Source: an uncultured bacterium
Lineage (GTDB): Bacteria > Bacteroidota > Bacteroidia > J057 > JADKCL01
DNA: 64,000 nucleotides
Assembly (NCBI GenBank): GCA_963923035.1
Contig: CAWUKT010000002.1
Span: 38,574 to 102,573, forward strand
Direction: 5' to 3'
Every line of letters begins with the position of its first letter. The stretch's first letter is position 1. Both the position numbers and the translations under genes were made by a program. Shown here piece after piece: positions 1 to 64,000 of the stretch. Under the pieces are notes generated by a model. The model saw only the letters and a list, made by a program, of their open reading frames with translations, had not been told where the DNA came from and searched no databases.

Positions 1-28
1 TGTTGTACATGCGTTACCTTGGAAAACA

Positions 29-715
29 ATGAAATCATTTACCCTCCTTTTCAAAGACGAACTCTACGGATTCGCCCGCTCGGGGGTGATGATTACCCTG
101 TTCATCCTGCTCCCCCTCCTATCCCTGCCGCTGTACGCCCTGATGGCCCAAGCGACCCCGGACGCGGCCATGATGTTTGGCCCGATCTCCATCCTGTCCT
201 TTGTCGCCCTGCTCATCTCGAACATCGGCGCCCAGATCACTTCGCTGGTCCTCACCGTGAACATCATCAATGAGAAGCAAAAAGGCGTGTACGACATCTT
301 CGTCATCCGTCCTTTGCCCCGCGCCAATATCCTCCTGGCCAAGTTTTTCTCGGTCTTTATTTGCGTGAGCATGGCCTGCCTGTTGGCCATTGGGATGGGC
401 ATTCTCTTTGAAGTCTTCCGGGGCGTCAACGTCAACCAGACCCTGGTGGTCAATACGCTGGAATCCTTCGTCCTGAGTCTGGGCATCGTCGGCACGCTCT
501 CGGCGGTCGGCATTCTGTTCGGCATCATGACGGACTCCATCATCGTAGGCGTCATCCTCATCCTGTTCCTGGGTGGGTATGCCACTTACCTGCCGATGCT
601 TCCGGGCTTCCTGGGCATGTCCAATTCTTCGCTGTGGTCGCTGATCTTTGGGATTGCGGGCACCGCGGGCATCCTGGCCCTGGCCATCCGGATTTTCAAT
701 AAGAAGCAGTTCTAA
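29..715 (+). CDS. ABC-2 type transporter permease (multi-pass membrane protein)
   Basis: 228-aa ORF with about six hydrophobic helices and an ABC-2 permease-like N-terminus (MKSF..FKDELYGFARSGVMI). Its ATG at 29 overlaps a TGA at 30-32 that closes an ORF running off the left edge, probably the cognate ATPase. Confidence 0.65.
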   Translation: MKSFTLLFKDELYGFARSGVMITLFILLPLLSLPLYALMAQATPDAAMMFGPISILSFVALLISNIGAQITSLVLTVNIINEKQKGVYDIFVIRPLPRANILLAKFFSVFICVSMACLLAIGMGILFEVFRGVNVNQTLVVNTLESFVLSLGIVGTLSAVGILFGIMTDSIIVGVILILFLGGYATYLPMLPGFLGMSNSSLWSLIFGIAGTAGILALAIRIFNKKQF

Positions 716-786
716 GACGCAAAAAGCCCGGCCGCAATGGCCGGGCGTATATCCTGGGACCCTCTGAGGAGGTCGGTCAGGAGCAA

Positions 787-1440
787 TCAGGCATGACGGG
801 ATTCGTCCCAATGCCATTCGTCATTGACAGCTGCCAATGGAGGGGAAATGGGTTCCGCTCCATTTTTTATTTCCGCGTATACCTCCCCGACCATGTACCC
901 CAAGGCGTAGGGCACCGATTCCCGGTTGTTGTTTTTGTTGGGGTTGTTGCCGTCGTGCTGGTATCCCACATTGTGGAGGTACTCGTGCAATTGGTTCTCC
1001 GCCAATTTGACCGCCACTTCCTCCTCCGTCCCGTATTTCAGGATGCTGTCGACGTAATTGATGTTGAGGAAGGTGATATAATTGCCAGGGGTGGTATAGC
1101 CGACGTATTTCTTGCGGGTGCGGTAGGGAAAAACCCAAATGTCGATGTCGCCATCGTTGAGTTCGTTCTCGTCGTCCCCATTCAGGTCGACAAATTGGTC
1201 CATCCCGCTCATCAGTTTCACGTAGACTTCTTCGGGCGAATCCCCGGTATGGGTATAGCCGGAAATCGTTTCCCCACTTGCATTCGTCCAGGTATGTTCC
1301 AGTACTTTTTGCCGGAATTCATCGGTATTGACCACTTCTTCCAGGATTTCGGCGGCCCGTTGGAGGAGGGCTTTGTGGGCATCGGAAAAACTTCTTCTGC
1401 GACGTCCGACTCCAATCTGCAAATCGACTTTGAGCTTCAT
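787..1440 (-). CDS. Small metzincin-like zinc metallopeptidase candidate (HExxHxxGxxH), no signal peptide
   Basis: 217-aa ORF. Residues 152-162 read HEYLHNVGYQH (nt 955-987), the extended metzincin zinc-binding motif. A possible Met-turn follows (ALGYMVG). No N-terminal hydrophobic segment. Confidence 0.55.
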   Translation of the reverse strand: MKLKVDLQIGVGRRRRSFSDAHKALLQRAAEILEEVVNTDEFRQKVLEHTWTNASGETISGYTHTGDSPEEVYVKLMSGMDQFVDLNGDDENELNDGDIDIWVFPYRTRKKYVGYTTPGNYITFLNINYVDSILKYGTEEEVAVKLAENQLHEYLHNVGYQHDGNNPNKNNNRESVPYALGYMVGEVYAEIKNGAEPISPPLAAVNDEWHWDESRHA

Positions 1441-1547
1441 AGTGGTTGATTTTAGGGTTGAACAATGACCGAAGCCATTTGTCCATTCAACGGGAAGATC
1501 AGGCAGACGTTACAGAATTAACAAGTTTAACAATTGGAATTGCGGGG

Positions 1548-2216
1548 TTACTCGGCAGTCAGCAAACGTTCAATATGCCATTCCAATTCGTGGGTGCCGA
1601 CATCTTTGGCGACGATTTTGCCCGTCTGGTCTAGTAAATAAGTGGTGGGGAGCTGTTCGAGGAGGAATTTCTTTTGCAAACCACACTCCGCTTCTCCCTG
1701 CCCAAACTCCGCGACATTGACCCAGGGAAGGCCTTCCGATTCGATGGCCTGGAGCCAGGATTGCATATTGGTATCGACGGAGATACCATAGATCTCGAAG
1801 CCGTGGTCAGCGTATTGTTCGTGGATGGGCTTGAAATAATAGCACTGGCGATCCGTACACACCTTGGAATAGGAGGCCCAGAATTCCACGAGCACCACTT
1901 TTCCCTGCAAGGTGGACAAAGGAACGGCCTCTCCAAATTGGTTGTCCAGCATCAGTTCCGGAAAATGGTCCCCGACCTCCAGGGCCTCAGACGAGGCCGC
2001 AATGGTGGAAGCGTCGCCCGGCTCCGGGCTCAACATCCACCCGGCCACCACGACCAAAATGGCCGCCGCAACCCCGCTGATCCAAAGGGTCAGCCCCCGA
2101 CGGGGACGTCGCCCCCCATCCAGGCGGCGGTCCAGCCACTCCCAGCTGTCAGGAGTCGGCTCTAGCACATCGAGCTCATCCCGATGTGTGGCGAAGTATT
2201 TTTCGATCCGATCCAT
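1548..2216 (-). CDS. Single-pass anti-sigma-like protein fused to a periplasmic TlpA/thioredoxin-like domain (degenerate active site)
   Basis: 222 aa: short cytoplasmic N-terminus, a TM helix (LWISGVAAAILVVVAGWML), then a thioredoxin-fold region (GKVVLVEFWASYSKVCTDRQC..YGISVD). It overlaps the 3' end of the upstream ECF sigma gene by 41 nt. Confidence 0.7.
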   Translation of the reverse strand: MDRIEKYFATHRDELDVLEPTPDSWEWLDRRLDGGRRPRRGLTLWISGVAAAILVVVAGWMLSPEPGDASTIAASSEALEVGDHFPELMLDNQFGEAVPLSTLQGKVVLVEFWASYSKVCTDRQCYYFKPIHEQYADHGFEIYGISVDTNMQSWLQAIESEGLPWVNVAEFGQGEAECGLQKKFLLEQLPTTYLLDQTGKIVAKDVGTHELEWHIERLLTAE

Positions 2217-2799
2217 GTGTATTCAGGTTTTGCAGGGCTTCCCGCAATTTCTTTTTGCCCCGCGCATACTGCGAGAGGGAGGTGGAAACCTTGATGCCGA
2301 GAATCTCGGCAATCTCGGCGTGGTCATAGCCTTCGACCAAGTACAGGGTCAACACTGTTCGGTATCCGGTCGGAAGACTGGCCAGGGCCTCCAGGGCCAG
2401 GTGGGCATCCCACTCGAAGTCCAGCTCCCGGACCTCTTCGGTAGGGGTATCCTCCACCACTTCCAGGCCCCCGATGATCGGGAGGCCCCGTTTCTTGACC
2501 GCGCTCAGCGCGGTATTGACCACAATCCGCTTGATCCACGCCCCGATGGTCGAGTCTCCGCGAAAGGAGTCGATCCGTTGGAAGACCTTTAAGAAGGCAT
2601 CCTGGAGCACGTCCTGGGCATCTTCCTGATTGCCCAGAATGCGGTAGGCCGTGTTGAGCATGGCCTTCGCATAGCGGTCGTAGAGCGCATGTTGCGCCCA
2701 CCTCCGCCCGCGTTGGCAGGCGGCGACCAATTCTTGTTCCGTGACATTTCGCGAAGGCATGTGTATAGAATGACCGTTGCGGCCCGACAAGTATTGCAT
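2176..2799 (-). CDS. RNA polymerase ECF sigma-70 factor
   Basis: Region 2 (DAQDVLQDAFLKVFQRIDSFRGDSTIGAWIKRIVVNTAL) and region 4 (LPTGYRTVLTLYLVEGYDHAEIAEILGIKVSTSLSQYARGKKKL). The start may instead be the internal ATG at 2760. Confidence 0.9.
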   Translation of the reverse strand: MQYLSGRNGHSIHMPSRNVTEQELVAACQRGRRWAQHALYDRYAKAMLNTAYRILGNQEDAQDVLQDAFLKVFQRIDSFRGDSTIGAWIKRIVVNTALSAVKKRGLPIIGGLEVVEDTPTEEVRELDFEWDAHLALEALASLPTGYRTVLTLYLVEGYDHAEIAEILGIKVSTSLSQYARGKKKLREALQNLNTHGSDRKILRHTSG

Positions 2800-2814
2800 A
2801 AAGGTTGAAAAAAA

Positions 2815-5800
2815 TTAGTTGGAAAGGTCGGCGACGGCCTGGGTAAGCTCCCGGACCACGTGACCGACGTACACATCGAGTTCATCCAGACGAGCAGGGA
2901 TTTCGTCCAGATTCTCTCTTTCGTAAGCGATGTATTCAACCTGTCGGAACATTTCTTTCAAGTCAGCGGCTCCGGAGTAGGCCGCCGAGGATTTGGTGCG
3001 GTGGGCAACTGCCCGCACCTGATCGTAGTCACCTGCTGCCAGGTGATCCCGAAGTTCTTGCATGGCTTCGGGCAATTTGTCGATCAATTTCCCCGCCACC
3101 ACCACCACAAAGGCATCCTGGCCATTCGAGGCTTCGTAAAGCAGGGACAAATCAATGTATTCAAAGGAAGATTCAGCTTTCGCTTCCTCTTCGACGATGT
3201 CCATTTTCGTTTCCACCCGTTTCGTTTCCACCGGTATTTCCTTTTCCACCGGCTCCACTTCCTCTACCCCGGCTGTTCCTTGCAGCTGGACTTCCGGAGC
3301 GTGTTGGGAAAACTGTCCGAGGGAATGGATCAGCTCAACCAATTCCTCCATGACGAAGGGCTTGCTGATGAAGGTGTCCATCCCGGCTTCCAGGCAGGCC
3401 TGGCGGTCGGATTCCATCGCGTTGGCGGTCATGGCCACAATCAGCGGGCGGCGACGCCCCTCAAAGCGCCGGACCACCCGGCGCGTCGTTTCCAGACCGT
3501 CCAGTTCGGGCATCTGGACGTCCATGAAGATCAGGTCAAAGGTCTCCTTTTCCAGCCACTCCAGGACCTTGTAGCCATTTTCCGCGTGGGAAGTGGTATA
3601 GCCCAGTGAATTCAGCATCCCATTGGCCACGTCCAGGTTGATGGGATTGTCCTCCGCAATCAGGATGCGCAGGGGCAGGCGCTGGGCCATCGTTCCATCG
3701 ACCACGATTTCTTCTCCCTTGGCCGCTTCCTCTTTCAACAGCAGGGCATTCAGCAGAACGTCACGGCGAACGGGCTTGTCGACAATCCGGCCCCATTCAT
3801 TGAGGGTAGGTTTGAGGTTGATGCCGAGGCTGGGCTCGCAAATCAACGCATAGTGGTATTGGTACTGAAGCGCATGCTCGGCAGTCATGTGGGCCGTGCG
3901 CAGGGCTTCGGTGCGGAACATCCGGGAGCCCAGGAGCAGGAAATAGGGCGGGTTCTCGGCGGCGTGGGCAAACATCTCCTCGACCGAATCGAAGACGGCC
4001 GGCTCCATGCCCCAGTGGGTGAGGTGCCGCATCAGCAGGTTCCGGCCCCGCGAATTTTTCAGGGCCAACAGGACCCGTTTTCCTTCCAGTCCCCGCGCCG
4101 GATGGCCTCCTTCAGGCAATTTCCACGGCTCACTCAGCCCCACCCGAATCGTAAAGAAGAACTCCGATCCAATATTGGGTTTGCTTTCGACCCACATCCG
4201 CCCCCCCATCAGGTGGCTCAACTGGTAGCTGATCGCGAGGCCCAAGCCGGTTCCACCGTATTTCCGGGTGGTAGAGGCATCGACCTGGGAAAAAGAATCA
4301 AACAGGGAGGCGAATTTCGATTCGGGAATGCCAATGCCACTGTCCCGCACGGACAGTTGGATCATGGCCTCTTCCTCGTTTTGCTCGATGACCTTCGCTT
4401 CGACGGCGATTTGGCCTTCCTCGGTGAACTTGATGGCATTGCCTACCAGGTTCATCAGGATCTGCTTCAGCCGGGCGGGGTCTCCCATCACCGGCCCCCG
4501 GATATTCGGATCGATGAAGCTAAGGAGTTCGAGGTCCTTGTTAAACGCGCCGTAGGACAGGATGCCCAGCACTTCTTCGATCAGCTTGCGCAGGTCGAGG
4601 GGGACGTTTTCCAGCTCGATCTTGCCCGATTCGATGCGGGAGAAATCGAGGATATCGTTGATCAGGGACAGGAGGTTCCGGCCCGAAATCTGGATGGTTT
4701 CGACAAATCGGTTTTGCTGGTCGGTCAAAGGCGTCCGACGGAGCAACTCCGTCATGCCAATCACGCCATTCATGGGCGTGCGGATTTCGTGACTCATTTT
4801 CGCCAGGAATTCCCCTTTGATCTGGTTGGCCTCTTCGACCTTGGCCTTTTCAGCCTGGAGTTCGCGGGTCCGACGGTTGACTTTCCGTTCCAGGATGGAC
4901 CGTTGCCGCTCGATGGAATTGATTCGGATCCGCACACCGATGTACACCAACCCGACCAACAACAGGACCACGACCAGGCGGAACCACCAGGTCTGCTGGA
5001 AGGGCGTGGCAATGGAAAAGGCAAATGCGGCCGGTTCGGTGCTCCAGCCCCCGGTGACGGTGCCGGCCTTGACCTTGAATACGTAGTCGCCGGGTTCGAG
5101 GGCGGAATAGGTGACCTGGGTCTCGGAAATGGCCATTGACCAATCTTTTTCCAGGCCTTCGAGCATGTATTTGTAACGGATCTTGTCGGGATGGACCAGG
5201 TCGACCGCCTTGAATTCAAATCGCAGTCGGTTTTCGTCGGAATTGAGTTCGGGGTTGACGGGGAGGCCGAACCAGGGGAGCGTCGAATCGGCCTTGCGCT
5301 TCCAATCGACCGATTGTAGGTCCAGCTTGACGTCCTGGATCAGGACTTCGGGCACCCGGTCATTGCTGCTCTCCTGCGACGGGTCGAAAACCGTCACACC
5401 GGCAATCGTGCCGAACCAAAGTCGGCCCTGGGAATCGAGTAAGGTCGCTTCTTCATTTGTCTCCACCCCGATAAAGCCCTCCGCCTTACCGTATGACCGG
5501 ATGGACACCGGATCAGAATTGTCGTCGATGACGATCTTGTTGACGCCGCGCTCGGTTCCCGCCCACAGGTTTCCTTCCGAATCCTGGTTGAGGAGGTACA
5601 CAATTTCGCCCAGCATCCCGTCTTTTTTCCCCAACGAACAAAACTCTCCATTGCGGTAGCGGTAAACGCCTTTGAACGTCGCGAACCACATATTGCCATT
5701 GCGGTCTTCCTCCAAGCCCATGATATAGACCGCCGGAAATCCTTGCTGCTTGCCAATTTGGGTGGTTTCGCCTTTTACCCGGTGGTACACCCCTTGGTTG

Positions 5801-7296
5801 TCAATCGAATACCAGTACGTATCTTCCTCTCCCAGGACTTTGTGGATCAAAGAATGGATCCGGGTCACACCTTGGTTGGGGAGGGACAATGGGGTCGGCA
5901 CCACAGAATCGTTGCGAATCTCGTAGTAGCCCCTAAACCCGCCCGCGATCAGTTTGCCATCGGCCAATTTAGTCACCATGGCAAAACCCGGTGCCTTGCT
6001 ATCGTCCTCTTCGGGGAGGAAGGAGTACGTCAGGGGAAAAATCTTGCCGGTATTGGACACGTATTTATACAGACTCCCCCGGACCGTGAAATAGGCAAAC
6101 CCTTCCGGCGTGCCGACCACTTTGTTGAAATAGCCGCGGGAAGGCTGGCCATCGATGGGAACATTTTGAATGACCCCATTTTTCAATTCAAACAAGCCAT
6201 CCTGAGATCCGATGAGAAAATGCTCCGGCCCCAATTCGGCGATGGAAAACACACCATTCTGGTTGAGTTGGGTGCCTTTACCATAGTGGGTGAACTCGGT
6301 CCCCATAAACCTGAACAGGCCGCCGCCATCGGTCCCGAACCACAATTGGCCCTCCTGGTCTTCCAGAATGGAATTCACCCCCATTCGAAGTTGACCCGAA
6401 ACCTGATCCAGCGGCTCAAACGACCCGCCCCGGTAGACGTAGTTGCGGTTTTCGCTGCCAAACCAGACCCAGTCCCGCCGGTCCACCAGGATCGTGGAAG
6501 CGCCGGTTCCTCCGGTACCACTGAGTCGCCCCAAGTTTTCCAGCTCCCCATTTTCGAACTTCCAGGCATTCCGGATGGTTCCAAAATACATCAGTTCTTC
6601 ACTGACCACTTTGACGACCACAACGGAAGAGCGGATTTCGGGATGGTTGGGGGTAAACAAAAGGGTGTCCAATTGATCGTCGACCACCCGGACGATGGTC
6701 GAATCGGTGGCGAGGATGGGGTTTCCATCGGCATCCTTGCTGAGGTAATTGGGAATTTGGCCGTTGTAAACATCGGCCAGCGAGTCAGAAGTGGCGACCG
6801 GGAACAAGGCCGGACGGAATTCCTCCTGCCCTTGTTTCAGGCGGTACAGGCCCGTACTGATGGACAAGACCCATAAATCGCCGTGGCGATCTTCGATGAA
6901 ATTCCCGAGATCGTTCTCGAGGATAAAGGTATCGTTGACGAGGTAGTGCTTGAACTGGTCGCCGTCGTAGCGGGAAATGCCGCGGTTGGCGTGGCGGATC
7001 CAAATATTGCCCTGACGATCTTCCAGCAGGGCATCCACCTGGTAGAACAGGAGGCCGTCGTCCGAAGAAAGGTTCCGAAACGTGGTGCCATCGAACAGGT
7101 CGATGCCGCCGCCCTGGGTTCCCAACCACAAAAATCCCCGCTGGTCCTGCAAAATGGCCCGCACCTCCGATTGGACCAATCCTTCATCCACATTGAAATT
7201 GATGAAATTCAATTCCTGCGCCACCAAGGGGGTACGGACAACACCTCCTACCAGAAGGATCATCATCAATTTCATCCAATACCCAATGCGGAACAT
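2815..7296 (-). CDS. Hybrid sensor histidine kinase/response regulator: beta-propeller + Y_Y_Y sensor, HisKA, HATPase, pseudo-receiver, receiver and HPt
   Basis: 1493 aa. After the signal/TM come repeated two-component-regulator propeller repeats (GLxxF/W), a TM helix, an H-box ([15 protein letters not shown]), an ATPase N/G boxes ([23 protein letters not shown]), a receiver ([25 protein letters not shown]) and a C-terminal HPt ([13 protein letters not shown]). Confidence 0.9.
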
Positions 7297-7512
7297 GTTG
7301 GTGGTCCTGATAAATTAGTGGTTCTTAGCCCGTAACAATTGGGGGTTCTTCCCAATGGAAAGCAATTTATGAAAATTTCCCCCGAAAACAGGAGCCTTTT
7401 CATTGAGGATCAAATCTGGAATTGAGGAGGGAAAAAGAGAGTTAGACGAAGCGCAAAATCATTCAAAAGGACCTTCCAAGTACGTTCTCGATTGAAAAAT
7501 GGGGCGGAGTGG

Positions 7513-8451
7513 TCACTGACCGGACTCGTTGAGGCGCTGGAGCTCCGGATATTTTCGGGCAGCCACCATCCGAATCTCGCGGGCGGTGGTATCTTCTTTC
7601 CCGGGATGCCATCCCGGCGGCCGAAACAGGTACTGCACCTTGTCCCAAAGGCGGTTCGCTGATTTTACGTCCTGCCACAGGGACTTGAATTCATCGGTTT
7701 GGCTGACCCAGAGGTTGCCCGCATCCAATTCCTTCTGCAACCCAAACTTCGGCGGCTCTTCCTTCAATTGGTGCTGGTAGGTCCGAAACAAATTGTCCCA
7801 GAGGCTAAAGGTCAGGCCGTAGTTGCGGTCCACATAGACATCGTTGCTGGCGTGGTGGAGGCGGTGGGCCGAGGGAGTAATGAGAATCTTTTTCAACCAG
7901 GCTGCTTCTTTTTGGGGCGCAAACCGTTCGTTGAGGTGCAGGAAAACGCCGTAAATCATGGCGATCCCTTCCACAATGATGATCATCAAGGGATTGAAGC
8001 CGAGGAGGGGCAGCCAGATGATGATGTGAGGAGCAATCAGGAACTCGGCAAAGGAACCCCGAAATGCCACCGACGCCTTCATTTCCTGCGGCGAATGGTG
8101 CACACTGTGGATCGCCCAGAAAAAGCGCACTTTGTGCGAAATCCAATGGGTGACAAACGACATGAAATCGTAGCCGACATAGGCCAGGACCCACACCCAC
8201 CATTCAAATCCCAGGTCAAAAAACCGGAAATAGTACATGCCAAACATGAAGGAGATCATCACCAGCTCATTCAGGAGAAACACTGGCAAAAAGGTCAACG
8301 CGGCACTGAATACATTTGCCCAGCCCTCCCGGTGACTTTCGACCAGTTCTAGCCACGTCAGGGCCAGCCACTCGATGACCACAATCGCTACCGACGCAAT
8401 CGTCATGAAAAGCGGGATCAGTTCGGCGTAGTATTGGAGGAGTTCCTGCAT
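7513..8451 (-). CDS. Fatty acid hydroxylase / sterol desaturase family membrane protein
   Basis: 312 aa, multi-TM, with His-box motifs HWISHK, HSVHHS and HRLHHA. Confidence 0.85.
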   Translation of the reverse strand: MQELLQYYAELIPLFMTIASVAIVVIEWLALTWLELVESHREGWANVFSAALTFLPVFLLNELVMISFMFGMYYFRFFDLGFEWWVWVLAYVGYDFMSFVTHWISHKVRFFWAIHSVHHSPQEMKASVAFRGSFAEFLIAPHIIIWLPLLGFNPLMIIIVEGIAMIYGVFLHLNERFAPQKEAAWLKKILITPSAHRLHHASNDVYVDRNYGLTFSLWDNLFRTYQHQLKEEPPKFGLQKELDAGNLWVSQTDEFKSLWQDVKSANRLWDKVQYLFRPPGWHPGKEDTTAREIRMVAARKYPELQRLNESGQ

Positions 8452-8573
8452 GGGTTCAAAGTTTAGAGTTCAAGGGGGCCGAGGAATGCGAATGGGTCTG
8501 GCTGGGAAATAGACGGGTCGAAGGGGATTTCCCCCACCCGGGAGGGAAAAATTGGGCTGGGGAAAAGGAGGGG

Positions 8574-8605
8574 AAAAACCCGACCGCCGGTTGACGGGCG
8601 GTCGG
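8574..8605 (-). terminator. Rho-independent terminator downstream of the 8646-9755 gene
   Basis: 9-bp GC-rich stem CCGACCGCC (8580-8588) / GGCGGTCGG (8597-8605) with an 8-nt loop. On the minus strand a U-run follows it (complement of AAAAA at 8574-8578). Confidence 0.6.
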
Positions 8606-8645
8606 TTCAACGATTGCGATCAGACGATCGTTTCAAGCTCTGATT

Positions 8646-9755
8646 CTACTGGCGGGTGACCCGCAAGCTCAAGCCCTGCAAGTCAACTTGGGAAGCCGTG
8701 TCAGTTGTCGCCAGGCGACGTTCCATTTCAAGGGGGACCCGGCCAGGAGAGGTCCCGGGGTTCATCGAGTTCCAGTCTTCGTTTTCTCCGTGCTGATCCA
8801 ACATGGAATCCACAAAATCTGCCGGCCTGCCTGGCCGGACACCTTGGGTGGACTGGTCAACCGAACCGTCGTAGACCTCTTGCAGGTAGTCTCCCCGGGT
8901 CGGGGAAGTCAATTCTGTCGTCAGGCGGTGGGCTTCTGCTACCGGCACTTTCAGTTCATACTCCGGGAAATTGGCGTCGATCAGGGTCACATACCGGGAA
9001 TCGATCCCTGAGATCGTGACCCAGTGGGCGTAGCTACTCGATGGAGACGGCGTCCCATTGGCAAAGTGGTCCATGACAATGGTATTGTTGGTCGTATCCA
9101 CGGTGGCGCCAGCCCGGTCAGCTTGGGCGGGAATGGCAAGGGGAGAGAGAGCAGGAGGAGTGGCAATGGGATCGTCCGGGAACAGCGCGTCAAACGCTTC
9201 CTCAATGGGAGCGCTGTACAAGTGCGCATCGACAGCCAGGGTCGCGCCGACCAATTCCGGACTGTTCGTGCCCGTAGTATCGAGGGCGGTTCTCCAATCG
9301 GCCGCTGTGTTCATGGAACTATCAATGGGCTTGGCGTCCAAATTCACCTTGTAGGGAGTTCTTCCCTGGTTGTACTCGTTAATGATGGCCATGGCATTGT
9401 GGAACGAGGTGATTTCCCCCTGTCCAGTCACTCCGGGACCAACAATGCCGGCCGCTTCGAGCAAAAGTTGAATTACAAACTCGGTGTTGGGCCCATCCAG
9501 GCCGTAGACCCAGGCAATGGCATGGCCAAGGGAGTACAAACCGCAAGTCCCAGCTTGCTGGGCCTGGGGCTCTATGGGGCGTCCCATGACTTCTGGGGGA
9601 GCGGCGACCGCCGAGGTCGCGCTGGGCGCAAAGCCATGACCGGCGCTGATACTATGGGCAGGAGGCGGAAAGCTGCGGCCCATCATGCCAGTGGGTTGGC
9701 TACGGGAGATTGTCGGTTGGGTTTTACTTTTACTAGGTGACGAATGAAGCGGCAT
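8646..9755 (-). CDS. Hypothetical protein, papain-fold cysteine peptidase-like (Cys-His-Asp candidate triad)
   Basis: 369 aa with a P/S/A-rich, disordered-looking N-terminus of about 60 aa. It carries QQAGTCGLYSLGHA (Cys71), then SSYAHWVTISGIDSRYVTLIDANF (His244, Asp260). This resembles the C39-like/papain-fold Q..C ... H[WFY]VV ... D layout. No signal peptide. Confidence 0.55.
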   Translation of the reverse strand: MPLHSSPSKSKTQPTISRSQPTGMMGRSFPPPAHSISAGHGFAPSATSAVAAPPEVMGRPIEPQAQQAGTCGLYSLGHAIAWVYGLDGPNTEFVIQLLLEAAGIVGPGVTGQGEITSFHNAMAIINEYNQGRTPYKVNLDAKPIDSSMNTAADWRTALDTTGTNSPELVGATLAVDAHLYSAPIEEAFDALFPDDPIATPPALSPLAIPAQADRAGATVDTTNNTIVMDHFANGTPSPSSSYAHWVTISGIDSRYVTLIDANFPEYELKVPVAEAHRLTTELTSPTRGDYLQEVYDGSVDQSTQGVRPGRPADFVDSMLDQHGENEDWNSMNPGTSPGRVPLEMERRLATTDTASQVDLQGLSLRVTRQ

Positions 9756-10007
9756 GGTTGATGTAGATTTAGGTTAAGGGATGTGATAGAAGCGAACCAC
9801 ACAATCCCTTGGTTCATACATTAGCGAGATTCGGAACCATGACGCAGCAAAGCGGAATTTCCCCTACTGCTCCCTCCATTTTTTTCATTTTTTCTCATTC
9901 TCCATTATCTCCCCTCACTCCAAACCCCTATCAATCAACCATTTTCTGCATTTCTCTCGTCCCCGGGTCAATTTATTTTATTCAATTTCGCTCCCTTCAT
10001 TGTCTCT

Positions 10008-10571
10008 ATGGACCAGGAAAATCAGGACAGTGCACTGGTGCAAAGGATTCAGTCTGGAGACCGGGCGGCATTTCGGCAGTTGTTCGACCGGTACTACCGG
10101 GACCTGCTGGGCACGGCTGTGAATCTGCTGCGGGATGAGGACATGGGGAAAGACGTGGTCCAGGAAGTGTTTTTGCAGATTTGGAAAAACCGGGAAACGT
10201 GGAATCTCCATGGTCAGGTCAGTTCTTACCTGAAGCGGGCCGTGATCAACCGCTCGCTCAATGTGCTGCGCCGGGCGAAGAAACAAACCGGTGAGGAAGC
10301 GCTGGAACAGACGCCTTCCCCCCAAACTTCTGCCATGGACCAACTCTCCTATTCCGAGTTGAATGAAGTATTGGAAGCAGCCCTGAAAAATCTGCCCGAT
10401 CGGTGCCGGGCCGTTTTTGTGATGAAGCGACTCGAGGGCATGTCCCAAAAAGAGATTGCCGAACAATTGGGAATCTCCACCAAAACGGTCGAAAACCAGA
10501 TCACAAAGGCGGTCAAAGCGCTGAAAAACGCGTTGCAGGAATTTAAACGAAATCAATTGGACGGGACATAG
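10008..10571 (+). CDS. RNA polymerase ECF sigma factor (FecI-like)
   Basis: 187 aa with sigma-70 region 2 (GKDVVQEVFLQIWKNRETW) and region 4 (PDRCRAVFVMKRLEGMSQKEIAEQLGISTKTVENQITKA). A FecR-like gene and a TonB-dependent receptor follow it. Confidence 0.9.
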   Translation: MDQENQDSALVQRIQSGDRAAFRQLFDRYYRDLLGTAVNLLRDEDMGKDVVQEVFLQIWKNRETWNLHGQVSSYLKRAVINRSLNVLRRAKKQTGEEALEQTPSPQTSAMDQLSYSELNEVLEAALKNLPDRCRAVFVMKRLEGMSQKEIAEQLGISTKTVENQITKAVKALKNALQEFKRNQLDGT

Positions 10572-10617
10572 GGGAAATTTCATTTCCGCGTGTCATTGTC
10601 CCAAACCCGTTGAGCCT

Positions 10618-11664
10618 ATGCAGGAAGACCTTTACCTCACCCTAATTTATAAGCGGCTGGAAGGCGTATTGAGTCCAGCCGAGACCGAGCAATTGGAGCA
10701 TTGGCTGGCTGAATCTCCCGCCAACCAGACGTTGGCGGAGGATGTGGAAGCGGCATGGAATGCCAGCGCCAACCTCAAAATGGAACCCGAAGTCAACCTC
10801 GACGACGCCTTTGCCCAATTGGAATTGGCCATGGATGACGAAAGTGCGCCCAAAGAGGTCGCCGAACCCACTTCCGATCCCAAGGTCCGCGATTTTCGTT
10901 CCCCCTCACCCGCTCCATCCTCCAGCACCCGACTTTGGTCCATTGCCGCCGGAATCGCCGCCCTGGTGGTCGCGGGACTCTTCTTGTATCCCCGCTTCGC
11001 CGGGTCCTCCGAAACCGAATGGCTCACCCTCGCCTCGTCCGAGGCCATCGAAACCCTGACCCTCTACGACGGCAGCGAAATCACCGTTTATCCCGGTGCC
11101 ACCTTGCAGTATACCAAGGAAATGGTCGAAGGAAAACGCCCCGTAAAATTGGACGGCCAGGCATTTTTCTCCATCGCCAAGGACCCCGAACACCCGTTTA
11201 CCATCGGCCTTCCCGGAAGTGAAATGACCGTCCTCGGCACCAGCTTCGGGATCAATACCGAAGGGCGCGACCATGTCCTTCACGTCAACGAAGGCAAAGT
11301 CTCCCTCAAAGTCGAATTTGAAGAGCAGGCCCGAATTTTGACCGCCAACCAACGCTGCGAATGGAATCCTGAGGCCAAAACCCTCGAATTTATCCCCGAA
11401 GCCTCCCCCAATGGACTCGCGTGGCATCTGGGAACCCTCAGCTTTCAGGCCACACCGCTCCGGGAGATCATCGGGGAGCTGGAAAATCAATGGGGAATAG
11501 AACTCGAAACCGAACGTTCTGAAATCCTCGATTGCCCACTTACGGTATCCTTTTCCACCCGGTCTTCCATCAAAGAAGTCCTGGAAAAACTGAGCCTGCT
11601 GTTGGGGGCGGACTGGGAAAACGATGGAGGAGGCAGCTATTCCATTTCGGGGGGTAGTTGTTGA
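10618..11664 (+). CDS. FecR family anti-sigma factor / transmembrane sensor
   Basis: 348 aa: N-terminal anti-sigma segment, a central TM helix (LWSIAAGIAALVVAGLFLY) and a FecR-like periplasmic domain (TLYDGSEITVYPGATLQY..VKLDGQAFFSI). Its stop overlaps the next start (TGATG). Confidence 0.85.
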   Translation: MQEDLYLTLIYKRLEGVLSPAETEQLEHWLAESPANQTLAEDVEAAWNASANLKMEPEVNLDDAFAQLELAMDDESAPKEVAEPTSDPKVRDFRSPSPAPSSSTRLWSIAAGIAALVVAGLFLYPRFAGSSETEWLTLASSEAIETLTLYDGSEITVYPGATLQYTKEMVEGKRPVKLDGQAFFSIAKDPEHPFTIGLPGSEMTVLGTSFGINTEGRDHVLHVNEGKVSLKVEFEEQARILTANQRCEWNPEAKTLEFIPEASPNGLAWHLGTLSFQATPLREIIGELENQWGIELETERSEILDCPLTVSFSTRSSIKEVLEKLSLLLGADWENDGGGSYSISGGSC

Positions 11665-14249
11665 TGCGGTGGCTGTGGGGATTGGCCCTGCTTTTCTTGG
11701 GGACAGGAGGCTGGTCCCAAAGTGTCCTCAACCAACGGCTGGATTTTTCGGCCGACAAAGAATCTCCCATTGCCTGTTTGATGCGACTCTCGGAAGAATC
11801 CGGCGTCGCAATTGCTTTTTCCAACCGTATCCTGGACGGCGCCAAGGAGGTTTCCCTGGACCGTGAAGCCAGCCTCCTGCGGGACGTCCTCCAGCAGATT
11901 TTGCGGGGGACGCGGTGTGGGTTTCGGGAAATAGGAGGGGAAATCATTGTCTTTCGGGAGCGTCAGCTGGTGAGTGGCTATGTGCTGGACCAAACGTCCA
12001 GCGAAGCGCTGGTCGCCGCCACGGTCTATATTCCCGGCCAACGCATGGGCACCTACACGAACGAGTACGGGTTTTTCAGCCTGGAAATTCCCGCGGAGCT
12101 GGATACGCTTCAGGTCCAGTACATCGGTTATGAGACCCAGCGGATCTTGCTGCCCAAGGACAGCGATGCCTTTGTCCAGCTCCGGCTCAAGCCGGACCTC
12201 AAGCTGGAAGACGTCGTCATTGTGGACCGTCCCGAAAGCCGCTTTCCCTTGCCCCAGGCGCCCGACGGAAAGGCCATTTCGCTGGACCTGATCCAGCAGA
12301 CGCCCACCATTGGGGGAGAGAGCGACCTCATCCGGACCGCCCAACTCCTGCCGGGCATCCAATCGGGCGTGGATGGCACCGCCGGTCTGTTTGTCCGGGG
12401 CGGAGATGCCGGCCACAACATGATGCTCCTGGACGGGGCGACTGTTTACATTCCCTACCACCTGCTCGGCATTTATTCGATCTACAACAGCAATTCGATC
12501 AAATCGGCGCGGGTCCTCAAAGGCGGCTACTCGGCCCGCTACGGCGGACGCCTGGCGGGGATCATGGATGTCCGCACCCGGGAAGGCAACCTCCACCAGT
12601 ACAAGGGAGAGGTTTCCGCGAACCTGATCAACGGGCGCCTGACGGCGGAAGGGCCGATCCAAAAGGACAAAAGCGCTTTTCTGCTCACAGGTCGCATTAC
12701 CAACCAAACCCTGTTGCTCAATCCCTTTTTCGACCGCACCTACCACACCATCCCGAATGGCACCCAGGAAAACCGGTTTCAAGACCTGTTCGGGAAGGTG
12801 AATTTCAAGTTGTCGGACCGGGACCGGATCTACCTGAGTGGGTTGTACACCAAGGATGAGTTTGGGAAGGAGTCCAATATGGTCGGCGGCGGACCCGATT
12901 TTTCTTCTGAAACCGAAGTCTACTGGAACAATGCCGCCGGGACCATTCGCTGGAACCACCTCTTCAACGAGCAGGCCTTCATCAATACCCGCGTCACCTA
13001 CAGCTTCAATTCCTTTCAGTTCTCGAGCTACGACGAATTCGCCGGCACCGGCTCTTCCTATGAATTGTACTTTACCGACAACCGCTCCCGCAACCACGAA
13101 GTGACCGTGGGGAGCGACCTGGACTGGAACATTGCACCGGGACATACCTTACGGGCCGGCGGTGGCATCACCCGCCGGACCTTCGAGACCAGCCTGACCT
13201 ATTTTGACCAGGATTCCCCAGAGATCGATTCCCTGACCGAAACCAACCCCAATACCCTGAGTGAGCTCATTAATCCTCCGACGGAAGTCGTCGGGGAAGC
13301 GTTTGCCTACCTCGAAGACGATATTCGGGTAGGCGAACACCTAACGTTTCGCCCCGGCCTGCGGGGCAGTTATTTTCAACACCCCACCGGCGACCATTTC
13401 CGCCTGGAACCCCGTTTTACCCTCGCCTACCTGCCCTCCAAACGCATGCGCTTCCACCTGAGCGGCAGCCGCATGGTCCAGTACCTCCATTTCATTTCCA
13501 ATACCTCCATCCGTTTCCCCAATGACCTCTGGTTGCCCTCCACCGATGAATTGCCGCCACAGGAGAGTTGGCAGGCGGAATTGGGAGGAGAATGGGCCTT
13601 CGGAAACCACTGGGACGCCCAGTGGGATGTGTACTACCGCCTCTTCGACGGGCTCCTGAGTGTACCCGAGGGCACCAACTTTATCCAGGGCGCCGATCTG
13701 AGCTCCGCGGGCGATTTCCTGTTGTCCGGCTCCGGCCGGGCCTACGGATCGGAATGGTCCCTGAACTATCAGTCCCAGGGCTGGGTCGGGCACCTCGCCT
13801 ATACGCTGGCCCGTACCGAAAGGACTTTTCCCGGCACCAATTTGGGCTTGACCTTTCCCCAGGACTTTGATCGGCAGCACCAATTCAATGTGATGGGGTC
13901 GAAACGGATCGGGAAGCGGTGGGAAACGGGCGTGGTGTGGTCCTATGCCTCAGCCAATCCGCGCCAGGAGTTGGTGAGCGTCGAACGGGGACTCGGATTG
14001 ACGACCATTTTGCCGCCGCCGGGGACCAAAAATAGCGTCAGGTCCGAACCGAACCACCGGCTGGACCTGACCCTTACAATGTTCGTAAATCAAAAAAACT
14101 TTTTACATCGGTTCCAAGTCTCTCTTTACAACGTTTACAACCGCTCCAACATTGCCTATTTTTTGCAAGCGCCCGGAGGAATCGGGGCGATGGAGCGCGT
14201 AGCTTCCCTCGGATTTACCCCCGGATTCTCCTATACCCTTACCCATTGA
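11664..14249 (+). CDS. TonB-dependent receptor with N-terminal STN signalling domain and carboxypeptidase-regulatory-like domain
   Basis: Signal peptide, an STN-like segment (CLMRLSEESGVAIAFSNRIL), a CarbopepD_reg-like segment (VSGYVLDQTSSEALVAATVYIPG), a plug and a beta-barrel ending FTPGFSYTLTH. Forms a FecIRA-type arrangement. Confidence 0.9.
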   Translation: MRWLWGLALLFLGTGGWSQSVLNQRLDFSADKESPIACLMRLSEESGVAIAFSNRILDGAKEVSLDREASLLRDVLQQILRGTRCGFREIGGEIIVFRERQLVSGYVLDQTSSEALVAATVYIPGQRMGTYTNEYGFFSLEIPAELDTLQVQYIGYETQRILLPKDSDAFVQLRLKPDLKLEDVVIVDRPESRFPLPQAPDGKAISLDLIQQTPTIGGESDLIRTAQLLPGIQSGVDGTAGLFVRGGDAGHNMMLLDGATVYIPYHLLGIYSIYNSNSIKSARVLKGGYSARYGGRLAGIMDVRTREGNLHQYKGEVSANLINGRLTAEGPIQKDKSAFLLTGRITNQTLLLNPFFDRTYHTIPNGTQENRFQDLFGKVNFKLSDRDRIYLSGLYTKDEFGKESNMVGGGPDFSSETEVYWNNAAGTIRWNHLFNEQAFINTRVTYSFNSFQFSSYDEFAGTGSSYELYFTDNRSRNHEVTVGSDLDWNIAPGHTLRAGGGITRRTFETSLTYFDQDSPEIDSLTETNPNTLSELINPPTEVVGEAFAYLEDDIRVGEHLTFRPGLRGSYFQHPTGDHFRLEPRFTLAYLPSKRMRFHLSGSRMVQYLHFISNTSIRFPNDLWLPSTDELPPQESWQAELGGEWAFGNHWDAQWDVYYRLFDGLLSVPEGTNFIQGADLSSAGDFLLSGSGRAYGSEWSLNYQSQGWVGHLAYTLARTERTFPGTNLGLTFPQDFDRQHQFNVMGSKRIGKRWETGVVWSYASANPRQELVSVERGLGLTTILPPPGTKNSVRSEPNHRLDLTLTMFVNQKNFLHRFQVSLYNVYNRSNIAYFLQAPGGIGAMERVASLGFTPGFSYTLTH

Positions 14250-14252
14250 CCT

Positions 14253-15512
14253 TTACTTGATCGTAAAGCCCATGCCGAAACTGACAATATTGGCGTGGAA
14301 GTTCGTGCTGCGTCGGTAGTGGGCCGCTTTGGCGTGGATGCCATTGAGGTAAATGGACTTTTCCTTGCGCATCGGCAGCTTCACCTTGAACAGTCCACCG
14401 GCAGGGGTATAATTCACGCCCAATCCAAAGGCATGGCTATTGAGCGCGGCCAGGTCGTAGTCGGAGGTATAAAATTCGCTTCCGGGGGAATGTTGTTGGA
14501 AGGGAAGGAAATAATCGGCCGCGGTCTGGGTGTGGTAGCGGTAGGAAGGCACCACCGACAGGAAGCGGTTCAGTTTCAGGGGCAATTCCAATTGGACCGT
14601 ATGCGCCTGGATTCCCCAATCATCCCAATAGTAGCGATAGGAGGCCCGAACCAAGAGCTTGTCGGACAGGTAATGGTTCACACGGACGCCCACGGGGATT
14701 TTGAGGCGGGTGGAGGGCAAACGTTCCAGCCGCGCGATGTTTTCTCCCCCAAAATAGACCCGGTGGAAGGGCGTCGAGAGCAATCCATTCATCATTGTGG
14801 CTTCCAATTGAACGGAAACCTGGGTTCGGCGGGTCAGGACCTGTTGAATCTGGGCCGCGAAATTATAGGATTGCCGGTCACTGCGGTCCAGCTGCACGCC
14901 GGTATTCCGCAATTCAATCGGGTAAATCAGGGACCATTGGTCGACGAATGACTGGAACCGGAGGTCCAGAGACGTATTCTCGTTTTCGGACAGACGGGTA
15001 TAGGAAAGGCCTGCCTGCACCGATGAATAGTCGTATTCCCCGCTTCCGCCCAGACGGGCGCCAAAGGTTTGCCGGGAGTCGATCTTGTAGACGATCCCGA
15101 CATTCCCGTGGACCCGGGTATCGTAGCCCGAATCATCGGAGTAAACCGGATCGATCATGTCGCTTGAAGCGGACGTATAGTAATCGTAGCCACCATCCAC
15201 CTTGAAAGCCAGGCGCGGCTTCAAGGGCAATGAAACGATGAGCTTCTGGGTGAAATCGGTCAAATGTTCCGTGCCCAAACCGCCGGTCACCGGCGAATTG
15301 TTTCCATCCTGCTCGTAGTAGCTGCTCAGGAAATCGATGTCCACGGCGTCCCAATTCGGGTATTCGAACTCGGCCAGTTCCGTCACCACCGAGTCCGGTG
15401 GGGTCTGCCGGGAAGTCGCCTGGCCTCCCAGGCGATTCAGTTGGGCCTTCAATTCTCCGGTCAGGAAAAGGCAGGCCACGATCAGCATGACTGCAATCAA
15501 TTGCATCCGCAA
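14253..15512 (-). CDS. DUF3570-like outer-membrane beta-barrel protein
   Basis: 419 aa with a signal peptide (MRMQLIAVMLIVACLFLTGELKAQ) and alternating beta-strand pattern throughout. Last gene of the Trx-ApbE-DUF4266 operon; its start overlaps the upstream stop by 16 nt. Confidence 0.7.
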   Translation of the reverse strand: MRMQLIAVMLIVACLFLTGELKAQLNRLGGQATSRQTPPDSVVTELAEFEYPNWDAVDIDFLSSYYEQDGNNSPVTGGLGTEHLTDFTQKLIVSLPLKPRLAFKVDGGYDYYTSASSDMIDPVYSDDSGYDTRVHGNVGIVYKIDSRQTFGARLGGSGEYDYSSVQAGLSYTRLSENENTSLDLRFQSFVDQWSLIYPIELRNTGVQLDRSDRQSYNFAAQIQQVLTRRTQVSVQLEATMMNGLLSTPFHRVYFGGENIARLERLPSTRLKIPVGVRVNHYLSDKLLVRASYRYYWDDWGIQAHTVQLELPLKLNRFLSVVPSYRYHTQTAADYFLPFQQHSPGSEFYTSDYDLAALNSHAFGLGVNYTPAGGLFKVKLPMRKEKSIYLNGIHAKAAHYRRSTNFHANIVSFGMGFTIK

Positions 15513-15718
15513 CCTCCTCCCACCTTGCCGCCATTGGCGCCGGACGCCCCTTCGCGGTAGGTATGAAAATTGGTCTCGAAATAGTCCAACTTGCCGGGGG
15601 CGAGGGCCATGTCGGGATCATTGAGGTACATTTTTTGGTAGCCCTTGACCGGGGTACAGGAGGTCAGGAGGACGAGGCTGGCGGCGGCCAGCGCGACGAT
15701 AGCTTTAAGCCGAAACAT
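15497..15718 (-). CDS. DUF4266-like small lipoprotein ending in GGGCGCN
   Basis: 73 aa from the ATG at 15718: MFRLKAIVALAAASLVLLTSC (lipobox L-T-S-C), with C-terminus ...REGASGANGGKVGGGCGCN. The 119-aa ORF in the track is an upstream extension into apbE and is not used. Confidence 0.7.
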   Translation of the reverse strand: MFRLKAIVALAAASLVLLTSCTPVKGYQKMYLNDPDMALAPGKLDYFETNFHTYREGASGANGGKVGGGCGCN

Positions 15719-16661
15719 GCGCAAATTGATTAAAGTGGTTGGAAAAGTATTGTTGGTTGTGTTGGTCGATGACCAGCGCTTCGATGCCGCGCAAGCGGTT
15801 GATGAGGTCGAGGCCATCCCGGACGCCCAATACGCTGATGGCGGTGGCAAGGGCATCGCCGAGCTCCGGGTCGGGCGACAGCACCGAGACGCATTTCAGG
15901 GCTTCGACCGGCCAGCCGGTCCTGGGGTCCACGATGTGGGACAGGCGACGGCCTTCCACGACCGTATAATTTTCATCGTTCCCTGAGGTGACCACGGAGC
16001 CGTACGGAATCCCGAAGGTCAGCAGGGGCGTCTCCCGATGTTCCGGATCCCGGACCATGACCGCCCAGTCACCTCCCTGGGGAGGGCTTCCCCAGGCCAT
16101 CAAATCGCCGGAGGCATTCACCAGGCCGCTCTCGATGCCGAGGTTCCGCATCACGTCCATGGCCCGCCGGGCCGCATAGCCCTTGCCGATCCCTCCAAAT
16201 CCAATTTTCATTCCCTTTTCCTTCAAAAACACGGTCTTTTTCCCCTCATCCAGCCCAATCTTCCGGTAGCCCATGACCCGCTTCAATTCGGCGATTTCGG
16301 CGGCATTCAGAGAAGGATGTTCTCCTCCATCGAATTTCCAGTGGTCCCGGGCCACGGTTCCGGAGATGTCAAAGGCTCCAAAAGTCAGCTGGGACACTTT
16401 CAGGCTGCGGTGAATCAGGCCGTACAGCTCATTGGGAACTGCCACGGGTGCGATGCCGGCCTGTTGGTTGATGCGGTGGGTAAACGTATCGGTGCGCCAG
16501 GAGGAAATCAGCCGTTCGATGCGGTCGATTTCGGCGACTCCGGCTCGTATGGCGTCCCAGGCATGCTGGGGATCGGCAGACACGGCCGTGAGGGTAAAGC
16601 CACAGCCCATCAACTTGAGCTGGTGGTGGTGAGCTTTCAGGGTAGCAGAAGTGGTGATCAT
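15705..16661 (-). CDS. apbE: FAD:protein FMN transferase (ApbE family)
   Basis: 318 aa with ApbE hallmarks: LMGCGFTL, AFDISG, GFGGIGKGYAA, SVVTSGN, HIVDPRTG, LGDALATA. Its start overlaps the upstream thioredoxin stop (ATGA). Confidence 0.9.
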   Translation of the reverse strand: MITTSATLKAHHHQLKLMGCGFTLTAVSADPQHAWDAIRAGVAEIDRIERLISSWRTDTFTHRINQQAGIAPVAVPNELYGLIHRSLKVSQLTFGAFDISGTVARDHWKFDGGEHPSLNAAEIAELKRVMGYRKIGLDEGKKTVFLKEKGMKIGFGGIGKGYAARRAMDVMRNLGIESGLVNASGDLMAWGSPPQGGDWAVMVRDPEHRETPLLTFGIPYGSVVTSGNDENYTVVEGRRLSHIVDPRTGWPVEALKCVSVLSPDPELGDALATAISVLGVRDGLDLINRLRGIEALVIDQHNQQYFSNHFNQFAHVSA

Positions 16662-17110
16662 GGCGTGGGAGTGGAAGAAATAGAGGCAATGAAATCAGCC
16701 GGGGATTGGCCGGGCGTAAAGGCGATTTCCTGAAGGACTTCCTGGTCGGGAGAAAGCAGCAACACCAGCGGGAACTTTCCCTTGGGGTTGAAGCGCTCCG
16801 CCAGGGATTCGTTGTAGCGGGTCTGCTCTGGCGACAATTGGTTCTTTCGTTGGGCGGGAAAATCCAGGTTGGCGAGGACCAATTCCTGACCGGCGAATTC
16901 CTTGAATTCAGGGGTGGCCACGATTTGGCGCTTGAACAGGATGCAGGGCTTGCACCAATCGGAGCCGGTGAAAAACAAGAGGACCTGCTTGTCGTCTTGT
17001 CGGGCCTCGTCGCAGGCTGCTTCCAGATCGGTCCCAATGGTTTGGGCGGGGAGTTGCGGTCCCCACCAAAGGCCGGCGAGGATCAGGAGAATACATGGAA
17101 TGGGCTTCAT
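16658..17110 (-). CDS. Secreted thioredoxin-fold protein (WCKPC active site)
   Basis: Signal peptide MKPIPCILLILAGLWWGPQLPAQ starting at the ATG at 17110, and a Trx motif LLFFTGSDWCKPC. First gene of the 4-gene operon. Confidence 0.8.
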   Translation of the reverse strand: MKPIPCILLILAGLWWGPQLPAQTIGTDLEAACDEARQDDKQVLLFFTGSDWCKPCILFKRQIVATPEFKEFAGQELVLANLDFPAQRKNQLSPEQTRYNESLAERFNPKGKFPLVLLLSPDQEVLQEIAFTPGQSPADFIASISSTPTP

Positions 17111-17263
17111 GGTCATATCTATTTGATTTGCGACCATGACCCGCAACAATTAAGTTTCCCCTATACCTCCGATAAATTTTATTTATCCTTTCCCGCTTTT
17201 ATCCTGCTCCCGGTCCCATTTTCTCCCCTGAGTTCCGCTTTTTTCCTAACTTTAGAGTTAGCC

Positions 17264-17893
17264 ATGGAGTACAACTGTCCGAATTGTGGGGCGCCCATCA
17301 ATTTCCAAAGTCGGGTCTCAATCTTCACGACCTGTACCTATTGCCGTTCGAATATCGTCCGGCACGACATGGATTTGGAAAAAATTGGAGAGTCCAGCGA
17401 GCTGTTGCAGGACCTATCCCCCTTTCAAGTCGGGACGCGCGGGACGATTGATGGAAAAAGGTTCACCCTGTTGGGCCGAATCAAAGTGGGGTATCCGACG
17501 GGGATGTGGAGCGAGTGGTACGCCCTCATGGACGATTATTCCGAGGGTTGGCTGGCCGAAGCCCAAGGTTATTACATGATGTCTTATCCCTGGAAAGGCC
17601 TTGTTCCGGAGTCCCACCAGCGCTTTGCGCCCCGCCAAAGCACCAACATCGACGGCAAACGCTTTGTCGTGGACGATGTCCGCAAAATCCGCTACCTGGC
17701 CAGCGAAGGCGAATTGCCCTTTGTCTACCAACCCGGATTTGAGGCGACCAGTGTCGACCTGCGGAGCCCCGATGGCGAATTCATGAACTTCCTGTACCGC
17801 GGCAAAGAGGCCGAGGCTTACAAAGGACGCTACGCCTCCTTCGAATCCTTTCAATTTGAGAATCTGAGGAAAATAGATGGCTGGGACGACTGA
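17264..17893 (+). CDS. Zinc-ribbon + DUF4178-like protein
   Basis: 209 aa from the ATG at 17264 (MEYNCPNCG...TCTYCRS gives CxxC..CxxC), then a DUF4178-like core (GTIDGKRFTLLGRIKV...WSEWYALMDD). The long upstream extension in the track (16706) crosses the divergent intergenic region and is rejected. Confidence 0.75.
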   Translation: MEYNCPNCGAPINFQSRVSIFTTCTYCRSNIVRHDMDLEKIGESSELLQDLSPFQVGTRGTIDGKRFTLLGRIKVGYPTGMWSEWYALMDDYSEGWLAEAQGYYMMSYPWKGLVPESHQRFAPRQSTNIDGKRFVVDDVRKIRYLASEGELPFVYQPGFEATSVDLRSPDGEFMNFLYRGKEAEAYKGRYASFESFQFENLRKIDGWDD

Positions 17894-19157
17894 ACATACC
17901 CCGAAGACACCCCTCGGCGGGGTGAAGGCGTTTAGCTGCCGCAATTGCGGCGGTCAGGTCGAGCTGCGCGCGCCCGGCCAAACCATGACGGCCGTCTGCC
18001 AGCATTGCTCTTCGATTGTCGACATCACCGACGAGAACTTCCGCATCCTCCAGCGCTACAACATGAAGATGGACCACAAGCCCCGGATTCCCTTGGGGCG
18101 GCGGGGCGTCGTGGAGGGGACCACCTGGGAGGTGGTCGGCTACCTGTACCGCCAGGCAGTCGGATACGATTTTTACTGGGAGGAATACCTCCTCTTCAAT
18201 CCCCGCCAGGGCTTCCGTTGGCTCCTTTACCAGTACGGCAATTGGTCCTTCACGAAGCCCATGGTCGAGTTTCCGGAACGGACTTCGGCCACCTTCCAGT
18301 TCCGCGGGGATTCTTACCGCCGTTACAGCACCGGCAAGGCGAAAGTCCTGTTCGTGCTGGGCGAATTTTACTGGCAGGTCAAGCGCAACGAAGAGGTCCA
18401 GACGGCCGATTGGGTCCGGGAAGGGAGTATGTTGTCGCTGGAAGTGGACGAATTTGGGCTGAACTGGACGGAAAGCACTTTTCTTGAACGCAAAGAAGTC
18501 AAAAAAGCATTTGGGGAGGATGTCAGAACGCCTCCGCCGCGTAGCGTGGCCCCTCACCAGGTCAATCCCTACGCCCGCCAGCTCAAGTCCATTCTCCCGA
18601 TTTTCCTGATCGCCCTCCTTGCGGTATTTGGCTACCAGGTCACTGTTTCCAGCCAGTACAAAGACGAAGTCACCGTCATGTTCACGGGTGAAACCTCCGA
18701 AAGTGGCGTTCAGCAGGTGACTGAATCCTTTGAAATTACCGGCCGGACGAACAATGTCCAATTGGACCTCTATACTCCCGATATCTCGAACAGCTGGTTC
18801 GAGGTTGAGGGCTACCTGCACCACCTCGAAACCAATACCAACCGGGACTTCCGGTTGACCAATGAATATTACTACGGCGTCACGGACGGCGAATCCTGGA
18901 CCGAAGGTTCCAAACGGACCGACATGGTCATCAACAATGTCCCTCCGGGCAAGTACGAACTGGTTTTCACCCCCTATTTTGCTCCGGAATCCATCAACGA
19001 CGCCACCAAAAAACAGAACTACCAGCTGTACCTGCTCCGCGGGGTGCCGATCGCATCGAATATGTGGATCATCCTGGTCATCATTTTGTCCCCGGTCATT
19101 TACCTCTGGTTCCGAAGTTCCAATTTCAAAAAAGCCCAATGGGCCGACGCCGACTGA
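17877..19157 (+). CDS. Zinc-ribbon + DUF4178-like protein with two TM helices and an extracytoplasmic domain
   Basis: 426 aa: CRNCGG..CQHCSS ribbon, a DUF4178-like core (GVVEGTTWEVVGYLYR..WEEYLLFNP) and TM helices ILPIFLIALLAVFGYQV and MWIILVIILSPVIYLWF. Overlaps the upstream gene by 17 nt. Confidence 0.75.
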   Translation: MAGTTEHTPKTPLGGVKAFSCRNCGGQVELRAPGQTMTAVCQHCSSIVDITDENFRILQRYNMKMDHKPRIPLGRRGVVEGTTWEVVGYLYRQAVGYDFYWEEYLLFNPRQGFRWLLYQYGNWSFTKPMVEFPERTSATFQFRGDSYRRYSTGKAKVLFVLGEFYWQVKRNEEVQTADWVREGSMLSLEVDEFGLNWTESTFLERKEVKKAFGEDVRTPPPRSVAPHQVNPYARQLKSILPIFLIALLAVFGYQVTVSSQYKDEVTVMFTGETSESGVQQVTESFEITGRTNNVQLDLYTPDISNSWFEVEGYLHHLETNTNRDFRLTNEYYYGVTDGESWTEGSKRTDMVINNVPPGKYELVFTPYFAPESINDATKKQNYQLYLLRGVPIASNMWIILVIILSPVIYLWFRSSNFKKAQWADAD

Positions 19158-19158
19158 T

Positions 19159-19308
19159 ATGAAAAGATTGCGCACCATCTACCTGATCATTGTGGTGGCT
19201 CTGTTGGCGGGCTACTTCACCGCGGGTGCCTCCGGATTTCGGGTCCTGAGCGCCTTCAGCAGCATCGCCTACGTCCATACCATGACCGCCGGCGTTCACC
19301 ACAAATAA
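19159..19308 (+). CDS. Small membrane protein (49 aa), hypothetical
   Basis: ATG one nt after the upstream stop. Sequence MKRLRTIYLIIVVALLAGYFTAG... has one TM helix. Supported only by position inside the operon. Confidence 0.4.
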   Translation: MKRLRTIYLIIVVALLAGYFTAGASGFRVLSAFSSIAYVHTMTAGVHHK

Positions 19309-19336
19309 TATCTGCTCCATCTTAAATTGATCTGCC

Positions 19337-19549
19337 ATGGAAATCATCGACTGGAAACTGATCCTCAATGCCGTCCTCTTCTCCGTCGTGGGAATCGTCA
19401 TCTTCCTCGCCTTCGGATGGATTTACGACAAGTTGACGCCCTTCAACCTCTGGAAGGAACTGATCGACAATAAAAACACCGCCGTCGCCATCGTTTTCGG
19501 GTCCATGATGATCGGGCTGTCCATCATCATCGCCTTCGCCCACGGCTGA
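19337..19549 (+). CDS. DUF350 (YjfL-like) small inner-membrane protein
   Basis: 70 aa with two TM helices, including LTPFNLWKELIDNKNTAVAIVFGSMMIGLSIII, which is typical of DUF350. Confidence 0.8.
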   Translation: MEIIDWKLILNAVLFSVVGIVIFLAFGWIYDKLTPFNLWKELIDNKNTAVAIVFGSMMIGLSIIIAFAHG

Positions 19550-19552
19550 TTC

Positions 19553-21049
19553 ATGCGGTACCTGCTGCTCACATCCGTATTTGTCATCGCCACATGCGGA
19601 CTGGTCTATGAACTGGTGGCAGGCACCCTCGCGTCCTATCTCCTCGGAGACTCCGTCACCCAATTTTCCATCATCATCGGGGTCTACCTCTTTTCGATGG
19701 GCATTGGCTCCTTCCTGTCCAAGTACATCACCCAAAACCTCGTCCCGACCTTCATTCGGATCGAACTCCTTATCGGGTTGATCGGTGGGTTCAGCGCCGC
19801 ATTTTTGTTCATCACCTTCGAACAGGTCGGCAGCTTCCAAATCCTGCTCTACGGGCTGGTCTCGTTGACCGGGCTCCTCGTCGGGTTGGAAATCCCACTC
19901 CTGATGCGCATTCTCCAGGACCAATTCGAGTTCAAAGACCTCGTTTCCAATATTTTCACCTTCGATTATATCGGCGCTTTGCTGGCGTCGCTGTTGTTTC
20001 CCCTCCTCCTCGTCCCCTACCTCGGCCTCATCCGCACCGCGCTCCTGTTTGGCATTCTGAATGTCGTCGTGGCGATCGCGGCGGTCTATATGTTTCGGGA
20101 CAAAATCAAACGCTTCTCGGGCCTGTCCATCGCGGCTTACCTGAGCCTCGCGGCCCTGATCGCGGGGATGTTTTTCGGGGAAAACATCCTGCGCTTCGCC
20201 GAGGGCAATGCCTACTCGAATACCATCGTCTACGCCAAATCTTCGCCCTACCAGCGGGTCGTGCTGACCCGCAAAGGCGAGCGGTTCCGCCTCTTCCTGA
20301 ACGGCAACCTGCAATTTGATTCGCGGGACGAATACCGCTACCATGAGGCCCTGGTCCACCCCGGCCTCGCCGCCCAGGAAGCGCCCCGGAGGGTCCTCGT
20401 ACTGGGCGGGGGCGACGGATTGGCCGTGCGCGAAATCCTCAAATATCCTTCCGTACAGACCATTGACCTGGTCGACCTCGATCCTTTGGTCACCGATTTG
20501 TTCCAGACCCGCGCTTCCCTCACCGAATTGAACCGCAATTCCCTCCACAGCGCCCTCGTCACCGTCCACAACGCCGACGCCTTTACCTGGCTCCGCGACC
20601 ACCCCGACCAATACGATTTCGTCGTCGTCGATTTCCCCGATCCCAGCAACTTTTCCATTGGAAAGCTCTATTCCGAACGCTTTTACCGCGAATTGAAGCC
20701 GCATATCGCGCCGGGCGGGGCCCTGGTCGTCCAGAGTACCTCCCCGCTGGTCGCCCCGAATTCCTTCTGGTGTGTGGAGCAAACCTTGAAGTCGGTGGGC
20801 TGGCAAACGGTTCCTTACCACTGCTATGTGCCCTCTTTTGGCGAATGGGGATTCATCCTCGCCAACGACGATACCTGGTTGCTACCCGAAACATATCCCG
20901 ACGGATTGCAATTCGTGGACGACGCGACCGTGCGGGCGATGACCCGTTTCCCCCTGGACATGGCCCGTCGCCCCGTCGAGGTCAACCGCCTCAACAACCA
21001 GGTGCTGGTCCAATATTTTGAAAAAGAGTGGAGCCGCTACGATCCCTGA
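19553..21049 (+). CDS. Membrane-anchored polyamine aminopropyltransferase (spermidine synthase-like)
   Basis: 498 aa: about 7 N-terminal TM helices, then a SpeE-type domain (RVLVLGGGDGLAVREILKY, DLVDLDP, VVDFPDPS). Confidence 0.85.
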   Translation: MRYLLLTSVFVIATCGLVYELVAGTLASYLLGDSVTQFSIIIGVYLFSMGIGSFLSKYITQNLVPTFIRIELLIGLIGGFSAAFLFITFEQVGSFQILLYGLVSLTGLLVGLEIPLLMRILQDQFEFKDLVSNIFTFDYIGALLASLLFPLLLVPYLGLIRTALLFGILNVVVAIAAVYMFRDKIKRFSGLSIAAYLSLAALIAGMFFGENILRFAEGNAYSNTIVYAKSSPYQRVVLTRKGERFRLFLNGNLQFDSRDEYRYHEALVHPGLAAQEAPRRVLVLGGGDGLAVREILKYPSVQTIDLVDLDPLVTDLFQTRASLTELNRNSLHSALVTVHNADAFTWLRDHPDQYDFVVVDFPDPSNFSIGKLYSERFYRELKPHIAPGGALVVQSTSPLVAPNSFWCVEQTLKSVGWQTVPYHCYVPSFGEWGFILANDDTWLLPETYPDGLQFVDDATVRAMTRFPLDMARRPVEVNRLNNQVLVQYFEKEWSRYDP

Positions 21050-22677
21050 TGTCCGATTCCTCCAACATATCGCGCCGCAATTTTCTGCGCTGGTTGGCGG
21101 GAGGGGCTGCTGCCGTAGGATTGGGCAGTGTGGGCGTGTGGAAATGGGCGGGAAAACAAGAACAAGAGATCACCGGAGCGATTCAGGGCGCGAATTCGGA
21201 TTTGGGGCACTTGGTGCGGAAGGGATTGCAGAAAAAAATCACCGAACAACGAAGGGTGGGAACGCTGATTGTAGGCGGAGGAATGGCCGGGTTGAGTGTC
21301 GGCTGGTATTTTCAGAAGCAGGGAAAAAAAGACTTCGAAATCCTGGAAATGGACCGAAAAGTGGGGGGAAATGCCGTTTCCGGAAGCCACAACAATTTTA
21401 GTTACCCCTGGGGCGCCCACTATTTGCCCCTTCCCAATCCCGAAAATACCGACCTCCTCGGTCTGCTCGAAGACCTGGGTTGCTTGACCGGCTGGCAAGA
21501 CGGCCAGCCCCGATTCGAGGAACTCTACCTCTGCCACGCGCCGCAGGAGCGCTTGCTCCACCACGGTGTCTGGCAAGAAGGCCTCGTCCCGAAAGCACCG
21601 GCGGGATCCCCCGCCGCGGCCGAATTGGACCGTTTTTTTACCCTCATCCAGCAACTCCGCCACCAACGCGGAGCGGATGGGCGCTACCTCTTCGACATCC
21701 CGGTGGACCGGTCCTCCACCGATCCTGAGTGGCAATCCCTCGACCAAATCAGCCTTGCCGAATGGCTCGAACGCGAAAATTACCATTCGGAAGAGCTGCA
21801 TTGGTACCTCGATTATTGCTGCCAGGACGACTTTGGCAGCCGCAAGGAACAGACCAGTGCCTGGGCCGGCCTGCATTACTTTGCTGCCCGCCGCGGCACC
21901 GCCGCCAATGCCACCGAAAATTCGGTGCTGACCTGGCCCGAAGGCAACGGCTGGCTGGTCCAGCAGCTTCGGGACCGATTGCAAGAGCATATCCAGACCG
22001 AATCATTGGTCCTTTCCCTGGAGTCACTTGACGAGCAAGTCCGTGCCGTTGTCTACCGCCCGGCGGAAGACAAGGCCTACGAAATCATTGCAGACCAGGC
22101 GGTCTGCTGCACCCCTCAATTTGTCAGCCAGCACATTGTTCGGGGACCGAAACGCCCCGTCGATGCCATCACCTACGCTCCCTGGCTCGTCGCCAATGTC
22201 GAATTGGGCAAGCGCCCGGGAGGCCCCGGTCGGCCGCTCAGTTGGGACAATGTTGCCTTTGGGCGGGACTCGCTCGGCTACGTGGTGGCGGACCACCAGG
22301 GCCTCAAGCGGCCCTCCGGCCCGGTCGTGGTGAGCTGGTACGCGGCCCTGGCCCATGCCGATCCGGTGCAGGTCCGCAAGGAAGCGCTGGAAACGGAATG
22401 GCCTACGTGGCGTGACCGGGTGATCGAAGATTTGGAGTGGATGCACCCGGGCATTTCGAAGGAAATCAAACGGCTGGACGTCTATGTCTGGGGGCATGGC
22501 ATGGTGACGCCCCGACTGGGCTACCTGAGTGGGGCGACGCGGCCTTTGTTCCGGCAGCCCCAGGGGCGCATTCATTATGCGCATACGGACCTGAGCGGCA
22601 TCTCGATCTTCGAAGAGGCCTTTGCTCAGGGCGTGCGGGCCGCGCGGGAAGTCCTCGGAGAGGAGGTGCCGGTATGA
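21049..22677 (+). CDS. Tat-exported FAD-dependent oxidoreductase (amine oxidase-like)
   Basis: Twin-arginine signal SRRNFLRWLAGGAAAVGLG and a dinucleotide fold motif LIVGGGMAGLSVGWYF..EILEMDRKVGGN. The ATG at 21049 overlaps the upstream TGA (TGATG). An alternative start lies at 21028. Confidence 0.8.
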   Translation: MSDSSNISRRNFLRWLAGGAAAVGLGSVGVWKWAGKQEQEITGAIQGANSDLGHLVRKGLQKKITEQRRVGTLIVGGGMAGLSVGWYFQKQGKKDFEILEMDRKVGGNAVSGSHNNFSYPWGAHYLPLPNPENTDLLGLLEDLGCLTGWQDGQPRFEELYLCHAPQERLLHHGVWQEGLVPKAPAGSPAAAELDRFFTLIQQLRHQRGADGRYLFDIPVDRSSTDPEWQSLDQISLAEWLERENYHSEELHWYLDYCCQDDFGSRKEQTSAWAGLHYFAARRGTAANATENSVLTWPEGNGWLVQQLRDRLQEHIQTESLVLSLESLDEQVRAVVYRPAEDKAYEIIADQAVCCTPQFVSQHIVRGPKRPVDAITYAPWLVANVELGKRPGGPGRPLSWDNVAFGRDSLGYVVADHQGLKRPSGPVVVSWYAALAHADPVQVRKEALETEWPTWRDRVIEDLEWMHPGISKEIKRLDVYVWGHGMVTPRLGYLSGATRPLFRQPQGRIHYAHTDLSGISIFEEAFAQGVRAAREVLGEEVPV

Positions 22678-23786
22678 ATACGCCTGGACGCGGCTGGTCT
22701 CAGCCGTGGATTTATGCTCCTCAAGTCGATGGCCCCTTCATTTTGTTGCCAGCTTTTCTGGCGACGGCCGCGGTGGTCCTTTTCCCGGGCTTTTTCCACG
22801 CCGCCAACGAGACCTCTCCCCTCGCCTGGCTCGTCTTCATCGTGTTCATCGACGTGGCGCATGTGTACAGCACCCTGTACCGCACCTATTTTGACCGCCA
22901 GGAATTCCAGAAGTACAAGCGGCCCTTGCTGTTGATTCCGGTGCTGGCATGGATGGTGGGGGCCAGCCTATATTTCATCGATGACATGCTGTTCTGGCGA
23001 ATTTTGGCGTATCTGGCCGTCTACCATTTCGTCCGCCAGCAATACGGCTTTTTCTCCATCTACGCCCGCAAGGAAAACCGCCCTTCCTGGGAACGGCGAC
23101 TGGATGCGGCGATGATTTATTTGTCCACCATTTACCCCCTCGTTTATTGGCATACCCATCTCCCCCGCAATTTCTTCTGGTTCATCAAAGGCGATTTTGT
23201 GTCCATTCCGTGGGAAGTGCTGCACTGGGTGGTTCTGGGGCTGTTTGGGGTGACGGCATTTTCCTACCTCCTCAAAGAAATCCAACGCAGCCGCCGCGAA
23301 CAAAGGATCAATTGGCCGAAAAACCTGATTGTATTGGGGACGGCGCTCTCCTGGAATGCGGGAATCGTCTGGATGAATGGCGATCTGGCGTTTACGGCTA
23401 CGAATGTGGTCGCCCACGGAATTCCGTACATGGCCTTGGTGTGGATTTACGGTCGGAAAAAGGCGGAAAAGGTGCCGGACAAGAAGAAAACGTTGTCCAT
23501 GCGGTTCTTTTCGTCGGGAATGGTGCCGGTTTTTATCGGATTGTTGATGCTGTTGGCCTATTTCGAGGAAGGTCTGTGGGATGCGCTCATCTGGCGGGAC
23601 CACGAAGGCTTGTTTCCCTGGGCCGCTGATTTGCCCTGGCTCACCGATGCCCGGTTTCTGGCTGTCGTCATTCCCTTGTTGGCCGTTCCCCAGGTCACCC
23701 ATTACGTCATTGATGGATTTATTTGGCGGGTGAGAAAAACGAAAAGCGAGGCGGAACAACGGGTTTTTGGAGCGGCATCTGAGTGA
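22674..23786 (+). CDS. Polytopic membrane protein with conserved-looking His motifs, unknown function
   Basis: 370 aa from the ATG at 22674 (ATGA overlap with the upstream stop), with 8 or more hydrophobic helices. His-containing motifs: DVAHVYSTLYRTY, YHFVRQQYG, VAHGIPY, THYVIDGFIWR. Confidence 0.7.
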   Translation: MNTPGRGWSQPWIYAPQVDGPFILLPAFLATAAVVLFPGFFHAANETSPLAWLVFIVFIDVAHVYSTLYRTYFDRQEFQKYKRPLLLIPVLAWMVGASLYFIDDMLFWRILAYLAVYHFVRQQYGFFSIYARKENRPSWERRLDAAMIYLSTIYPLVYWHTHLPRNFFWFIKGDFVSIPWEVLHWVVLGLFGVTAFSYLLKEIQRSRREQRINWPKNLIVLGTALSWNAGIVWMNGDLAFTATNVVAHGIPYMALVWIYGRKKAEKVPDKKKTLSMRFFSSGMVPVFIGLLMLLAYFEEGLWDALIWRDHEGLFPWAADLPWLTDARFLAVVIPLLAVPQVTHYVIDGFIWRVRKTKSEAEQRVFGAASE

Positions 23787-23896
23787 TTTTCCCGACACTT
23801 GAGAAAATATTTCCCATTTCTGGAATCATTTTATCGGTTTAACTGTCTAATTCATACGTCTGTCCCCCAACAGGCCCTCATTTACCCTGAACGATA

Positions 23897-26362
23897 ATGC
23901 TCCAGTACCGATTCTCCATCCTCGTCGTACTCATCACCTGCTGCCAATGGGCCCTGGCCCAACGTCCGGGCGGCCGTCCCGGTGGGGCCCCCGCCGCCAG
24001 CAATACGGAAGTCACCGGCATGGTCCTCGATTCGACGTCCGGCGATCCCATTGCCTATGCCACCGTCCAGCTCATGGTACGGGACAGCATCGTCAATGGC
24101 GCCCTGACCAATGAAAAAGGCCGCTTCGCGATCCAAAAGGTGAAGCCTGGTCGCTACCAATTGCAGGTGGTGAGCATGGAATACGAGACGGGGCCGGTGA
24201 AATCGGTGGAAGTGGGGCGGGGAATGCCGTTTGTGAATGCTGGGAAATTGGTCGTGGCGCCGAAAGTGCTGTTGGAGGAGGTGGAAATCACGACTCAGAA
24301 GGACTATATGGTCAATCAAATCGACCGCAAGGTCTATGATGTGACGCAGAACCTGACGACGGTCGGAGGCGGCGCGGGCGATGTGCTGAACACGATTCCG
24401 AGTGTGGAGGTCGATCTGGATGGGAATGTGTCGCTGCGGGGAAATGCCAACGTGACCATTTTTGTGGATGGAAAGCCGAGTGCGCTGACCGGCTCCGGTC
24501 GACAAGCCATATTGGACGCGATCCCCGCGTCCACGATTGCCCGGGTGGAGGTCATCACCAACCCCTCCGCACGCTACGACCCCGATGGGGTCAGCGGCAT
24601 CATCAATATTGTCACCAAGAAAAACAAACGGGCCGGCTGGAACGGCACGGCCACCCTCAGCGTCGGGACCCGCGACAAGTACAGCGGCAACGCCAACCTC
24701 AATTACCGCAACCGCCGCCTGAACGCCTTCGCCAATTATTCCTACAACCTCGACAACCGCTGGTCGGAGGGCATCACCGACCGGACGTCCATCCTCGCAG
24801 ATACGACTTTCCGACTGTTCCAGGAGGAAAATGGGGACCGCCGCCGCCTGAACAATGTGGGCGGCGCGGGCATCGATGTGTTCCTCGGGCCGCGGACCAC
24901 CCTCGGTGTCTCCGGCAACCTGGCCCGTACGGACCAGGACCGCAGCGAGACCATTTCCTTCAATTATTTCGATGAGAATGCGGCGCTCACGGAGCGTTTC
25001 GACCGGATTACCACGGAAACCGAGGTACGGAACAATTACGAGGGCGAACTCAATTTTCAGCACAAATTCGACGACAAGGGGACCCAATTGGATGCGCGGG
25101 CGAGCCATTCGGTGGGCATCGAGGATGAGATCGGGAACTTTGGGTCGTTTGACCTGACGCCGGAGGGGATTCCGATGGGCACCGACCCCGAATTGCAGAA
25201 CAACTTCTCGGACAATGCCTTCCGGGTCTCCATTTTCAAGGTGGACTATACGAAGCCGGTGGGCAAAAAGGGCAAGCTGGAAACCGGCGCGCAGACCACA
25301 CTCCGCCAGATCGACAACGATTTTGCGAGTGAGAGCTTCGATTATGGAGTCGAAGGCTTCACGGACGATGTGGAACTGAACAACCGGTTCATTTACCGGG
25401 AGCAGGTGCACGCGGCGTACATGACCTACGGGCATAGCTTTGGGAAGCTGAACCTTCAGGGGGGGCTCAGGGCCGAGCAGGCGCTGACCGAATCTGAATT
25501 GGTGACGACCAGTGAAATCTTCGAAAACGACTATTTCAACGTCTTCCCGAGCGGGTTTTTGGCCTACAAACCCACCAAGAAGAGTGAAATTCGGATGAGT
25601 TATTCGCGGCGAATCAACCGGCCGCGCACCCGCCAGCTCAATCCATTTACCGATTTTTCCGACCCCGCCAACCTCCGCTTCGGCAATCCCTATCTGTTGC
25701 CCGAATACATCAATTCCTACGAGGCTTCGATCTTCCGGCGCTTCAAGTCAGGGACCATCACCTCCTCGATTTACTACCGCCGGACCGTCGACCTCCACAC
25801 CCGCGTCCTCACGATCAACGATGAGGGCCAGGCCGCTCGGACCTTCGAAAACGCCTCTTCTGCCGACGACATCGGCCTCGAATTCATTACCCAATTCCGC
25901 CCCTTCGAAATCTGGGACTTTACCCTCAGCACCAATTTGTACCGCCGCTCCATCAACGCCTCCAACGTCAATCCTGACCTCACCAGCAACGGCCTCGGAG
26001 GTGGATTCCGCCTGCTGACCTCGCTGCGGTTCACCAAAACCACTAGCTTCCAGGTCGTCGGCAATTACCGCGCCATCGGGGTGCGGCCCCAGGGCTTGAT
26101 CGCGCCCTTCTTCAACATCGACCTCGCCCTCCGCCAACAGGTACTGAAGGGCAAGGGCGACATCGGACTGCGGGTGAGCGATATTTTCGACACGTTGAAA
26201 TTTGAAATTGACCTGGACGACCCGGAATTCTCGGGCCTGCTGCTGCGGGACCGGGAAAGCCGCATTGGGTTCCTGAGTTTTACCTACCGCTTTGGGAAAC
26301 AGACGAATCAGAAGCGTTCCCGCAGCCGGGGAGGTGGTGGCGGCATGGACTTCGATTTTTAG
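23897..26362 (+). CDS. TonB-dependent receptor (carboxypeptidase-regulatory-like N-terminal domain)
   Basis: 821 aa: signal peptide, a CarbopepD_reg-like segment (VTGMVLDSTSGDPIAYATVQL), a plug (IPSVEVDLDGNVSLRGN) and a barrel ending in LSFTYRF plus a basic tail. Confidence 0.85.
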   Translation: MLQYRFSILVVLITCCQWALAQRPGGRPGGAPAASNTEVTGMVLDSTSGDPIAYATVQLMVRDSIVNGALTNEKGRFAIQKVKPGRYQLQVVSMEYETGPVKSVEVGRGMPFVNAGKLVVAPKVLLEEVEITTQKDYMVNQIDRKVYDVTQNLTTVGGGAGDVLNTIPSVEVDLDGNVSLRGNANVTIFVDGKPSALTGSGRQAILDAIPASTIARVEVITNPSARYDPDGVSGIINIVTKKNKRAGWNGTATLSVGTRDKYSGNANLNYRNRRLNAFANYSYNLDNRWSEGITDRTSILADTTFRLFQEENGDRRRLNNVGGAGIDVFLGPRTTLGVSGNLARTDQDRSETISFNYFDENAALTERFDRITTETEVRNNYEGELNFQHKFDDKGTQLDARASHSVGIEDEIGNFGSFDLTPEGIPMGTDPELQNNFSDNAFRVSIFKVDYTKPVGKKGKLETGAQTTLRQIDNDFASESFDYGVEGFTDDVELNNRFIYREQVHAAYMTYGHSFGKLNLQGGLRAEQALTESELVTTSEIFENDYFNVFPSGFLAYKPTKKSEIRMSYSRRINRPRTRQLNPFTDFSDPANLRFGNPYLLPEYINSYEASIFRRFKSGTITSSIYYRRTVDLHTRVLTINDEGQAARTFENASSADDIGLEFITQFRPFEIWDFTLSTNLYRRSINASNVNPDLTSNGLGGGFRLLTSLRFTKTTSFQVVGNYRAIGVRPQGLIAPFFNIDLALRQQVLKGKGDIGLRVSDIFDTLKFEIDLDDPEFSGLLLRDRESRIGFLSFTYRFGKQTNQKRSRSRGGGGGMDFDF

Positions 26363-26425
26363 GCCGGGAAAATGGCACCGAAAGGGTCCGTGGGATTGGG
26401 TCAATTCCGCTAACTTAGGGGAGCG

Positions 26426-27070
26426 ATGACGCGGCGAGAACTGGAACATACGGTTGCCTTCGGGGAAGGCCAGCACATTGAATTCAAGCGCAAGTTGCCG
26501 ACCTGGCCAAAATTGGTGCGGGAAGTGGTAGCCTTTGCGAATTCAGATGGCGGGACCGTGTTTGTGGGGGTGAGCGATGACGGGGAAACAGTGGGGGTGA
26601 AAGATCCGCGGGAAATTGAGGAGGCGATGGAATTGGAATTGGGGATGTACGTGACGCCGAAGCTGGATCTGGAAATCGAGGTGGTGCCCCTTACGCGGAA
26701 ACGGGCGGTGGTCTGTGTGCATGTGGAGCCGGGGGAGAAAAAGCCGTATATGGCGCTGGAATCGCCGGACGCCCACCGGGGCACGGCGTTGATCCGGATT
26801 GCCGATGCGAGCGTCACTGCGAGCAAAGAGGTCTATGAGCTGTTGAAGTACGAGGGGCGGGAGCGGAACATGCGGGTGGAATACGGAGACAAGGAAATCA
26901 CCCTGATGCGCTACCTCGAACAAGAGACCTGCATTACCCTGAAAAAATTTACCGAAATCGCCCAACTGACCCGCCAAGCCGCGTCCCGGACCCTGGTCCA
27001 CCTCGTCAAAGCGAATGTCCTCCGCATCGAACCCGGCATCGAAGTGGACCGCTACTACCAAGCCCTTTGA
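26426..27070 (+). CDS. AlbA_2 (Schlafen-like) domain protein with C-terminal wHTH, putative DNA-binding regulator
   Basis: 214 aa. GEGQHIEFKRKLP...VVAFANSDGGTVFVGVSDDG is the characteristic AlbA_2 motif. The C-terminal segment looks like a winged helix (TRQAASRTLVHLVKANVL). Confidence 0.7.
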   Translation: MTRRELEHTVAFGEGQHIEFKRKLPTWPKLVREVVAFANSDGGTVFVGVSDDGETVGVKDPREIEEAMELELGMYVTPKLDLEIEVVPLTRKRAVVCVHVEPGEKKPYMALESPDAHRGTALIRIADASVTASKEVYELLKYEGRERNMRVEYGDKEITLMRYLEQETCITLKKFTEIAQLTRQAASRTLVHLVKANVLRIEPGIEVDRYYQAL

Positions 27071-27288
27071 CCCTCCCAATTTTATCGGATTGTTATTTTC
27101 TTCCATTCTCCCAACCTTTCATTTTTCCCTCTGTTATTGATGTTGTTACACTAATTTTGCGAGCGGGATTCATTTTATCCCAATCCAAACAAGTTTGAGT
27201 ACCAATTATTCCCGGTTGAGGAGTTTTGAGTTGGGTCGGCGAACCGCAAGGAGTATTTTGGCAGGCGCAAAAAATCAAGAGAACCTGA

Positions 27289-28422
27289 ATGAAAGTCAGA
27301 CAGTACATCATTGTGGCCGTTGCGGGGGTGGTCATTTTTTTCCTGGGAGGGACCTTGATGGGGTTCTTTTCGTCGATGAAAACCCCTGAGAAAAAGAAAA
27401 AGCCCCGGGCTGCGGTTACGACCGTTCCCGTTCAGGCCATTCAGTATTCGGAGCAGAGTACCGAACTGGAATATTTTGGCCGGGTCAGTTCTTACCGCAG
27501 TGTGGCCATGATCGCCGAAGTCCAGGGAGAAATCCTGGCCGGTAGCGTCCCCCTCAAAGATGGCCAGCGCATTCGCAAGGGCCAATTGCTCTTCCAAATC
27601 GACAATAAAGAAAGCCGACTCACGCTGCAAAGCACCAAGAGCCAGTTCATGAAGTCGATTGCGGACATCCTAGCCGACCTCAAAGTGGATTATCCTGAAA
27701 GTTTCCCCGTCTGGCAATCCTACTTCGAAAAGCTGGATGTGACCGAGCCGCTCCCGGAGTTGCCGGAAGTCAAGGACCTCAAGGAAAAGACCTTCCTGTC
27801 CACCCGTGGCATCTTCAGCAGCTACTACAATATCCTCGCCTCCGAGGAACGCCTGACCAAATACCGGATGTACGCGCCCTTCTCGGGCAACCTGCAAAAT
27901 GTCCAGCTCGAAGCTGGCGCCATTGCGAGCCCCGGTTCGCGGATTGCCACGCTCGTGCGCACCGACCAGCTGGAGCTGGTCATCCCTGTCCGCGACGAAG
28001 ACCTGCAATGGCTGACCGAAGGGACAAAAGTCATCGTCCGCTCTGAGGGAGATGACCTCGAATGGACCGGGCAGATCGCCCGAATTGGCGAGCTCGTCGA
28101 CGCCGCCACCCAATCGGTGAATGTCTATGTCCGTGTGAACGGAACCAAGGAACAGCCCATCCTCGAAGGCCAGTACCTGAATGCGTCCTTGCCCGGCAAG
28201 GTCGTGCGCCAGGCCATGGAAGTGCCCCGCAGCGCCCTATTCGACGGCCACTACGTTTATACCATCCAGGATTCGGCGATGGCGCGCGCCTCGGTGACCG
28301 TCCACAAGGAAAATCCCCAAACCGCCATCATTTCCGGGCTCCCGGCCGGCACCACGATGGTGACTGAAATTCCCCTCAACGCCAAGGAAGGCCTTCCGGT
28401 CAAAACCATCGCCGCCCAATGA
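27289..28422 (+). CDS. Efflux RND transporter periplasmic adaptor subunit
   Basis: 377 aa with an N-terminal TM anchor and an HlyD/MFP-like barrel-sandwich and coiled-coil pattern. ATGA overlap with the RND pump gene. Confidence 0.85.
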   Translation: MKVRQYIIVAVAGVVIFFLGGTLMGFFSSMKTPEKKKKPRAAVTTVPVQAIQYSEQSTELEYFGRVSSYRSVAMIAEVQGEILAGSVPLKDGQRIRKGQLLFQIDNKESRLTLQSTKSQFMKSIADILADLKVDYPESFPVWQSYFEKLDVTEPLPELPEVKDLKEKTFLSTRGIFSSYYNILASEERLTKYRMYAPFSGNLQNVQLEAGAIASPGSRIATLVRTDQLELVIPVRDEDLQWLTEGTKVIVRSEGDDLEWTGQIARIGELVDAATQSVNVYVRVNGTKEQPILEGQYLNASLPGKVVRQAMEVPRSALFDGHYVYTIQDSAMARASVTVHKENPQTAIISGLPAGTTMVTEIPLNAKEGLPVKTIAAQ

Positions 28423-31400
28423 TTGCCAAGCTCATAGAATACTTTGTCCGGTATCCCATCTGGTCCAATGCCACCATTGTGTTTTTTCTGGTGGCGGGTC
28501 TGGTCGGGTTCAACGGCCTCAAAATGTCCTTCTTCCCCGAGTCCTCCGACCGGACGGTGGTGGTGGAAGTCGCCTATCCGGGCGCGTCGCCGGAGGAAAT
28601 GGAGGAAGGGGTCGTCCTGAAGGTCGAAGATGGCCTCAAGGGAACGCAGGGACTCGAAGAAATTACCTCGACGTCTTCCGAAAACTTCGCCATTGTGCGG
28701 GTCAAGTGGGAAGAAGGCTACGACGGCGACCGCTTCCTGGCGGATGTCAAAAATGCCGTCGACCGGATCAGCTCCTTCCCGGTGGATGCAGAAAAGCCGG
28801 TGGTATACAAGCAAAAGGACCTTGGGGGCGCCATGACCATGGTGCTGACCGGGGAAGCCGATCTGTATGAATTGAAACAGACCGCCGAACGCATCGAAGA
28901 TGATTTTCTGGCGACGGGATATATTTCCCAGGTCGGCCTGTCGGGCTTTCCCAACCGGGAAATTTCGATCGAGGTCTCCGAAGATCAATTGCTGCGGTAC
29001 AGCCTGACCTTTACGGAGGTCGCCAATGCGGTGCGGACGAACAATACGGATATTTCCGGGGGGGCCATCCGCTCGCGGGAAGAAGAGATTCTGATTCGGG
29101 CGGAGAACAAATCGTATACGCCGGAGGGCATCGGGGAGATCATTGTGCGGACGAATGCGGACGGGAGCCGCATCCTGGTGCGCGATGTCGTGACTTCCAT
29201 CAAGGAACGGTTCGCAGAATCACCCGCCAAAACGCTCTACAACGACCAGCCCGCCGTAACCATCAATGTCCAGAAGCTGATTTCTGAGGACCTGATTCAG
29301 ATCACGGACTTCCTGAAGGAATACATCGAAGATTGGAACCTGAACAATGAGCGGGTCAAAATCGCCATCATCAACGACCAAAGTGAAGGCTTGAACCAGC
29401 GCCTGGATTTGTTGGTGGAAAATGGAGTCCTCGGATTGATTCTCGTCCTGGTGGCCCTCGGCTTCTTCCTGAACTTCCGCCTCTCCTTCTGGGTCGCCTG
29501 GGGCATTCCCTTCTCCTTCATGGGCATGTTCTTCGTCGCTTACCTCGTCGGCATCACCATCAATATGCTGTCTCTGTTCGGCATGATTCTCTCGGTGGGG
29601 ATTCTGGTGGACGACGGCATTGTGGTGGGGGAAAATATATTCGCGCATTACGAGCGGGGAAAATCGCCCGTGCGAGCGGCCATTGATGGGGCCATGGAGG
29701 TATTGCCTTCGGTTTTTACTTCCGTCACGACCACCATCATTGTTTTCTCCATCTTCTTCTTCCTCAGCGGCCAAATCAGCAATTTCCTCGGAGAAGTCGC
29801 GGTGGTCATGGTGGCAACGTTGGCATTTTCCCTCATTGAATGTACCCTCGTACTGCCCGCTCACCTCGCCCACTCCCGGTCCCGCAACAAGAAAAGCGCC
29901 ATCCGGGACTTCTTCGACGGCATCATCGACTTCCTGAAAAATCGCGTCTACGGCAATGTCCTCCGGTTCTTCATCAAGTACCGCGGCGCCACCCTAATCA
30001 TTCCGGTCTTCATGTTGATGGTCACAATGGGCCTGATGAACGGAGGCTTTATCCAGCAAACCTTCTTCCCGAACATTGAAAATGACCAGACTTCGGTCTC
30101 GCTGATCATGAAACCGGGAACGCGGGAGCAGATTGTGGAGATGGAACTGCGGAAAATGAATGAGATCGTGTGGCAAATCAACCGGGAACTGGCCCAGGAA
30201 TACAATATCGACTCGATCATCACCGATACCCGGATTGAGATTGGGTCGGCCAGTGGCGAATCGGGCGGCCATACCGGCACGCTCAATATTTCGTTGATGG
30301 ACAACGATGACCGCCCGGTCGCAGCCGGAGAGATCGACCAAATGCTGCGCGAGCGCGTACAGGTGCCTGCCACGGCGGAAAAGTTCCTCGTCGGTGGCTT
30401 CCGGACCTTCGGCAAGCCTGTATCGGTTTCCCTCACGGGCAACAACCTTGAAATCCTGAACTCAGCCAATGAGTCGCTCCAAAACGAATTGCGGCAATTC
30501 ACCGCCCTCAAGGACGTCACCGACAACCAGCAGGCGGGCAAACGCGAAGTCAAAATCAAACTCAAGCCCAAGGCCTATAACCTGGGATTGACCCAGGGAG
30601 AAATCGCCCGCCAAGTCCGGCAGGGCTTCTTCGGCGAGGAAGTCCAGCGCCTCCAAAAGGGCGAGGACGAGGTCAAGGTCTGGGTCCGCTACCCCGAATC
30701 GGGCCGCGACAACCTCGGCGAGCTGGACAATATGCGGATCAAAACACTGGCGGGGACCTCGTTCCCGTTCTCTGAAGTCGCCGAATACAAAATCGAGCGG
30801 GGCATCGTGGCCATCAACCACTTCAATGGCGCCCGCGAAATCAAAGTGGAAGCCGACCTCGCCGACCAAAGCAAAGCGGTCGGGCCCATCCAGGAGGAGA
30901 TCGAAAACGATGTCCTCCCGCGGGTTCTGGACGCCCACCCGGGGGTCCGGGCGGAATTCAGAGGCCAGGCCCAGCGCCAGGCCGAACTCTTTTCCAGTGC
31001 GCCGGTCGTGGTTTCGGTGGCCATTTTCCTGATGTTCCTCCTCCTGACCCTGACCTTCCGCAGCCTTCCCCAGGCCCTGATGCTGATCCCGATGATCATC
31101 CTCGGACTGGTCGGAGCCCTGTGGGGACACGGCATCCACGGCAAGCCCGTCTCGCTGCTGTCCATGTACGGTCTGCTGGCGGTCTCGGGGATTGTCATCA
31201 ACGACGCCGTGGTCCTCATGGCCAAATTCAATTTGAATATCCGGTCGGGAATGAAGGTCATCGAGGCGGCGTACGAAGCGGGCTTGTCGCGCTTTCGGGC
31301 CATCCTGTTGACTTCCGTGACGACGGTCGCAGGGCTCTATCCGCTGATCCTCGAATCGAGTCGCCAGGCCCAATTCCTGATTCCAATGGCCATTTCGGTG

Positions 31401-31694
31401 GTTTACGGGGTATTGTTCGGGACTTTGTTCATCCTCCTCTTTTTCCCCACCCTCATTGTCTTCCTCAGCGACGTCCGCCTCGTCCTCTTCTGGGGCTGGC
31501 GGGCCCTGTGGGACGGCAATATGGACTGGCCGAGCCGGCAGGAGGTCGAACCATCGTATCGGGAGGATATCAAGACCAGTAAGTATTACCAAGAGCAGTC
31601 GCAGGTACAAACTTCTGAACCCGTAGTGGCCTTTGCCGGGCCGAAAAATGGCAATGGTGTATCCAATGAACGGCAACAAGCAGATGTGGAATAA
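28419..31694 (+). CDS. Efflux RND transporter permease (AcrB/AcrD/AcrF family)
   Basis: 1091 aa with the 12-TM/two-large-loop architecture and typical ACR_tran motifs (GILVDDGIVVGENI, SGIVINDAVVLM). Confidence 0.95.
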   Translation: MIAKLIEYFVRYPIWSNATIVFFLVAGLVGFNGLKMSFFPESSDRTVVVEVAYPGASPEEMEEGVVLKVEDGLKGTQGLEEITSTSSENFAIVRVKWEEGYDGDRFLADVKNAVDRISSFPVDAEKPVVYKQKDLGGAMTMVLTGEADLYELKQTAERIEDDFLATGYISQVGLSGFPNREISIEVSEDQLLRYSLTFTEVANAVRTNNTDISGGAIRSREEEILIRAENKSYTPEGIGEIIVRTNADGSRILVRDVVTSIKERFAESPAKTLYNDQPAVTINVQKLISEDLIQITDFLKEYIEDWNLNNERVKIAIINDQSEGLNQRLDLLVENGVLGLILVLVALGFFLNFRLSFWVAWGIPFSFMGMFFVAYLVGITINMLSLFGMILSVGILVDDGIVVGENIFAHYERGKSPVRAAIDGAMEVLPSVFTSVTTTIIVFSIFFFLSGQISNFLGEVAVVMVATLAFSLIECTLVLPAHLAHSRSRNKKSAIRDFFDGIIDFLKNRVYGNVLRFFIKYRGATLIIPVFMLMVTMGLMNGGFIQQTFFPNIENDQTSVSLIMKPGTREQIVEMELRKMNEIVWQINRELAQEYNIDSIITDTRIEIGSASGESGGHTGTLNISLMDNDDRPVAAGEIDQMLRERVQVPATAEKFLVGGFRTFGKPVSVSLTGNNLEILNSANESLQNELRQFTALKDVTDNQQAGKREVKIKLKPKAYNLGLTQGEIARQVRQGFFGEEVQRLQKGEDEVKVWVRYPESGRDNLGELDNMRIKTLAGTSFPFSEVAEYKIERGIVAINHFNGAREIKVEADLADQSKAVGPIQEEIENDVLPRVLDAHPGVRAEFRGQAQRQAELFSSAPVVVSVAIFLMFLLLTLTFRSLPQALMLIPMIILGLVGALWGHGIHGKPVSLLSMYGLLAVSGIVINDAVVLMAKFNLNIRSGMKVIEAAYEAGLSRFRAILLTSVTTVAGLYPLILESSRQAQFLIPMAISVVYGVLFGTLFILLFFPTLIVFLSDVRLVLFWGWRALWDGNMDWPSRQEVEPSYREDIKTSKYYQEQSQVQTSEPVVAFAGPKNGNGVSNERQQADVE

Positions 31695-33009
31695 AAAAAT
31701 CATTTGGGGCGCCCTGTTGGGCCTGTGTTTCCTGGGCGGTTCCCACTTGTGGGGCCAACAATCCATTGGATTGGAGGAAGCGTTGGAAGCGACCCTGGCG
31801 AACAATTTCGATATCCGCATCGAAGATGCGCGCACCGAGATTTCCCGCAACAACAATACCTGGGAAGCCGCCGGAAGGTACCCGACCATCGACCTCCAAT
31901 TCAGCAACGGCAACCGACTCTCCAACGTCGACAACCCAGCCTCGTTCATCAACGGCCAATTTTCGAACCTGGGCGTGACGGGAACGCTGGATGTGAATTG
32001 GAACCTGTTTTCAGGGTTTCGGGTGCAAATCACGAAGGAGCGACTCGCAGAATTGGAGCGGCAATCGGAGGGGAATGTGGCATTGGTGGTGGAAAACAGC
32101 CTCCAGGCAGTGATTTTGCAGTATTGGGATTGTGTAGTGCAAAAGGAACGGGTGCGGATTCTGGAATTCAACCTGGAGCTGTCGCGGGACCGTTTGGCCT
32201 ACGTCAAGACCAAAAAGAACCTCGGAACGGGAACAACTTTTGAATTGCTCAACCTCCAAACCGCCTACCAGACCGACTCGTCGAACCTGCTGCTCCAGGA
32301 ACTGGCCTACGACAATTCGCTGCGCAGCCTCGGCCAACTGATCGGCTTGCCCACCGATTCGAGCCTTACCACCCGGGATGGATTGCGCCGGGATTTTGAC
32401 GCTTACGATGTGGATGACCTGCGGTCGAAGATGTTCAGCAATAACCTCAACCTTCGCAACCAGTTCATCAACCTGGAAATCCTCCAAAAAGATGTCGATT
32501 TGGCGCGTTCGGGCCGCTATCCCAGTATCGGCTTAAACCTGGGGAGTACTTATTCCAGCAACCGGTTCAACCTGGAAGGCTTCGATCCCGCTTCGGGTAG
32601 CCAGCTCGATTACTACGCCAATTTCAGCCTGAATTTCTCGCTGTACAATGGCGGCACGGTGCGGCGCTCGATCCAGAATGCGGAAATCAGCCGGACGGTG
32701 GGCCAGATTGGGATCGACCAGATGGAACAGGACATGGATTACCAGCTGGTGAATGCGCTGGCGCTGTACGACACCCGTCGTCAGTTGCTCGGATTGGCGC
32801 GGGAGACCCGCGACATCGCCGCCCAAAACCTCGACATCGCCGAGGCCAAATTTGAAAATGGCACCCTCAGTTCATTCGATTACCGGGACGTTCAAATCGC
32901 CTACCTGAATTCCTATTTTGCTGAGGTACAAGCCCTTTACAATGTAGTAGAAGCCGAAACATCGCTGCTGCGGTTGGTCGGGGGAATCGTGGACATGGTG
33001 CAGGAGTAA
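31684..33009 (+). CDS. TolC family outer-membrane efflux protein
   Basis: Signal peptide from the ATG at 31684 (MWNKKIIWGALLGLCFLGGSHLWGQ) and two OEP repeats (LEEALEATLANNFDIRI.., LDIAEAKFENGTLSSFDYRDVQ). Confidence 0.85.
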   Translation: MWNKKIIWGALLGLCFLGGSHLWGQQSIGLEEALEATLANNFDIRIEDARTEISRNNNTWEAAGRYPTIDLQFSNGNRLSNVDNPASFINGQFSNLGVTGTLDVNWNLFSGFRVQITKERLAELERQSEGNVALVVENSLQAVILQYWDCVVQKERVRILEFNLELSRDRLAYVKTKKNLGTGTTFELLNLQTAYQTDSSNLLLQELAYDNSLRSLGQLIGLPTDSSLTTRDGLRRDFDAYDVDDLRSKMFSNNLNLRNQFINLEILQKDVDLARSGRYPSIGLNLGSTYSSNRFNLEGFDPASGSQLDYYANFSLNFSLYNGGTVRRSIQNAEISRTVGQIGIDQMEQDMDYQLVNALALYDTRRQLLGLARETRDIAAQNLDIAEAKFENGTLSSFDYRDVQIAYLNSYFAEVQALYNVVEAETSLLRLVGGIVDMVQE

Positions 33010-33147
33010 GTCAAGGGAAATCTTTCTTTCTCCGACCCGCTGAAAGTCCCATTTTTTGCTGATTTTTGCCCCCGAAACCTGACCGTTCTTTCCTTTGTTA
33101 ATCCCTGGCAATCCAATAAATTGCCATTGCATTTTACTACAATAATC

Positions 33148-34560
33148 ATGTCTGAATATACTTACGACGTCGTCGTGATCGGATCTGGCCCTGGTGGCTA
33201 TGTTGCAGCCATCCGTTGTGCCCAGCTGGACCTGAAAACCGCCATCATCGAACGTTATCCCACCCTCGGCGGTACCTGCCTCAATGTGGGCTGTATTCCT
33301 TCCAAGGCATTGCTCGATTCTACCCACCACTACCATGACGCCGCTCACAAGTTCAAGGAGCACGGCATTGGGTTGGAGAATCTGAGTGTGGACATGCCGC
33401 AAATGATCAAGCGGAAGGCCGAAGTCGTCAAGGCCACTACGGACGGGGTTGATTTTTTGATGAAGAAAAATAAAATCGACGTCTTCCACGGACACGGTTC
33501 CTTCAAGGATGCCCATACCATCTCCATCGCCGGAGATGACAAGACCGAAGAAATTACCACCAACAAGGTGATCATTGCGACCGGTTCCAAGCCGAGCAGT
33601 GTTCCCGGCGTCGAAATCGACAAGCAGCGCATCATCACCTCCACAGAAGCCCTCGAAATCACCGAAGTCCCGGACAAAATGGTCATCATTGGCGCCGGTG
33701 TCATCGGACTGGAAATGGGTTCGGTCTTTGCCCGTCTGGGAACCGAAATCGAGGTCATTGAATATTCGGACAAGCCGCTCGGAGGCATGGATGGTGCGAT
33801 GAGTCGGGAAATCAAAAAGGTGCTGTCGAAGGAGCTCAAATTCAAGTTCCACTTCAAGCACAAAGTCACTTCCGCCAAGGTCGAGGGAGATCGGGTGTTG
33901 GTGACGGCAGAAAACATGAAAAAAGGGGACGAGGTGAATTTCGAAGGCGCTTATTGCCTCGTGGCCACCGGACGTCGTCCTTATACGGATAATCTGGGGC
34001 TGGAAAATGCCGGCGTGCAGAAGGATGACCGAGGCCGCATCGAAGTCGACGACCACCTCCAGACCAATGTCCCCGGCATTTATGCCATCGGAGACGTGGT
34101 CAAAGGCGCCATGCTCGCCCATAAGGCTTCGGAAGAAGGCGTTTTTGTGGCGGAAGTCATCGCCGGACAGCACCCACACATCAACTACCGGGCCATCCCG
34201 AATGTGGTCTATACCTGGCCGGAAGTGGCCGGCGTCGGGTTTACCGAAGAGGAGCTCAAGGCCAATGGCACTCCGTACAAGTCGGGTACGTTCCATTTCC
34301 GCGCGAGCGGACGCGCGCGGGCCAGCATGGATACCGACGGGCTTGTGAAAATCCTTTCCCACAAGGAAACCGACGAAATGCTCGGGATGCACATCATCGG
34401 TCCGCGGGCCGCGGACATGATCATGGAAGGCGTCATGGGCGTCGAATTCCGGGCTTCCGCAGAAGACCTGGCCATTTTCTCCCACGCGCACCCGACCTTT
34501 TCCGAAAGCATCAAGGAAGCTGCCATGGACGCCACCGGCGCCCGGGCCATCCACAAATAA
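33148..34560 (+). CDS. lpdA: Dihydrolipoyl dehydrogenase
   Basis: 470 aa: YDVVVIGSGPGGY, the redox-active GGTCLNVGCIPSK, an NAD site IIGAGVIGLE and a C-terminal HAHPTFSE. Confidence 0.95.
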   Translation: MSEYTYDVVVIGSGPGGYVAAIRCAQLDLKTAIIERYPTLGGTCLNVGCIPSKALLDSTHHYHDAAHKFKEHGIGLENLSVDMPQMIKRKAEVVKATTDGVDFLMKKNKIDVFHGHGSFKDAHTISIAGDDKTEEITTNKVIIATGSKPSSVPGVEIDKQRIITSTEALEITEVPDKMVIIGAGVIGLEMGSVFARLGTEIEVIEYSDKPLGGMDGAMSREIKKVLSKELKFKFHFKHKVTSAKVEGDRVLVTAENMKKGDEVNFEGAYCLVATGRRPYTDNLGLENAGVQKDDRGRIEVDDHLQTNVPGIYAIGDVVKGAMLAHKASEEGVFVAEVIAGQHPHINYRAIPNVVYTWPEVAGVGFTEEELKANGTPYKSGTFHFRASGRARASMDTDGLVKILSHKETDEMLGMHIIGPRAADMIMEGVMGVEFRASAEDLAIFSHAHPTFSESIKEAAMDATGARAIHK

Positions 34561-34575
34561 AACTGCGATCCAGCG

Positions 34576-34615
34576 ATTCCCGGGCCATTCGAAGAGACTG
34601 GTCCGGGAATTTTTC
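34576..34615 (+). terminator. Rho-independent terminator after lpdA
   Basis: Stem ATTCCCGG (34576-34583) / CCGGGAAT (34603-34610), followed by TTTTC. Confidence 0.6.
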
Positions 34616-34651
34616 ACATCCACCGTTGTTCATTCAACCTGATTTCGCCCC

Positions 34652-35437
34652 ATGAGCCATCCCCAAGATGCCTGGACCATTGGAGAGAAGACCTTCACCT
34701 CCCGCTTGATGATCGGTACGTCCCAGTATCCGAACCCCGAACTCATGTTCCGGGCCATCGAAGCCAGCGGCGCGGAAATTGTGACGCTCTCCATCCGGCG
34801 GATCAACCTCAGTGACCCCAGCAGCACCTACCTCTCCCACGATTTCATGCAGCAATACCAGCTGCTCCCCAATACGTCCGGTTGTTATACCGCCAAAGAG
34901 GCCGTCCTAACCGCCGAATTGGCGCGGGAAGCCCTCGGCACGAATTGGATCAAGGTCGAGGTGATCGGGGACGAGAAAACCCTGCTGCCGGACTCGGTGG
35001 AATTGCTCAAGGCCTGCGAAATCCTCGTCCAAAAGGACTTCGTCGTCCTGCCCTACTGCAACGACGATCCGATCCTGTGCAAGCGCCTCGCCGACCTCGG
35101 CTGCGCCGCTGTCATGCCCCTGGCCGCCCCCATCGGCACCGGCCTCGGCATCCGCAATCCCCACAACCTCCAACTGATCCGCGATGCGGTCGACCTCCCG
35201 TTGATCGTTGATGCTGGAATCGGGACGGCCAGCGATGCGGCCATCGCCATGGAGCTCGGCTACGACGGCATCCTGCTGAATACCGCCATCGCCCACGCGC
35301 AAGACCCCGTGCTCATGGCCCAGGCCATGAAGTGGGGCGTTGAGGCGGGCCGCGCCGCCTACCGCGCCGGCCGGGTCCCCAAATCCTACCACGCCAAGGC
35401 CTCCAGCCCCCTGGATGGCCTGTTGTTTGATATTTGA
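34652..35437 (+). CDS. thiG: Thiazole synthase
   Basis: 261 aa: [61 protein letters not shown]. Confidence 0.9.
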
Positions 35438-35443
35438 TCTGCC

Positions 35444-36358
35444 ATGAATTCTTCTGTTCAAGGAGCCCTCATTGGGCTCGCGGTCGGCGATGCCGTCGGC
35501 ACCACCCTCGAATTCCAAGCCCCGGGAACCTTCGAACCGATCACCGATATGGTGGGCGGAGGGCCGTTTCGGTTGCCGGTCGGCGCCTGGACGGATGACA
35601 TGGCCATGGCCCTTTGTCTGGCGGAAAGCCTGATCCATCGCCAGGAATTTGATCCTGCCGATCAGATGCGACGCTACGTGAATTGGATGCGGCACGGGTA
35701 CATGAGCTCGACCGGGGAATGTTTTGACATTGGGAATACGGTCGCGTCGGCTTTGAACCGCTTTCTGGAAAGTGGGGAGCCTTTTTCGGGCTCGACCGAT
35801 CCGTATTCGGCGGGAAATGGCTCTCTGATGCGCCTCGCGCCAATTCCGATGTTTTTCCGCGGGCATCCGGAGGAAGCCATTCGGTTGGCGGGGGAGTCGA
35901 GCCGTACGACCCACGGCGCGCAAGCGGCCGTGGATGCCTGCAGGTATTATGCCGGGCTGTTGATTGGGGCGATGGAAGGGGCTTCCAAGTCAGAATTGTT
36001 GGGCCCGGGCTATCGGCCGGGCGGGCAATGGGCCGAAGGGGAACTGGATTCCAGTATTTGGGAAGTGGCGGCGGGAAGTTTTCGGGAAAAAGAGCCGCCG
36101 GAGATTGTGGGATCGGGGTATGTGGTCAAAAGTTTGGAAGCAGCGCTGTGGGCTTTTGATCGGAGCGATGATTTTCGGAGTGGTTGCCTGTTGGCCGCCA
36201 ATCTGGGGAACGATGCGGATACGACGGCCGCGATCTACGGGCAATTGGCCGGGGCTTATTATGGCGTGGAGGGGATTCCCACCAACTGGGTTGACCGCAT
36301 GGTTATGCGCGATTTTATCTTTGAAACGGCTACGTTGCTGGAGCGGGGTCCTGACTGA
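35444..36358 (+). CDS. ADP-ribosylglycohydrolase family protein
   Basis: 304 aa: GALIGLAVGDAVGTTLEF, WTDDMAMALCLAESL, GNGSLMRLAP, NLGNDADTTAAIYGQLAGAYYG. Confidence 0.85.
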   Translation: MNSSVQGALIGLAVGDAVGTTLEFQAPGTFEPITDMVGGGPFRLPVGAWTDDMAMALCLAESLIHRQEFDPADQMRRYVNWMRHGYMSSTGECFDIGNTVASALNRFLESGEPFSGSTDPYSAGNGSLMRLAPIPMFFRGHPEEAIRLAGESSRTTHGAQAAVDACRYYAGLLIGAMEGASKSELLGPGYRPGGQWAEGELDSSIWEVAAGSFREKEPPEIVGSGYVVKSLEAALWAFDRSDDFRSGCLLAANLGNDADTTAAIYGQLAGAYYGVEGIPTNWVDRMVMRDFIFETATLLERGPD

Positions 36359-36372
36359 GTCAGGACTTTTTC
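36348..36372 (+). terminator. Hairpin/terminator embedding both convergent stop codons
   Basis: Perfect 8-bp palindrome GTCCTGAC-TGA-GTCAGGAC (36348-36366) followed by TTTTT. The TGA loop is the stop codon of the + strand gene. Confidence 0.45.
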
Positions 36373-37094
36373 GTGAAAACGGGAATGGAAATGCCGAAAT
36401 CCAAATGGAGACGGCTGCCATAGGACCAAAATCTGACCGTTTCCTCCGTGGTTTCCGTTCCATTTTCCAAGGTGATCAAAAACTCCCCTTCATAAATCCG
36501 GCTCAATCCCTGGTGATAGGCCATGCGACTGAACACCACTATGCCCCGCTTGAATTCGTATTCCAATGCTGCGCCCACAAAAGGACTGTATTTGACGGCT
36601 TCTTCCCGGTTCGGAAGTTCATACGACAAGGAATATTGGCCCAGGTCCGTGGAATAGCTGAGTGAAAAACTCATACCACTCCTTTGGATAAACGCCAATT
36701 CAGCTCCGATCCTCGGACTGAAAAACAATCTTTCGCCCCATTTTTCCTTCAAAATGGGCAATCGGTGCCGATAGGCAATGCCCAGGGTAAAGGTCTCGTG
36801 GCTCACGCCGCTCAAAGCCCCCAAACTGCTTTCGTAGGGCTCAAACGTGAGGTACTGGTCGAAATAACGGCCGTCCAATTCCAAAAACCCATTCTTGCCT
36901 GGAAATCGATACGCCAATTGGCCGCCAATGGCATAGCCCTGGAGCCGGTTTTGGTTGTCGACGAGGAAGAGGGATCGGTTGAAGCGGGCATAATCGGCGT
37001 TGAGGCCCGTATAGATGCCCACGTCCAATCGGGATTGGGCGAAAAAGGGGGAGAAGAGGAATAAAGAGCAAGCCAACAGGGCGAATTTTTTCAT
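36360..37094 (-). CDS. Hypothetical secreted protein, probable beta-barrel
   Basis: Signal peptide MKKFALLACSLFLFSPFFAQ from the ATG at 37094, with alternating aromatic/Gly-rich strands. Confidence 0.6.
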   Translation of the reverse strand: MKKFALLACSLFLFSPFFAQSRLDVGIYTGLNADYARFNRSLFLVDNQNRLQGYAIGGQLAYRFPGKNGFLELDGRYFDQYLTFEPYESSLGALSGVSHETFTLGIAYRHRLPILKEKWGERLFFSPRIGAELAFIQRSGMSFSLSYSTDLGQYSLSYELPNREEAVKYSPFVGAALEYEFKRGIVVFSRMAYHQGLSRIYEGEFLITLENGTETTEETVRFWSYGSRLHLDFGISIPVFTKKS

Positions 37095-37128
37095 GGTCCG
37101 CCTAAACTCGCTCGTTTTGCCCATTCTT

Positions 37129-38400
37129 TCAATCCCTTATTTTTTGCCCTGCATCCACCTTTTCCAAGGCCTGCCCCAAGTCCCACAACAAATCCTGGAC
37201 ATGCTCGACGCCCACGGAAAGCCGCACCATTTTCCCCGTGATGCCCATCCTTTCCCGCAGCGCCGGCTCGACGCCGGCATGGGTCATCGTGGCTGGATGC
37301 TGGGCCAGGCTTTCTGTCCCCCCCAGGCTCACTGCCAATTTGACCAGCGCCAACCCATTCAAAAACGCAAAGGCTTCCCGTTCACCGCCCCGCACATCAA
37401 AGGCCACCATAGCCCCGCCCGCTTTCAATTGGCGCTGGAAAATGTCGTAGCCCGGGTCTCCGGGCTGGAGATGTCCCAGGTAGTGGACCTTTTCGACAAC
37501 GGGATGGTCCCGTAGGAAATCGGCAACAGCCCGGGCATTTTCAGCCTGCCGGTTCATCCGCAAATGAAGCGTCTCCAAACTCCGCATCAACAGCCAGCCG
37601 GTATGCGGAGAGGCCATGTTCCCCAGAAAGGTCCGCAACGCCTTGATCCGCTGCATCCGGTCCTTTTTTCCCAGCACCGCCCCCGCAATCACATCGCTGT
37701 GCCCCCCAATGTACTTCGTCGCCGAATACACGACCAGATCGGCCCCGTGGGCCAGGGGATGCTGCCACAAGGGCCCCATATAGGTATTGTCCACGGCCAC
37801 GGTTACCGGCTCCTCGGCACTGGAAAAGTGGTCCGCAACGCGGCGGCACAACTCCAAATCGAACAGCGCATTCGTAGGATTGGCCGGGGTCTCGACGTAG
37901 ATCAATTTGAGGCGCGCGGACTTTCCCGTCGCTTCGACCATTTGGATCAGCTCTTCCTCGGTGGTATCCGGGAAAAAGCCGAGGACCTCCACGCCCATCC
38001 GCGGCAGGAATTGGGTGATGAAGTGATCGGTGCCGCCGTAAACGGGATTGCTGTACAGGAGCAGGTCGCCCTGGGAGAGGAATTCGAGCAATACGGTGGC
38101 GATGGCTGCCATGCCACTTTCAAATACGGCCGCCTGATCGGCCTGGTCCCAGAGGCAAAGGCGGTCTTCCAGGACTTCGAGGTCGGGATTGTTGAGACGG
38201 GAATAAATGAGGCCGGGCACCTCCTGGGGCCCTTGCTCGCGGAGGCCGTAGGCCACCTCAAAAAAGGCCTTGCCTTGTTCGGCGCTGTTGAAGACGAAGG
38301 TGGAGGTCTGGAAAATCGGGCACTTGAGGGCGCCTTCCGACCATTCGGGATGGTAGCCGTAGCCCATCATCAGGCTTTCCGGCCGAAATGAATGTTGCAT
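37129..38400 (-). CDS. Cys/Met-metabolism PLP-dependent enzyme, methionine gamma-lyase-like
   Basis: 423 aa with the PLP-lysine motif YSATKYIGGHSDVIAG. A divergent Lrp/AsnC regulator sits next to it, as in mdeA/mdeR-type loci. Confidence 0.85.
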   Translation of the reverse strand: MQHSFRPESLMMGYGYHPEWSEGALKCPIFQTSTFVFNSAEQGKAFFEVAYGLREQGPQEVPGLIYSRLNNPDLEVLEDRLCLWDQADQAAVFESGMAAIATVLLEFLSQGDLLLYSNPVYGGTDHFITQFLPRMGVEVLGFFPDTTEEELIQMVEATGKSARLKLIYVETPANPTNALFDLELCRRVADHFSSAEEPVTVAVDNTYMGPLWQHPLAHGADLVVYSATKYIGGHSDVIAGAVLGKKDRMQRIKALRTFLGNMASPHTGWLLMRSLETLHLRMNRQAENARAVADFLRDHPVVEKVHYLGHLQPGDPGYDIFQRQLKAGGAMVAFDVRGGEREAFAFLNGLALVKLAVSLGGTESLAQHPATMTHAGVEPALRERMGITGKMVRLSVGVEHVQDLLWDLGQALEKVDAGQKIRD

Positions 38401-38541
38401 ACAAATCGAAATTAGAAAGTGATATTCTCTTACAATTGTACGCAGTGCAGGTTATTTTTCTTCACTTTACGCCCATTTCAATAATTTTTCCTTTCAAGTC
38501 CAACAAATCCTTATCTTTTCCTGAATCTCTGACATTTTCAA

Positions 38542-39051
38542 ATGGATACAGGAAAAATTACGCCGGAAAACCTGGACGCGGTCGATCTTCAGATTCTGGA
38601 GTGGCTCCAGGAAGATGCCAAGCTCAATGTGAAGGAAATTGCCGATCGGCTTCACATGACCAAGACTCCGATCTACGATCGGATCAAGCGCATGGAACGC
38701 AGTGGCGTCATTGGCAAATACGTGGCCCTGCTAGAGACCCGGCGCATTTTGCCGTCAATCACCGTCTTTTGCTCCGTGACCCTCGATGTCCAGAAGGCCG
38801 AGCAGCTGGACCAGTTTTCCGAAGCAGTTAAGCAAATTCCGGAGGTCGTCGAATGCTATCTGATGGGCGGTTTGTTCGATTTCCTGCTCAAGGTGGTGGT
38901 GCGGGACCTGGATGCCTACCACCGATTTTCTTCCTACCAATTGGCCGTTTTGCCCCACGTCTCCACCATCAAATCGGCCTTTGTGCTGAAAGAGAAGAAG
39001 TATGAGACGGGATTTCCTTTGTTGGCGGGGATGCGGGAAACAAAAAAATAG
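38542..39051 (+). CDS. Lrp/AsnC family transcriptional regulator
   Basis: 169 aa with an HTH (LDAVDLQILEWLQEDAKLNVKEIADRLHMTKTPIYDRIKRME) and an AsnC-type ligand-binding (RAM) domain. Confidence 0.9.
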   Translation: MDTGKITPENLDAVDLQILEWLQEDAKLNVKEIADRLHMTKTPIYDRIKRMERSGVIGKYVALLETRRILPSITVFCSVTLDVQKAEQLDQFSEAVKQIPEVVECYLMGGLFDFLLKVVVRDLDAYHRFSSYQLAVLPHVSTIKSAFVLKEKKYETGFPLLAGMRETKK

Positions 39052-39072
39052 GCCGCCCCAATCGGAGCGGCC
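39041..39072 (-). terminator. Rho-independent terminator for the phasin-like gene (possibly bidirectional)
   Basis: Stem GGCCGC (39051-39056) / GCGGCC (39067-39072). On the minus strand a U7 run follows it (complement of A-run 39042-39048). Confidence 0.55.
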
Positions 39073-39102
39073 CCATAAATTTAGCCTGTAAGATGCGAGG
39101 TT

Positions 39103-39510
39103 TTACGCCTCGGCTTTGGTGGTTGCCTTCTTGGCGGGTGCTTTCTTCTTGGAAGCCGGCTTGGCTTCAGCAGCCGGAGCTTCTTCTTTCTTTTCTTCAG
39201 CAGCTTCTTCACCGACAATGCCGAGTTTCTCTTCGATGGCAGCCAGACGGTCCTGGATGTCTTTGACCTGGCCTTGGGTACCAACGTTCAGCTTGGCCAT
39301 GACCTCTTCGATCAGGTGACGGAGTTTGCCTTCAAACTCTTCACGCTTGGCTTCGGTGTTGCTGACGAAGTCATCAACGATTTTCTTGCCTTCATCCTGG
39401 GAGAGTTTGTCCTCGTCAACCAGTTTGTCGACAGCTTGTTGGAATTTTTCTACGGAGCTGGCCACCAGACCGACACCCGTGTAAAGGAATTTTTTAAACA
39501 GATCCTGCAT
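39103..39510 (-). CDS. Phasin-like coiled-coil protein with Lys/Ala/Pro-rich histone H1-like tail
   Basis: 135 aa with a helical N-terminal part (MQDLFKKFLYTGVGLVASSVEKFQQAVDKLV) and a C-terminal tail AAEEKKEEAPAAEAKPASKKKAPAKKATTKAEA. Confidence 0.6.
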   Translation of the reverse strand: MQDLFKKFLYTGVGLVASSVEKFQQAVDKLVDEDKLSQDEGKKIVDDFVSNTEAKREEFEGKLRHLIEEVMAKLNVGTQGQVKDIQDRLAAIEEKLGIVGEEAAEEKKEEAPAAEAKPASKKKAPAKKATTKAEA

Positions 39511-39809
39511 GATTTATTGTGCTTTTAGTGTGTGCAAAAATTTAACGGAAGACCGTCATGGCCATCCGATCAAACGTTATGCAAATCCCGTGCAAAAATG
39601 TATGCATGCATACTATTTTCCACCGATCACACCGTGCCACAATCCAGCAAGCCGAAGCCAAACGCCCACACACGACTGATTATCAGCGCCCTAAATAAAT
39701 TCGTAAATTTTTATTGAGAAAAATCATCAATCTGCCACTTTGGCAAGTGACCTGACAAAACTACTGCCAGCCGGACGGCTGGCATGACAAAAGAGGTGAA
39801 ATGGGCGGC

Positions 39810-40760
39810 TCAGGAGCTTGAGACCGCCACCAATTTTTCGCTGTCCGTTTCCCGAATGGCACTCGGGCTGTAATCGTCGATGAACGCCACGATCTTATTG
39901 ATCGCATCCCGCGCCTGCGGAAGGTAGCGCCAGTAAATCTGCCAAACGTGGATCAGTCCCTGGTACTTCTGGAAGGTCACTTCGACCCCGGCCTTCCGGG
40001 CTTTTTCCGCGAGCTCGGTGCCTTCGTCCACCAGGACTTCCGTATCGCTCACCTGGATCAGAAGCGGCGGCAGGTCATGGAGTTCGGCAAACAGAGGGGA
40101 AACGTAGGGATGGTCTTCGGGATAAATCCCGGCGTAGTTCCGTGCCCAGGCCTTCATCTCTTTCAGGAAGATCATCGGGCTGCGGTCCACGTATTTGTAA
40201 ACGGACTCCCGGGAAATGGTCAGGTCCACCCAAGGGGAGATCAGCACCGAACAAGCGGGCTGGGGAATGCCTTTGTCCCGCAGGGATAACATGGTAGCCA
40301 TGGCGAGACCGCCACCAGCTGAGTCACCGACAATGACGATGTCCTCGGGCGCGTGACCAGTTTCCAGCAGCCATTCGTAGGCGGCCAGGGCATCTTCCAG
40401 GGCCGCCGGGTGCGGGTCCTCAGGAGCCAACCGGTATTCGACCAGCAAACCACAGTAGCCGGCCTGCTTGGAAATTTGAGATGCCAGTGACCGGTGGGTC
40501 TGCTTGGAACCCACGGCATATCCTCCACCGTGCAGGTAGAGCATCACTTTGTTGTGATCTGCTTTCTTAGGAATCAACCACTCGGCTGAAATATGCCCAA
40601 TCTTTACTTCTTCTCGCTCCACTCCCCACGGCATAAAAAACATGAGAGCGCCCAGGTCGGTCATTCGACGCAGTGTTCGAATATTGATTTCACCCGTTCT
40701 AAAAGCTGAAACTACCGTACCCAAGGCGGTGCGAATTAAACGATGTTGTAATCCCGCCAT
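39810..40760 (-). CDS. Alpha/beta hydrolase, hormone-sensitive-lipase-like esterase
   Basis: 316 aa with the oxyanion motif HGGGY and the nucleophile elbow GDSAGG. Confidence 0.85.
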   Translation of the reverse strand: MAGLQHRLIRTALGTVVSAFRTGEINIRTLRRMTDLGALMFFMPWGVEREEVKIGHISAEWLIPKKADHNKVMLYLHGGGYAVGSKQTHRSLASQISKQAGYCGLLVEYRLAPEDPHPAALEDALAAYEWLLETGHAPEDIVIVGDSAGGGLAMATMLSLRDKGIPQPACSVLISPWVDLTISRESVYKYVDRSPMIFLKEMKAWARNYAGIYPEDHPYVSPLFAELHDLPPLLIQVSDTEVLVDEGTELAEKARKAGVEVTFQKYQGLIHVWQIYWRYLPQARDAINKIVAFIDDYSPSAIRETDSEKLVAVSSS

Positions 40761-40929
40761 GTATTTAACGATTTAGTAACCTAAGATAATAAATAAATTC
40801 GTAGAAAAGAATCTTTGTCCTTTCGCAGAACCGTCCATTCACCAATGAAAATTTTTCAGAATGGACCCAAATCAGTACAAGATATTAGAGCAACTTTTTT
40901 CCGTAACCTTTGCCGGTTATACGACCAAA

Positions 40930-42030
40930 TCACAACAAATGTTGGCCACCGGTTGGAGGCAGATGAATGCTCCCTCCAAGATTGTTGAGCGCGGCTCCCG
41001 TCACTGAGCCAAGTACATTGGGACGCCCCAACAAGGTCATCAGTCCTAAAAATGCAAAAATTAATGCTTCTTTGAAATCAATCAGCGTATTATTCGCCGG
41101 GACAATCTGTATCCCCTTGGTTGCCAGATGGATTTGCAGGCGATTCATGAGTAATTTATTTCTTGCCCCTCCTCCGGTCACCAGCATGGATCCATTTCCC
41201 TCCACACCTACCGATGCCGCCACCTGAATCGCCAGGTGCTCCACGTAAGTCCTCAGTTTGTCCTCCGTCGAAATGCCTTCTTCCACCAACAATGGCAGCA
41301 CTTCTTTTTCAAACCACTCCGTTCCGAGGCTTTTTGGGGGGGATTGGATATAAAAAGGCAATTGGTTCAAACGCTCCAACAGTCCTGTGTGGACCTCGCC
41401 GCGAGCGGCGATCTGGCCGTCGGGATCGTAGGGCAAAGGCGGATCCAGATTCCGGGCCAACCAATTCAGGGCCATGTTCGCAGCGGCAATATCAAAGGCG
41501 ACGACCTCTCCCCCACTTTGGTGAATGCTCAGATTGGCGAAGCCTCCGAGGTTGAGGAAATAGGGGGTGCCAGAAAACAGCTGCTGCTCGCCAAAGGGAA
41601 CCAACGGGGCGCCCTGACCGCCCAAAGCCACGTCCTTGTTCCGGAAATTGGTGACGAGCGGAACCTTTAAATAGGTGACCATGCTTTCGCCGTCCCCGAT
41701 TTGGGCAGTATAGTTCCGGTGGGGTTCGTGGAAAATGGTCTGGCCGTGGGAGGCGACGAATTGGGGAGCGAATTGGTTTCGGGAAATGAAGTCCGCGACC
41801 AATTTTCCCAGGTAATGCCCGAAATACACGTTTGTCCGGGCATAGGTGCGCGCATCGGCCGTGTCCAGACAGCGCAGGCGCGCATACCATTTTTCATCCA
41901 ACGGAATTTCCTCCCCCACCAACAGCTCATAATTCCACCCCGTTTCCGCTTCTTCAAACTCCACCATGACCAGATCCACCCCGTCCAGCGAGGTCCCGGT
42001 CATCACCCCAATACCTTTGTATTTCACCAT
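40930..42030 (-). CDS. anmK: Anhydro-N-acetylmuramic acid kinase
   Basis: 366 aa from the ATG at 42030: GVMTGTSLDGVDLV, SHGQTIFH, NLGGFANL, VTGGGARN. The upstream extension in the track is rejected. Confidence 0.9.
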   Translation of the reverse strand: MVKYKGIGVMTGTSLDGVDLVMVEFEEAETGWNYELLVGEEIPLDEKWYARLRCLDTADARTYARTNVYFGHYLGKLVADFISRNQFAPQFVASHGQTIFHEPHRNYTAQIGDGESMVTYLKVPLVTNFRNKDVALGGQGAPLVPFGEQQLFSGTPYFLNLGGFANLSIHQSGGEVVAFDIAAANMALNWLARNLDPPLPYDPDGQIAARGEVHTGLLERLNQLPFYIQSPPKSLGTEWFEKEVLPLLVEEGISTEDKLRTYVEHLAIQVAASVGVEGNGSMLVTGGGARNKLLMNRLQIHLATKGIQIVPANNTLIDFKEALIFAFLGLMTLLGRPNVLGSVTGAALNNLGGSIHLPPTGGQHLL

Positions 42031-42174
42031 GTTTGAAAATAGGAGGTAATTGGAAAAAGGAAAAATGACGTCTGGAAGGCCCCCTAACACCAACCCAGAG
42101 GGGTCATTTTCCCGGATTCGGCCCCGGTGTGTTCTCCAAAAAGCGTATATTGAATCATTACAGGACCAAAAAGT

Positions 42175-42570
42175 ATGTTCTCCGAGCCTCAATCAACTAC
42201 CACGCAAGGCGTTCGCGTCGAAGTCGGAACGGCCTGGTTACAAGACCAAAGCGAGCCGCAGGCAAGTCATTATGTCTTCGCCTACCAGGTCCGCATCATC
42301 AATAATAGCCGGGACCGGGTTCAATTGCTGCGGCGAAAATGGATCATCACCGATGCCCTCGGACGGGTACGGGTGGTGTCCGGGGATGGCGTGATCGGAG
42401 AACAACCCATTTTGGAAGCGGGCGAATCACACGAGTACATCAGTGGTTGTGATTTTGATACGCCCATCGGCCACATGACTGGCTGGTACTATATGGTTCG
42501 GGCAGATGGGACGGAATTCAAAGTGCGGATTCCGGAATTTGTCATGAGCCTTCCTCACCTCCTCAACTAA
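42175..42570 (+). CDS. apaG: ApaG protein
   Basis: 131 aa: YVFAYQVRIINNSRDRVQLLRRKWIITDALGRV..VSGDGVIGEQPIL..G..YISGC. Confidence 0.85.
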   Translation: MFSEPQSTTTQGVRVEVGTAWLQDQSEPQASHYVFAYQVRIINNSRDRVQLLRRKWIITDALGRVRVVSGDGVIGEQPILEAGESHEYISGCDFDTPIGHMTGWYYMVRADGTEFKVRIPEFVMSLPHLLN

Positions 42571-42578
42571 CGAAAGTT

Positions 42579-42986
42579 TTGAACACCGCATCCTTTAAGT
42601 ATCTCGGTGGGCTTCGGACCGAAGCGACCCACCTCAAATCTGGTTCTAATCTGGTGACCGACGCCCCCACCGACAACCACGGCAAGGGCGAAACCTTTTC
42701 TCCGACGGATTTGGTGGCCACGGCGCTCGTCACGTGCATGATCACGGTGGTCGGCATCCAGGCGGAAAAACACGGCTGGGACCTTGGCGAAATCACTAGT
42801 TCGGTGAAAAAGGTCATGGTCAGCGCGCCCCGACGAATCGGCCAGCTGAATGTCTCCATCGAATTCAGGGGCCACCGACTCAATGACCTGGAGCGCAATC
42901 TGGTGCAGCAAACGGCCCTCAATTGCCCTGTGGCGCTCAGTTTGCACCCCGACATCAGCCAGCAAGTCAAGTTCGTCTTCGACTGA
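42579..42986 (+). CDS. OsmC family peroxiredoxin-like protein
   Basis: 135 aa from an apparent TTG start: SPTDLVATALVTCMITV...TALNCPVALSL, the two conserved Cys contexts of OsmC/Ohr. Confidence 0.75.
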   Translation: MNTASFKYLGGLRTEATHLKSGSNLVTDAPTDNHGKGETFSPTDLVATALVTCMITVVGIQAEKHGWDLGEITSSVKKVMVSAPRRIGQLNVSIEFRGHRLNDLERNLVQQTALNCPVALSLHPDISQQVKFVFD

Positions 42987-43072
42987 TTGGAACCTGAAAA
43001 TTGACCGAATCCATTTCTGAATTTCACGTTTGTCATTAAATTGTTGACACACATCAATAATTTGGTGACACA

Positions 43073-44539
43073 ATGGATCGAATAAAATCGTTGTACGGAC
43101 GCCTCGGGCGGGCCGAGAAGAAGGCTTTGCGCAATTACCTGGGTCTGTTTGGGAACAAAAAAGGGGAGGACAAGCCACTGGCACTCCTCAAAATGCTGGA
43201 CAAAAACCCAAACTTGGACCAGGAGGAGGCGGCGGAAAAGCTGTACGGAAATGTTCGGTCCAAGGCCTTTGGCATGATGAAAAAGCGCTTGTATGAGCGC
43301 ATGGTCGAATTCTTGCCACTCAGTCTCAACCCCGCCCACGACCGCTACGACAAATCCATGCCTTATTTCCACGATCTGATCGCCTTCCGCAAGAACATGC
43401 TGATCGCGACGACGCTCCAGGAAATGCGGCTCGGCCCCCTCGCCACCGAGCATTTTGAAAAGGCCCTGCAACTGGCCCGCAGTTGCCACAACGCCGAGCT
43501 GGAAGCCGATGTGCTCGTCCGCTTGCGTGGCACCCTCCAGTTGCACCAACTCCCGGTCGACGACATCTCCGAGCAGCTCCACCATGCGCTGGAAGCCACC
43601 GAGCGCGACGCCCATGTCCTCGGGGTCCACCACGAATTCCTCCAGCTCAACAACCTGAAGACCAGTGGGACCCTGGAAATGATCGAATTTCTCGACCGCC
43701 ACGTGCCGGAGTTGGACCTGCGCTTGCAACAGTTCTATTCCGCGCGTGCGGACTACTACCTTCAGATTCTGAACATCCACTATGCCCGCCTCCGGTGGCG
43801 CTACGAGGAGGGCAAGGCCGCCGCTTTGAAGGCCCGTCAGCTCATTGCGGACCACCAGGGCCTGCGCAGCCGCCAGCGATTGGCCGAGCCCCCCTACCAA
43901 TTGGCCATCCACGAACTCAAATTCCAGCATTTCGACGCGGCGTACCAGGCATTTTCCGAGGCCCGCCCCTTTCTCAAGCCCCATTCCCAGAGCTTTTTCC
44001 TCCTCTCCACGATGATGCTTTACCCACTGGTCTACCAGAGACGCTACGAGGAGGCCCGGCAGGAAGGCAACCGGATAGCCGACATGGTCCGCGAAGGGAA
44101 TTTTGCGGGGCACGAACGCGTGCTGGAGCTGGCGGATTACCTGCTGGCTTGCGTGGCGTATTTCCAGGGCAACTTAAAGGCAGCGCGCCGACGTCTGTCG
44201 GTCCTCGATGAATTGCACCAGGACAAATCGGGCTGGGCGACGGGGATTCGGATATTTGAGGTGGTCTTGCTGGTGGAGTTGGGGGAAATGGAAATGGCGG
44301 AGCAACGGGTGGAATCGCTCCGGAAGCACATGAAGCGGCATCCCGGCAACGAACGGGAAGAATTGTTGGTGAAATTGCTCCGCGGGCAGGCCCGGATATT
44401 TTTCAGCTTTGAGGGTGCGGCCGGGGAAAATGAAATTCTGGAACAATTGGAATCCACGGTTCCCTGGGATCCGGTGGGGCATGAAGTCGTACGGGTAGAT
44501 GAATGGTTTCGGAAAAAGAGGGCCGTGGCAACGCCTTAA
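43073..44539 (+). CDS. Hypothetical helical-repeat (TPR-like) protein
   Basis: 488 aa, all-helical composition with repeated A/L/E/R-rich pairs. The 516-aa ORF on the opposite strand is an antisense shadow. Confidence 0.6.
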   Translation: MDRIKSLYGRLGRAEKKALRNYLGLFGNKKGEDKPLALLKMLDKNPNLDQEEAAEKLYGNVRSKAFGMMKKRLYERMVEFLPLSLNPAHDRYDKSMPYFHDLIAFRKNMLIATTLQEMRLGPLATEHFEKALQLARSCHNAELEADVLVRLRGTLQLHQLPVDDISEQLHHALEATERDAHVLGVHHEFLQLNNLKTSGTLEMIEFLDRHVPELDLRLQQFYSARADYYLQILNIHYARLRWRYEEGKAAALKARQLIADHQGLRSRQRLAEPPYQLAIHELKFQHFDAAYQAFSEARPFLKPHSQSFFLLSTMMLYPLVYQRRYEEARQEGNRIADMVREGNFAGHERVLELADYLLACVAYFQGNLKAARRRLSVLDELHQDKSGWATGIRIFEVVLLVELGEMEMAEQRVESLRKHMKRHPGNEREELLVKLLRGQARIFFSFEGAAGENEILEQLESTVPWDPVGHEVVRVDEWFRKKRAVATP

Positions 44540-45336
44540 AGCGCCTCAAAATCCACCCAATAGCCACTGAATTTCCGCAGGTTGATCACATTTCCGCCTT
44601 CAAACATAAGGTATTGGCCGCGGATTCCGGTCAGGCGACCTCCCACATCAGGCATTTTGTCGAAATTCATGCTCTTCACCTTCGTCGGATATTCCAGTAC
44701 CGGATAGATGATCTCCGTGACCGTGTCATTTTCCGAATAGTATTGCCCCAATTCCTCGTCCATTTCATCCAACAACGCATCCTTTTCCTCCAACAAATCG
44801 ATTCCTTCTCCGCGCACATCCTTCAACATCTTCTGCCAATGGGTCCGGTCGGTGATGAAATCCTTGAGGAACACTTCGATCTCTCCGGCCAGGCGACGAT
44901 AAGGTGTCTCTGCGAGAATCACCGTTTTCCAGGCTCCCTGGTCAATCCACCGGGTCGGCAAATTCGCATCCCGCGTCACGCCCACCTTGACCTTGTCCAC
45001 CAAGGCCAGGTACACGATATGGGGCTTGTTGTGGTATTTTTCCTCCCATTCCGCATCCCTTCCTTTTCCCAAATGCCCTTCACACAACTCCGGTCGGACA
45101 ATACACTCCGAATTCTGAGGCGAATTCATGAAGCAGGGATAACACATGCCCTGGCCGAACGACTTCTTCGTCAACCGCCCGCATACCACACAATTGATGC
45201 GGCCCTCGTAGTGGAAATGGATGTCCTTCCCAACAAATTCGTTCATGGGAACCGCATCTTCGCCCAGCATCAGGGTATACTGAACAGGATTGTCCAATTG
45301 GGTCCGCATCTTATTGAGGTTTCCGCTAGCTTTCAT
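44536..45336 (-). CDS. DUF2797-like protein (Cys-rich zinc-ribbon segment)
   Basis: About 266 aa from the ATG at 45336. GRINCVVCGRLTKKSFGQGMCYPCF...CIVRPELC is characteristic of DUF2797. Confidence 0.7.
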   Translation of the reverse strand: MKASGNLNKMRTQLDNPVQYTLMLGEDAVPMNEFVGKDIHFHYEGRINCVVCGRLTKKSFGQGMCYPCFMNSPQNSECIVRPELCEGHLGKGRDAEWEEKYHNKPHIVYLALVDKVKVGVTRDANLPTRWIDQGAWKTVILAETPYRRLAGEIEVFLKDFITDRTHWQKMLKDVRGEGIDLLEEKDALLDEMDEELGQYYSENDTVTEIIYPVLEYPTKVKSMNFDKMPDVGGRLTGIRGQYLMFEGGNVINLRKFSGYWVDFEAL

Positions 45337-45480
45337 AGAGTGGGGTATTGGGAAAAATAACCGTTGAAGTTGGTGAATGTTTGGCGGCGAAAATGGCACC
45401 TCCAATTGGGGAAATCAAGCCTAAAACGTAAATTGTGCGTTCATAAACATACAATAACCTTACACCATTTCTTTCCACTT

Positions 45481-46404
45481 ATGAAAAAGACCTTTTCCCT
45501 GATCCCAGCCCTGTTGCTGTTACTGTTTGTTGCTGCCGGTTGTAGCAAGGACGGTTCCGGCTCGGCCGCTGCGGGATCTTCCGACGATAAAATCAGCCTT
45601 GAAATGAAGTTCAAGGAAGGCGATGTCTTCAAGATCGTCAACCGCGCTGACCAGGAAATTAGCATGAAGATGATGGGCATGTCCAATGATGTCGGGCAGA
45701 AATTCGATTTCTACCTCAAGCAAGAGGTCAAAAGCGTCGCCGAAGATGGCAGCGCTGACATCGAAGTGACCTACGACCGTATTGTCTATGAGATCAACAT
45801 GGCTCTGATGGGCCAGAAAATCACCTATGATTCCGAAATCGACGAACCCGGCGGCGCCAATCCCATGGCCGACGCCATGGACCCTGTCGTAGGGAAATCC
45901 TTCACCATGAAGCTCGACAAGCGGGGCCAGGTCCTCGAGGTCACCGGCCTGGAAGCCATCCTCGACGGCATGGCGGCCAGCGGCGGCGAGGCCAATATGG
46001 AGGCCTTCAAGCCTGAAAACATCAAGAAAACGATGCAGGGCATCCAGGCCATCTATCCCGATGTCCTCGTCGGCGAAGGCGATACCTGGGGCGCGGAAAC
46101 CGATCTTTCCGGCGATTATCCCCTCGACCTCAAGACGACCTACAAGGTGGAAAAAATTGAATCTGACAAGATCATTTTGGGCGTTGACGGCACGGTCTCC
46201 AGCGATGGCAAGGCTGAACTCCCCAACGGAGCCGGCAGCATGTCCATGGACGGCACCCAGAAAGGAACCATGGAAATCGACCGGGCGACCGGCATGATGC
46301 TCAATGGCGACCTCGTTCAGGACATTTCCGGCGAAGTCACGGCCATGGGCCAAAGCTCTCCGATGACCATTTCTTCCAAGATTACTATCGAAACCTACGA
46401 ATAA
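45481..46404 (+). CDS. Lipoprotein, uncharacterized
   Basis: 307 aa from the ATG at 45481, with signal plus lipobox MKKTFSLIPALLLLLFVAAGC. Confidence 0.65.
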   Translation: MKKTFSLIPALLLLLFVAAGCSKDGSGSAAAGSSDDKISLEMKFKEGDVFKIVNRADQEISMKMMGMSNDVGQKFDFYLKQEVKSVAEDGSADIEVTYDRIVYEINMALMGQKITYDSEIDEPGGANPMADAMDPVVGKSFTMKLDKRGQVLEVTGLEAILDGMAASGGEANMEAFKPENIKKTMQGIQAIYPDVLVGEGDTWGAETDLSGDYPLDLKTTYKVEKIESDKIILGVDGTVSSDGKAELPNGAGSMSMDGTQKGTMEIDRATGMMLNGDLVQDISGEVTAMGQSSPMTISSKITIETYE

Positions 46405-46457
46405 GTCGATTCGTACGCATCAAATGGCCCTGCTCCCGCGCGGAGCAGGGCCATTCT

Positions 46458-47126
46458 TTATTTGTGGAGACCGCATTCGGTCTTGAATTTCCCCATCCAA
46501 CGTCCGCTCCGCCCCTTTCCCTTGGCCGAGCACTGGATACAGCCCACCGAGCCATACCCCTTCGTTTCCAACGGATGGCGCGGCAAGTCATGGCGCTCAA
46601 AATAGGTGGCCACTTCTACCTCACTCAGATCGAGAATGGGGTAAAAACGCAATTGGTCGCCCTTTTCCTCGAAGAATCGGAGGCCATTGCGAAACTTGTT
46701 CTGGTAACCCAGCAAACCCGCGACCCAGATGTCGTAGTCTTCGCGGACATCTTCGATGGGAACGGTCTTGTTGATGCCACAACAGACGTCCGGCTCGGTT
46801 TCCCAGAGCCGGTTGTCCAGGGTATAGCGGTGGCCGGCCTCATCGGGGCGGATCGCTTCGGCCCGGATGCCCAACCGCTGGGTAAGTGCCTCCTGGTACG
46901 CGAGGGTCTCGGGAAACAGGTATCCGGTATCAATAAAATGTACCACCTGCCCGGGGATCACCTGCGCCAGGTGGTGCAGCAAAATCGCCGACGTCGTCCC
47001 AAATGACGATGTGACAAAAATTTTGCCGGGCTCAAACTCCCGGAACAAAGTTTCCAGGCGTTGGAGGGGTGACAAAGGTGCATAGCGCTCGTTGAGCGAC
47101 TTTAGGGCATACGCTTCCTGATCCAT
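46458..47126 (-). CDS. cysH: Phosphoadenylyl-sulfate (PAPS/APS) reductase
   Basis: 222 aa with the PAPS_reduct fold (VTSSFGTTSAILLHHL) and the C-terminal catalytic ECGLHK. Confidence 0.9.
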   Translation of the reverse strand: MDQEAYALKSLNERYAPLSPLQRLETLFREFEPGKIFVTSSFGTTSAILLHHLAQVIPGQVVHFIDTGYLFPETLAYQEALTQRLGIRAEAIRPDEAGHRYTLDNRLWETEPDVCCGINKTVPIEDVREDYDIWVAGLLGYQNKFRNGLRFFEEKGDQLRFYPILDLSEVEVATYFERHDLPRHPLETKGYGSVGCIQCSAKGKGRSGRWMGKFKTECGLHK

Positions 47127-47146
47127 AACCTTTCAATGTTTGGACA

Positions 47147-47181
47147 TAAAAAAAGCTCCGGGAATTACCTTCGGAGCTTGC
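47147..47181 (-). terminator. Rho-independent terminator 21 nt upstream of the cysH ATG, with an overlapping anti-terminator arm
   Basis: On the minus strand, AAGCTCCG (47179-47172) pairs with CGGAGCTT (47160-47153) across an 11-nt loop, followed by U7. GCAAGCTC (47181-47174) can instead pair with GAGCTTGC (47219-47212). Confidence 0.7.
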
Positions 47182-47188
47182 TTCAAGA

Positions 47189-47254
47189 TCAAAAAGTTGA
47201 CCTGCTATAACGCAAGCTCAGCAGTAGGGTACTGACAACAACGGCCAGTTCCAT
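47189..47254 (-). CDS. Candidate 21-codon ORF (MELAVVVSTLLLSLRYSRSTF) in the cysH leader region
   Basis: ATG at 47254 lies 45 nt downstream of a TATCTTTG -7-type box (47307-47300). The TGA at 47191-47189 sits just before the terminator. A shifted frame over the same nucleotides encodes tandem Cys codons (see findings). Confidence 0.3.
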   Translation of the reverse strand: MELAVVVSTLLLSLRYSRSTF

Positions 47255-47299
47255 ACTTCCAAACAGTCTTATTTTGCAGATCGCTATTCACAACTTGAC

Positions 47300-47307
47300 C
47301 AAAGATA
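47300..47307 (-). promoter_or_regulatory. Bacteroidota-type -7 promoter box TATCTTTG
   Basis: Exact match to the TAnnTTTG consensus on the minus strand, in an AT-rich gap, upstream of the small ORF, the terminator and cysH. Confidence 0.4.
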
Positions 47308-47493
47308 TTCCGAACCTTCGTAATATTCAATGGTTCGAAACTAATAAGCCATAAGTCTTTGGTTATCAGGGAGAAATTTATACTTCGAAAACCGAAGTTT
47401 TTTGGGAGTGAGGGGGCTTTCCATTCAAAAAAAGACCCTGAGAGAAGCAAAATCGTTTTAGGTAAATGGCCGACTTTGGGAGGGGAAAACGGA

Positions 47494-48270
47494 TCAGTTC
47501 GCGAGCCACTTTTTGAAGCTGCTGGCGCGGTCGGCCGGCACAAATATTTCGACCGGACACTCAACCAGCAAATCTAATTTTAGGCGGGAGCGCGAATACA
47601 GAATTACCTCTTTGATGCCGTCGCGGCGGACGATGGCTTTGCGGCTCGCCCGGTAAAAGTGATGGGGGTCCAGGGAATTGGTGAGTTGCTCGAGGGACTG
47701 ACTCAGGTCGTACTGCTGGCCACTGCGGGTGAGAAAATAGGTGCTTTTGGCCATCGCAAAGAAGGCCACGATGTCCTCGGTGGAAATCGCGCGGATGCGG
47801 TCCCTGACCTGCACCAAAAAGCGCTGGGTATAGCTCTGGTCGTCGGTATTGCGCAGGGCTTGGGCCAGTTGATGGTAATCGATCGAGGGGGACGCCTGTT
47901 CCGGTGCGAAGAGCGCCTTGAATTTATCGATGCTCTGCCGGAGCTCCTTGGGGCGGATCGGCTTCAGGAGGTAGTCCACCGAATAGGATTTGAAGGCCTG
48001 GAGGGCGTATTGGTCGTAGGCGGTGGTGAAAATGATGGGAACGTCCAGGGAAATTTGCTCCAATACCTCGAAGGCACTTCCATCCGCCAGGTGAATGTCC
48101 AAAAACAGAAGATCCGGCCGCGCCCGTCCCGATTTGAAATATTCCACCACCTCACGCACCGTCTCCAGTTGGGCCAGCGGCTGAATCTCCGGTGCCACAT
48201 CCTCCAAAATCCGCCGGAGGCGCTCCGCCGCCAGCGCTTCGTCCTCAACGATCAGTGCGTTGTAGCTCAT
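47494..48270 (-). CDS. LytR/AlgR family response regulator (REC + LytTR DNA-binding domain)
   Basis: 258 aa with a receiver (ALIVEDEALAAERL..DLLFLDIHLADGSAFEVL) and a LytTR C-terminal domain (FLVQVRDRIRAISTEDIVAFFA..YRASRKAIV). Confidence 0.9.
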   Translation of the reverse strand: MSYNALIVEDEALAAERLRRILEDVAPEIQPLAQLETVREVVEYFKSGRARPDLLFLDIHLADGSAFEVLEQISLDVPIIFTTAYDQYALQAFKSYSVDYLLKPIRPKELRQSIDKFKALFAPEQASPSIDYHQLAQALRNTDDQSYTQRFLVQVRDRIRAISTEDIVAFFAMAKSTYFLTRSGQQYDLSQSLEQLTNSLDPHHFYRASRKAIVRRDGIKEVILYSRSRLKLDLLVECPVEIFVPADRASSFKKWLAN

Positions 48271-49303
48271 TTTTCTCCATGATTATAGGTACCCGGGCCA
48301 CAAATTCGGCGTCCGTCTGTTCATATCCCGGCTCGCGCTCGCCCATCAGTTGGTAGCGCTCGCGCAGGTTTTGCCAACCGTATCCATTCCGGTGGGGCAC
48401 ATCCTGACGCAGCTGGACATTGTTCCGAACCACCAGTTCCTTGCCCTTGGTCTCTACGTGGATCTGCAAGGGATTCTCGGCCGAGACCTCATTGTGCTTG
48501 ATCGCATTCTCGATCAGCAATTGCAGGGTCAGGGGGGGAATGCGCCCATTGAACATCGCCGGATCGACTGTCTCCTGGTAGACCAGGTTGTCGTTGAAGC
48601 GGATCCGGAGCAGGAACAAATAAGAATGCAAGAAGTCCAGTTCATCCCGGACGGTGACGGTCGGGGCATGGTTCAGCCGCAAAACATAGCGGTAGACCTC
48701 TGCAAACTCCTGGATAAAGGCATCGGCCTTTTCGACGTCGACATAGATCAGGGACGCCAGGGTATTCAGGCTGTTGAACAGAAAGTGAGGGTTCAGCTGT
48801 TGGCGCAGGGCCTGGTACTGCGACATCGTGATCCGCTGTTCCAATTGGGCGATATTGAGTTCCAATCGGCGATTTTCCTTGATCCGAAACCAAACCTCGA
48901 TGAATGAAAATGCCAACAAGCCCATCAAAAAGCTGGTCATGGACACCACCATCAGGAAGCGCCCAACCTCTTCTTGGGTGACGTTTTCCACGTTATTCGC
49001 CGCAATTCCCGCAACGGCCACCATCATCGCGCCCATCACCAACACCGCAAACACCTCAATGGAGATGCGCAGCAAGGTCTGCCGCGTCCAAGACACGCGC
49101 CTGTTGAGGTAGCCCACCAAGAAATAGGCCGCCGTGATGAAGATCATTTGAATGATCAACATCCGCGCGAATCCGGTCCAGAAGGGTTCCTTCTGATTGC
49201 CGAAAAAGACCGCCTCAGATACCAAATCGGATACCATCCCCACCAAACTGATCAGGGTGGCGAAGACAACCGAATAAATGGCGAGAACGAAAAAGTTCTT
49301 CAT
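48245..49303 (-). CDS. LytS-type sensor histidine kinase
   Basis: 352 aa: about 4 TM helices, then the His_kinase motif LRQQLNPHFLFNSLNTL and an ATPase segment (PLTLQLLIENAIKHN). Confidence 0.85.
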   Translation of the reverse strand: MKNFFVLAIYSVVFATLISLVGMVSDLVSEAVFFGNQKEPFWTGFARMLIIQMIFITAAYFLVGYLNRRVSWTRQTLLRISIEVFAVLVMGAMMVAVAGIAANNVENVTQEEVGRFLMVVSMTSFLMGLLAFSFIEVWFRIKENRRLELNIAQLEQRITMSQYQALRQQLNPHFLFNSLNTLASLIYVDVEKADAFIQEFAEVYRYVLRLNHAPTVTVRDELDFLHSYLFLLRIRFNDNLVYQETVDPAMFNGRIPPLTLQLLIENAIKHNEVSAENPLQIHVETKGKELVVRNNVQLRQDVPHRNGYGWQNLRERYQLMGEREPGYEQTDAEFVARVPIIMEKNELQRTDR

Positions 49304-49494
49304 ATAGCTATTGATAATTCCAGCACCTCTTCCTCCTGGGCTGGTTCAGGCATTTCACTTTCCTCCATCGCAGCCAGAAACGCAAGGTATCCCAAGGCTT
49401 CCATCCGGGCGCTTCGGTGAGCCCCCCGGGCCTTCATCCGTTGAGATTCCAGGTCGAGCAACTGTTTCAGAGGTAAAATATCTAATTTTTCCAT
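49300..49494 (-). CDS. Hypothetical 64-aa acidic protein translationally coupled to the LytS-type kinase
   Basis: ATGA stop/start overlap with the kinase gene at 49300-49303. No recognizable domain or signal peptide. Confidence 0.4.
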   Translation of the reverse strand: MEKLDILPLKQLLDLESQRMKARGAHRSARMEALGYLAFLAAMEESEMPEPAQEEEVLELSIAI

Positions 49495-49601
49495 GTGGAC
49501 ATGTAATTCCTCAAGGTCTAAAATAGCCCTCCGTCACCTGAGACCCGAACAAAGGTGGACCAAGCGGGGATTTTTGGAATTGAAACTGGAAAAGTCTCCG
49601 A

Positions 49602-49637
49602 CAAAAAAAGAAGGCTGCCTCACAAGTAGACAGCCTT
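49602..49637 (-). terminator. Rho-independent terminator downstream of the 49776-50498 gene
   Basis: Stem AAGGCTG (49611-49617) / CAGCCTT (49631-49637). On the minus strand a U7 run follows it (complement of A-run 49603-49609). Confidence 0.6.
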
Positions 49638-49775
49638 TTCACCTAAAACAATAAACTCCTTTTCAACCCTCGAATCGAAAATTCACCGTGTTGGCGAAAT
49701 CAGGGGTCATTGTGTTAACGTCTCTTCCTGAAAATTTGTTTCATGGTTTCAGAAAAATTTGAAAGAAATGAATTT

Positions 49776-50498
49776 CTACCCGCCATAAAACATCACGCCC
49801 ACTTTGATTCCAAAGTTGCTGGACCGTGACACGAGGAAAGGCGGATCGTTCAGGTACGTCTGAAAATTGATGCTCCGGTTCACCGGGTTGTATTCGTTGG
49901 CGTAGAGGTCGTACTGGAAATAGGGGCGGATGAAAATGTGCAGGGGAAGGTCAGGAGAAACGGGAAATGAGGCATGCATGAAAATGGTGCTGCCTACCGT
50001 CACCTCGTTCATCACAGGTGACCGAAGGGGAATTTGCCGGTAGTCGGCGCTGTTGCCGTAGCGGGAAAAGACCCGCACCGCCCCGAAGTCGATCGACGCC
50101 CCCAGTGACAGCAACCAATCCTCCGATTGGTTGAGCTTGCCCGCCGCCCCAATGTCAAACGTATTCGCTCGGAAGCGAATCTCGCGCACCTGCGTCGTGC
50201 CATTGCCCAATACGGTCTCCTCCGATTTCCGCACCTGGCTGCGCCCGGTATAACCAAGGTCCAGCACAAAGCGCCCGAAGACCAAGCCCGTCTGGACCGC
50301 CACGCCCCGGGGGCTGGACACGGGCTTCAGCCCATTTTCCAGGCCGTTGCGGGAATTGTAGTTGTCGAAAATGAAGTCGAGGCTGTCAATCTGGGTGAAG
50401 CTCTGGTTGAAGCCGAGTCCGGCGTAGACCTTGACCTGGGCGTCGAGGGCACCGAAGCTGAGGCACAGCGGAAGGAGGAGGACCAAAAGTCGTTTCAT
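49776..50498 (-). CDS. Hypothetical secreted protein, beta-barrel-like
   Basis: 240 aa with signal peptide MKRLLVLLLPLCLSFGALDAQ and alternating strand pattern. Confidence 0.6.
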   Translation of the reverse strand: MKRLLVLLLPLCLSFGALDAQVKVYAGLGFNQSFTQIDSLDFIFDNYNSRNGLENGLKPVSSPRGVAVQTGLVFGRFVLDLGYTGRSQVRKSEETVLGNGTTQVREIRFRANTFDIGAAGKLNQSEDWLLSLGASIDFGAVRVFSRYGNSADYRQIPLRSPVMNEVTVGSTIFMHASFPVSPDLPLHIFIRPYFQYDLYANEYNPVNRSINFQTYLNDPPFLVSRSSNFGIKVGVMFYGG

Positions 50499-50522
50499 GG
50501 CGTAAACTTACGGCTTGGATAC

Positions 50523-50546
50523 GAAAAAAGCCCGCGTGAGCGGGCT
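50523..50546 (-). terminator. Rho-independent terminator after the thioredoxin-like gene
   Basis: Stem AGCCCGC (50529-50535) / GCGGGCT (50540-50546) with a GTGA loop. On the minus strand a U6 run follows it. Confidence 0.65.
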
Positions 50547-50570
50547 TGTTATGTGTTGGGGAGGCCGAAC

Positions 50571-51116
50571 TTAGTTCGGGCTCTTGTACTCTTTTTGGAA
50601 CTTGTCCCAGTCGACGTTCTTATAGAAGTCGCCGCCAAAGTAGGACAGGACGGTTTCCAGCTGGCGGGCCTGCTGATAGCCGGGCAGCGGCTGGATGATG
50701 TTGTAGGCTTCGTCGAGGAAGACCAGGGTCGGATAGCTGAGCTTACCGTTCATGAGTTCGGCGGGGAGCTCGTGGTAGCCGCGCTTGCCGCGGGGAACAT
50801 ACTTGAACGTCCGGCCTTTGAATTCAATGTCTTCCTTGGCTTCACCGTCCATTTTCACCGCATAATACTCCTCACCAACGATCTGAATAATCGTCGGATC
50901 CTTCATCGTCGTGGCGTCCATGCGCTTACACCAACCACACCAGTCGGTATAGACATCGATCATCACCTTGCGCGGCTCCTTTTCCATTTTGTCAACCATC
51001 TGGTCCCAGGTCAGCCATTCGATTTCAGGAGCCTCAACGTTTGCAGTCTCGGCACTCTGAGCCTTCAGACCTGCGACGAGGAGCAGGGCAAATGCGAAAA
51101 CAACTATCTTCTTCAT
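50571..51116 (-). CDS. Secreted thioredoxin-fold protein (WCGWC)
   Basis: Signal peptide MKKIVVFAFALLLVAGLKAQ from the ATG at 51116, with active site DVYTDWCGWCKRMD. Confidence 0.8.
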   Translation of the reverse strand: MKKIVVFAFALLLVAGLKAQSAETANVEAPEIEWLTWDQMVDKMEKEPRKVMIDVYTDWCGWCKRMDATTMKDPTIIQIVGEEYYAVKMDGEAKEDIEFKGRTFKYVPRGKRGYHELPAELMNGKLSYPTLVFLDEAYNIIQPLPGYQQARQLETVLSYFGGDFYKNVDWDKFQKEYKSPN

Positions 51117-51240
51117 TGTGAGTTTCTTATCGGATTGAGAATTAAATATCGGGAAAATAAAGTAAAAACCCAATGGAGGCCTAGGGAGCTAAACCCTATC
51201 TAAGGACTCCAAAGAACTCGGAATATCCCTTCCCGAATCG

Positions 51241-52596
51241 TCATTTTGGCGACTTTCGGGTGAGACGTACGAATCTTACTGTCAAAAACAGTGCCGAAAA
51301 CATCAGTCCCACCGTCAAACCGTACCACATTCCTTCTACGCCCATGTTCAGGAAGTCCATCAGCAACCACCCAATGGGCAGTCCGATCACCCAATAGGCG
51401 ATAAATGTGAACAGCGTCGGCATTTTTACGTCCTCGATTCCCCGCAACAGTCCCAGCGAAATGGCTTGAATTCCATCCCCGATCTGGAACAAGGCGGCAA
51501 TCAGGAGCAATGCAGCGGCAATCGTCTGGACTTCCGGATCGTCAATGTAAAGGCGGGGCAATACTTGGTTCAGGCCCACCATACCCCCTACACCGATCAC
51601 GATGAACAGGATACTGGACATCCATGCCGCCATGCCCGCCCGCCGGATGCCTTCGGCGTCCTTGCGGCCCAGGGCATTGCCGACCCGGATCGATCCGGCC
51701 GAAGCCAGCCCCATATAGGCCATGTAAATAATGGCGGGGATTCCCAGCGCAATTTGATGCGCCGATTGCACCTCTGGACCCAATTGTCCGATCAGAATCA
51801 CGGCTCCCGTGAAGGAACCCACTTCAAATACGTATTGGAATCCACTCGGCAATCCGATTTTGAGGATGCGGCGGATGGTCGCCAGGTCGTGCTTCCAACC
51901 GAATGAACTGCGGTAAGCGCGGTACCGGGGAGCCAGGAACAAATAACCGAGGATCAAAAAGAAGCCAACCGTCCGGGCCAGGAAGGTCGCCCAACCCGCT
52001 CCATTGAGCTCCATCCGGGGAAAACCCCAGTTCCCTTCGATCAACAGCCAGTTGATAAAGATGTTGACCAACACGACGGCTCCCATGATGACCATCCCGG
52101 GAACCACGTCTTCGAATCCGTCGGCGTAGTGCTTCAGGGCCAGGAACAACAGCATCGGCAGGGACGACAGTCCAATGATCCGCATGTATTCCTGCGCCAG
52201 CGGGACGACTTCGGGGTCCTGCCCGATGAAAGGAATGACTTCGGCCATGGCGAAGGTCACGCCGATGAAGATGATGCCACTCCAAATGGTGACCCAGAAA
52301 CCCTGGTTCAGAAGTTGGCGGAGTTCACCTTCCCGCTTGGCACCGATCGCCTGGGCGGTGAGGGGGGAAATGGCGAGGCAGATGCCCAATCCAATCACGA
52401 AGGGCAGGTAAAAAAGACTGTTGGCAAGGGTGGAGGCGGCCAGGGGAACCTTCCCGAGGGCGCCAATCATGATCGTATCGGCCTGGCCGATGACCATGTG
52501 TCCGAGCTGGCCGAGGATAACCGGCCAGGCCAGAATCAAAGTTTCCGAAATTTCACGGAAATACTTTTCGCGGAACGGTATTGCCTGCGATGACAT
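51241..52596 (-). CDS. MATE family efflux transporter
   Basis: 451 aa, 12 TM helices, with a typical MatE N-terminus (ISETLILAWPVILGQLGHMVIGQADTIMIG). Confidence 0.9.
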   Translation of the reverse strand: MSSQAIPFREKYFREISETLILAWPVILGQLGHMVIGQADTIMIGALGKVPLAASTLANSLFYLPFVIGLGICLAISPLTAQAIGAKREGELRQLLNQGFWVTIWSGIIFIGVTFAMAEVIPFIGQDPEVVPLAQEYMRIIGLSSLPMLLFLALKHYADGFEDVVPGMVIMGAVVLVNIFINWLLIEGNWGFPRMELNGAGWATFLARTVGFFLILGYLFLAPRYRAYRSSFGWKHDLATIRRILKIGLPSGFQYVFEVGSFTGAVILIGQLGPEVQSAHQIALGIPAIIYMAYMGLASAGSIRVGNALGRKDAEGIRRAGMAAWMSSILFIVIGVGGMVGLNQVLPRLYIDDPEVQTIAAALLLIAALFQIGDGIQAISLGLLRGIEDVKMPTLFTFIAYWVIGLPIGWLLMDFLNMGVEGMWYGLTVGLMFSALFLTVRFVRLTRKSPK

Positions 52597-52601
52597 GAGA
52601 A

Positions 52602-52928
52602 TTACGTTTGCTTAGGTTTGGTTTGTTGCTGGTAGCGTTGCCGGAAAACGATCCGTTGAACTTCTCGTTCCAGCACCACTGCGGCCAATGCCTTCGACTG
52701 GGATGTGACTCCCACCTCTGACAAAGCCCGCGCAAATTTAGATTCATCCACGTCCAGGCGGTACATGGCCTGCACCAACCGCTCAAAATCACCCGTGATC
52801 AGTTGTTCCAGGTGTTTTGCCAGTTCGGTGCGCAGCGTTTCCCAATCCATTTCTCCGCCTACTTCCACCTCCCAACGGCTGGCCAGAGCGCTTTTTACCG
52901 CCTCCAAATCTATTTCGTGCTCATGCAT
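52602..52928 (-). CDS. Hypothetical protein (108 aa)
   Basis: Acidic helical ORF ending 5 nt before the MATE start codon, so probably co-transcribed. No recognizable motif. Confidence 0.5.
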   Translation of the reverse strand: MHEHEIDLEAVKSALASRWEVEVGGEMDWETLRTELAKHLEQLITGDFERLVQAMYRLDVDESKFARALSEVGVTSQSKALAAVVLEREVQRIVFRQRYQQQTKPKQT

Positions 52929-53053
52929 CGCGCCAAAGTTAGGGAAATGGGCGGCGGCGAGGGGGTTAAACTTTTGTGATCTACGGTTATCGGCATTTTG
53001 CGCAACCCTCCCCTCTTTTTCCCGTAAACAACCTTTATCTACACCGATTGATT

Positions 53054-53818
53054 ATGTATCTGAGTTATGTGGACGAGAGCGGGGATGTAGGTACATTTAA
53101 TTCGCCTTCCCAATATTTCGTTTTGTCAGCCCTGATCATCCATGAGAGCCAATGGCTGTCTTTTGTGGACGACCTGGTCGAGTTTCGCCGGTATCTGAAG
53201 GGAAAATATCGCCTGATGATGAACGAGGAGATCCATGCCTCCGAATTCATTGTTGGAAAACCCAATTTGCACCATGCGATTCCCCGTCACCTCCGGCTGG
53301 ATTTGCTCAAAAAGTGCCTGAATTGGATCGATTCCCGGCCCGATACGACTGTCCTGACAGTTTGTCTGAACAAAAAAGCGGGGGGAGACATCTTTTCTAC
53401 GGCCTGGCAGGAGCTGGTCCAAAAGTTCGAGGCTTCACTTGCCTACAAGCAACTCGCGGGAGGTTTTGGAAGGGTGGAACAGGGAATGGTCCTCGCGGAC
53501 AATACCGATGGCGGCAAATTGACCCGCTTGATTCGGGACTTGCGGCACCACAATTTTAGCGACCAGGCCAGCTACGACGGATTGTTCAGCCAGCCCCGCA
53601 TACAAACCGCCATTGAAGATCCGGTATTTCGGGATTCCCGTCATTCGTATATCCACCAAATGGTCGATGTGGTCGCCTATTTTGCCCGCCAATACTATGA
53701 GCCCAATCGGTTTATCCGGAGAAAAGGGGCCCGCACTTTCTATGGGCTGCTGTCCTCAGTGGTGAATCCAGCTTTGTGCCCGCAGGAGAATAGCTTTTAC
53801 TCGATTGTGGAGGTCTGA
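53054..53818 (+). CDS. DUF3800-like protein
   Basis: 254 aa from the ATG at 53054. The N-terminus MYLSYVDESGD... is the hallmark DUF3800 start. Composition looks more AT-rich than the neighbouring genes. Confidence 0.7.
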   Translation: MYLSYVDESGDVGTFNSPSQYFVLSALIIHESQWLSFVDDLVEFRRYLKGKYRLMMNEEIHASEFIVGKPNLHHAIPRHLRLDLLKKCLNWIDSRPDTTVLTVCLNKKAGGDIFSTAWQELVQKFEASLAYKQLAGGFGRVEQGMVLADNTDGGKLTRLIRDLRHHNFSDQASYDGLFSQPRIQTAIEDPVFRDSRHSYIHQMVDVVAYFARQYYEPNRFIRRKGARTFYGLLSSVVNPALCPQENSFYSIVEV

Positions 53819-54014
53819 AAATAAAAAAGGGGAATCCAAATGGAAACCCCGGGGACATCCTACATTCCTCATCGAAGCTAATCGGCCTTCCAGGCGTTTC
53901 AGATGTGCTACAAATTTACGCGAGGCGATCCGGATTCCCAAGTATTTTTTCATTTTCCCTTCTCACTCTAAAAATGATCCAATTTTTTTATTTTCGTGGG
54001 AAACTCGAGGCACC

Positions 54015-54461
54015 ATGAAGAAACTATTTGCGATCGCCCTTTTGGGATTGGCGCTGCTCACCGGATGTGACTCCGGCCCGGAAGTTCCAACGGAAGCTGA
54101 ACTCAAGTCCACCCTGGTGGGCAATTATTGCAACGCGGATCGCTCCTACCGCCTGGAAATCAAGGAAGACGGCCGTTACCGCAACCGCCGTCTCCGCCGC
54201 AATCCTTTCGGCGGAACGCGCATCCCCGAAGATTGCCAGGGCAACTATTCCTTTGTCCTCGACGAAGAAACCGACAGCTGGAAGCTGGTCTTTGAGAAAA
54301 GCGACAAGAAATCGAACTCCATGGTCAAGAATTGTGAAGGGGAAATGGTCGTGTGGACCGTCGAAGGTGGCTATGTCGTGGGCGATTCTCTGATTACGCT
54401 CACCGAGCCCTTTGACGACCTGAAAGTCACGAACATGAACTGTGGAGGAAGCGACCTGTGA
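54015..54461 (+). CDS. Small lipoprotein, uncharacterized
   Basis: 148 aa with signal plus lipobox MKKLFAIALLGLALLTGC. Confidence 0.6.
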   Translation: MKKLFAIALLGLALLTGCDSGPEVPTEAELKSTLVGNYCNADRSYRLEIKEDGRYRNRRLRRNPFGGTRIPEDCQGNYSFVLDEETDSWKLVFEKSDKKSNSMVKNCEGEMVVWTVEGGYVVGDSLITLTEPFDDLKVTNMNCGGSDL

Positions 54462-55069
54462 AAATCATCTGTGTCGGGCGGAACTACGCGGACCACGCCA
54501 AGGAGCTGTCCAATCCGGTTCCCAGCCAGCCCCTCCTGTTCATGAAGCCGGATACCGCCCTCTTGCGGAACAATGCTGACTTCTATTACCCGGAATTCAC
54601 CCAGGACCTCCATTTCGAGTGCGAATTGGTCTACCGCGTCTCCCGGGAAGGCAAGTTCATCAACAAGCGCTTCGCCACCACCTACCTCGACGGAGTGGGG
54701 CTCGGCATCGATTTTACCGCTCGCGACATCCAATCCGTCGCCAAAGCCAAGGGACATCCCTGGACCCTCGCCAAGATGTTCAACCATTCCGCCCCCGTTT
54801 CTCAATTTCTGTCCCTCGACCAATTCCCCAACCTCGCGGACATCCGTTTTGAAATGCAACTCAACGGCGAAATTCAGCAGCGCGGCCATACCGCCGATAT
54901 GATTTTCGACATTGAGACGTTGATAGAGTACATCACCCGCTTCATCACCATCAAGAAAGGTGACCTCATCTTCACAGGTACCCCGGCCGGTGTCGGCCAG
55001 GTCCAAGTGAACGACCACATTGAAGCGGCTTTGGAAGGCAATAAACTCTTGGATTTTTATGTCAGGTAA
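54458..55069 (+). CDS. Fumarylacetoacetate hydrolase (FAH) family protein
   Basis: 203 aa: KIICVGRNYADHAKEL, ECELV, GDLIFTGTPAGVG. Confidence 0.9.
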   Translation: MKIICVGRNYADHAKELSNPVPSQPLLFMKPDTALLRNNADFYYPEFTQDLHFECELVYRVSREGKFINKRFATTYLDGVGLGIDFTARDIQSVAKAKGHPWTLAKMFNHSAPVSQFLSLDQFPNLADIRFEMQLNGEIQQRGHTADMIFDIETLIEYITRFITIKKGDLIFTGTPAGVGQVQVNDHIEAALEGNKLLDFYVR

Positions 55070-57020
55070 GTGGAGAATAGCGCTTCTGGCGCTCGTGGCA
55101 TGGGCAGTGGTTGTGGGATGGGGAATGAAAACCAATCCGAGTTCGGAGTACCGCTTTCCCATGAATGGTTCTGACTTTTTGCTTTCGGGAACATTCGGTG
55201 AACTGCGGACCAATCACTTTCATTCGGGCATTGATGTCAAGACCGGCGGAGAGATCGGGAAAAAGCTCTATGCCGCCCGGGAAGGTTATGTCTACCGGCT
55301 CAAGGTGAGTCCCTACGGATTTGGCAAGGCCGTCTACCTCCGCCATCCCGATGGCGAGTTCACCGTCTACGCCCACCTCAACGGCTTCTCCGATGAAATC
55401 GAAGAGTACGTTTACCAAAAACAATACGCCACCAAGCGCTACGAGCAGGAGATTTACCTGCCCGAAGATGAAATCCAGGTCCAGAAAGGACAGTTCATCG
55501 CGTACAGCGGGAATTCTGGCTCCTCGATGGGTCCCCACCTCCACTTTGAAATCCGAGACCCCGAAGAGCGCATCACCAATGTGCTCCAGCATTATAAGTA
55601 CGCGATCCGCGACAAGGTCAAACCGATCGTCCAGCGAATTGGATTGCAGGCGCTGGACGCTGGCAGCCACGTAGACGAACGCTACGAAAAGGTCGAAATC
55701 GTGCCCCAGGGGGGCAACGGTTCCTATACGATCCCGGGCGTGACGCCCGTGCAAGGCCGGTTTGGCGTGGAGTACCTCGCCTACGACCTGTTGGACGCCG
55801 CTCCCAACCACTGCGGCATCAACTATGCCCAGCTGTACCTGGACAACCAGGAAATCTTCATGTTCGAAATGGATGAATTTGGCTTCGATGAGAAGAAGTA
55901 CATCAATGTCCATTTTGACTACCCCCACTACAAGCGGACCGGCCGCAAATTCCAGAAGGCCTATATCGACCACGGCAACCGGTTGCCCTGCTATCCCCGC
56001 GACGTCAACCAGGGTATCATCGAATTGCAGGACGACCTGGTCCACCAGGTCCGGTTGGACCTGATCGATACGCACGGGAACAAAACCAATGTGAAGTTCA
56101 AGGTTCAGCGGCGGAAGCGGAAAGCGTTGCCGCAGGAACTCAAATTTCCGGGGGTGACCAGCTTGTCGGCCCACCGGCACCGGAGCGTCTTTGTATGTGA
56201 AATCAAAAACCCCAGCACCGCCCACTTACGGGGCGTCGACGTCCATTATAACAATGGAGATACCCAACGAATCCGGCCGGCCTATCTGGAGGACAATGTC
56301 CTCACTTACCTCGTCGACCTGGAAAAATGGCGGTTGCCTGCTCATATCCAGGATCCCATCACGGGCAAGAAAGCGGAGTTTTTCTATGAGGAGACGGTGC
56401 TGCCGGACAAAAACAATATTGTGGAGACCGGCGAGATCAAGTGCTATTTCCCCTATACCGCCGTTTTCGATTCCCTCCCCCTCCATGTGCGACGCTACCC
56501 CGGCAACAGCCGGATGTATTCGGACATCTACGAAATTGGCAGCCAGAATGACCCGCTCTTCAAGTCGTTTGTGCTGAATATCCAGCCCAACCGGTCCGGC
56601 AAGCGTCAGCACATGGTCCTGGCCACCCAGAACCGCTCGGGACGCTGGCAATACCTCGGCAAAGAGCTGAACGAAGACCAGAGCGTCTATGCCTCTTCAG
56701 GCAAATTCGGCACCTTCTGCGTCATGGCCGACAGCACGTCTCCCGTCATCCGCCCCTCCAATATTTCGGATGGCGGTACGGTCTCAGCGCGCCAGTCCAC
56801 CCTGCGGATCCGCATTACCGACAATTTTTCCGGCATTGACAGCCAACGGATCCTCGGCACAATTGACGATCGGTGGGTGCTGTTTGAATTTGACGCCAAG
56901 ACGAGTACGATCACCCATCGGCTCCGAGAACGGCCTTCCTCCGGCGCCCATACGCTGCACCTGATGGTCTACGACAACGCGAACAATCTCGCGGAGAAAT
57001 CGTTTACCCTCTACTTTTAA
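55059..57020 (+). CDS. M23 family metallopeptidase with a large C-terminal extension
   Basis: N-terminal anchor (WRIALLALVAWAVVVG) and M23 motifs HFHSGIDV and GPHLHFEIRD. About 450 additional C-terminal residues have no motif I recognise. Confidence 0.85.
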   Translation: MSGKWRIALLALVAWAVVVGWGMKTNPSSEYRFPMNGSDFLLSGTFGELRTNHFHSGIDVKTGGEIGKKLYAAREGYVYRLKVSPYGFGKAVYLRHPDGEFTVYAHLNGFSDEIEEYVYQKQYATKRYEQEIYLPEDEIQVQKGQFIAYSGNSGSSMGPHLHFEIRDPEERITNVLQHYKYAIRDKVKPIVQRIGLQALDAGSHVDERYEKVEIVPQGGNGSYTIPGVTPVQGRFGVEYLAYDLLDAAPNHCGINYAQLYLDNQEIFMFEMDEFGFDEKKYINVHFDYPHYKRTGRKFQKAYIDHGNRLPCYPRDVNQGIIELQDDLVHQVRLDLIDTHGNKTNVKFKVQRRKRKALPQELKFPGVTSLSAHRHRSVFVCEIKNPSTAHLRGVDVHYNNGDTQRIRPAYLEDNVLTYLVDLEKWRLPAHIQDPITGKKAEFFYEETVLPDKNNIVETGEIKCYFPYTAVFDSLPLHVRRYPGNSRMYSDIYEIGSQNDPLFKSFVLNIQPNRSGKRQHMVLATQNRSGRWQYLGKELNEDQSVYASSGKFGTFCVMADSTSPVIRPSNISDGGTVSARQSTLRIRITDNFSGIDSQRILGTIDDRWVLFEFDAKTSTITHRLRERPSSGAHTLHLMVYDNANNLAEKSFTLYF

Positions 57021-57043
57021 CCTCCAAAAAATTCTCATCCGAA

Positions 57044-57514
57044 ATGGCTAAACTCGAACTGCTTGAACCCGGAACCGAGGCCCCTGAATTTGCCGTCAAC
57101 GACCAGGACGGAAATGTCACCCACCTCGCCGACTTCAAGGGAAAGAAAGTCGTCCTCTATTTTTACCCCAAGGACAATACCCCCGGCTGCACCAAGGAAG
57201 CCTGCAACCTGCGGGACAACCATACCATGCTGACCGAGCAGGGATTTGTGGTGTTGGGTGTGAGTGTGGACGATGAAAAATCCCATACCAAGTTCATCAC
57301 GAAATTTGACCTGCCCTTCAAACTCCTCGCGGATACGGAGCATGAAATCGTGAACAAGTACAAGGTGTGGGGAGAAAAGAATATGTACGGGCGGAAATAC
57401 GAAGGGACTCACCGGGTCACCTATATCATCGACGAAGAAGGGAAGATTGAGCACGTCATCAAGAAGGTCAAAACGGGCGAACACACGGCCCAGGTGTTGG
57501 CGCTTTACAATTGA
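57044..57514 (+). CDS. bcp: Thioredoxin-dependent thiol peroxidase (Bcp-type peroxiredoxin)
   Basis: 156 aa: KKVVLYFYPKDNTPGCTKEAC. Confidence 0.9.
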   Translation: MAKLELLEPGTEAPEFAVNDQDGNVTHLADFKGKKVVLYFYPKDNTPGCTKEACNLRDNHTMLTEQGFVVLGVSVDDEKSHTKFITKFDLPFKLLADTEHEIVNKYKVWGEKNMYGRKYEGTHRVTYIIDEEGKIEHVIKKVKTGEHTAQVLALYN

Positions 57515-57541
57515 TCGAACCTACAGCTTAGAAATAATAAG

Positions 57542-57562
57542 GGGCCGGATGTGATCCGGCCC
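57542..57562. terminator. Bidirectional-looking terminator hairpin between bcp and small ORF A
   Basis: Stem GGGCCGGA (57542-57549) / TCCGGCCC (57555-57562) with a TGTGA loop. On the + strand TATTTGTTTGATTT follows it. On the minus strand it lies downstream of the ORF A stop. Confidence 0.65.
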
Positions 57563-57615
57563 TATTTGTTTGATTTCATGAAATTGAACAAGAGTGAAAT
57601 GCTGGGTGGGGCATT

Positions 57616-57705
57616 TTATCTCCGGGCTGCTCGGACAGCGGCATAAAGACCCAGTCCGATTACGGCTGAGAGAATAGCAAGCCCCGTCAATGTTTCGACT
57701 GACAT
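57616..57705 (-). CDS. Small hydrophobic peptide A (29 aa): MSVETLTGLAILSAVIGLGLYAAVRAARR
   Basis: ATG at 57705, TAA at 57618-57616. One TM helix plus an Arg-rich tail. It shares the TGLAIL core with peptide C, with differences only at third codon positions. A promoter-like TTTG-N20-TACATTTG lies upstream. Confidence 0.5.
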   Translation of the reverse strand: MSVETLTGLAILSAVIGLGLYAAVRAARR

Positions 57706-57775
57706 AATGGTAATATTAATTGGTTATTGACTTGTCTTTAAAAGTATTTCAGACAGCGAAATAGTACAGTTACAA

Positions 57776-57807
57776 CAAATGTACATTTTTTCCATAATGA
57801 ATCCAAA
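57776..57807 (-). promoter_or_regulatory. Bacteroidota-type promoter candidate (-33 TTTG / -7 TACATTTG) upstream of peptide A
   Basis: On the minus strand TTTG (57807-57804) is followed by a 20-nt spacer and TACATTTG (57783-57776), about 70 nt upstream of the ATG at 57705. Confidence 0.4.
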
Positions 57808-57855
57808 TTCAATTGAATTACAAGTTGTTATGGAAAACATATGGTGACAGTAGGT

Positions 57856-57882
57856 AAACAAAAAGTCGGAGCCATTTCCGAC
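57856..57882 (-). terminator. Terminator hairpin downstream of small ORF B
   Basis: Stem GTCGGA (57865-57870) / TCCGAC (57877-57882) with a 6-nt loop. On the minus strand TTTTTGTTT follows it. Confidence 0.5.
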
Positions 57883-57922
57883 TCCGACTAGCAAGGATAA
57901 TTCGCGAGTGACTTATTTTTTC

Positions 57923-58003
57923 TCATGCAAAGCGACGGCTAAATGCGACACCGCTCATGAACATGCAGGTAAACATTGCTGCGGAGATCAAAATGGTTTC
58001 CAT
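57923..58003 (-). CDS. Small hydrophobic peptide B (26 aa): METILISAAMFTCMFMSGVAFSRRFA
   Basis: ATG at 58003, TGA at 57925-57923. It starts 47 nt after the peptide C stop and has the same architecture (TM helix plus RR near the C-terminus). Sequence similarity to A and C is weaker. Confidence 0.35.
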   Translation of the reverse strand: METILISAAMFTCMFMSGVAFSRRFA

Positions 58004-58050
58004 AATAACTGTAATTAAAGGTGGTACTTAGGTGAATGTTGTTGTTGGGT

Positions 58051-58137
58051 TTAGCGCCGCGAGGTGCGCATGGCCATAATTCCGCCCCCGATGATCAGGG
58101 TAGTAAGAATGGCAAGTCCGGTAATCATCTCAATCAT
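58051..58137 (-). CDS. Small hydrophobic peptide C (28 aa): MIEMITGLAILTTLIIGGGIMAMRTSRR
   Basis: ATG at 58137, TAA at 58053-58051. Paralog of peptide A (E-x-[IL]-TGLAIL-[ST]..I-G-x-G...R-x-x-RR). An A-rich region precedes the start codon. Confidence 0.5.
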   Translation of the reverse strand: MIEMITGLAILTTLIIGGGIMAMRTSRR

Positions 58138-58503
58138 GGTTCTAAGGTTTAAGGTTTTAAATTTTATTGCTGAATGTGCTGTTGGTCATTCTTTGGTTGA
58201 CTTTACGCCCCTATTTCCCCTTCCGTTCCCCATTTTCAGCCAACGGAGCCCAAAACCCAGTGAAATTCCTTGTTTTGGCAGTGAATGGCCTTCATTTCCC
58301 AGCCACACCTCGCGCTCACGTTTTCGCAACCCAAAATTTATTCTCCACACCAAAACCGCCACTTAAACAACCCCAAAACCCACACCTCGGAATAATTTTT
58401 CCACAATTCACCATAAATTCACATTATACCAACCATTTTTACCACTCACTTCTGGTCTTTTTTCTAATTTTACCCCCAAGAAACATACACGACCCCCAAC
58501 ATA

Positions 58504-60693
58504 ATGTCGAATCCAAGAACAAAAGCACTGGAAACCATCCAAAACCGGAAATCTACCCCAGCCGTAGAGCATCCCCGGCGGGTTTCTGAGATTTTCGCCT
58601 CTCACGTCTTTACCAAGGACGTGATGCAACAGTACCTAACCAAAGACATTTATAAGCAACTCGCCAAAGCCATCGAAGAAGGCACCCCGGTTGAACGGGA
58701 CATCGCCGATTTCGTCGCCCGGGGGATGCAAAACTGGGCCATCGAACAAGGTGCGACCCATTATACCCACTGGTTCCAACCCCTCACGGGGCTGACCGCC
58801 GAGAAGCACGACTCTTTTCTGACCGTCAAAGACGGCCGCGCCCTCGAAGAATTCTCCGGCAGCAACCTCGCCCAGCAGGAGCCGGACGCATCTTCACTCC
58901 CCTCCGGAGGCATCCGAAACACCTTCGAAGCCCGCGGATACACCGCCTGGGACCCGTCTTCTCCCGCTTTCATCTTCGAAAACCAATACGGCAAGACCCT
59001 TTGTATCCCGACCATCTTCGTCTCCTATACCGGCGAAGCCCTCGACTTCAAGGCTCCCTTGCTGAAATCCATGGCCTCGCTGGAAGAAGCGGCGGTCAAT
59101 GTCTGTAAGCTCTTCGACCGCAACGTCAAGAGTGTCACGCCGACCCTCGGCGTGGAACAAGAATACTTCCTCGTGGACCGGGCCTTCTTTGACCTGCGTC
59201 CCGACCTCATCCTCGCCGGACGGACCGTCGTCGGTGCTGCTCCCGCCCGGGGCCAGCAGCTGGACGACCACTATTTCGGATCCATTCCGGAACGGGTCTA
59301 CGCCTTCATGAAGGAAGTCGAGATTGAGAGCTACCGCTTGGGCATTCCGCTGACCACCCGTCACAACGAAGTTGCCCCGAGCCAGTTTGAATGTGCGCCC
59401 CTCTTTGAGGAGCTGAACGTCGCCGTGGACCACAATGCCCTGTTCATGGACCTCCTCGAACGCGTCGCCCGCAAGCACAGCTTCCGGGTGCTGCTCCATG
59501 AGAAGCCCTACGCCGGCATCAATGGCTCCGGTAAGCACAACAACTGGTCCATGGCCACCAATACTGGCAAGAACCTCCTCAGCCCCGGTTCGGCCCCGAA
59601 AGAGAACCTTCAGTTCCTGACCTTTTTCATCAATACCATCAAAGCCGTCCACGAACACGCTGACCTACTGCGTTCGGTCATTGCGTCGGCTGGAAACGAT
59701 CACCGCCTCGGTGCCAACGAAGCCCCGCCGGCCATCATTTCCGTCTTCATTGGTTCGCAGTTGAGTAAAGTGCTGGATGAAATCGAGAAACCGAGCCGCA
59801 AGAAGAAGAAGGACACGCCGCAATCGTACGTGAAACTGGGCATTCCCAAGATTCCCGAATTGCGCCTGGACAATACCGACCGCAACCGGACCTCTCCCTT
59901 TGCCTTTACTGGCAATAAATTTGAGTTCCGCGCCGTGGGCTCCTCCTCCAACTCCGCGGGCCCGATGATCGTCCTGAACGCCATCGTCGCCAATCAGTTG
60001 GTCGAGTTCCGCAAGACCATCGACCGCAAAGTTTCCCGCGGGAAAAAGAAAGAAGTCGCCATCATTGAGGTGCTCCGCGATTACGTCAAGGAGTCCAAAG
60101 ACATCCGATTCGAAGGCAATGGCTATTCCGACGAATGGGTAGACGAGGCGACCAAGCGGGGCCTGAACAATATCAAGAAGACTCCCAAGGCCCTGGATGC
60201 CTATATCACCGAGTCCACGATCAAGCTCTTCACCAAGCTGGACATCTTCTCCGAGGTCGAATTGCGCGCCCGTCATGAGATTCGCCTGGAACAATACGTG
60301 AAGAAAATTGACATCGAAGCCCGCGTATTGAATGAATTGGTCATCAACCAAATCATGCCGGCTGCCCTGCGCGCCCAGAAGGAATTGGCCGAAAATGTCG
60401 AAGCCCTGAAAGACATCGACCTCGATGCCGAGTTCTACGAGGTACAGGTAGAGCTGATCAAGGAACTGGCGGTCAAGGTCCGCGACCTTCGCAAGCACAG
60501 CCTGAAACTGGACGAAGCGCTAGAAAAAGGCGAAAAACTCGAAGAAGAAGTCCGGGAGCAGGCCATTTTCTATTCAGAGGATGTAGTCTCCGAAATGGAA
60601 GCCATTCGCGAAGCCGCCGACGGATTGGAAGAGTTGGTGCCTGATTCTCACTGGCCTTTGCCCAAATACCGCGAAATGTTGTTCACTCGTTAA
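58504..60693 (+). CDS. glnN: Glutamine synthetase type III
   Basis: 729 aa with a GSIII-specific N-terminus (RVSEIFASHVFTKDVMQQYL) and catalytic-core motifs (EQEYFLVD, NEVAPSQFE, HEKPYAGINGSGKHNNWS). Confidence 0.95.
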   Translation: MSNPRTKALETIQNRKSTPAVEHPRRVSEIFASHVFTKDVMQQYLTKDIYKQLAKAIEEGTPVERDIADFVARGMQNWAIEQGATHYTHWFQPLTGLTAEKHDSFLTVKDGRALEEFSGSNLAQQEPDASSLPSGGIRNTFEARGYTAWDPSSPAFIFENQYGKTLCIPTIFVSYTGEALDFKAPLLKSMASLEEAAVNVCKLFDRNVKSVTPTLGVEQEYFLVDRAFFDLRPDLILAGRTVVGAAPARGQQLDDHYFGSIPERVYAFMKEVEIESYRLGIPLTTRHNEVAPSQFECAPLFEELNVAVDHNALFMDLLERVARKHSFRVLLHEKPYAGINGSGKHNNWSMATNTGKNLLSPGSAPKENLQFLTFFINTIKAVHEHADLLRSVIASAGNDHRLGANEAPPAIISVFIGSQLSKVLDEIEKPSRKKKKDTPQSYVKLGIPKIPELRLDNTDRNRTSPFAFTGNKFEFRAVGSSSNSAGPMIVLNAIVANQLVEFRKTIDRKVSRGKKKEVAIIEVLRDYVKESKDIRFEGNGYSDEWVDEATKRGLNNIKKTPKALDAYITESTIKLFTKLDIFSEVELRARHEIRLEQYVKKIDIEARVLNELVINQIMPAALRAQKELAENVEALKDIDLDAEFYEVQVELIKELAVKVRDLRKHSLKLDEALEKGEKLEEEVREQAIFYSEDVVSEMEAIREAADGLEELVPDSHWPLPKYREMLFTR

Positions 60694-60719
60694 GTGACCC
60701 AATTAGTATATTTTTAGCA

Positions 60720-60750
60720 GCTGCCTCCTGCCCGGGAGGCGGCTTTTTTT
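60720..60750 (+). terminator. Rho-independent terminator after glnN
   Basis: Stem GCTGCCTCC (60720-60728) / GGAGGCGGC (60735-60743) with one G-U pair, followed by T7. Confidence 0.75.
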
Positions 60751-60835
60751 ATGAACCCCGGTTCCTGAATCCTATCAGGATCGCAGCAATATGACAGATT
60801 TTCTGGTATCTTTAAGGCGACTACAATATTGAAAT

Positions 60836-61732
60836 ATGCGATTTTTTACCTTGATAGGCCTGTTTTGCTTGCTTTTTGGAGTGGGGAAAGGACAAAACCA
60901 AATTCCGAATGGCGACTTTGAGGATTGGTCCTCCGATGCCCTCAATCTGTACGAGGAACCGGCTTCGGGTTGGTGGACCACGCTCAATCCCCTCCGCAAC
61001 CTGGGCGGCCCGGTCACGGTGAGCAAGAGTACCGATGCCCATTCCGGCACCTACTCCGCCCGCCTCGTATCTGATACCTACGGTACCCTGTTTTCTCCCG
61101 GGATCCTCCTCTCCGGCAGCTTGGACTTGCTCGCCGCTCCTACTTTTTTCACCCGCGGACAACCCTATACTTCCCGTCCTTCCACCTTCGAAGGCTGGTA
61201 CAAATATTCCCCGGTCGATGGCGACAGCGGGGCGATTGCCGTCCAATTGATCAAGTGGAATACGACCACGAACCAACGGGATACGGTCGGCGAAGTCGGA
61301 ATCATCATTCCCAACGCCACGCCCACCTGGACCCAGTTTGTGCTGCCCATCTTCTACTATTCCAATGAAACCCCGGATTCCATCATCGTCGTGGCCACGT
61401 CCAGCGCCGATGGCGGCAATTTCAATGGTGCCGTTGGCAGTGAATTGTGGGTCGACGATTTCGATCTCTCCCTCGCCACGGGTCAAGCTCCGGCGGAGGA
61501 ATCCCTGGAAGTCCGGTTTTGGGAAAGGGGCGGAGAATGGATTGTCGACCTGCCCACCGAACGCGCCCAATTGCGCGTCCTGGACTTTTCCGGAAAAATT
61601 CTCCTCACATCTTCTCTCCACACCGGCCAAAACAATATCCCCCTGACCGGCTGGTCAAGCGGGGTTTACTTGGTAGAAATGACGGGAGTGAGTGGAAGGG
61701 TTTGGCGGAAAAAAGTGGCCCTGATTCGATAA
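60836..61732 (+). CDS. Secreted PCMD-like domain protein with T9SS C-terminal sorting domain
   Basis: 298 aa: signal peptide, IPNGDFEDW..., GWYKYSP..., ELWVDDF, and a C-terminal beta-sandwich tail of about 80 aa ending GVYLVEMTGVSGRVWRKKVALIR, typical of Por_Secre_tail. Confidence 0.8.
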   Translation: MRFFTLIGLFCLLFGVGKGQNQIPNGDFEDWSSDALNLYEEPASGWWTTLNPLRNLGGPVTVSKSTDAHSGTYSARLVSDTYGTLFSPGILLSGSLDLLAAPTFFTRGQPYTSRPSTFEGWYKYSPVDGDSGAIAVQLIKWNTTTNQRDTVGEVGIIIPNATPTWTQFVLPIFYYSNETPDSIIVVATSSADGGNFNGAVGSELWVDDFDLSLATGQAPAEESLEVRFWERGGEWIVDLPTERAQLRVLDFSGKILLTSSLHTGQNNIPLTGWSSGVYLVEMTGVSGRVWRKKVALIR

Positions 61733-61734
61733 GC

Positions 61735-62457
61735 ATGAAAAAAATCCTGTTTCTCGCCTGCGCCTTTTTCGTCACCCAGACTACTTGGGGTCAGGAAATT
61801 GATTGGGGCGTTCGGGCCGGAGCCATCTTTGGCGGTCCCATTCCCACCAATGTTTCGCCGGACAGCTCGGACGGAACTCCCGGCTGGGGACCCTCATTGG
61901 CTGTATGGGCGAGTTATGCTCTCACTCCAAAGCTCAAAGTCCGGGCCGAACTTGGCTATTCCTATAAGGCGGCCGATTACAGCCTGCTGATCCGAACCGA
62001 TACCAGCGTCACGCTGGAACTCCTGCCCGGCATCGTCGACACGGTTCCCTCCTTCTATTTTGCAGACGTCAACGGCTCCTTGGGCCTCCACTACCTGGAG
62101 CTCCCCATTTTCATCCAATACGAAACCTTTCCCCGCCTTCATCTCAACGCCGGCATCAACCTCGGCTATTTGCTCGCAGGTTCCGACGATGGCACCGCCG
62201 ATATCCAGATCGGCGAGGGCGGTATCTTCGAAGACACCCTCACCACCTTCGCCAACTTCCCCGACGAACTCCAACGGTTCGACCTTGGCGTTCTGCTCGG
62301 CAGCAGTTACACGTTTGATTTTGGATTGGAATTGGAGATTCGGGGCTACCGCAGCCTGACCGGGCTGTACCGCAAGGGCTTTTTTGACAGCCAGGGCCTG
62401 CCTGGCAATCAAAACTTCAATACCCAGGTCTTCCTGGGAGCGGGTTGGCGGTTTTAA
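61735..62457 (+). CDS. Outer-membrane beta-barrel (porin-family) protein
   Basis: 240 aa with signal peptide MKKILFLACAFFVTQTTWGQ and an aromatic C-terminal strand ending GAGWRF. Confidence 0.7.
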   Translation: MKKILFLACAFFVTQTTWGQEIDWGVRAGAIFGGPIPTNVSPDSSDGTPGWGPSLAVWASYALTPKLKVRAELGYSYKAADYSLLIRTDTSVTLELLPGIVDTVPSFYFADVNGSLGLHYLELPIFIQYETFPRLHLNAGINLGYLLAGSDDGTADIQIGEGGIFEDTLTTFANFPDELQRFDLGVLLGSSYTFDFGLELEIRGYRSLTGLYRKGFFDSQGLPGNQNFNTQVFLGAGWRF

Positions 62458-62466
62458 ATATCCCGA

Positions 62467-64000
62467 TTACATGTTGCGGCGGTACTGACCGCCGACCTCG
62501 TACAGCGAATGGGTCATTTGGCCCAGGGAGCAGACCTTGGCGGCTTCCATCAGCGCCTCGAAAATGTTTTCGTTGCGGATGGCGGCCAGCTGAAGCTGGC
62601 GCAGGGCGTCGGCCCCTTCCTGGCTGTTCCGCCCCTTCAATTCCTCGATCCCTTCAATCTGCGACTCTTTCTCTTCCTTCGTGGAACGGATGACCTCCTC
62701 GGGAATGATGGTCGGCGAGCCTTCCGAGCTGAGGAAGGTGTTCACGCCCACAATCGGCAGATCGCCGGTATGCTTGAGCGTCTCGTAGTACAGCGACTCT
62801 TCCTGGATTTTGGAGCGCTGGTACTGGCGCTCCATCGCGCCGAGGACGCCGCCCCGGTCGGTGATGCGGCGGAATTCGGTCATCACTGCCTCTTCCACCA
62901 AGTCCGTCAGTTCTTCGATGATGAAGGAACCCTGCATTGGGTTTTCATTCTTCGCCAATCCCAACTCCTTGTTGATGATCAGCTGAATGGCCATGGCGCG
63001 ACGCACGGAATCCTCGGTGGGAGTCGTAATGGCCTCGTCATAGGCATTGGTGTGGAGGGAATTCGTATTGTCGTAGATCGCGTACAGCGCCTGGAGCGTC
63101 GTACGGATATCGTTGAAGGCGATTTCCTGGGCGTGGAGAGAGCGGCCGCTGGTCTGAATATGGTACTTCAGCATCTGCGAACGCTTGTTGCCACCGTACT
63201 TGTTCTTGATGGCCTTGGACCAGATTCTCCGGGCGACCCGACCGATTACGCTGTATTCGGGGTCCATGCCGTTGGAGAAGAAGTAGGACAGGTTCGGCGC
63301 AAAATCATCGATGTGCATGCCCCGGCTGAGGTAGTACTCGACGAAGGTGAAGCCATTCGCGAGGGTAAAGGCCAGCTGGGAAATGGGGTTCGCGCCGGCC
63401 TCGGCGATGTGGTAGCCGGAGATGGAAACGGAATAAAAGTTCCGGACCTTCCGATCAATGAAGGACTGCTGGATATCGCCCATCATCCGCAGCGCAAATT
63501 CTGTGGAGAAAATGCAGGTGTTCTGGGCCTGGTCTTCCTTGAGGATATCCGCCTGGACGGTACCCCGTGTGGTGGCCATGGCCTCGGCTTTGATTTTTTT
63601 GTAGACCTCTTTTTCCAAGACCTGATCCCCCGTCACTCCCAGGAGCAACAGTCCCAGACCGTCGTTTCCTTCGGGCAAATCACCTCGGTAGACCGGCCGA
63701 TCAACGCCCTTCTCAGCATAAATCTGGTCGATTTTGGCATTGACCTCGTCCACCAATCCATTTTCGCGGATATACTTCTCACACTGCTGGTCGATGGCGG
63801 TATTCATGTAGAACGCCAACAGCATCGGAGCCGGCCCATTGATCGTCATGGACACGGAAGTCGTTTTCTTGCAGAGGTCGAATCCGGAGTACAGGCGCTT
63901 GGCGTCGTCGAGGGAAGCAATGGAAACACCGGAGTTGCCAATCTTACCGTAGATGTCGGGGCGGTAAGCGGGGTCTTCCCCGTAAAGGGTCACGGAGTCA
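62467..64000 (-). CDS. Methylmalonyl-CoA mutase family large (catalytic) subunit, 5'-truncated by the window edge
   Basis: The reading frame is open to position 64000. Acyl-CoA mutase TIM-barrel motifs are present ([45 protein letters not shown]). It ends without a B12-binding domain. Confidence 0.9.

Follow-up and report, generated by a model that had tools for sequence, protein, structure and literature searches.

A gap of about 1 kb without an annotated gene separates bcp from glnN in the stretch of an uncultured Bacteroidota genome that we analysed here (64,000 nucleotides in full length, hereafter the window), which raises the question of whether this seemingly empty DNA contains genes and, if so, what their products do. 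Our analyses point, with a confidence that is reasonable rather than high, to lineage-restricted membrane microproteins of 26–29 residues encoded in two independent minus-strand transcription units, which would bind protein partners and would be subject to a combination of constitutive and inducible control.

The reading frames between bcp and glnN

The gap, with a GC content of 0.32–0.48 against 0.50–0.62 for the flanking genes, belongs to a conserved neighbourhood with the order FAA hydrolase, M23 peptidase, Bcp, gap, GlnN, and carries three ORFs (A, B, and C) on the minus strand (Table 1). An initial annotation, made from the window sequence, had described these ORFs and their peptides together with the 47-nt spacing from C to B (C being first), the hairpins, and a promoter-like element, all of which are indeed present in the sequence. 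About 25 ORFs of at least 20 codons can be counted on the two strands of the gap; the mere presence of an ORF is therefore not above chance, and it is conservation that sets A, B, and C apart. The remaining ORFs have no conserved counterpart in relatives, save for one of 100 amino acids on the plus strand that we dismissed as a gene because it is the antisense shadow of C; another plus-strand ORF, of 140 amino acids, was discarded as not conserved. Gene callers missed A, B, and C in all contigs examined except one.

Table 1. Coding and putative regulatory features of the gap between bcp and glnN (positions in the window)
Feature	Position	Strand	Description
Hairpin after A	57542..57562	both	GC-rich, terminator-like; also serves the convergent bcp (plus strand)
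Gene A	57616..57705	-	29-aa predicted single-pass membrane microprotein, MSVETLTGLAILSAVIGLGLYAAVRAARR; found in all lineages of the clade and invariably convergent with bcp
Weaker TAnnTTT(A) box	57739..57746	-	TACTTTTA; about 41 nt upstream of the start of A; alternative candidate promoter of A
TTTG-N20-TACATTTG	57776..57807	-	Agrees fully with the consensus of the Bacteroidota housekeeping -33/-7 promoter; 78 nt upstream of the start of A
Hairpin and T-run	57856..57889 (hairpin 57889-57864)	-	Predicted; terminator-like, closes the C-B unit
Gene B	57923..58003	-	26-aa hydrophobic peptide, METILISAAMFTCMFMSGVAFSRRFA; upstream of the terminator common to C and B
Gene C	58051..58137	-	Paralog of A (50% identical), 28 aa, MIEMITGLAILTTLIIGGGIMAMRTSRR
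AAC-N17-CGTA	58204..58227	-	ECF-sigma-like -35/-10 elements, 66 nt upstream of the start of C
Three direct repeats	58239..58288	-	CCATTCAC, AATTTCAC, CCGTTGGC; exact 21-nt period; clade consensus tCCATTCAC

An A/C-type ORF of 27–29 codons adjoins bcp in six more uncultured Bacteroidota lineages and in one near-identical strain. Orthologs of A occupy the syntenic place beside bcp, with intact frames from ATG to stop, in the contigs that we designate L048, L049, L050, L053, L060/61, and L062. Those of C occur in L048, L049, and L050 only (three of the six further lineages) and that of B only in L048 (MITTITISAMIFATMFISGAVFSRSVS), such that B is found in two lineages in total. Across the lineages with orthologs, GlnN identity ranges from 71 to 84% and Bcp identity from 74 to 83%; the seven lineages are not independent, since they include close kin (L049/L050 and L053/L062), and all relatives are metagenomic contigs.

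Synonymous sites are saturated among the orthologs (dS at least 1.3, pS 0.54–0.84), with dN/dS values of 0.04–0.40 for A, 0.22–0.47 for C, and 0.24 for the single comparison available for B (with L048). The excess of synonymous changes is significant in the two closest pairs of A (binomial P = 6e-5 and 7e-6), with P values of 0.01–0.07 for C and 0.036 for B. Variability at codon positions 1, 2, and 3 amounts to 19/9/25 in A and 21/9/24 in C, the second position being the lowest in both, and the sense frame alone is free of stops in all orthologs (seven of seven lineages for A). The ORFs have a nucleotide identity of 0.63, as compared with 0.58–0.59 for their flanks and 0.54 for shuffled sequence, and this scant difference implies that conservation acts at the level of the protein and not of the RNA. 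The DNA flanking the ORFs is barely alignable between lineages, and the untranslated regions show no nucleotide-level conservation. At a much shorter distance, two near-identical strains differ by one substitution in 258 nt of ORFs versus 22 in the adjacent 340 nt, the sole change in gene C at this level being I to V.

A and C also share the core TGLAIL, encoded by acg/acc, ggg/gga, ctt/ctt, gct/gcc, att/att, and ctc/ctt, respectively, so that all differences are synonymous. The initial annotation had read purifying selection from this pattern, and the ortholog comparison upholds it: the check that it proposed returned conserved frames in syntenic relatives and dN/dS values of 0.04–0.47 overall, with saturated synonymous sites. 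Judged by these comparisons, A, B, and C are genuine, unannotated peptide genes under protein-level purifying selection, although such selection does not separate a toxin role from a partner-binding one, given that toxins, too, can be small conserved membrane peptides.

Distribution and nearest database matches

A profile HMM built from A and C and run on six-frame translations revealed no extra copy in the 64-kb window, no copy near glnN in 50 other loci, and none after bcp either in MAGs with 70% Bcp identity (L063/64) or in Rufibacter radiotolerans (L066). Likewise, a GlnN-based search of genome contigs retrieved distant loci only (at most 58% identity), with no bcp nearby and no homolog of the peptides. 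As far as these searches extend, the family is confined to a clade of uncultured, Cytophagales-related Bacteroidota. The proposal that all three peptides form one family holds for A and C, which are paralogs, but not for B, which is not matched by the A/C HMM; B has a predicted architecture in common with A and C, and homology is not detectable.

Save for the sub-cut-off resemblance to IPTL-CTERM treated below, no family in Pfam or NCBIfam matched A, B, and C (E up to 10) or the nine members of the family (E up to 1), and Rfam returned noise only at E up to 10. Peptide A with a six-residue upstream extension had no match at E ≤ 0.001 among 1.84 billion representative proteins, and a protein search with a synthetic concatenation of A, C, and B gave 68 word-sharing candidates, none of them at E up to 10. 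The protein collections searched contained one family member, a JGI gene call without a name. We also used a degenerate DNA pattern running from E4 to R/K28, which recovers eight of eight canonical members with zero chance matches expected in the window. It had no match in viral contigs and two chance matches in metagenome contigs, both within long frames of high-GC contigs; as the metagenome scan missed the JGI contig L047, the absence of members there counts for little.

The best database match was phrog_4546 (peptide A, residues 1–22, E = 2.7e-4), which groups small phage proteins with function-less annotation such as ORF30 of Lactococcus phage 712 (MNVESVIGKAIIIALIGLGLYAFFALVDLIKTKGRK). 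The alignment runs from the initiator Met and includes E4, G8, and G17-L-G-L-Y-A22 of A. However, at E up to 1 the match extends to only three of the nine members of our family, tblastn against the phage collection gives E = 2, the C-terminal part is unlike, the host phylum is unrelated, and our peptides sit at a chromosomal syntenic locus; the similarity is probably compositional or convergent rather than a sign of kinship. The exosortase-type sorting signal IPTL-CTERM (TIGR04174) also resembles the peptides in having a short motif, a hydrophobic helix, and an Arg cluster, and peptide C matches it with 16.2 bits (E = 0.009; one of nine members matching). Signals of this type form the ends of large secreted proteins, and both the score, below the curated cut-off of 20.5, and the free-standing nature of the ORFs, which have their own start codon, promoter, and terminator, rule out this identity.

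Putative promoters, terminators, and phased repeats

The idea that the gene units possess their own promoters and terminators finds support in the presence of promoter-like boxes and in hairpins whose position, but not sequence, is conserved. A counterpart of the hairpin and T-run that close the C-B unit follows B in L048 and lies directly after C in L049 and L050, both of which are devoid of B. A strong hairpin occupies the equivalent place after A in L048, L049, L050, L053, L060, and L062, with different stem sequences. Upstream of A, the element noted at the outset agrees perfectly with the Bacteroides promoter consensus (TTTG, 19–21 nt, TAnnTTTG), and no other TAnnTTTG exists on this strand of the gap; yet it is peculiar to the genome of the window and missing at that position from the relatives. 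By contrast, the weaker TAnnTTT box keeps its position relative to the start of A: it lies at -41 both in the window and in L050, at -40 in L053, and at -48 in L049. Similar blocks appear in the upstream alignment of L048, L060, and L062, and relatives carry TAnnTTT(A/T/C) boxes 40–71 nt before the A ATG. The position-keeping candidate for the A promoter is this weaker TAnnTTT(A) box and not the genome-specific perfect match.

The region upstream of C exhibits an architecture that the initial annotation had missed, made up of phased direct repeats and an ECF-like promoter (Table 1). The same array of three repeats, with the same period, exists in L048, L049, and L050 and is missing from L053, L060, and L062, all without gene C; no second such array occurs within the 64-kb window. 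The repeats are probably a binding site for a transcription activator. A role in regulating glnN seems less likely, since L053 and L062 keep the bcp-glnN adjacency without repeats or C, and since the glnN promoter box lies in relatives about 39 nt before the glnN ATG itself, far from the ORFs. ECF-class promoters are characterized by AAC at -35 and CGT(A) at -10 (PMC5758882), and AAC and CGTA, in keeping with the CGT(A/C) and the 16–17 nt spacing of such promoters, are found upstream of C. In each of the four genomes that have C, AAC-N16/17-CGTA begins 61–62 nt past the first repeat, and it is the unique match on the minus strand of each of the four gaps; with seven specified bases the motif holds little information, and it is the conserved position in four related genomes that speaks for it. 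This putative promoter has no linked gene for a sigma factor or a regulator.

Proposed function and comparison with known systems

Each peptide consists entirely of one predicted hydrophobic helix (best 19-residue Kyte-Doolittle windows averaging 1.9–2.65) and a basic tail, without leader or cleavage motif, as is typical for a retained membrane anchor. In a set of 11 sequences, five positions (M1, E4, G8, G19, and A23) never vary, and position 28 holds R or K throughout. With a spacing of i and i+4 and of roughly three turns of the helix, the five invariant residues fall on one of its faces, an argument drawn from 11 short sequences. A single predicted transmembrane helix, a length below 50 amino acids, and conservation across species are the features by which small membrane regulators are recognized, and all three are found here, with no homology to any described small membrane regulator in Pfam or NCBIfam. 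Most likely, the peptides are partner-binding small membrane proteins, one of whose genes would have a housekeeping-type promoter while one or two others look inducible. According to the positive-inside rule, they would insert with the short acidic N-terminus outside and the Arg/Lys tail in the cytoplasm, and the invariant face of small residues would pack on a second transmembrane helix, which a larger membrane protein or the peptide itself would supply. They would then serve as accessory or regulatory subunits, like AcrZ, KdpF, MgtS, or CydX, and not as poisons. Gene A would be the core copy under a housekeeping-type promoter, whereas gene C (plus B where present) would be an add-on paralog switched on by an ECF-type sigma factor with the assistance of an activator bound to the three phased repeats, A and C forming a constitutive-plus-inducible pair. 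The context names no membrane partner, as Bcp, GlnN, the FAA hydrolase, and the M23 peptidase are all soluble proteins.

The initial annotation had pointed to a resemblance to type I toxins (TisB, Fst, Ibs/Ldr). On a full type I reading, the peptides would be membrane-depolarising toxins silenced by antisense or divergent small RNAs, in tandem like Ibs/Sib, Ldr/Rdl, and Zor/Orz. The peptides do have the size and hydrophobicity of such toxins (less than 60 amino acids, with a membrane activity predicted from sequence), and small hydrophobic single-helix peptides with a charged tail, encoded as tandem paralogs in a long intergenic region, correspond to the profile used in searches for new type I toxins, according to one published account (PMC2887945). 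The family is also narrow and lineage-restricted. Such a narrow range is typical of type I systems, but their mRNAs are translationally inert and structured, whereas the start codons of our ORFs appear unpaired in A/U-rich leaders in both minimum-energy and centroid folds of transcripts with predicted ends. The predicted C-B transcript folds no more strongly than shuffled sequences do (z = -0.68), and the value for the predicted A transcript (z = -3.46) is due to its terminator and to a stem inside the ORF. Moreover, at E up to 1–10 neither Pfam nor NCBIfam shows similarity to a toxin family (Hok, Ldr, TisB, Ibs, ShoB, Fst, TxpA, and others), the sole plus-strand terminator inside the gap is that of bcp, and a comparison of five genomes gave no plus-strand TAnnTTTG that keeps its position opposite any of the three ORFs, in a scan that unrecognized promoters would escape. 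The untranslated regions, as noted, lack nucleotide-level conservation, and in the genome of the window gene A is preceded by a perfect match to the housekeeping promoter consensus. We therefore consider type I loci unlikely. A related reading appears quite improbable to us, namely that these are the first membrane-toxin-like or stress-effector microproteins described in Bacteroidota, in which a constitutive copy, paired with paralogs that an ECF-type sigma factor and a repeat-bound activator switch on, takes the place of control by antisense RNA; if true, envelope or oxidative stress would induce them, and the membrane would be remodelled or depolarised as a result.

We give very little credence to exported or signalling peptides, that is, bacteriocin- or pheromone-like precursors induced in the way of the LytTR-regulated peptide loci of Firmicutes. 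Phased direct repeats directly upstream of the promoter of a tiny-peptide gene do recall AgrA-type regulators, which bind direct repeats just upstream of promoters (PMC4227749), but leader and cleavage motif are absent, the helix with its basic tail fits a membrane anchor, and the conserved neighbourhood is devoid of kinase, regulator, transporter, or modification genes. The repeat sequence matches no consensus known to us. It is still harder to believe that the locus is not protein-coding and that the ORFs are incidental to small RNAs or to regulatory DNA of bcp or glnN, despite the many chance ORFs of similar length in the gap and the silence of the gene callers in all contigs but one. Substitutions are protein-like, with a synonymous excess, the steadiest second codon position, and conserved start, stop, and length; an in-register ATG followed by 27 sense codons and a stop would arise in unconstrained DNA with a chance of about 2e-4 per genome; and the ORF nucleotide identity so close to that of the flanks, the empty Rfam search, and the remote glnN promoter in relatives do not fit conserved RNA or regulatory DNA.

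The peptides that we favour as partner-binding membrane proteins add a well-supported, unannotated small-protein family to the Bacteroidota, in which, to our knowledge, few small membrane proteins are known. A 15-billion-protein collection contains a single, nameless member of it. The case shows that genes overlooked by standard gene callers may lie in a long, seemingly "empty" intergenic gap, and that coding status can be established by comparative data alone despite saturated synonymous sites. A putative housekeeping-type copy together with a paralog behind a conserved ECF-like promoter and phased repeats makes a testable regulatory hypothesis. The practical weight of the finding is limited, because the clade is uncultured and metagenomic surveys yield new small transmembrane protein families by the thousands.

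Among known systems, TisB, Fst, Ibs, Ldr, ShoB, and Zor have in common with our peptides the small hydrophobic nature, the charged tail, the tandem intergenic copies, and the narrow range. They differ in the lack of homology, of conserved antisense signals, and of occluded start codons in our genes, and in their RNA-based control, instead of which we find a putative housekeeping-type promoter on one copy and an ECF-like one on the other. With respect to AcrZ, KdpF, MgtS, MgrB, and CydX, there is no sequence similarity and our genes do not lie beside a membrane complex; the proposed analogy is functional. The traits in common are those of proteins of less than 50 amino acids with one (here predicted) transmembrane helix and terminal charges, missed by annotation, with small residues conserved on one helical face and one paralog that is apparently inducible by stress or a signal.

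Three small genes between bcp and glnN

Our comparative analyses show that the 1-kb gap between bcp and glnN holds three real genes, the minus-strand ORFs A, B and C, which make up a new family of single-pass membrane microproteins confined to one clade. The three ATG-initiated ORFs described by the initial annotation within 57515-58503 are present exactly as claimed, together with the 47-nt spacing from C to B, the hairpin and T-run past B, the strong GC-rich hairpin past A and the promoter-like element of A (TTTG-N20-TACATTTG) (Table). The GC content of the gap falls to 0.32-0.48, and mere ORF presence says little there because about 25 ORFs of at least 20 codons overlap it, both strands counted.

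A GlnN query against genome_contigs retrieved only distant loci (at most 58% identity), without bcp and without the peptides. Contigs of relatives were traced from GlnN homologs (71-84% identity) and Bcp homologs (70-87% identity), and an exact Bcp look-up recovered a nearly identical strain (L047, JGI metagenome). The order FAA hydrolase, M23 peptidase, bcp, a gap of 644-1046 nt and glnN is kept in the clade relatives L048, L049, L050/51/52, L053 and L062; the NCBI MAGs L060/61 retain bcp but not glnN, and in L054-57 the adjacency is broken on the side of glnN. The contigs L063/64 (Bcp 70%) and Rufibacter radiotolerans (L066) retain M23-bcp with another gene directly after, and among named organisms the Cytophagales Rufibacter and Fulvivirga come closest by Bcp. 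This tracing and synteny imply that the source is an uncultured Bacteroidota lineage. Across the contexts L018-L066, the FAA-hydrolase, M23 peptidase and bcp block is syntenic from the clade out to R. radiotolerans (Bcp 70%), and what lies downstream of bcp varies: the peptide genes and glnN in some contigs, other genes in L060, a phosphatase with a Por secretion tail in L063/64 and transketolase genes in L066. Two contigs filed under Methanomethylophilaceae (archaeal) and Acutalibacteraceae (Firmicutes) bins (L022, L023) encode a glutamine synthetase of type III that shares about 51% identity with the one in the window, agreeing in identity and gene length with Bacteroidaceae and Alistipes entries (L020, L041); their filing may reflect binning contamination.

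An A/C-type minus-strand ORF lies about 100 nt past the end of bcp in every contig of the clade, with a second copy at the C position in three lineages and a single ortholog of B, in L048 (MITTITISAMIFATMFISGAVFSRSVS). Protein-level purifying selection had been proposed from the six TGLAIL codons shared by A and C (50% identical overall), which indeed differ at synonymous third positions only; it is corroborated by a synonymous excess and by a sense frame that alone is open in all orthologs (stop-free in all seven of A and all four of C). The dN/dS values in the relatives' frames are well below 1 (0.04-0.40 for A, 0.22-0.47 for C, 0.24 for B), at a saturated synonymous divergence (Nei-Gojobori pS 0.54-0.84; dS at least 0.96, mostly >1.5). 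Of the differences in the closest two A pairs, 17 of 24 and 15 of 19 leave the amino acid unchanged, versus 31% and 28% expected (P = 6e-5 and 7e-6), and the remaining pairs give P = 0.01-0.07. Counted at first, second and third codon positions, A has 19/9/25 variable columns and C has 21/9/24. Mean nucleotide identity is 0.63 in the ORFs, 0.58-0.59 in the adjacent 87-nt flanks and 0.54 in shuffled sequence, and the gap outside the ORFs is hardly alignable among relatives. The window and L047 show a single change (C, I to V) in 258 nt of ORFs versus 22 in the 340 nt adjoining glnN. Judged from these alignments, it is the protein that is conserved, rather than an RNA or DNA site. None of the other gap ORFs is conserved in the relatives; a plus-strand ORF of 100 aa was rejected as a gene, the relatives matching it only as the antisense shadow of C.

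A apparently represents the core copy, and C, with or without B, an inducible paralog unit, as far as gene distribution and upstream elements suggest. The lone bcp-adjacent peptide of L060/61 has its best match (66%) in the C-position copy of L049 and not in any A-position copy, which may point to copy swapping, conversion or differential loss during the history of the clade.

Features of the gap and their counterparts in relatives
Feature	Sequence	Position	Strand	Description
ORF A	window	57705-57616	minus	ATG start, 29 aa
ORF B	window	58003-57923	minus	ATG start, 26 aa
ORF C	window	58137-58051	minus	ATG start, 28 aa
Promoter-like element of A	window	57807-57776
Hairpin past A	window	57562-57542
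Hairpin and T-run past B	window	57889-57856
Three 8-nt direct repeats	window	58288-58239	minus	CCATTCAC, exact 21-nt period
AAC-to-CGTA pair	window	58227-58204	minus
Repeat array	L048	4699-4748
Repeat array	L049	4704-4753
Repeat array	L050	4668-4717
glnN box	window	about 58465		variant TAATTTTA, read by eye
glnN box	L048	4961	plus
glnN box	L049	4962	plus
glnN box	L050	4962	plus
glnN box	L053	3962	plus
A-position ortholog	L048		minus	MSLETLTGLALLTAVLGLGLYAALRAARR
A-position ortholog	L049		minus	MSIELLTGLALLTAVIGIGLFTALRTKR
A-position ortholog	L050		minus	MGIELLTGLALLTVVIGIGLITALRTKR
A-position ortholog	L053		minus	MSIEVIGGLAILGGLIIVGVFSALLSKR
A/C-type ORF next to bcp	L060	3583-3672	minus	MTPETITGLVVLAAVIVTGLLTAVRLSKR
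A-position ortholog	L062		minus	MSIEVLGGIAILGAVVIIGVLSAFAVKR
C-position copy	L048			MEAITGIGILATLLIIGAVTAIRTARQ
C-position copy	L049	4485-4574		MLPEALTGIIIFSAVIVFGLLTAVRLSKK
C-position copy	L050			MDAETLTGIIFLTAILIGGLLAARRTARR

Predicted membrane topology and mode of action

In 11 A/C-type sequences, M1, E4, G8, G19 and A23 are invariant and residue 28 is R or K throughout, with T7 in nine and L12 in ten. The hydrophobic core spans about 19 residues (Kyte-Doolittle mean 2.0-2.65), and by the positive-inside rule the acidic N-tail would lie outside and the basic C-tail inside (N-out, C-in). Residues 4, 8, 19 and 23 cluster in a sector of about 100 degrees around the helix; the conserved surface would therefore be one small-residue-rich face, as would be expected for helix-helix packing. 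Most likely, the peptides would act by binding a membrane partner via this Gly/Ala face. The single design attributed to all three holds for B in its layout, but the A/C profile does not detect B.

The initial annotation had likened the peptides to type I toxins, a less likely reading that is unsupported here, as neither family matches (Pfam, NCBIfam) nor conserved antisense signals or the mRNA structure typical of such systems were found. The sole plus-strand terminator in the gap is that of bcp, no conserved plus-strand promoter box lies opposite the ORFs, and an Rfam search was empty. The predicted C-B mRNA does not exceed shuffles in stability (z = -0.68) and start codons are unpaired in the predicted mRNAs; the stability of the predicted A mRNA (z = -3.46) is due to its terminator and a stem inside the ORF.

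Transcription signals

The hairpin past A is also the terminator of the convergent bcp. Terminator positions are kept with divergent stems, past A in all lineages, past B in the window and L048, and directly past C in L049 and L050. A perfect Bacteroidota -33/-7 consensus at A occurs in this genome alone, and a TAnnTTT(A) box about 40 nt 5' of the A ATG is common to several relatives.

All four genomes with C carry, on the minus strand, tCCATTCAC-N13-CCATTCAC-N13-CCATTCGC, followed by AAC-N16/17-CGTA starting 61-62 nt past the first repeat, with CGTA 66-95 nt 5' of the C ATG and the spacers between these elements scrambled. Substitutions between the window and L047 miss the first two repeats, AAC and CGTA, and one hits the third, already degenerate repeat. 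L053, L060 and L062, none of which has C, also lack the array, which has no further copy across the 64-kb window. ECF-class promoters have AAC at -35 and CGT(A) at -10 as conserved hallmarks (PMC5758882), and activators such as AgrA typically bind phased direct repeats that adjoin a promoter (PMC4227749); by its motifs, the array looks like a putative activator site with an ECF-type promoter. No linked gene for a regulator or sigma factor was found. Four relatives have a TAnnTTTG box about 39 nt 5' of the glnN ATG, the probable glnN promoter. Given this proximity, most of the gap would be dispensable for the core glnN promoter, and the repeats more probably serve C rather than glnN.

The divergent stretch at the glnN start (58165-58503; 6.5% between the window and L047) is strongly G/T-rich on the minus strand, with plus-strand GC skew down to -0.71. 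In the other 650 nt of the gap the two strains differ at 5 positions and by a single indel of 3 nt, and their M23 peptidases are 99.85% identical. The divergence next to glnN could stem from a tract of recombination, from biased mutation or from a relaxed constraint.

Database status and similarity to known proteins

An exact look-up of ten family sequences in a collection of 15 billion proteins recovered only the C variant of L047 (MIEMITGLAILTTLIVGGGIMAMRTSRR), as an unnamed JGI singleton. JGI annotates L047 4692-4903 as a gene with a 28-residue product, a 212-nt range whose ends lie 3 nt inside the C start codon (C starts at 4906) and at the B stop. Profile and word searches of protein collections for the family gave no match. 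A scan with the E4-to-R/K28 pattern found no true member in viral_contigs or in metagenome_contigs, the latter covering the clade poorly, since the same scan missed L047.

The best library match is phrog_4546, small phage proteins of unknown function (A, E = 2.7e-4, 3/9 members). One example, ORF30 of Lactococcus phage 712 (L067 1501-1611, 36 aa, MNVESVIGKAIIIALIGLGLYAFFALVDLIKTKGRK), aligns with A from Met1 through GLGLYA and matches it at 14 of its first 22 residues. This likeness is probably compositional, or due to chance or convergence between small membrane helices. The peptides constitute a family that is new, although genes of their kind are well known.
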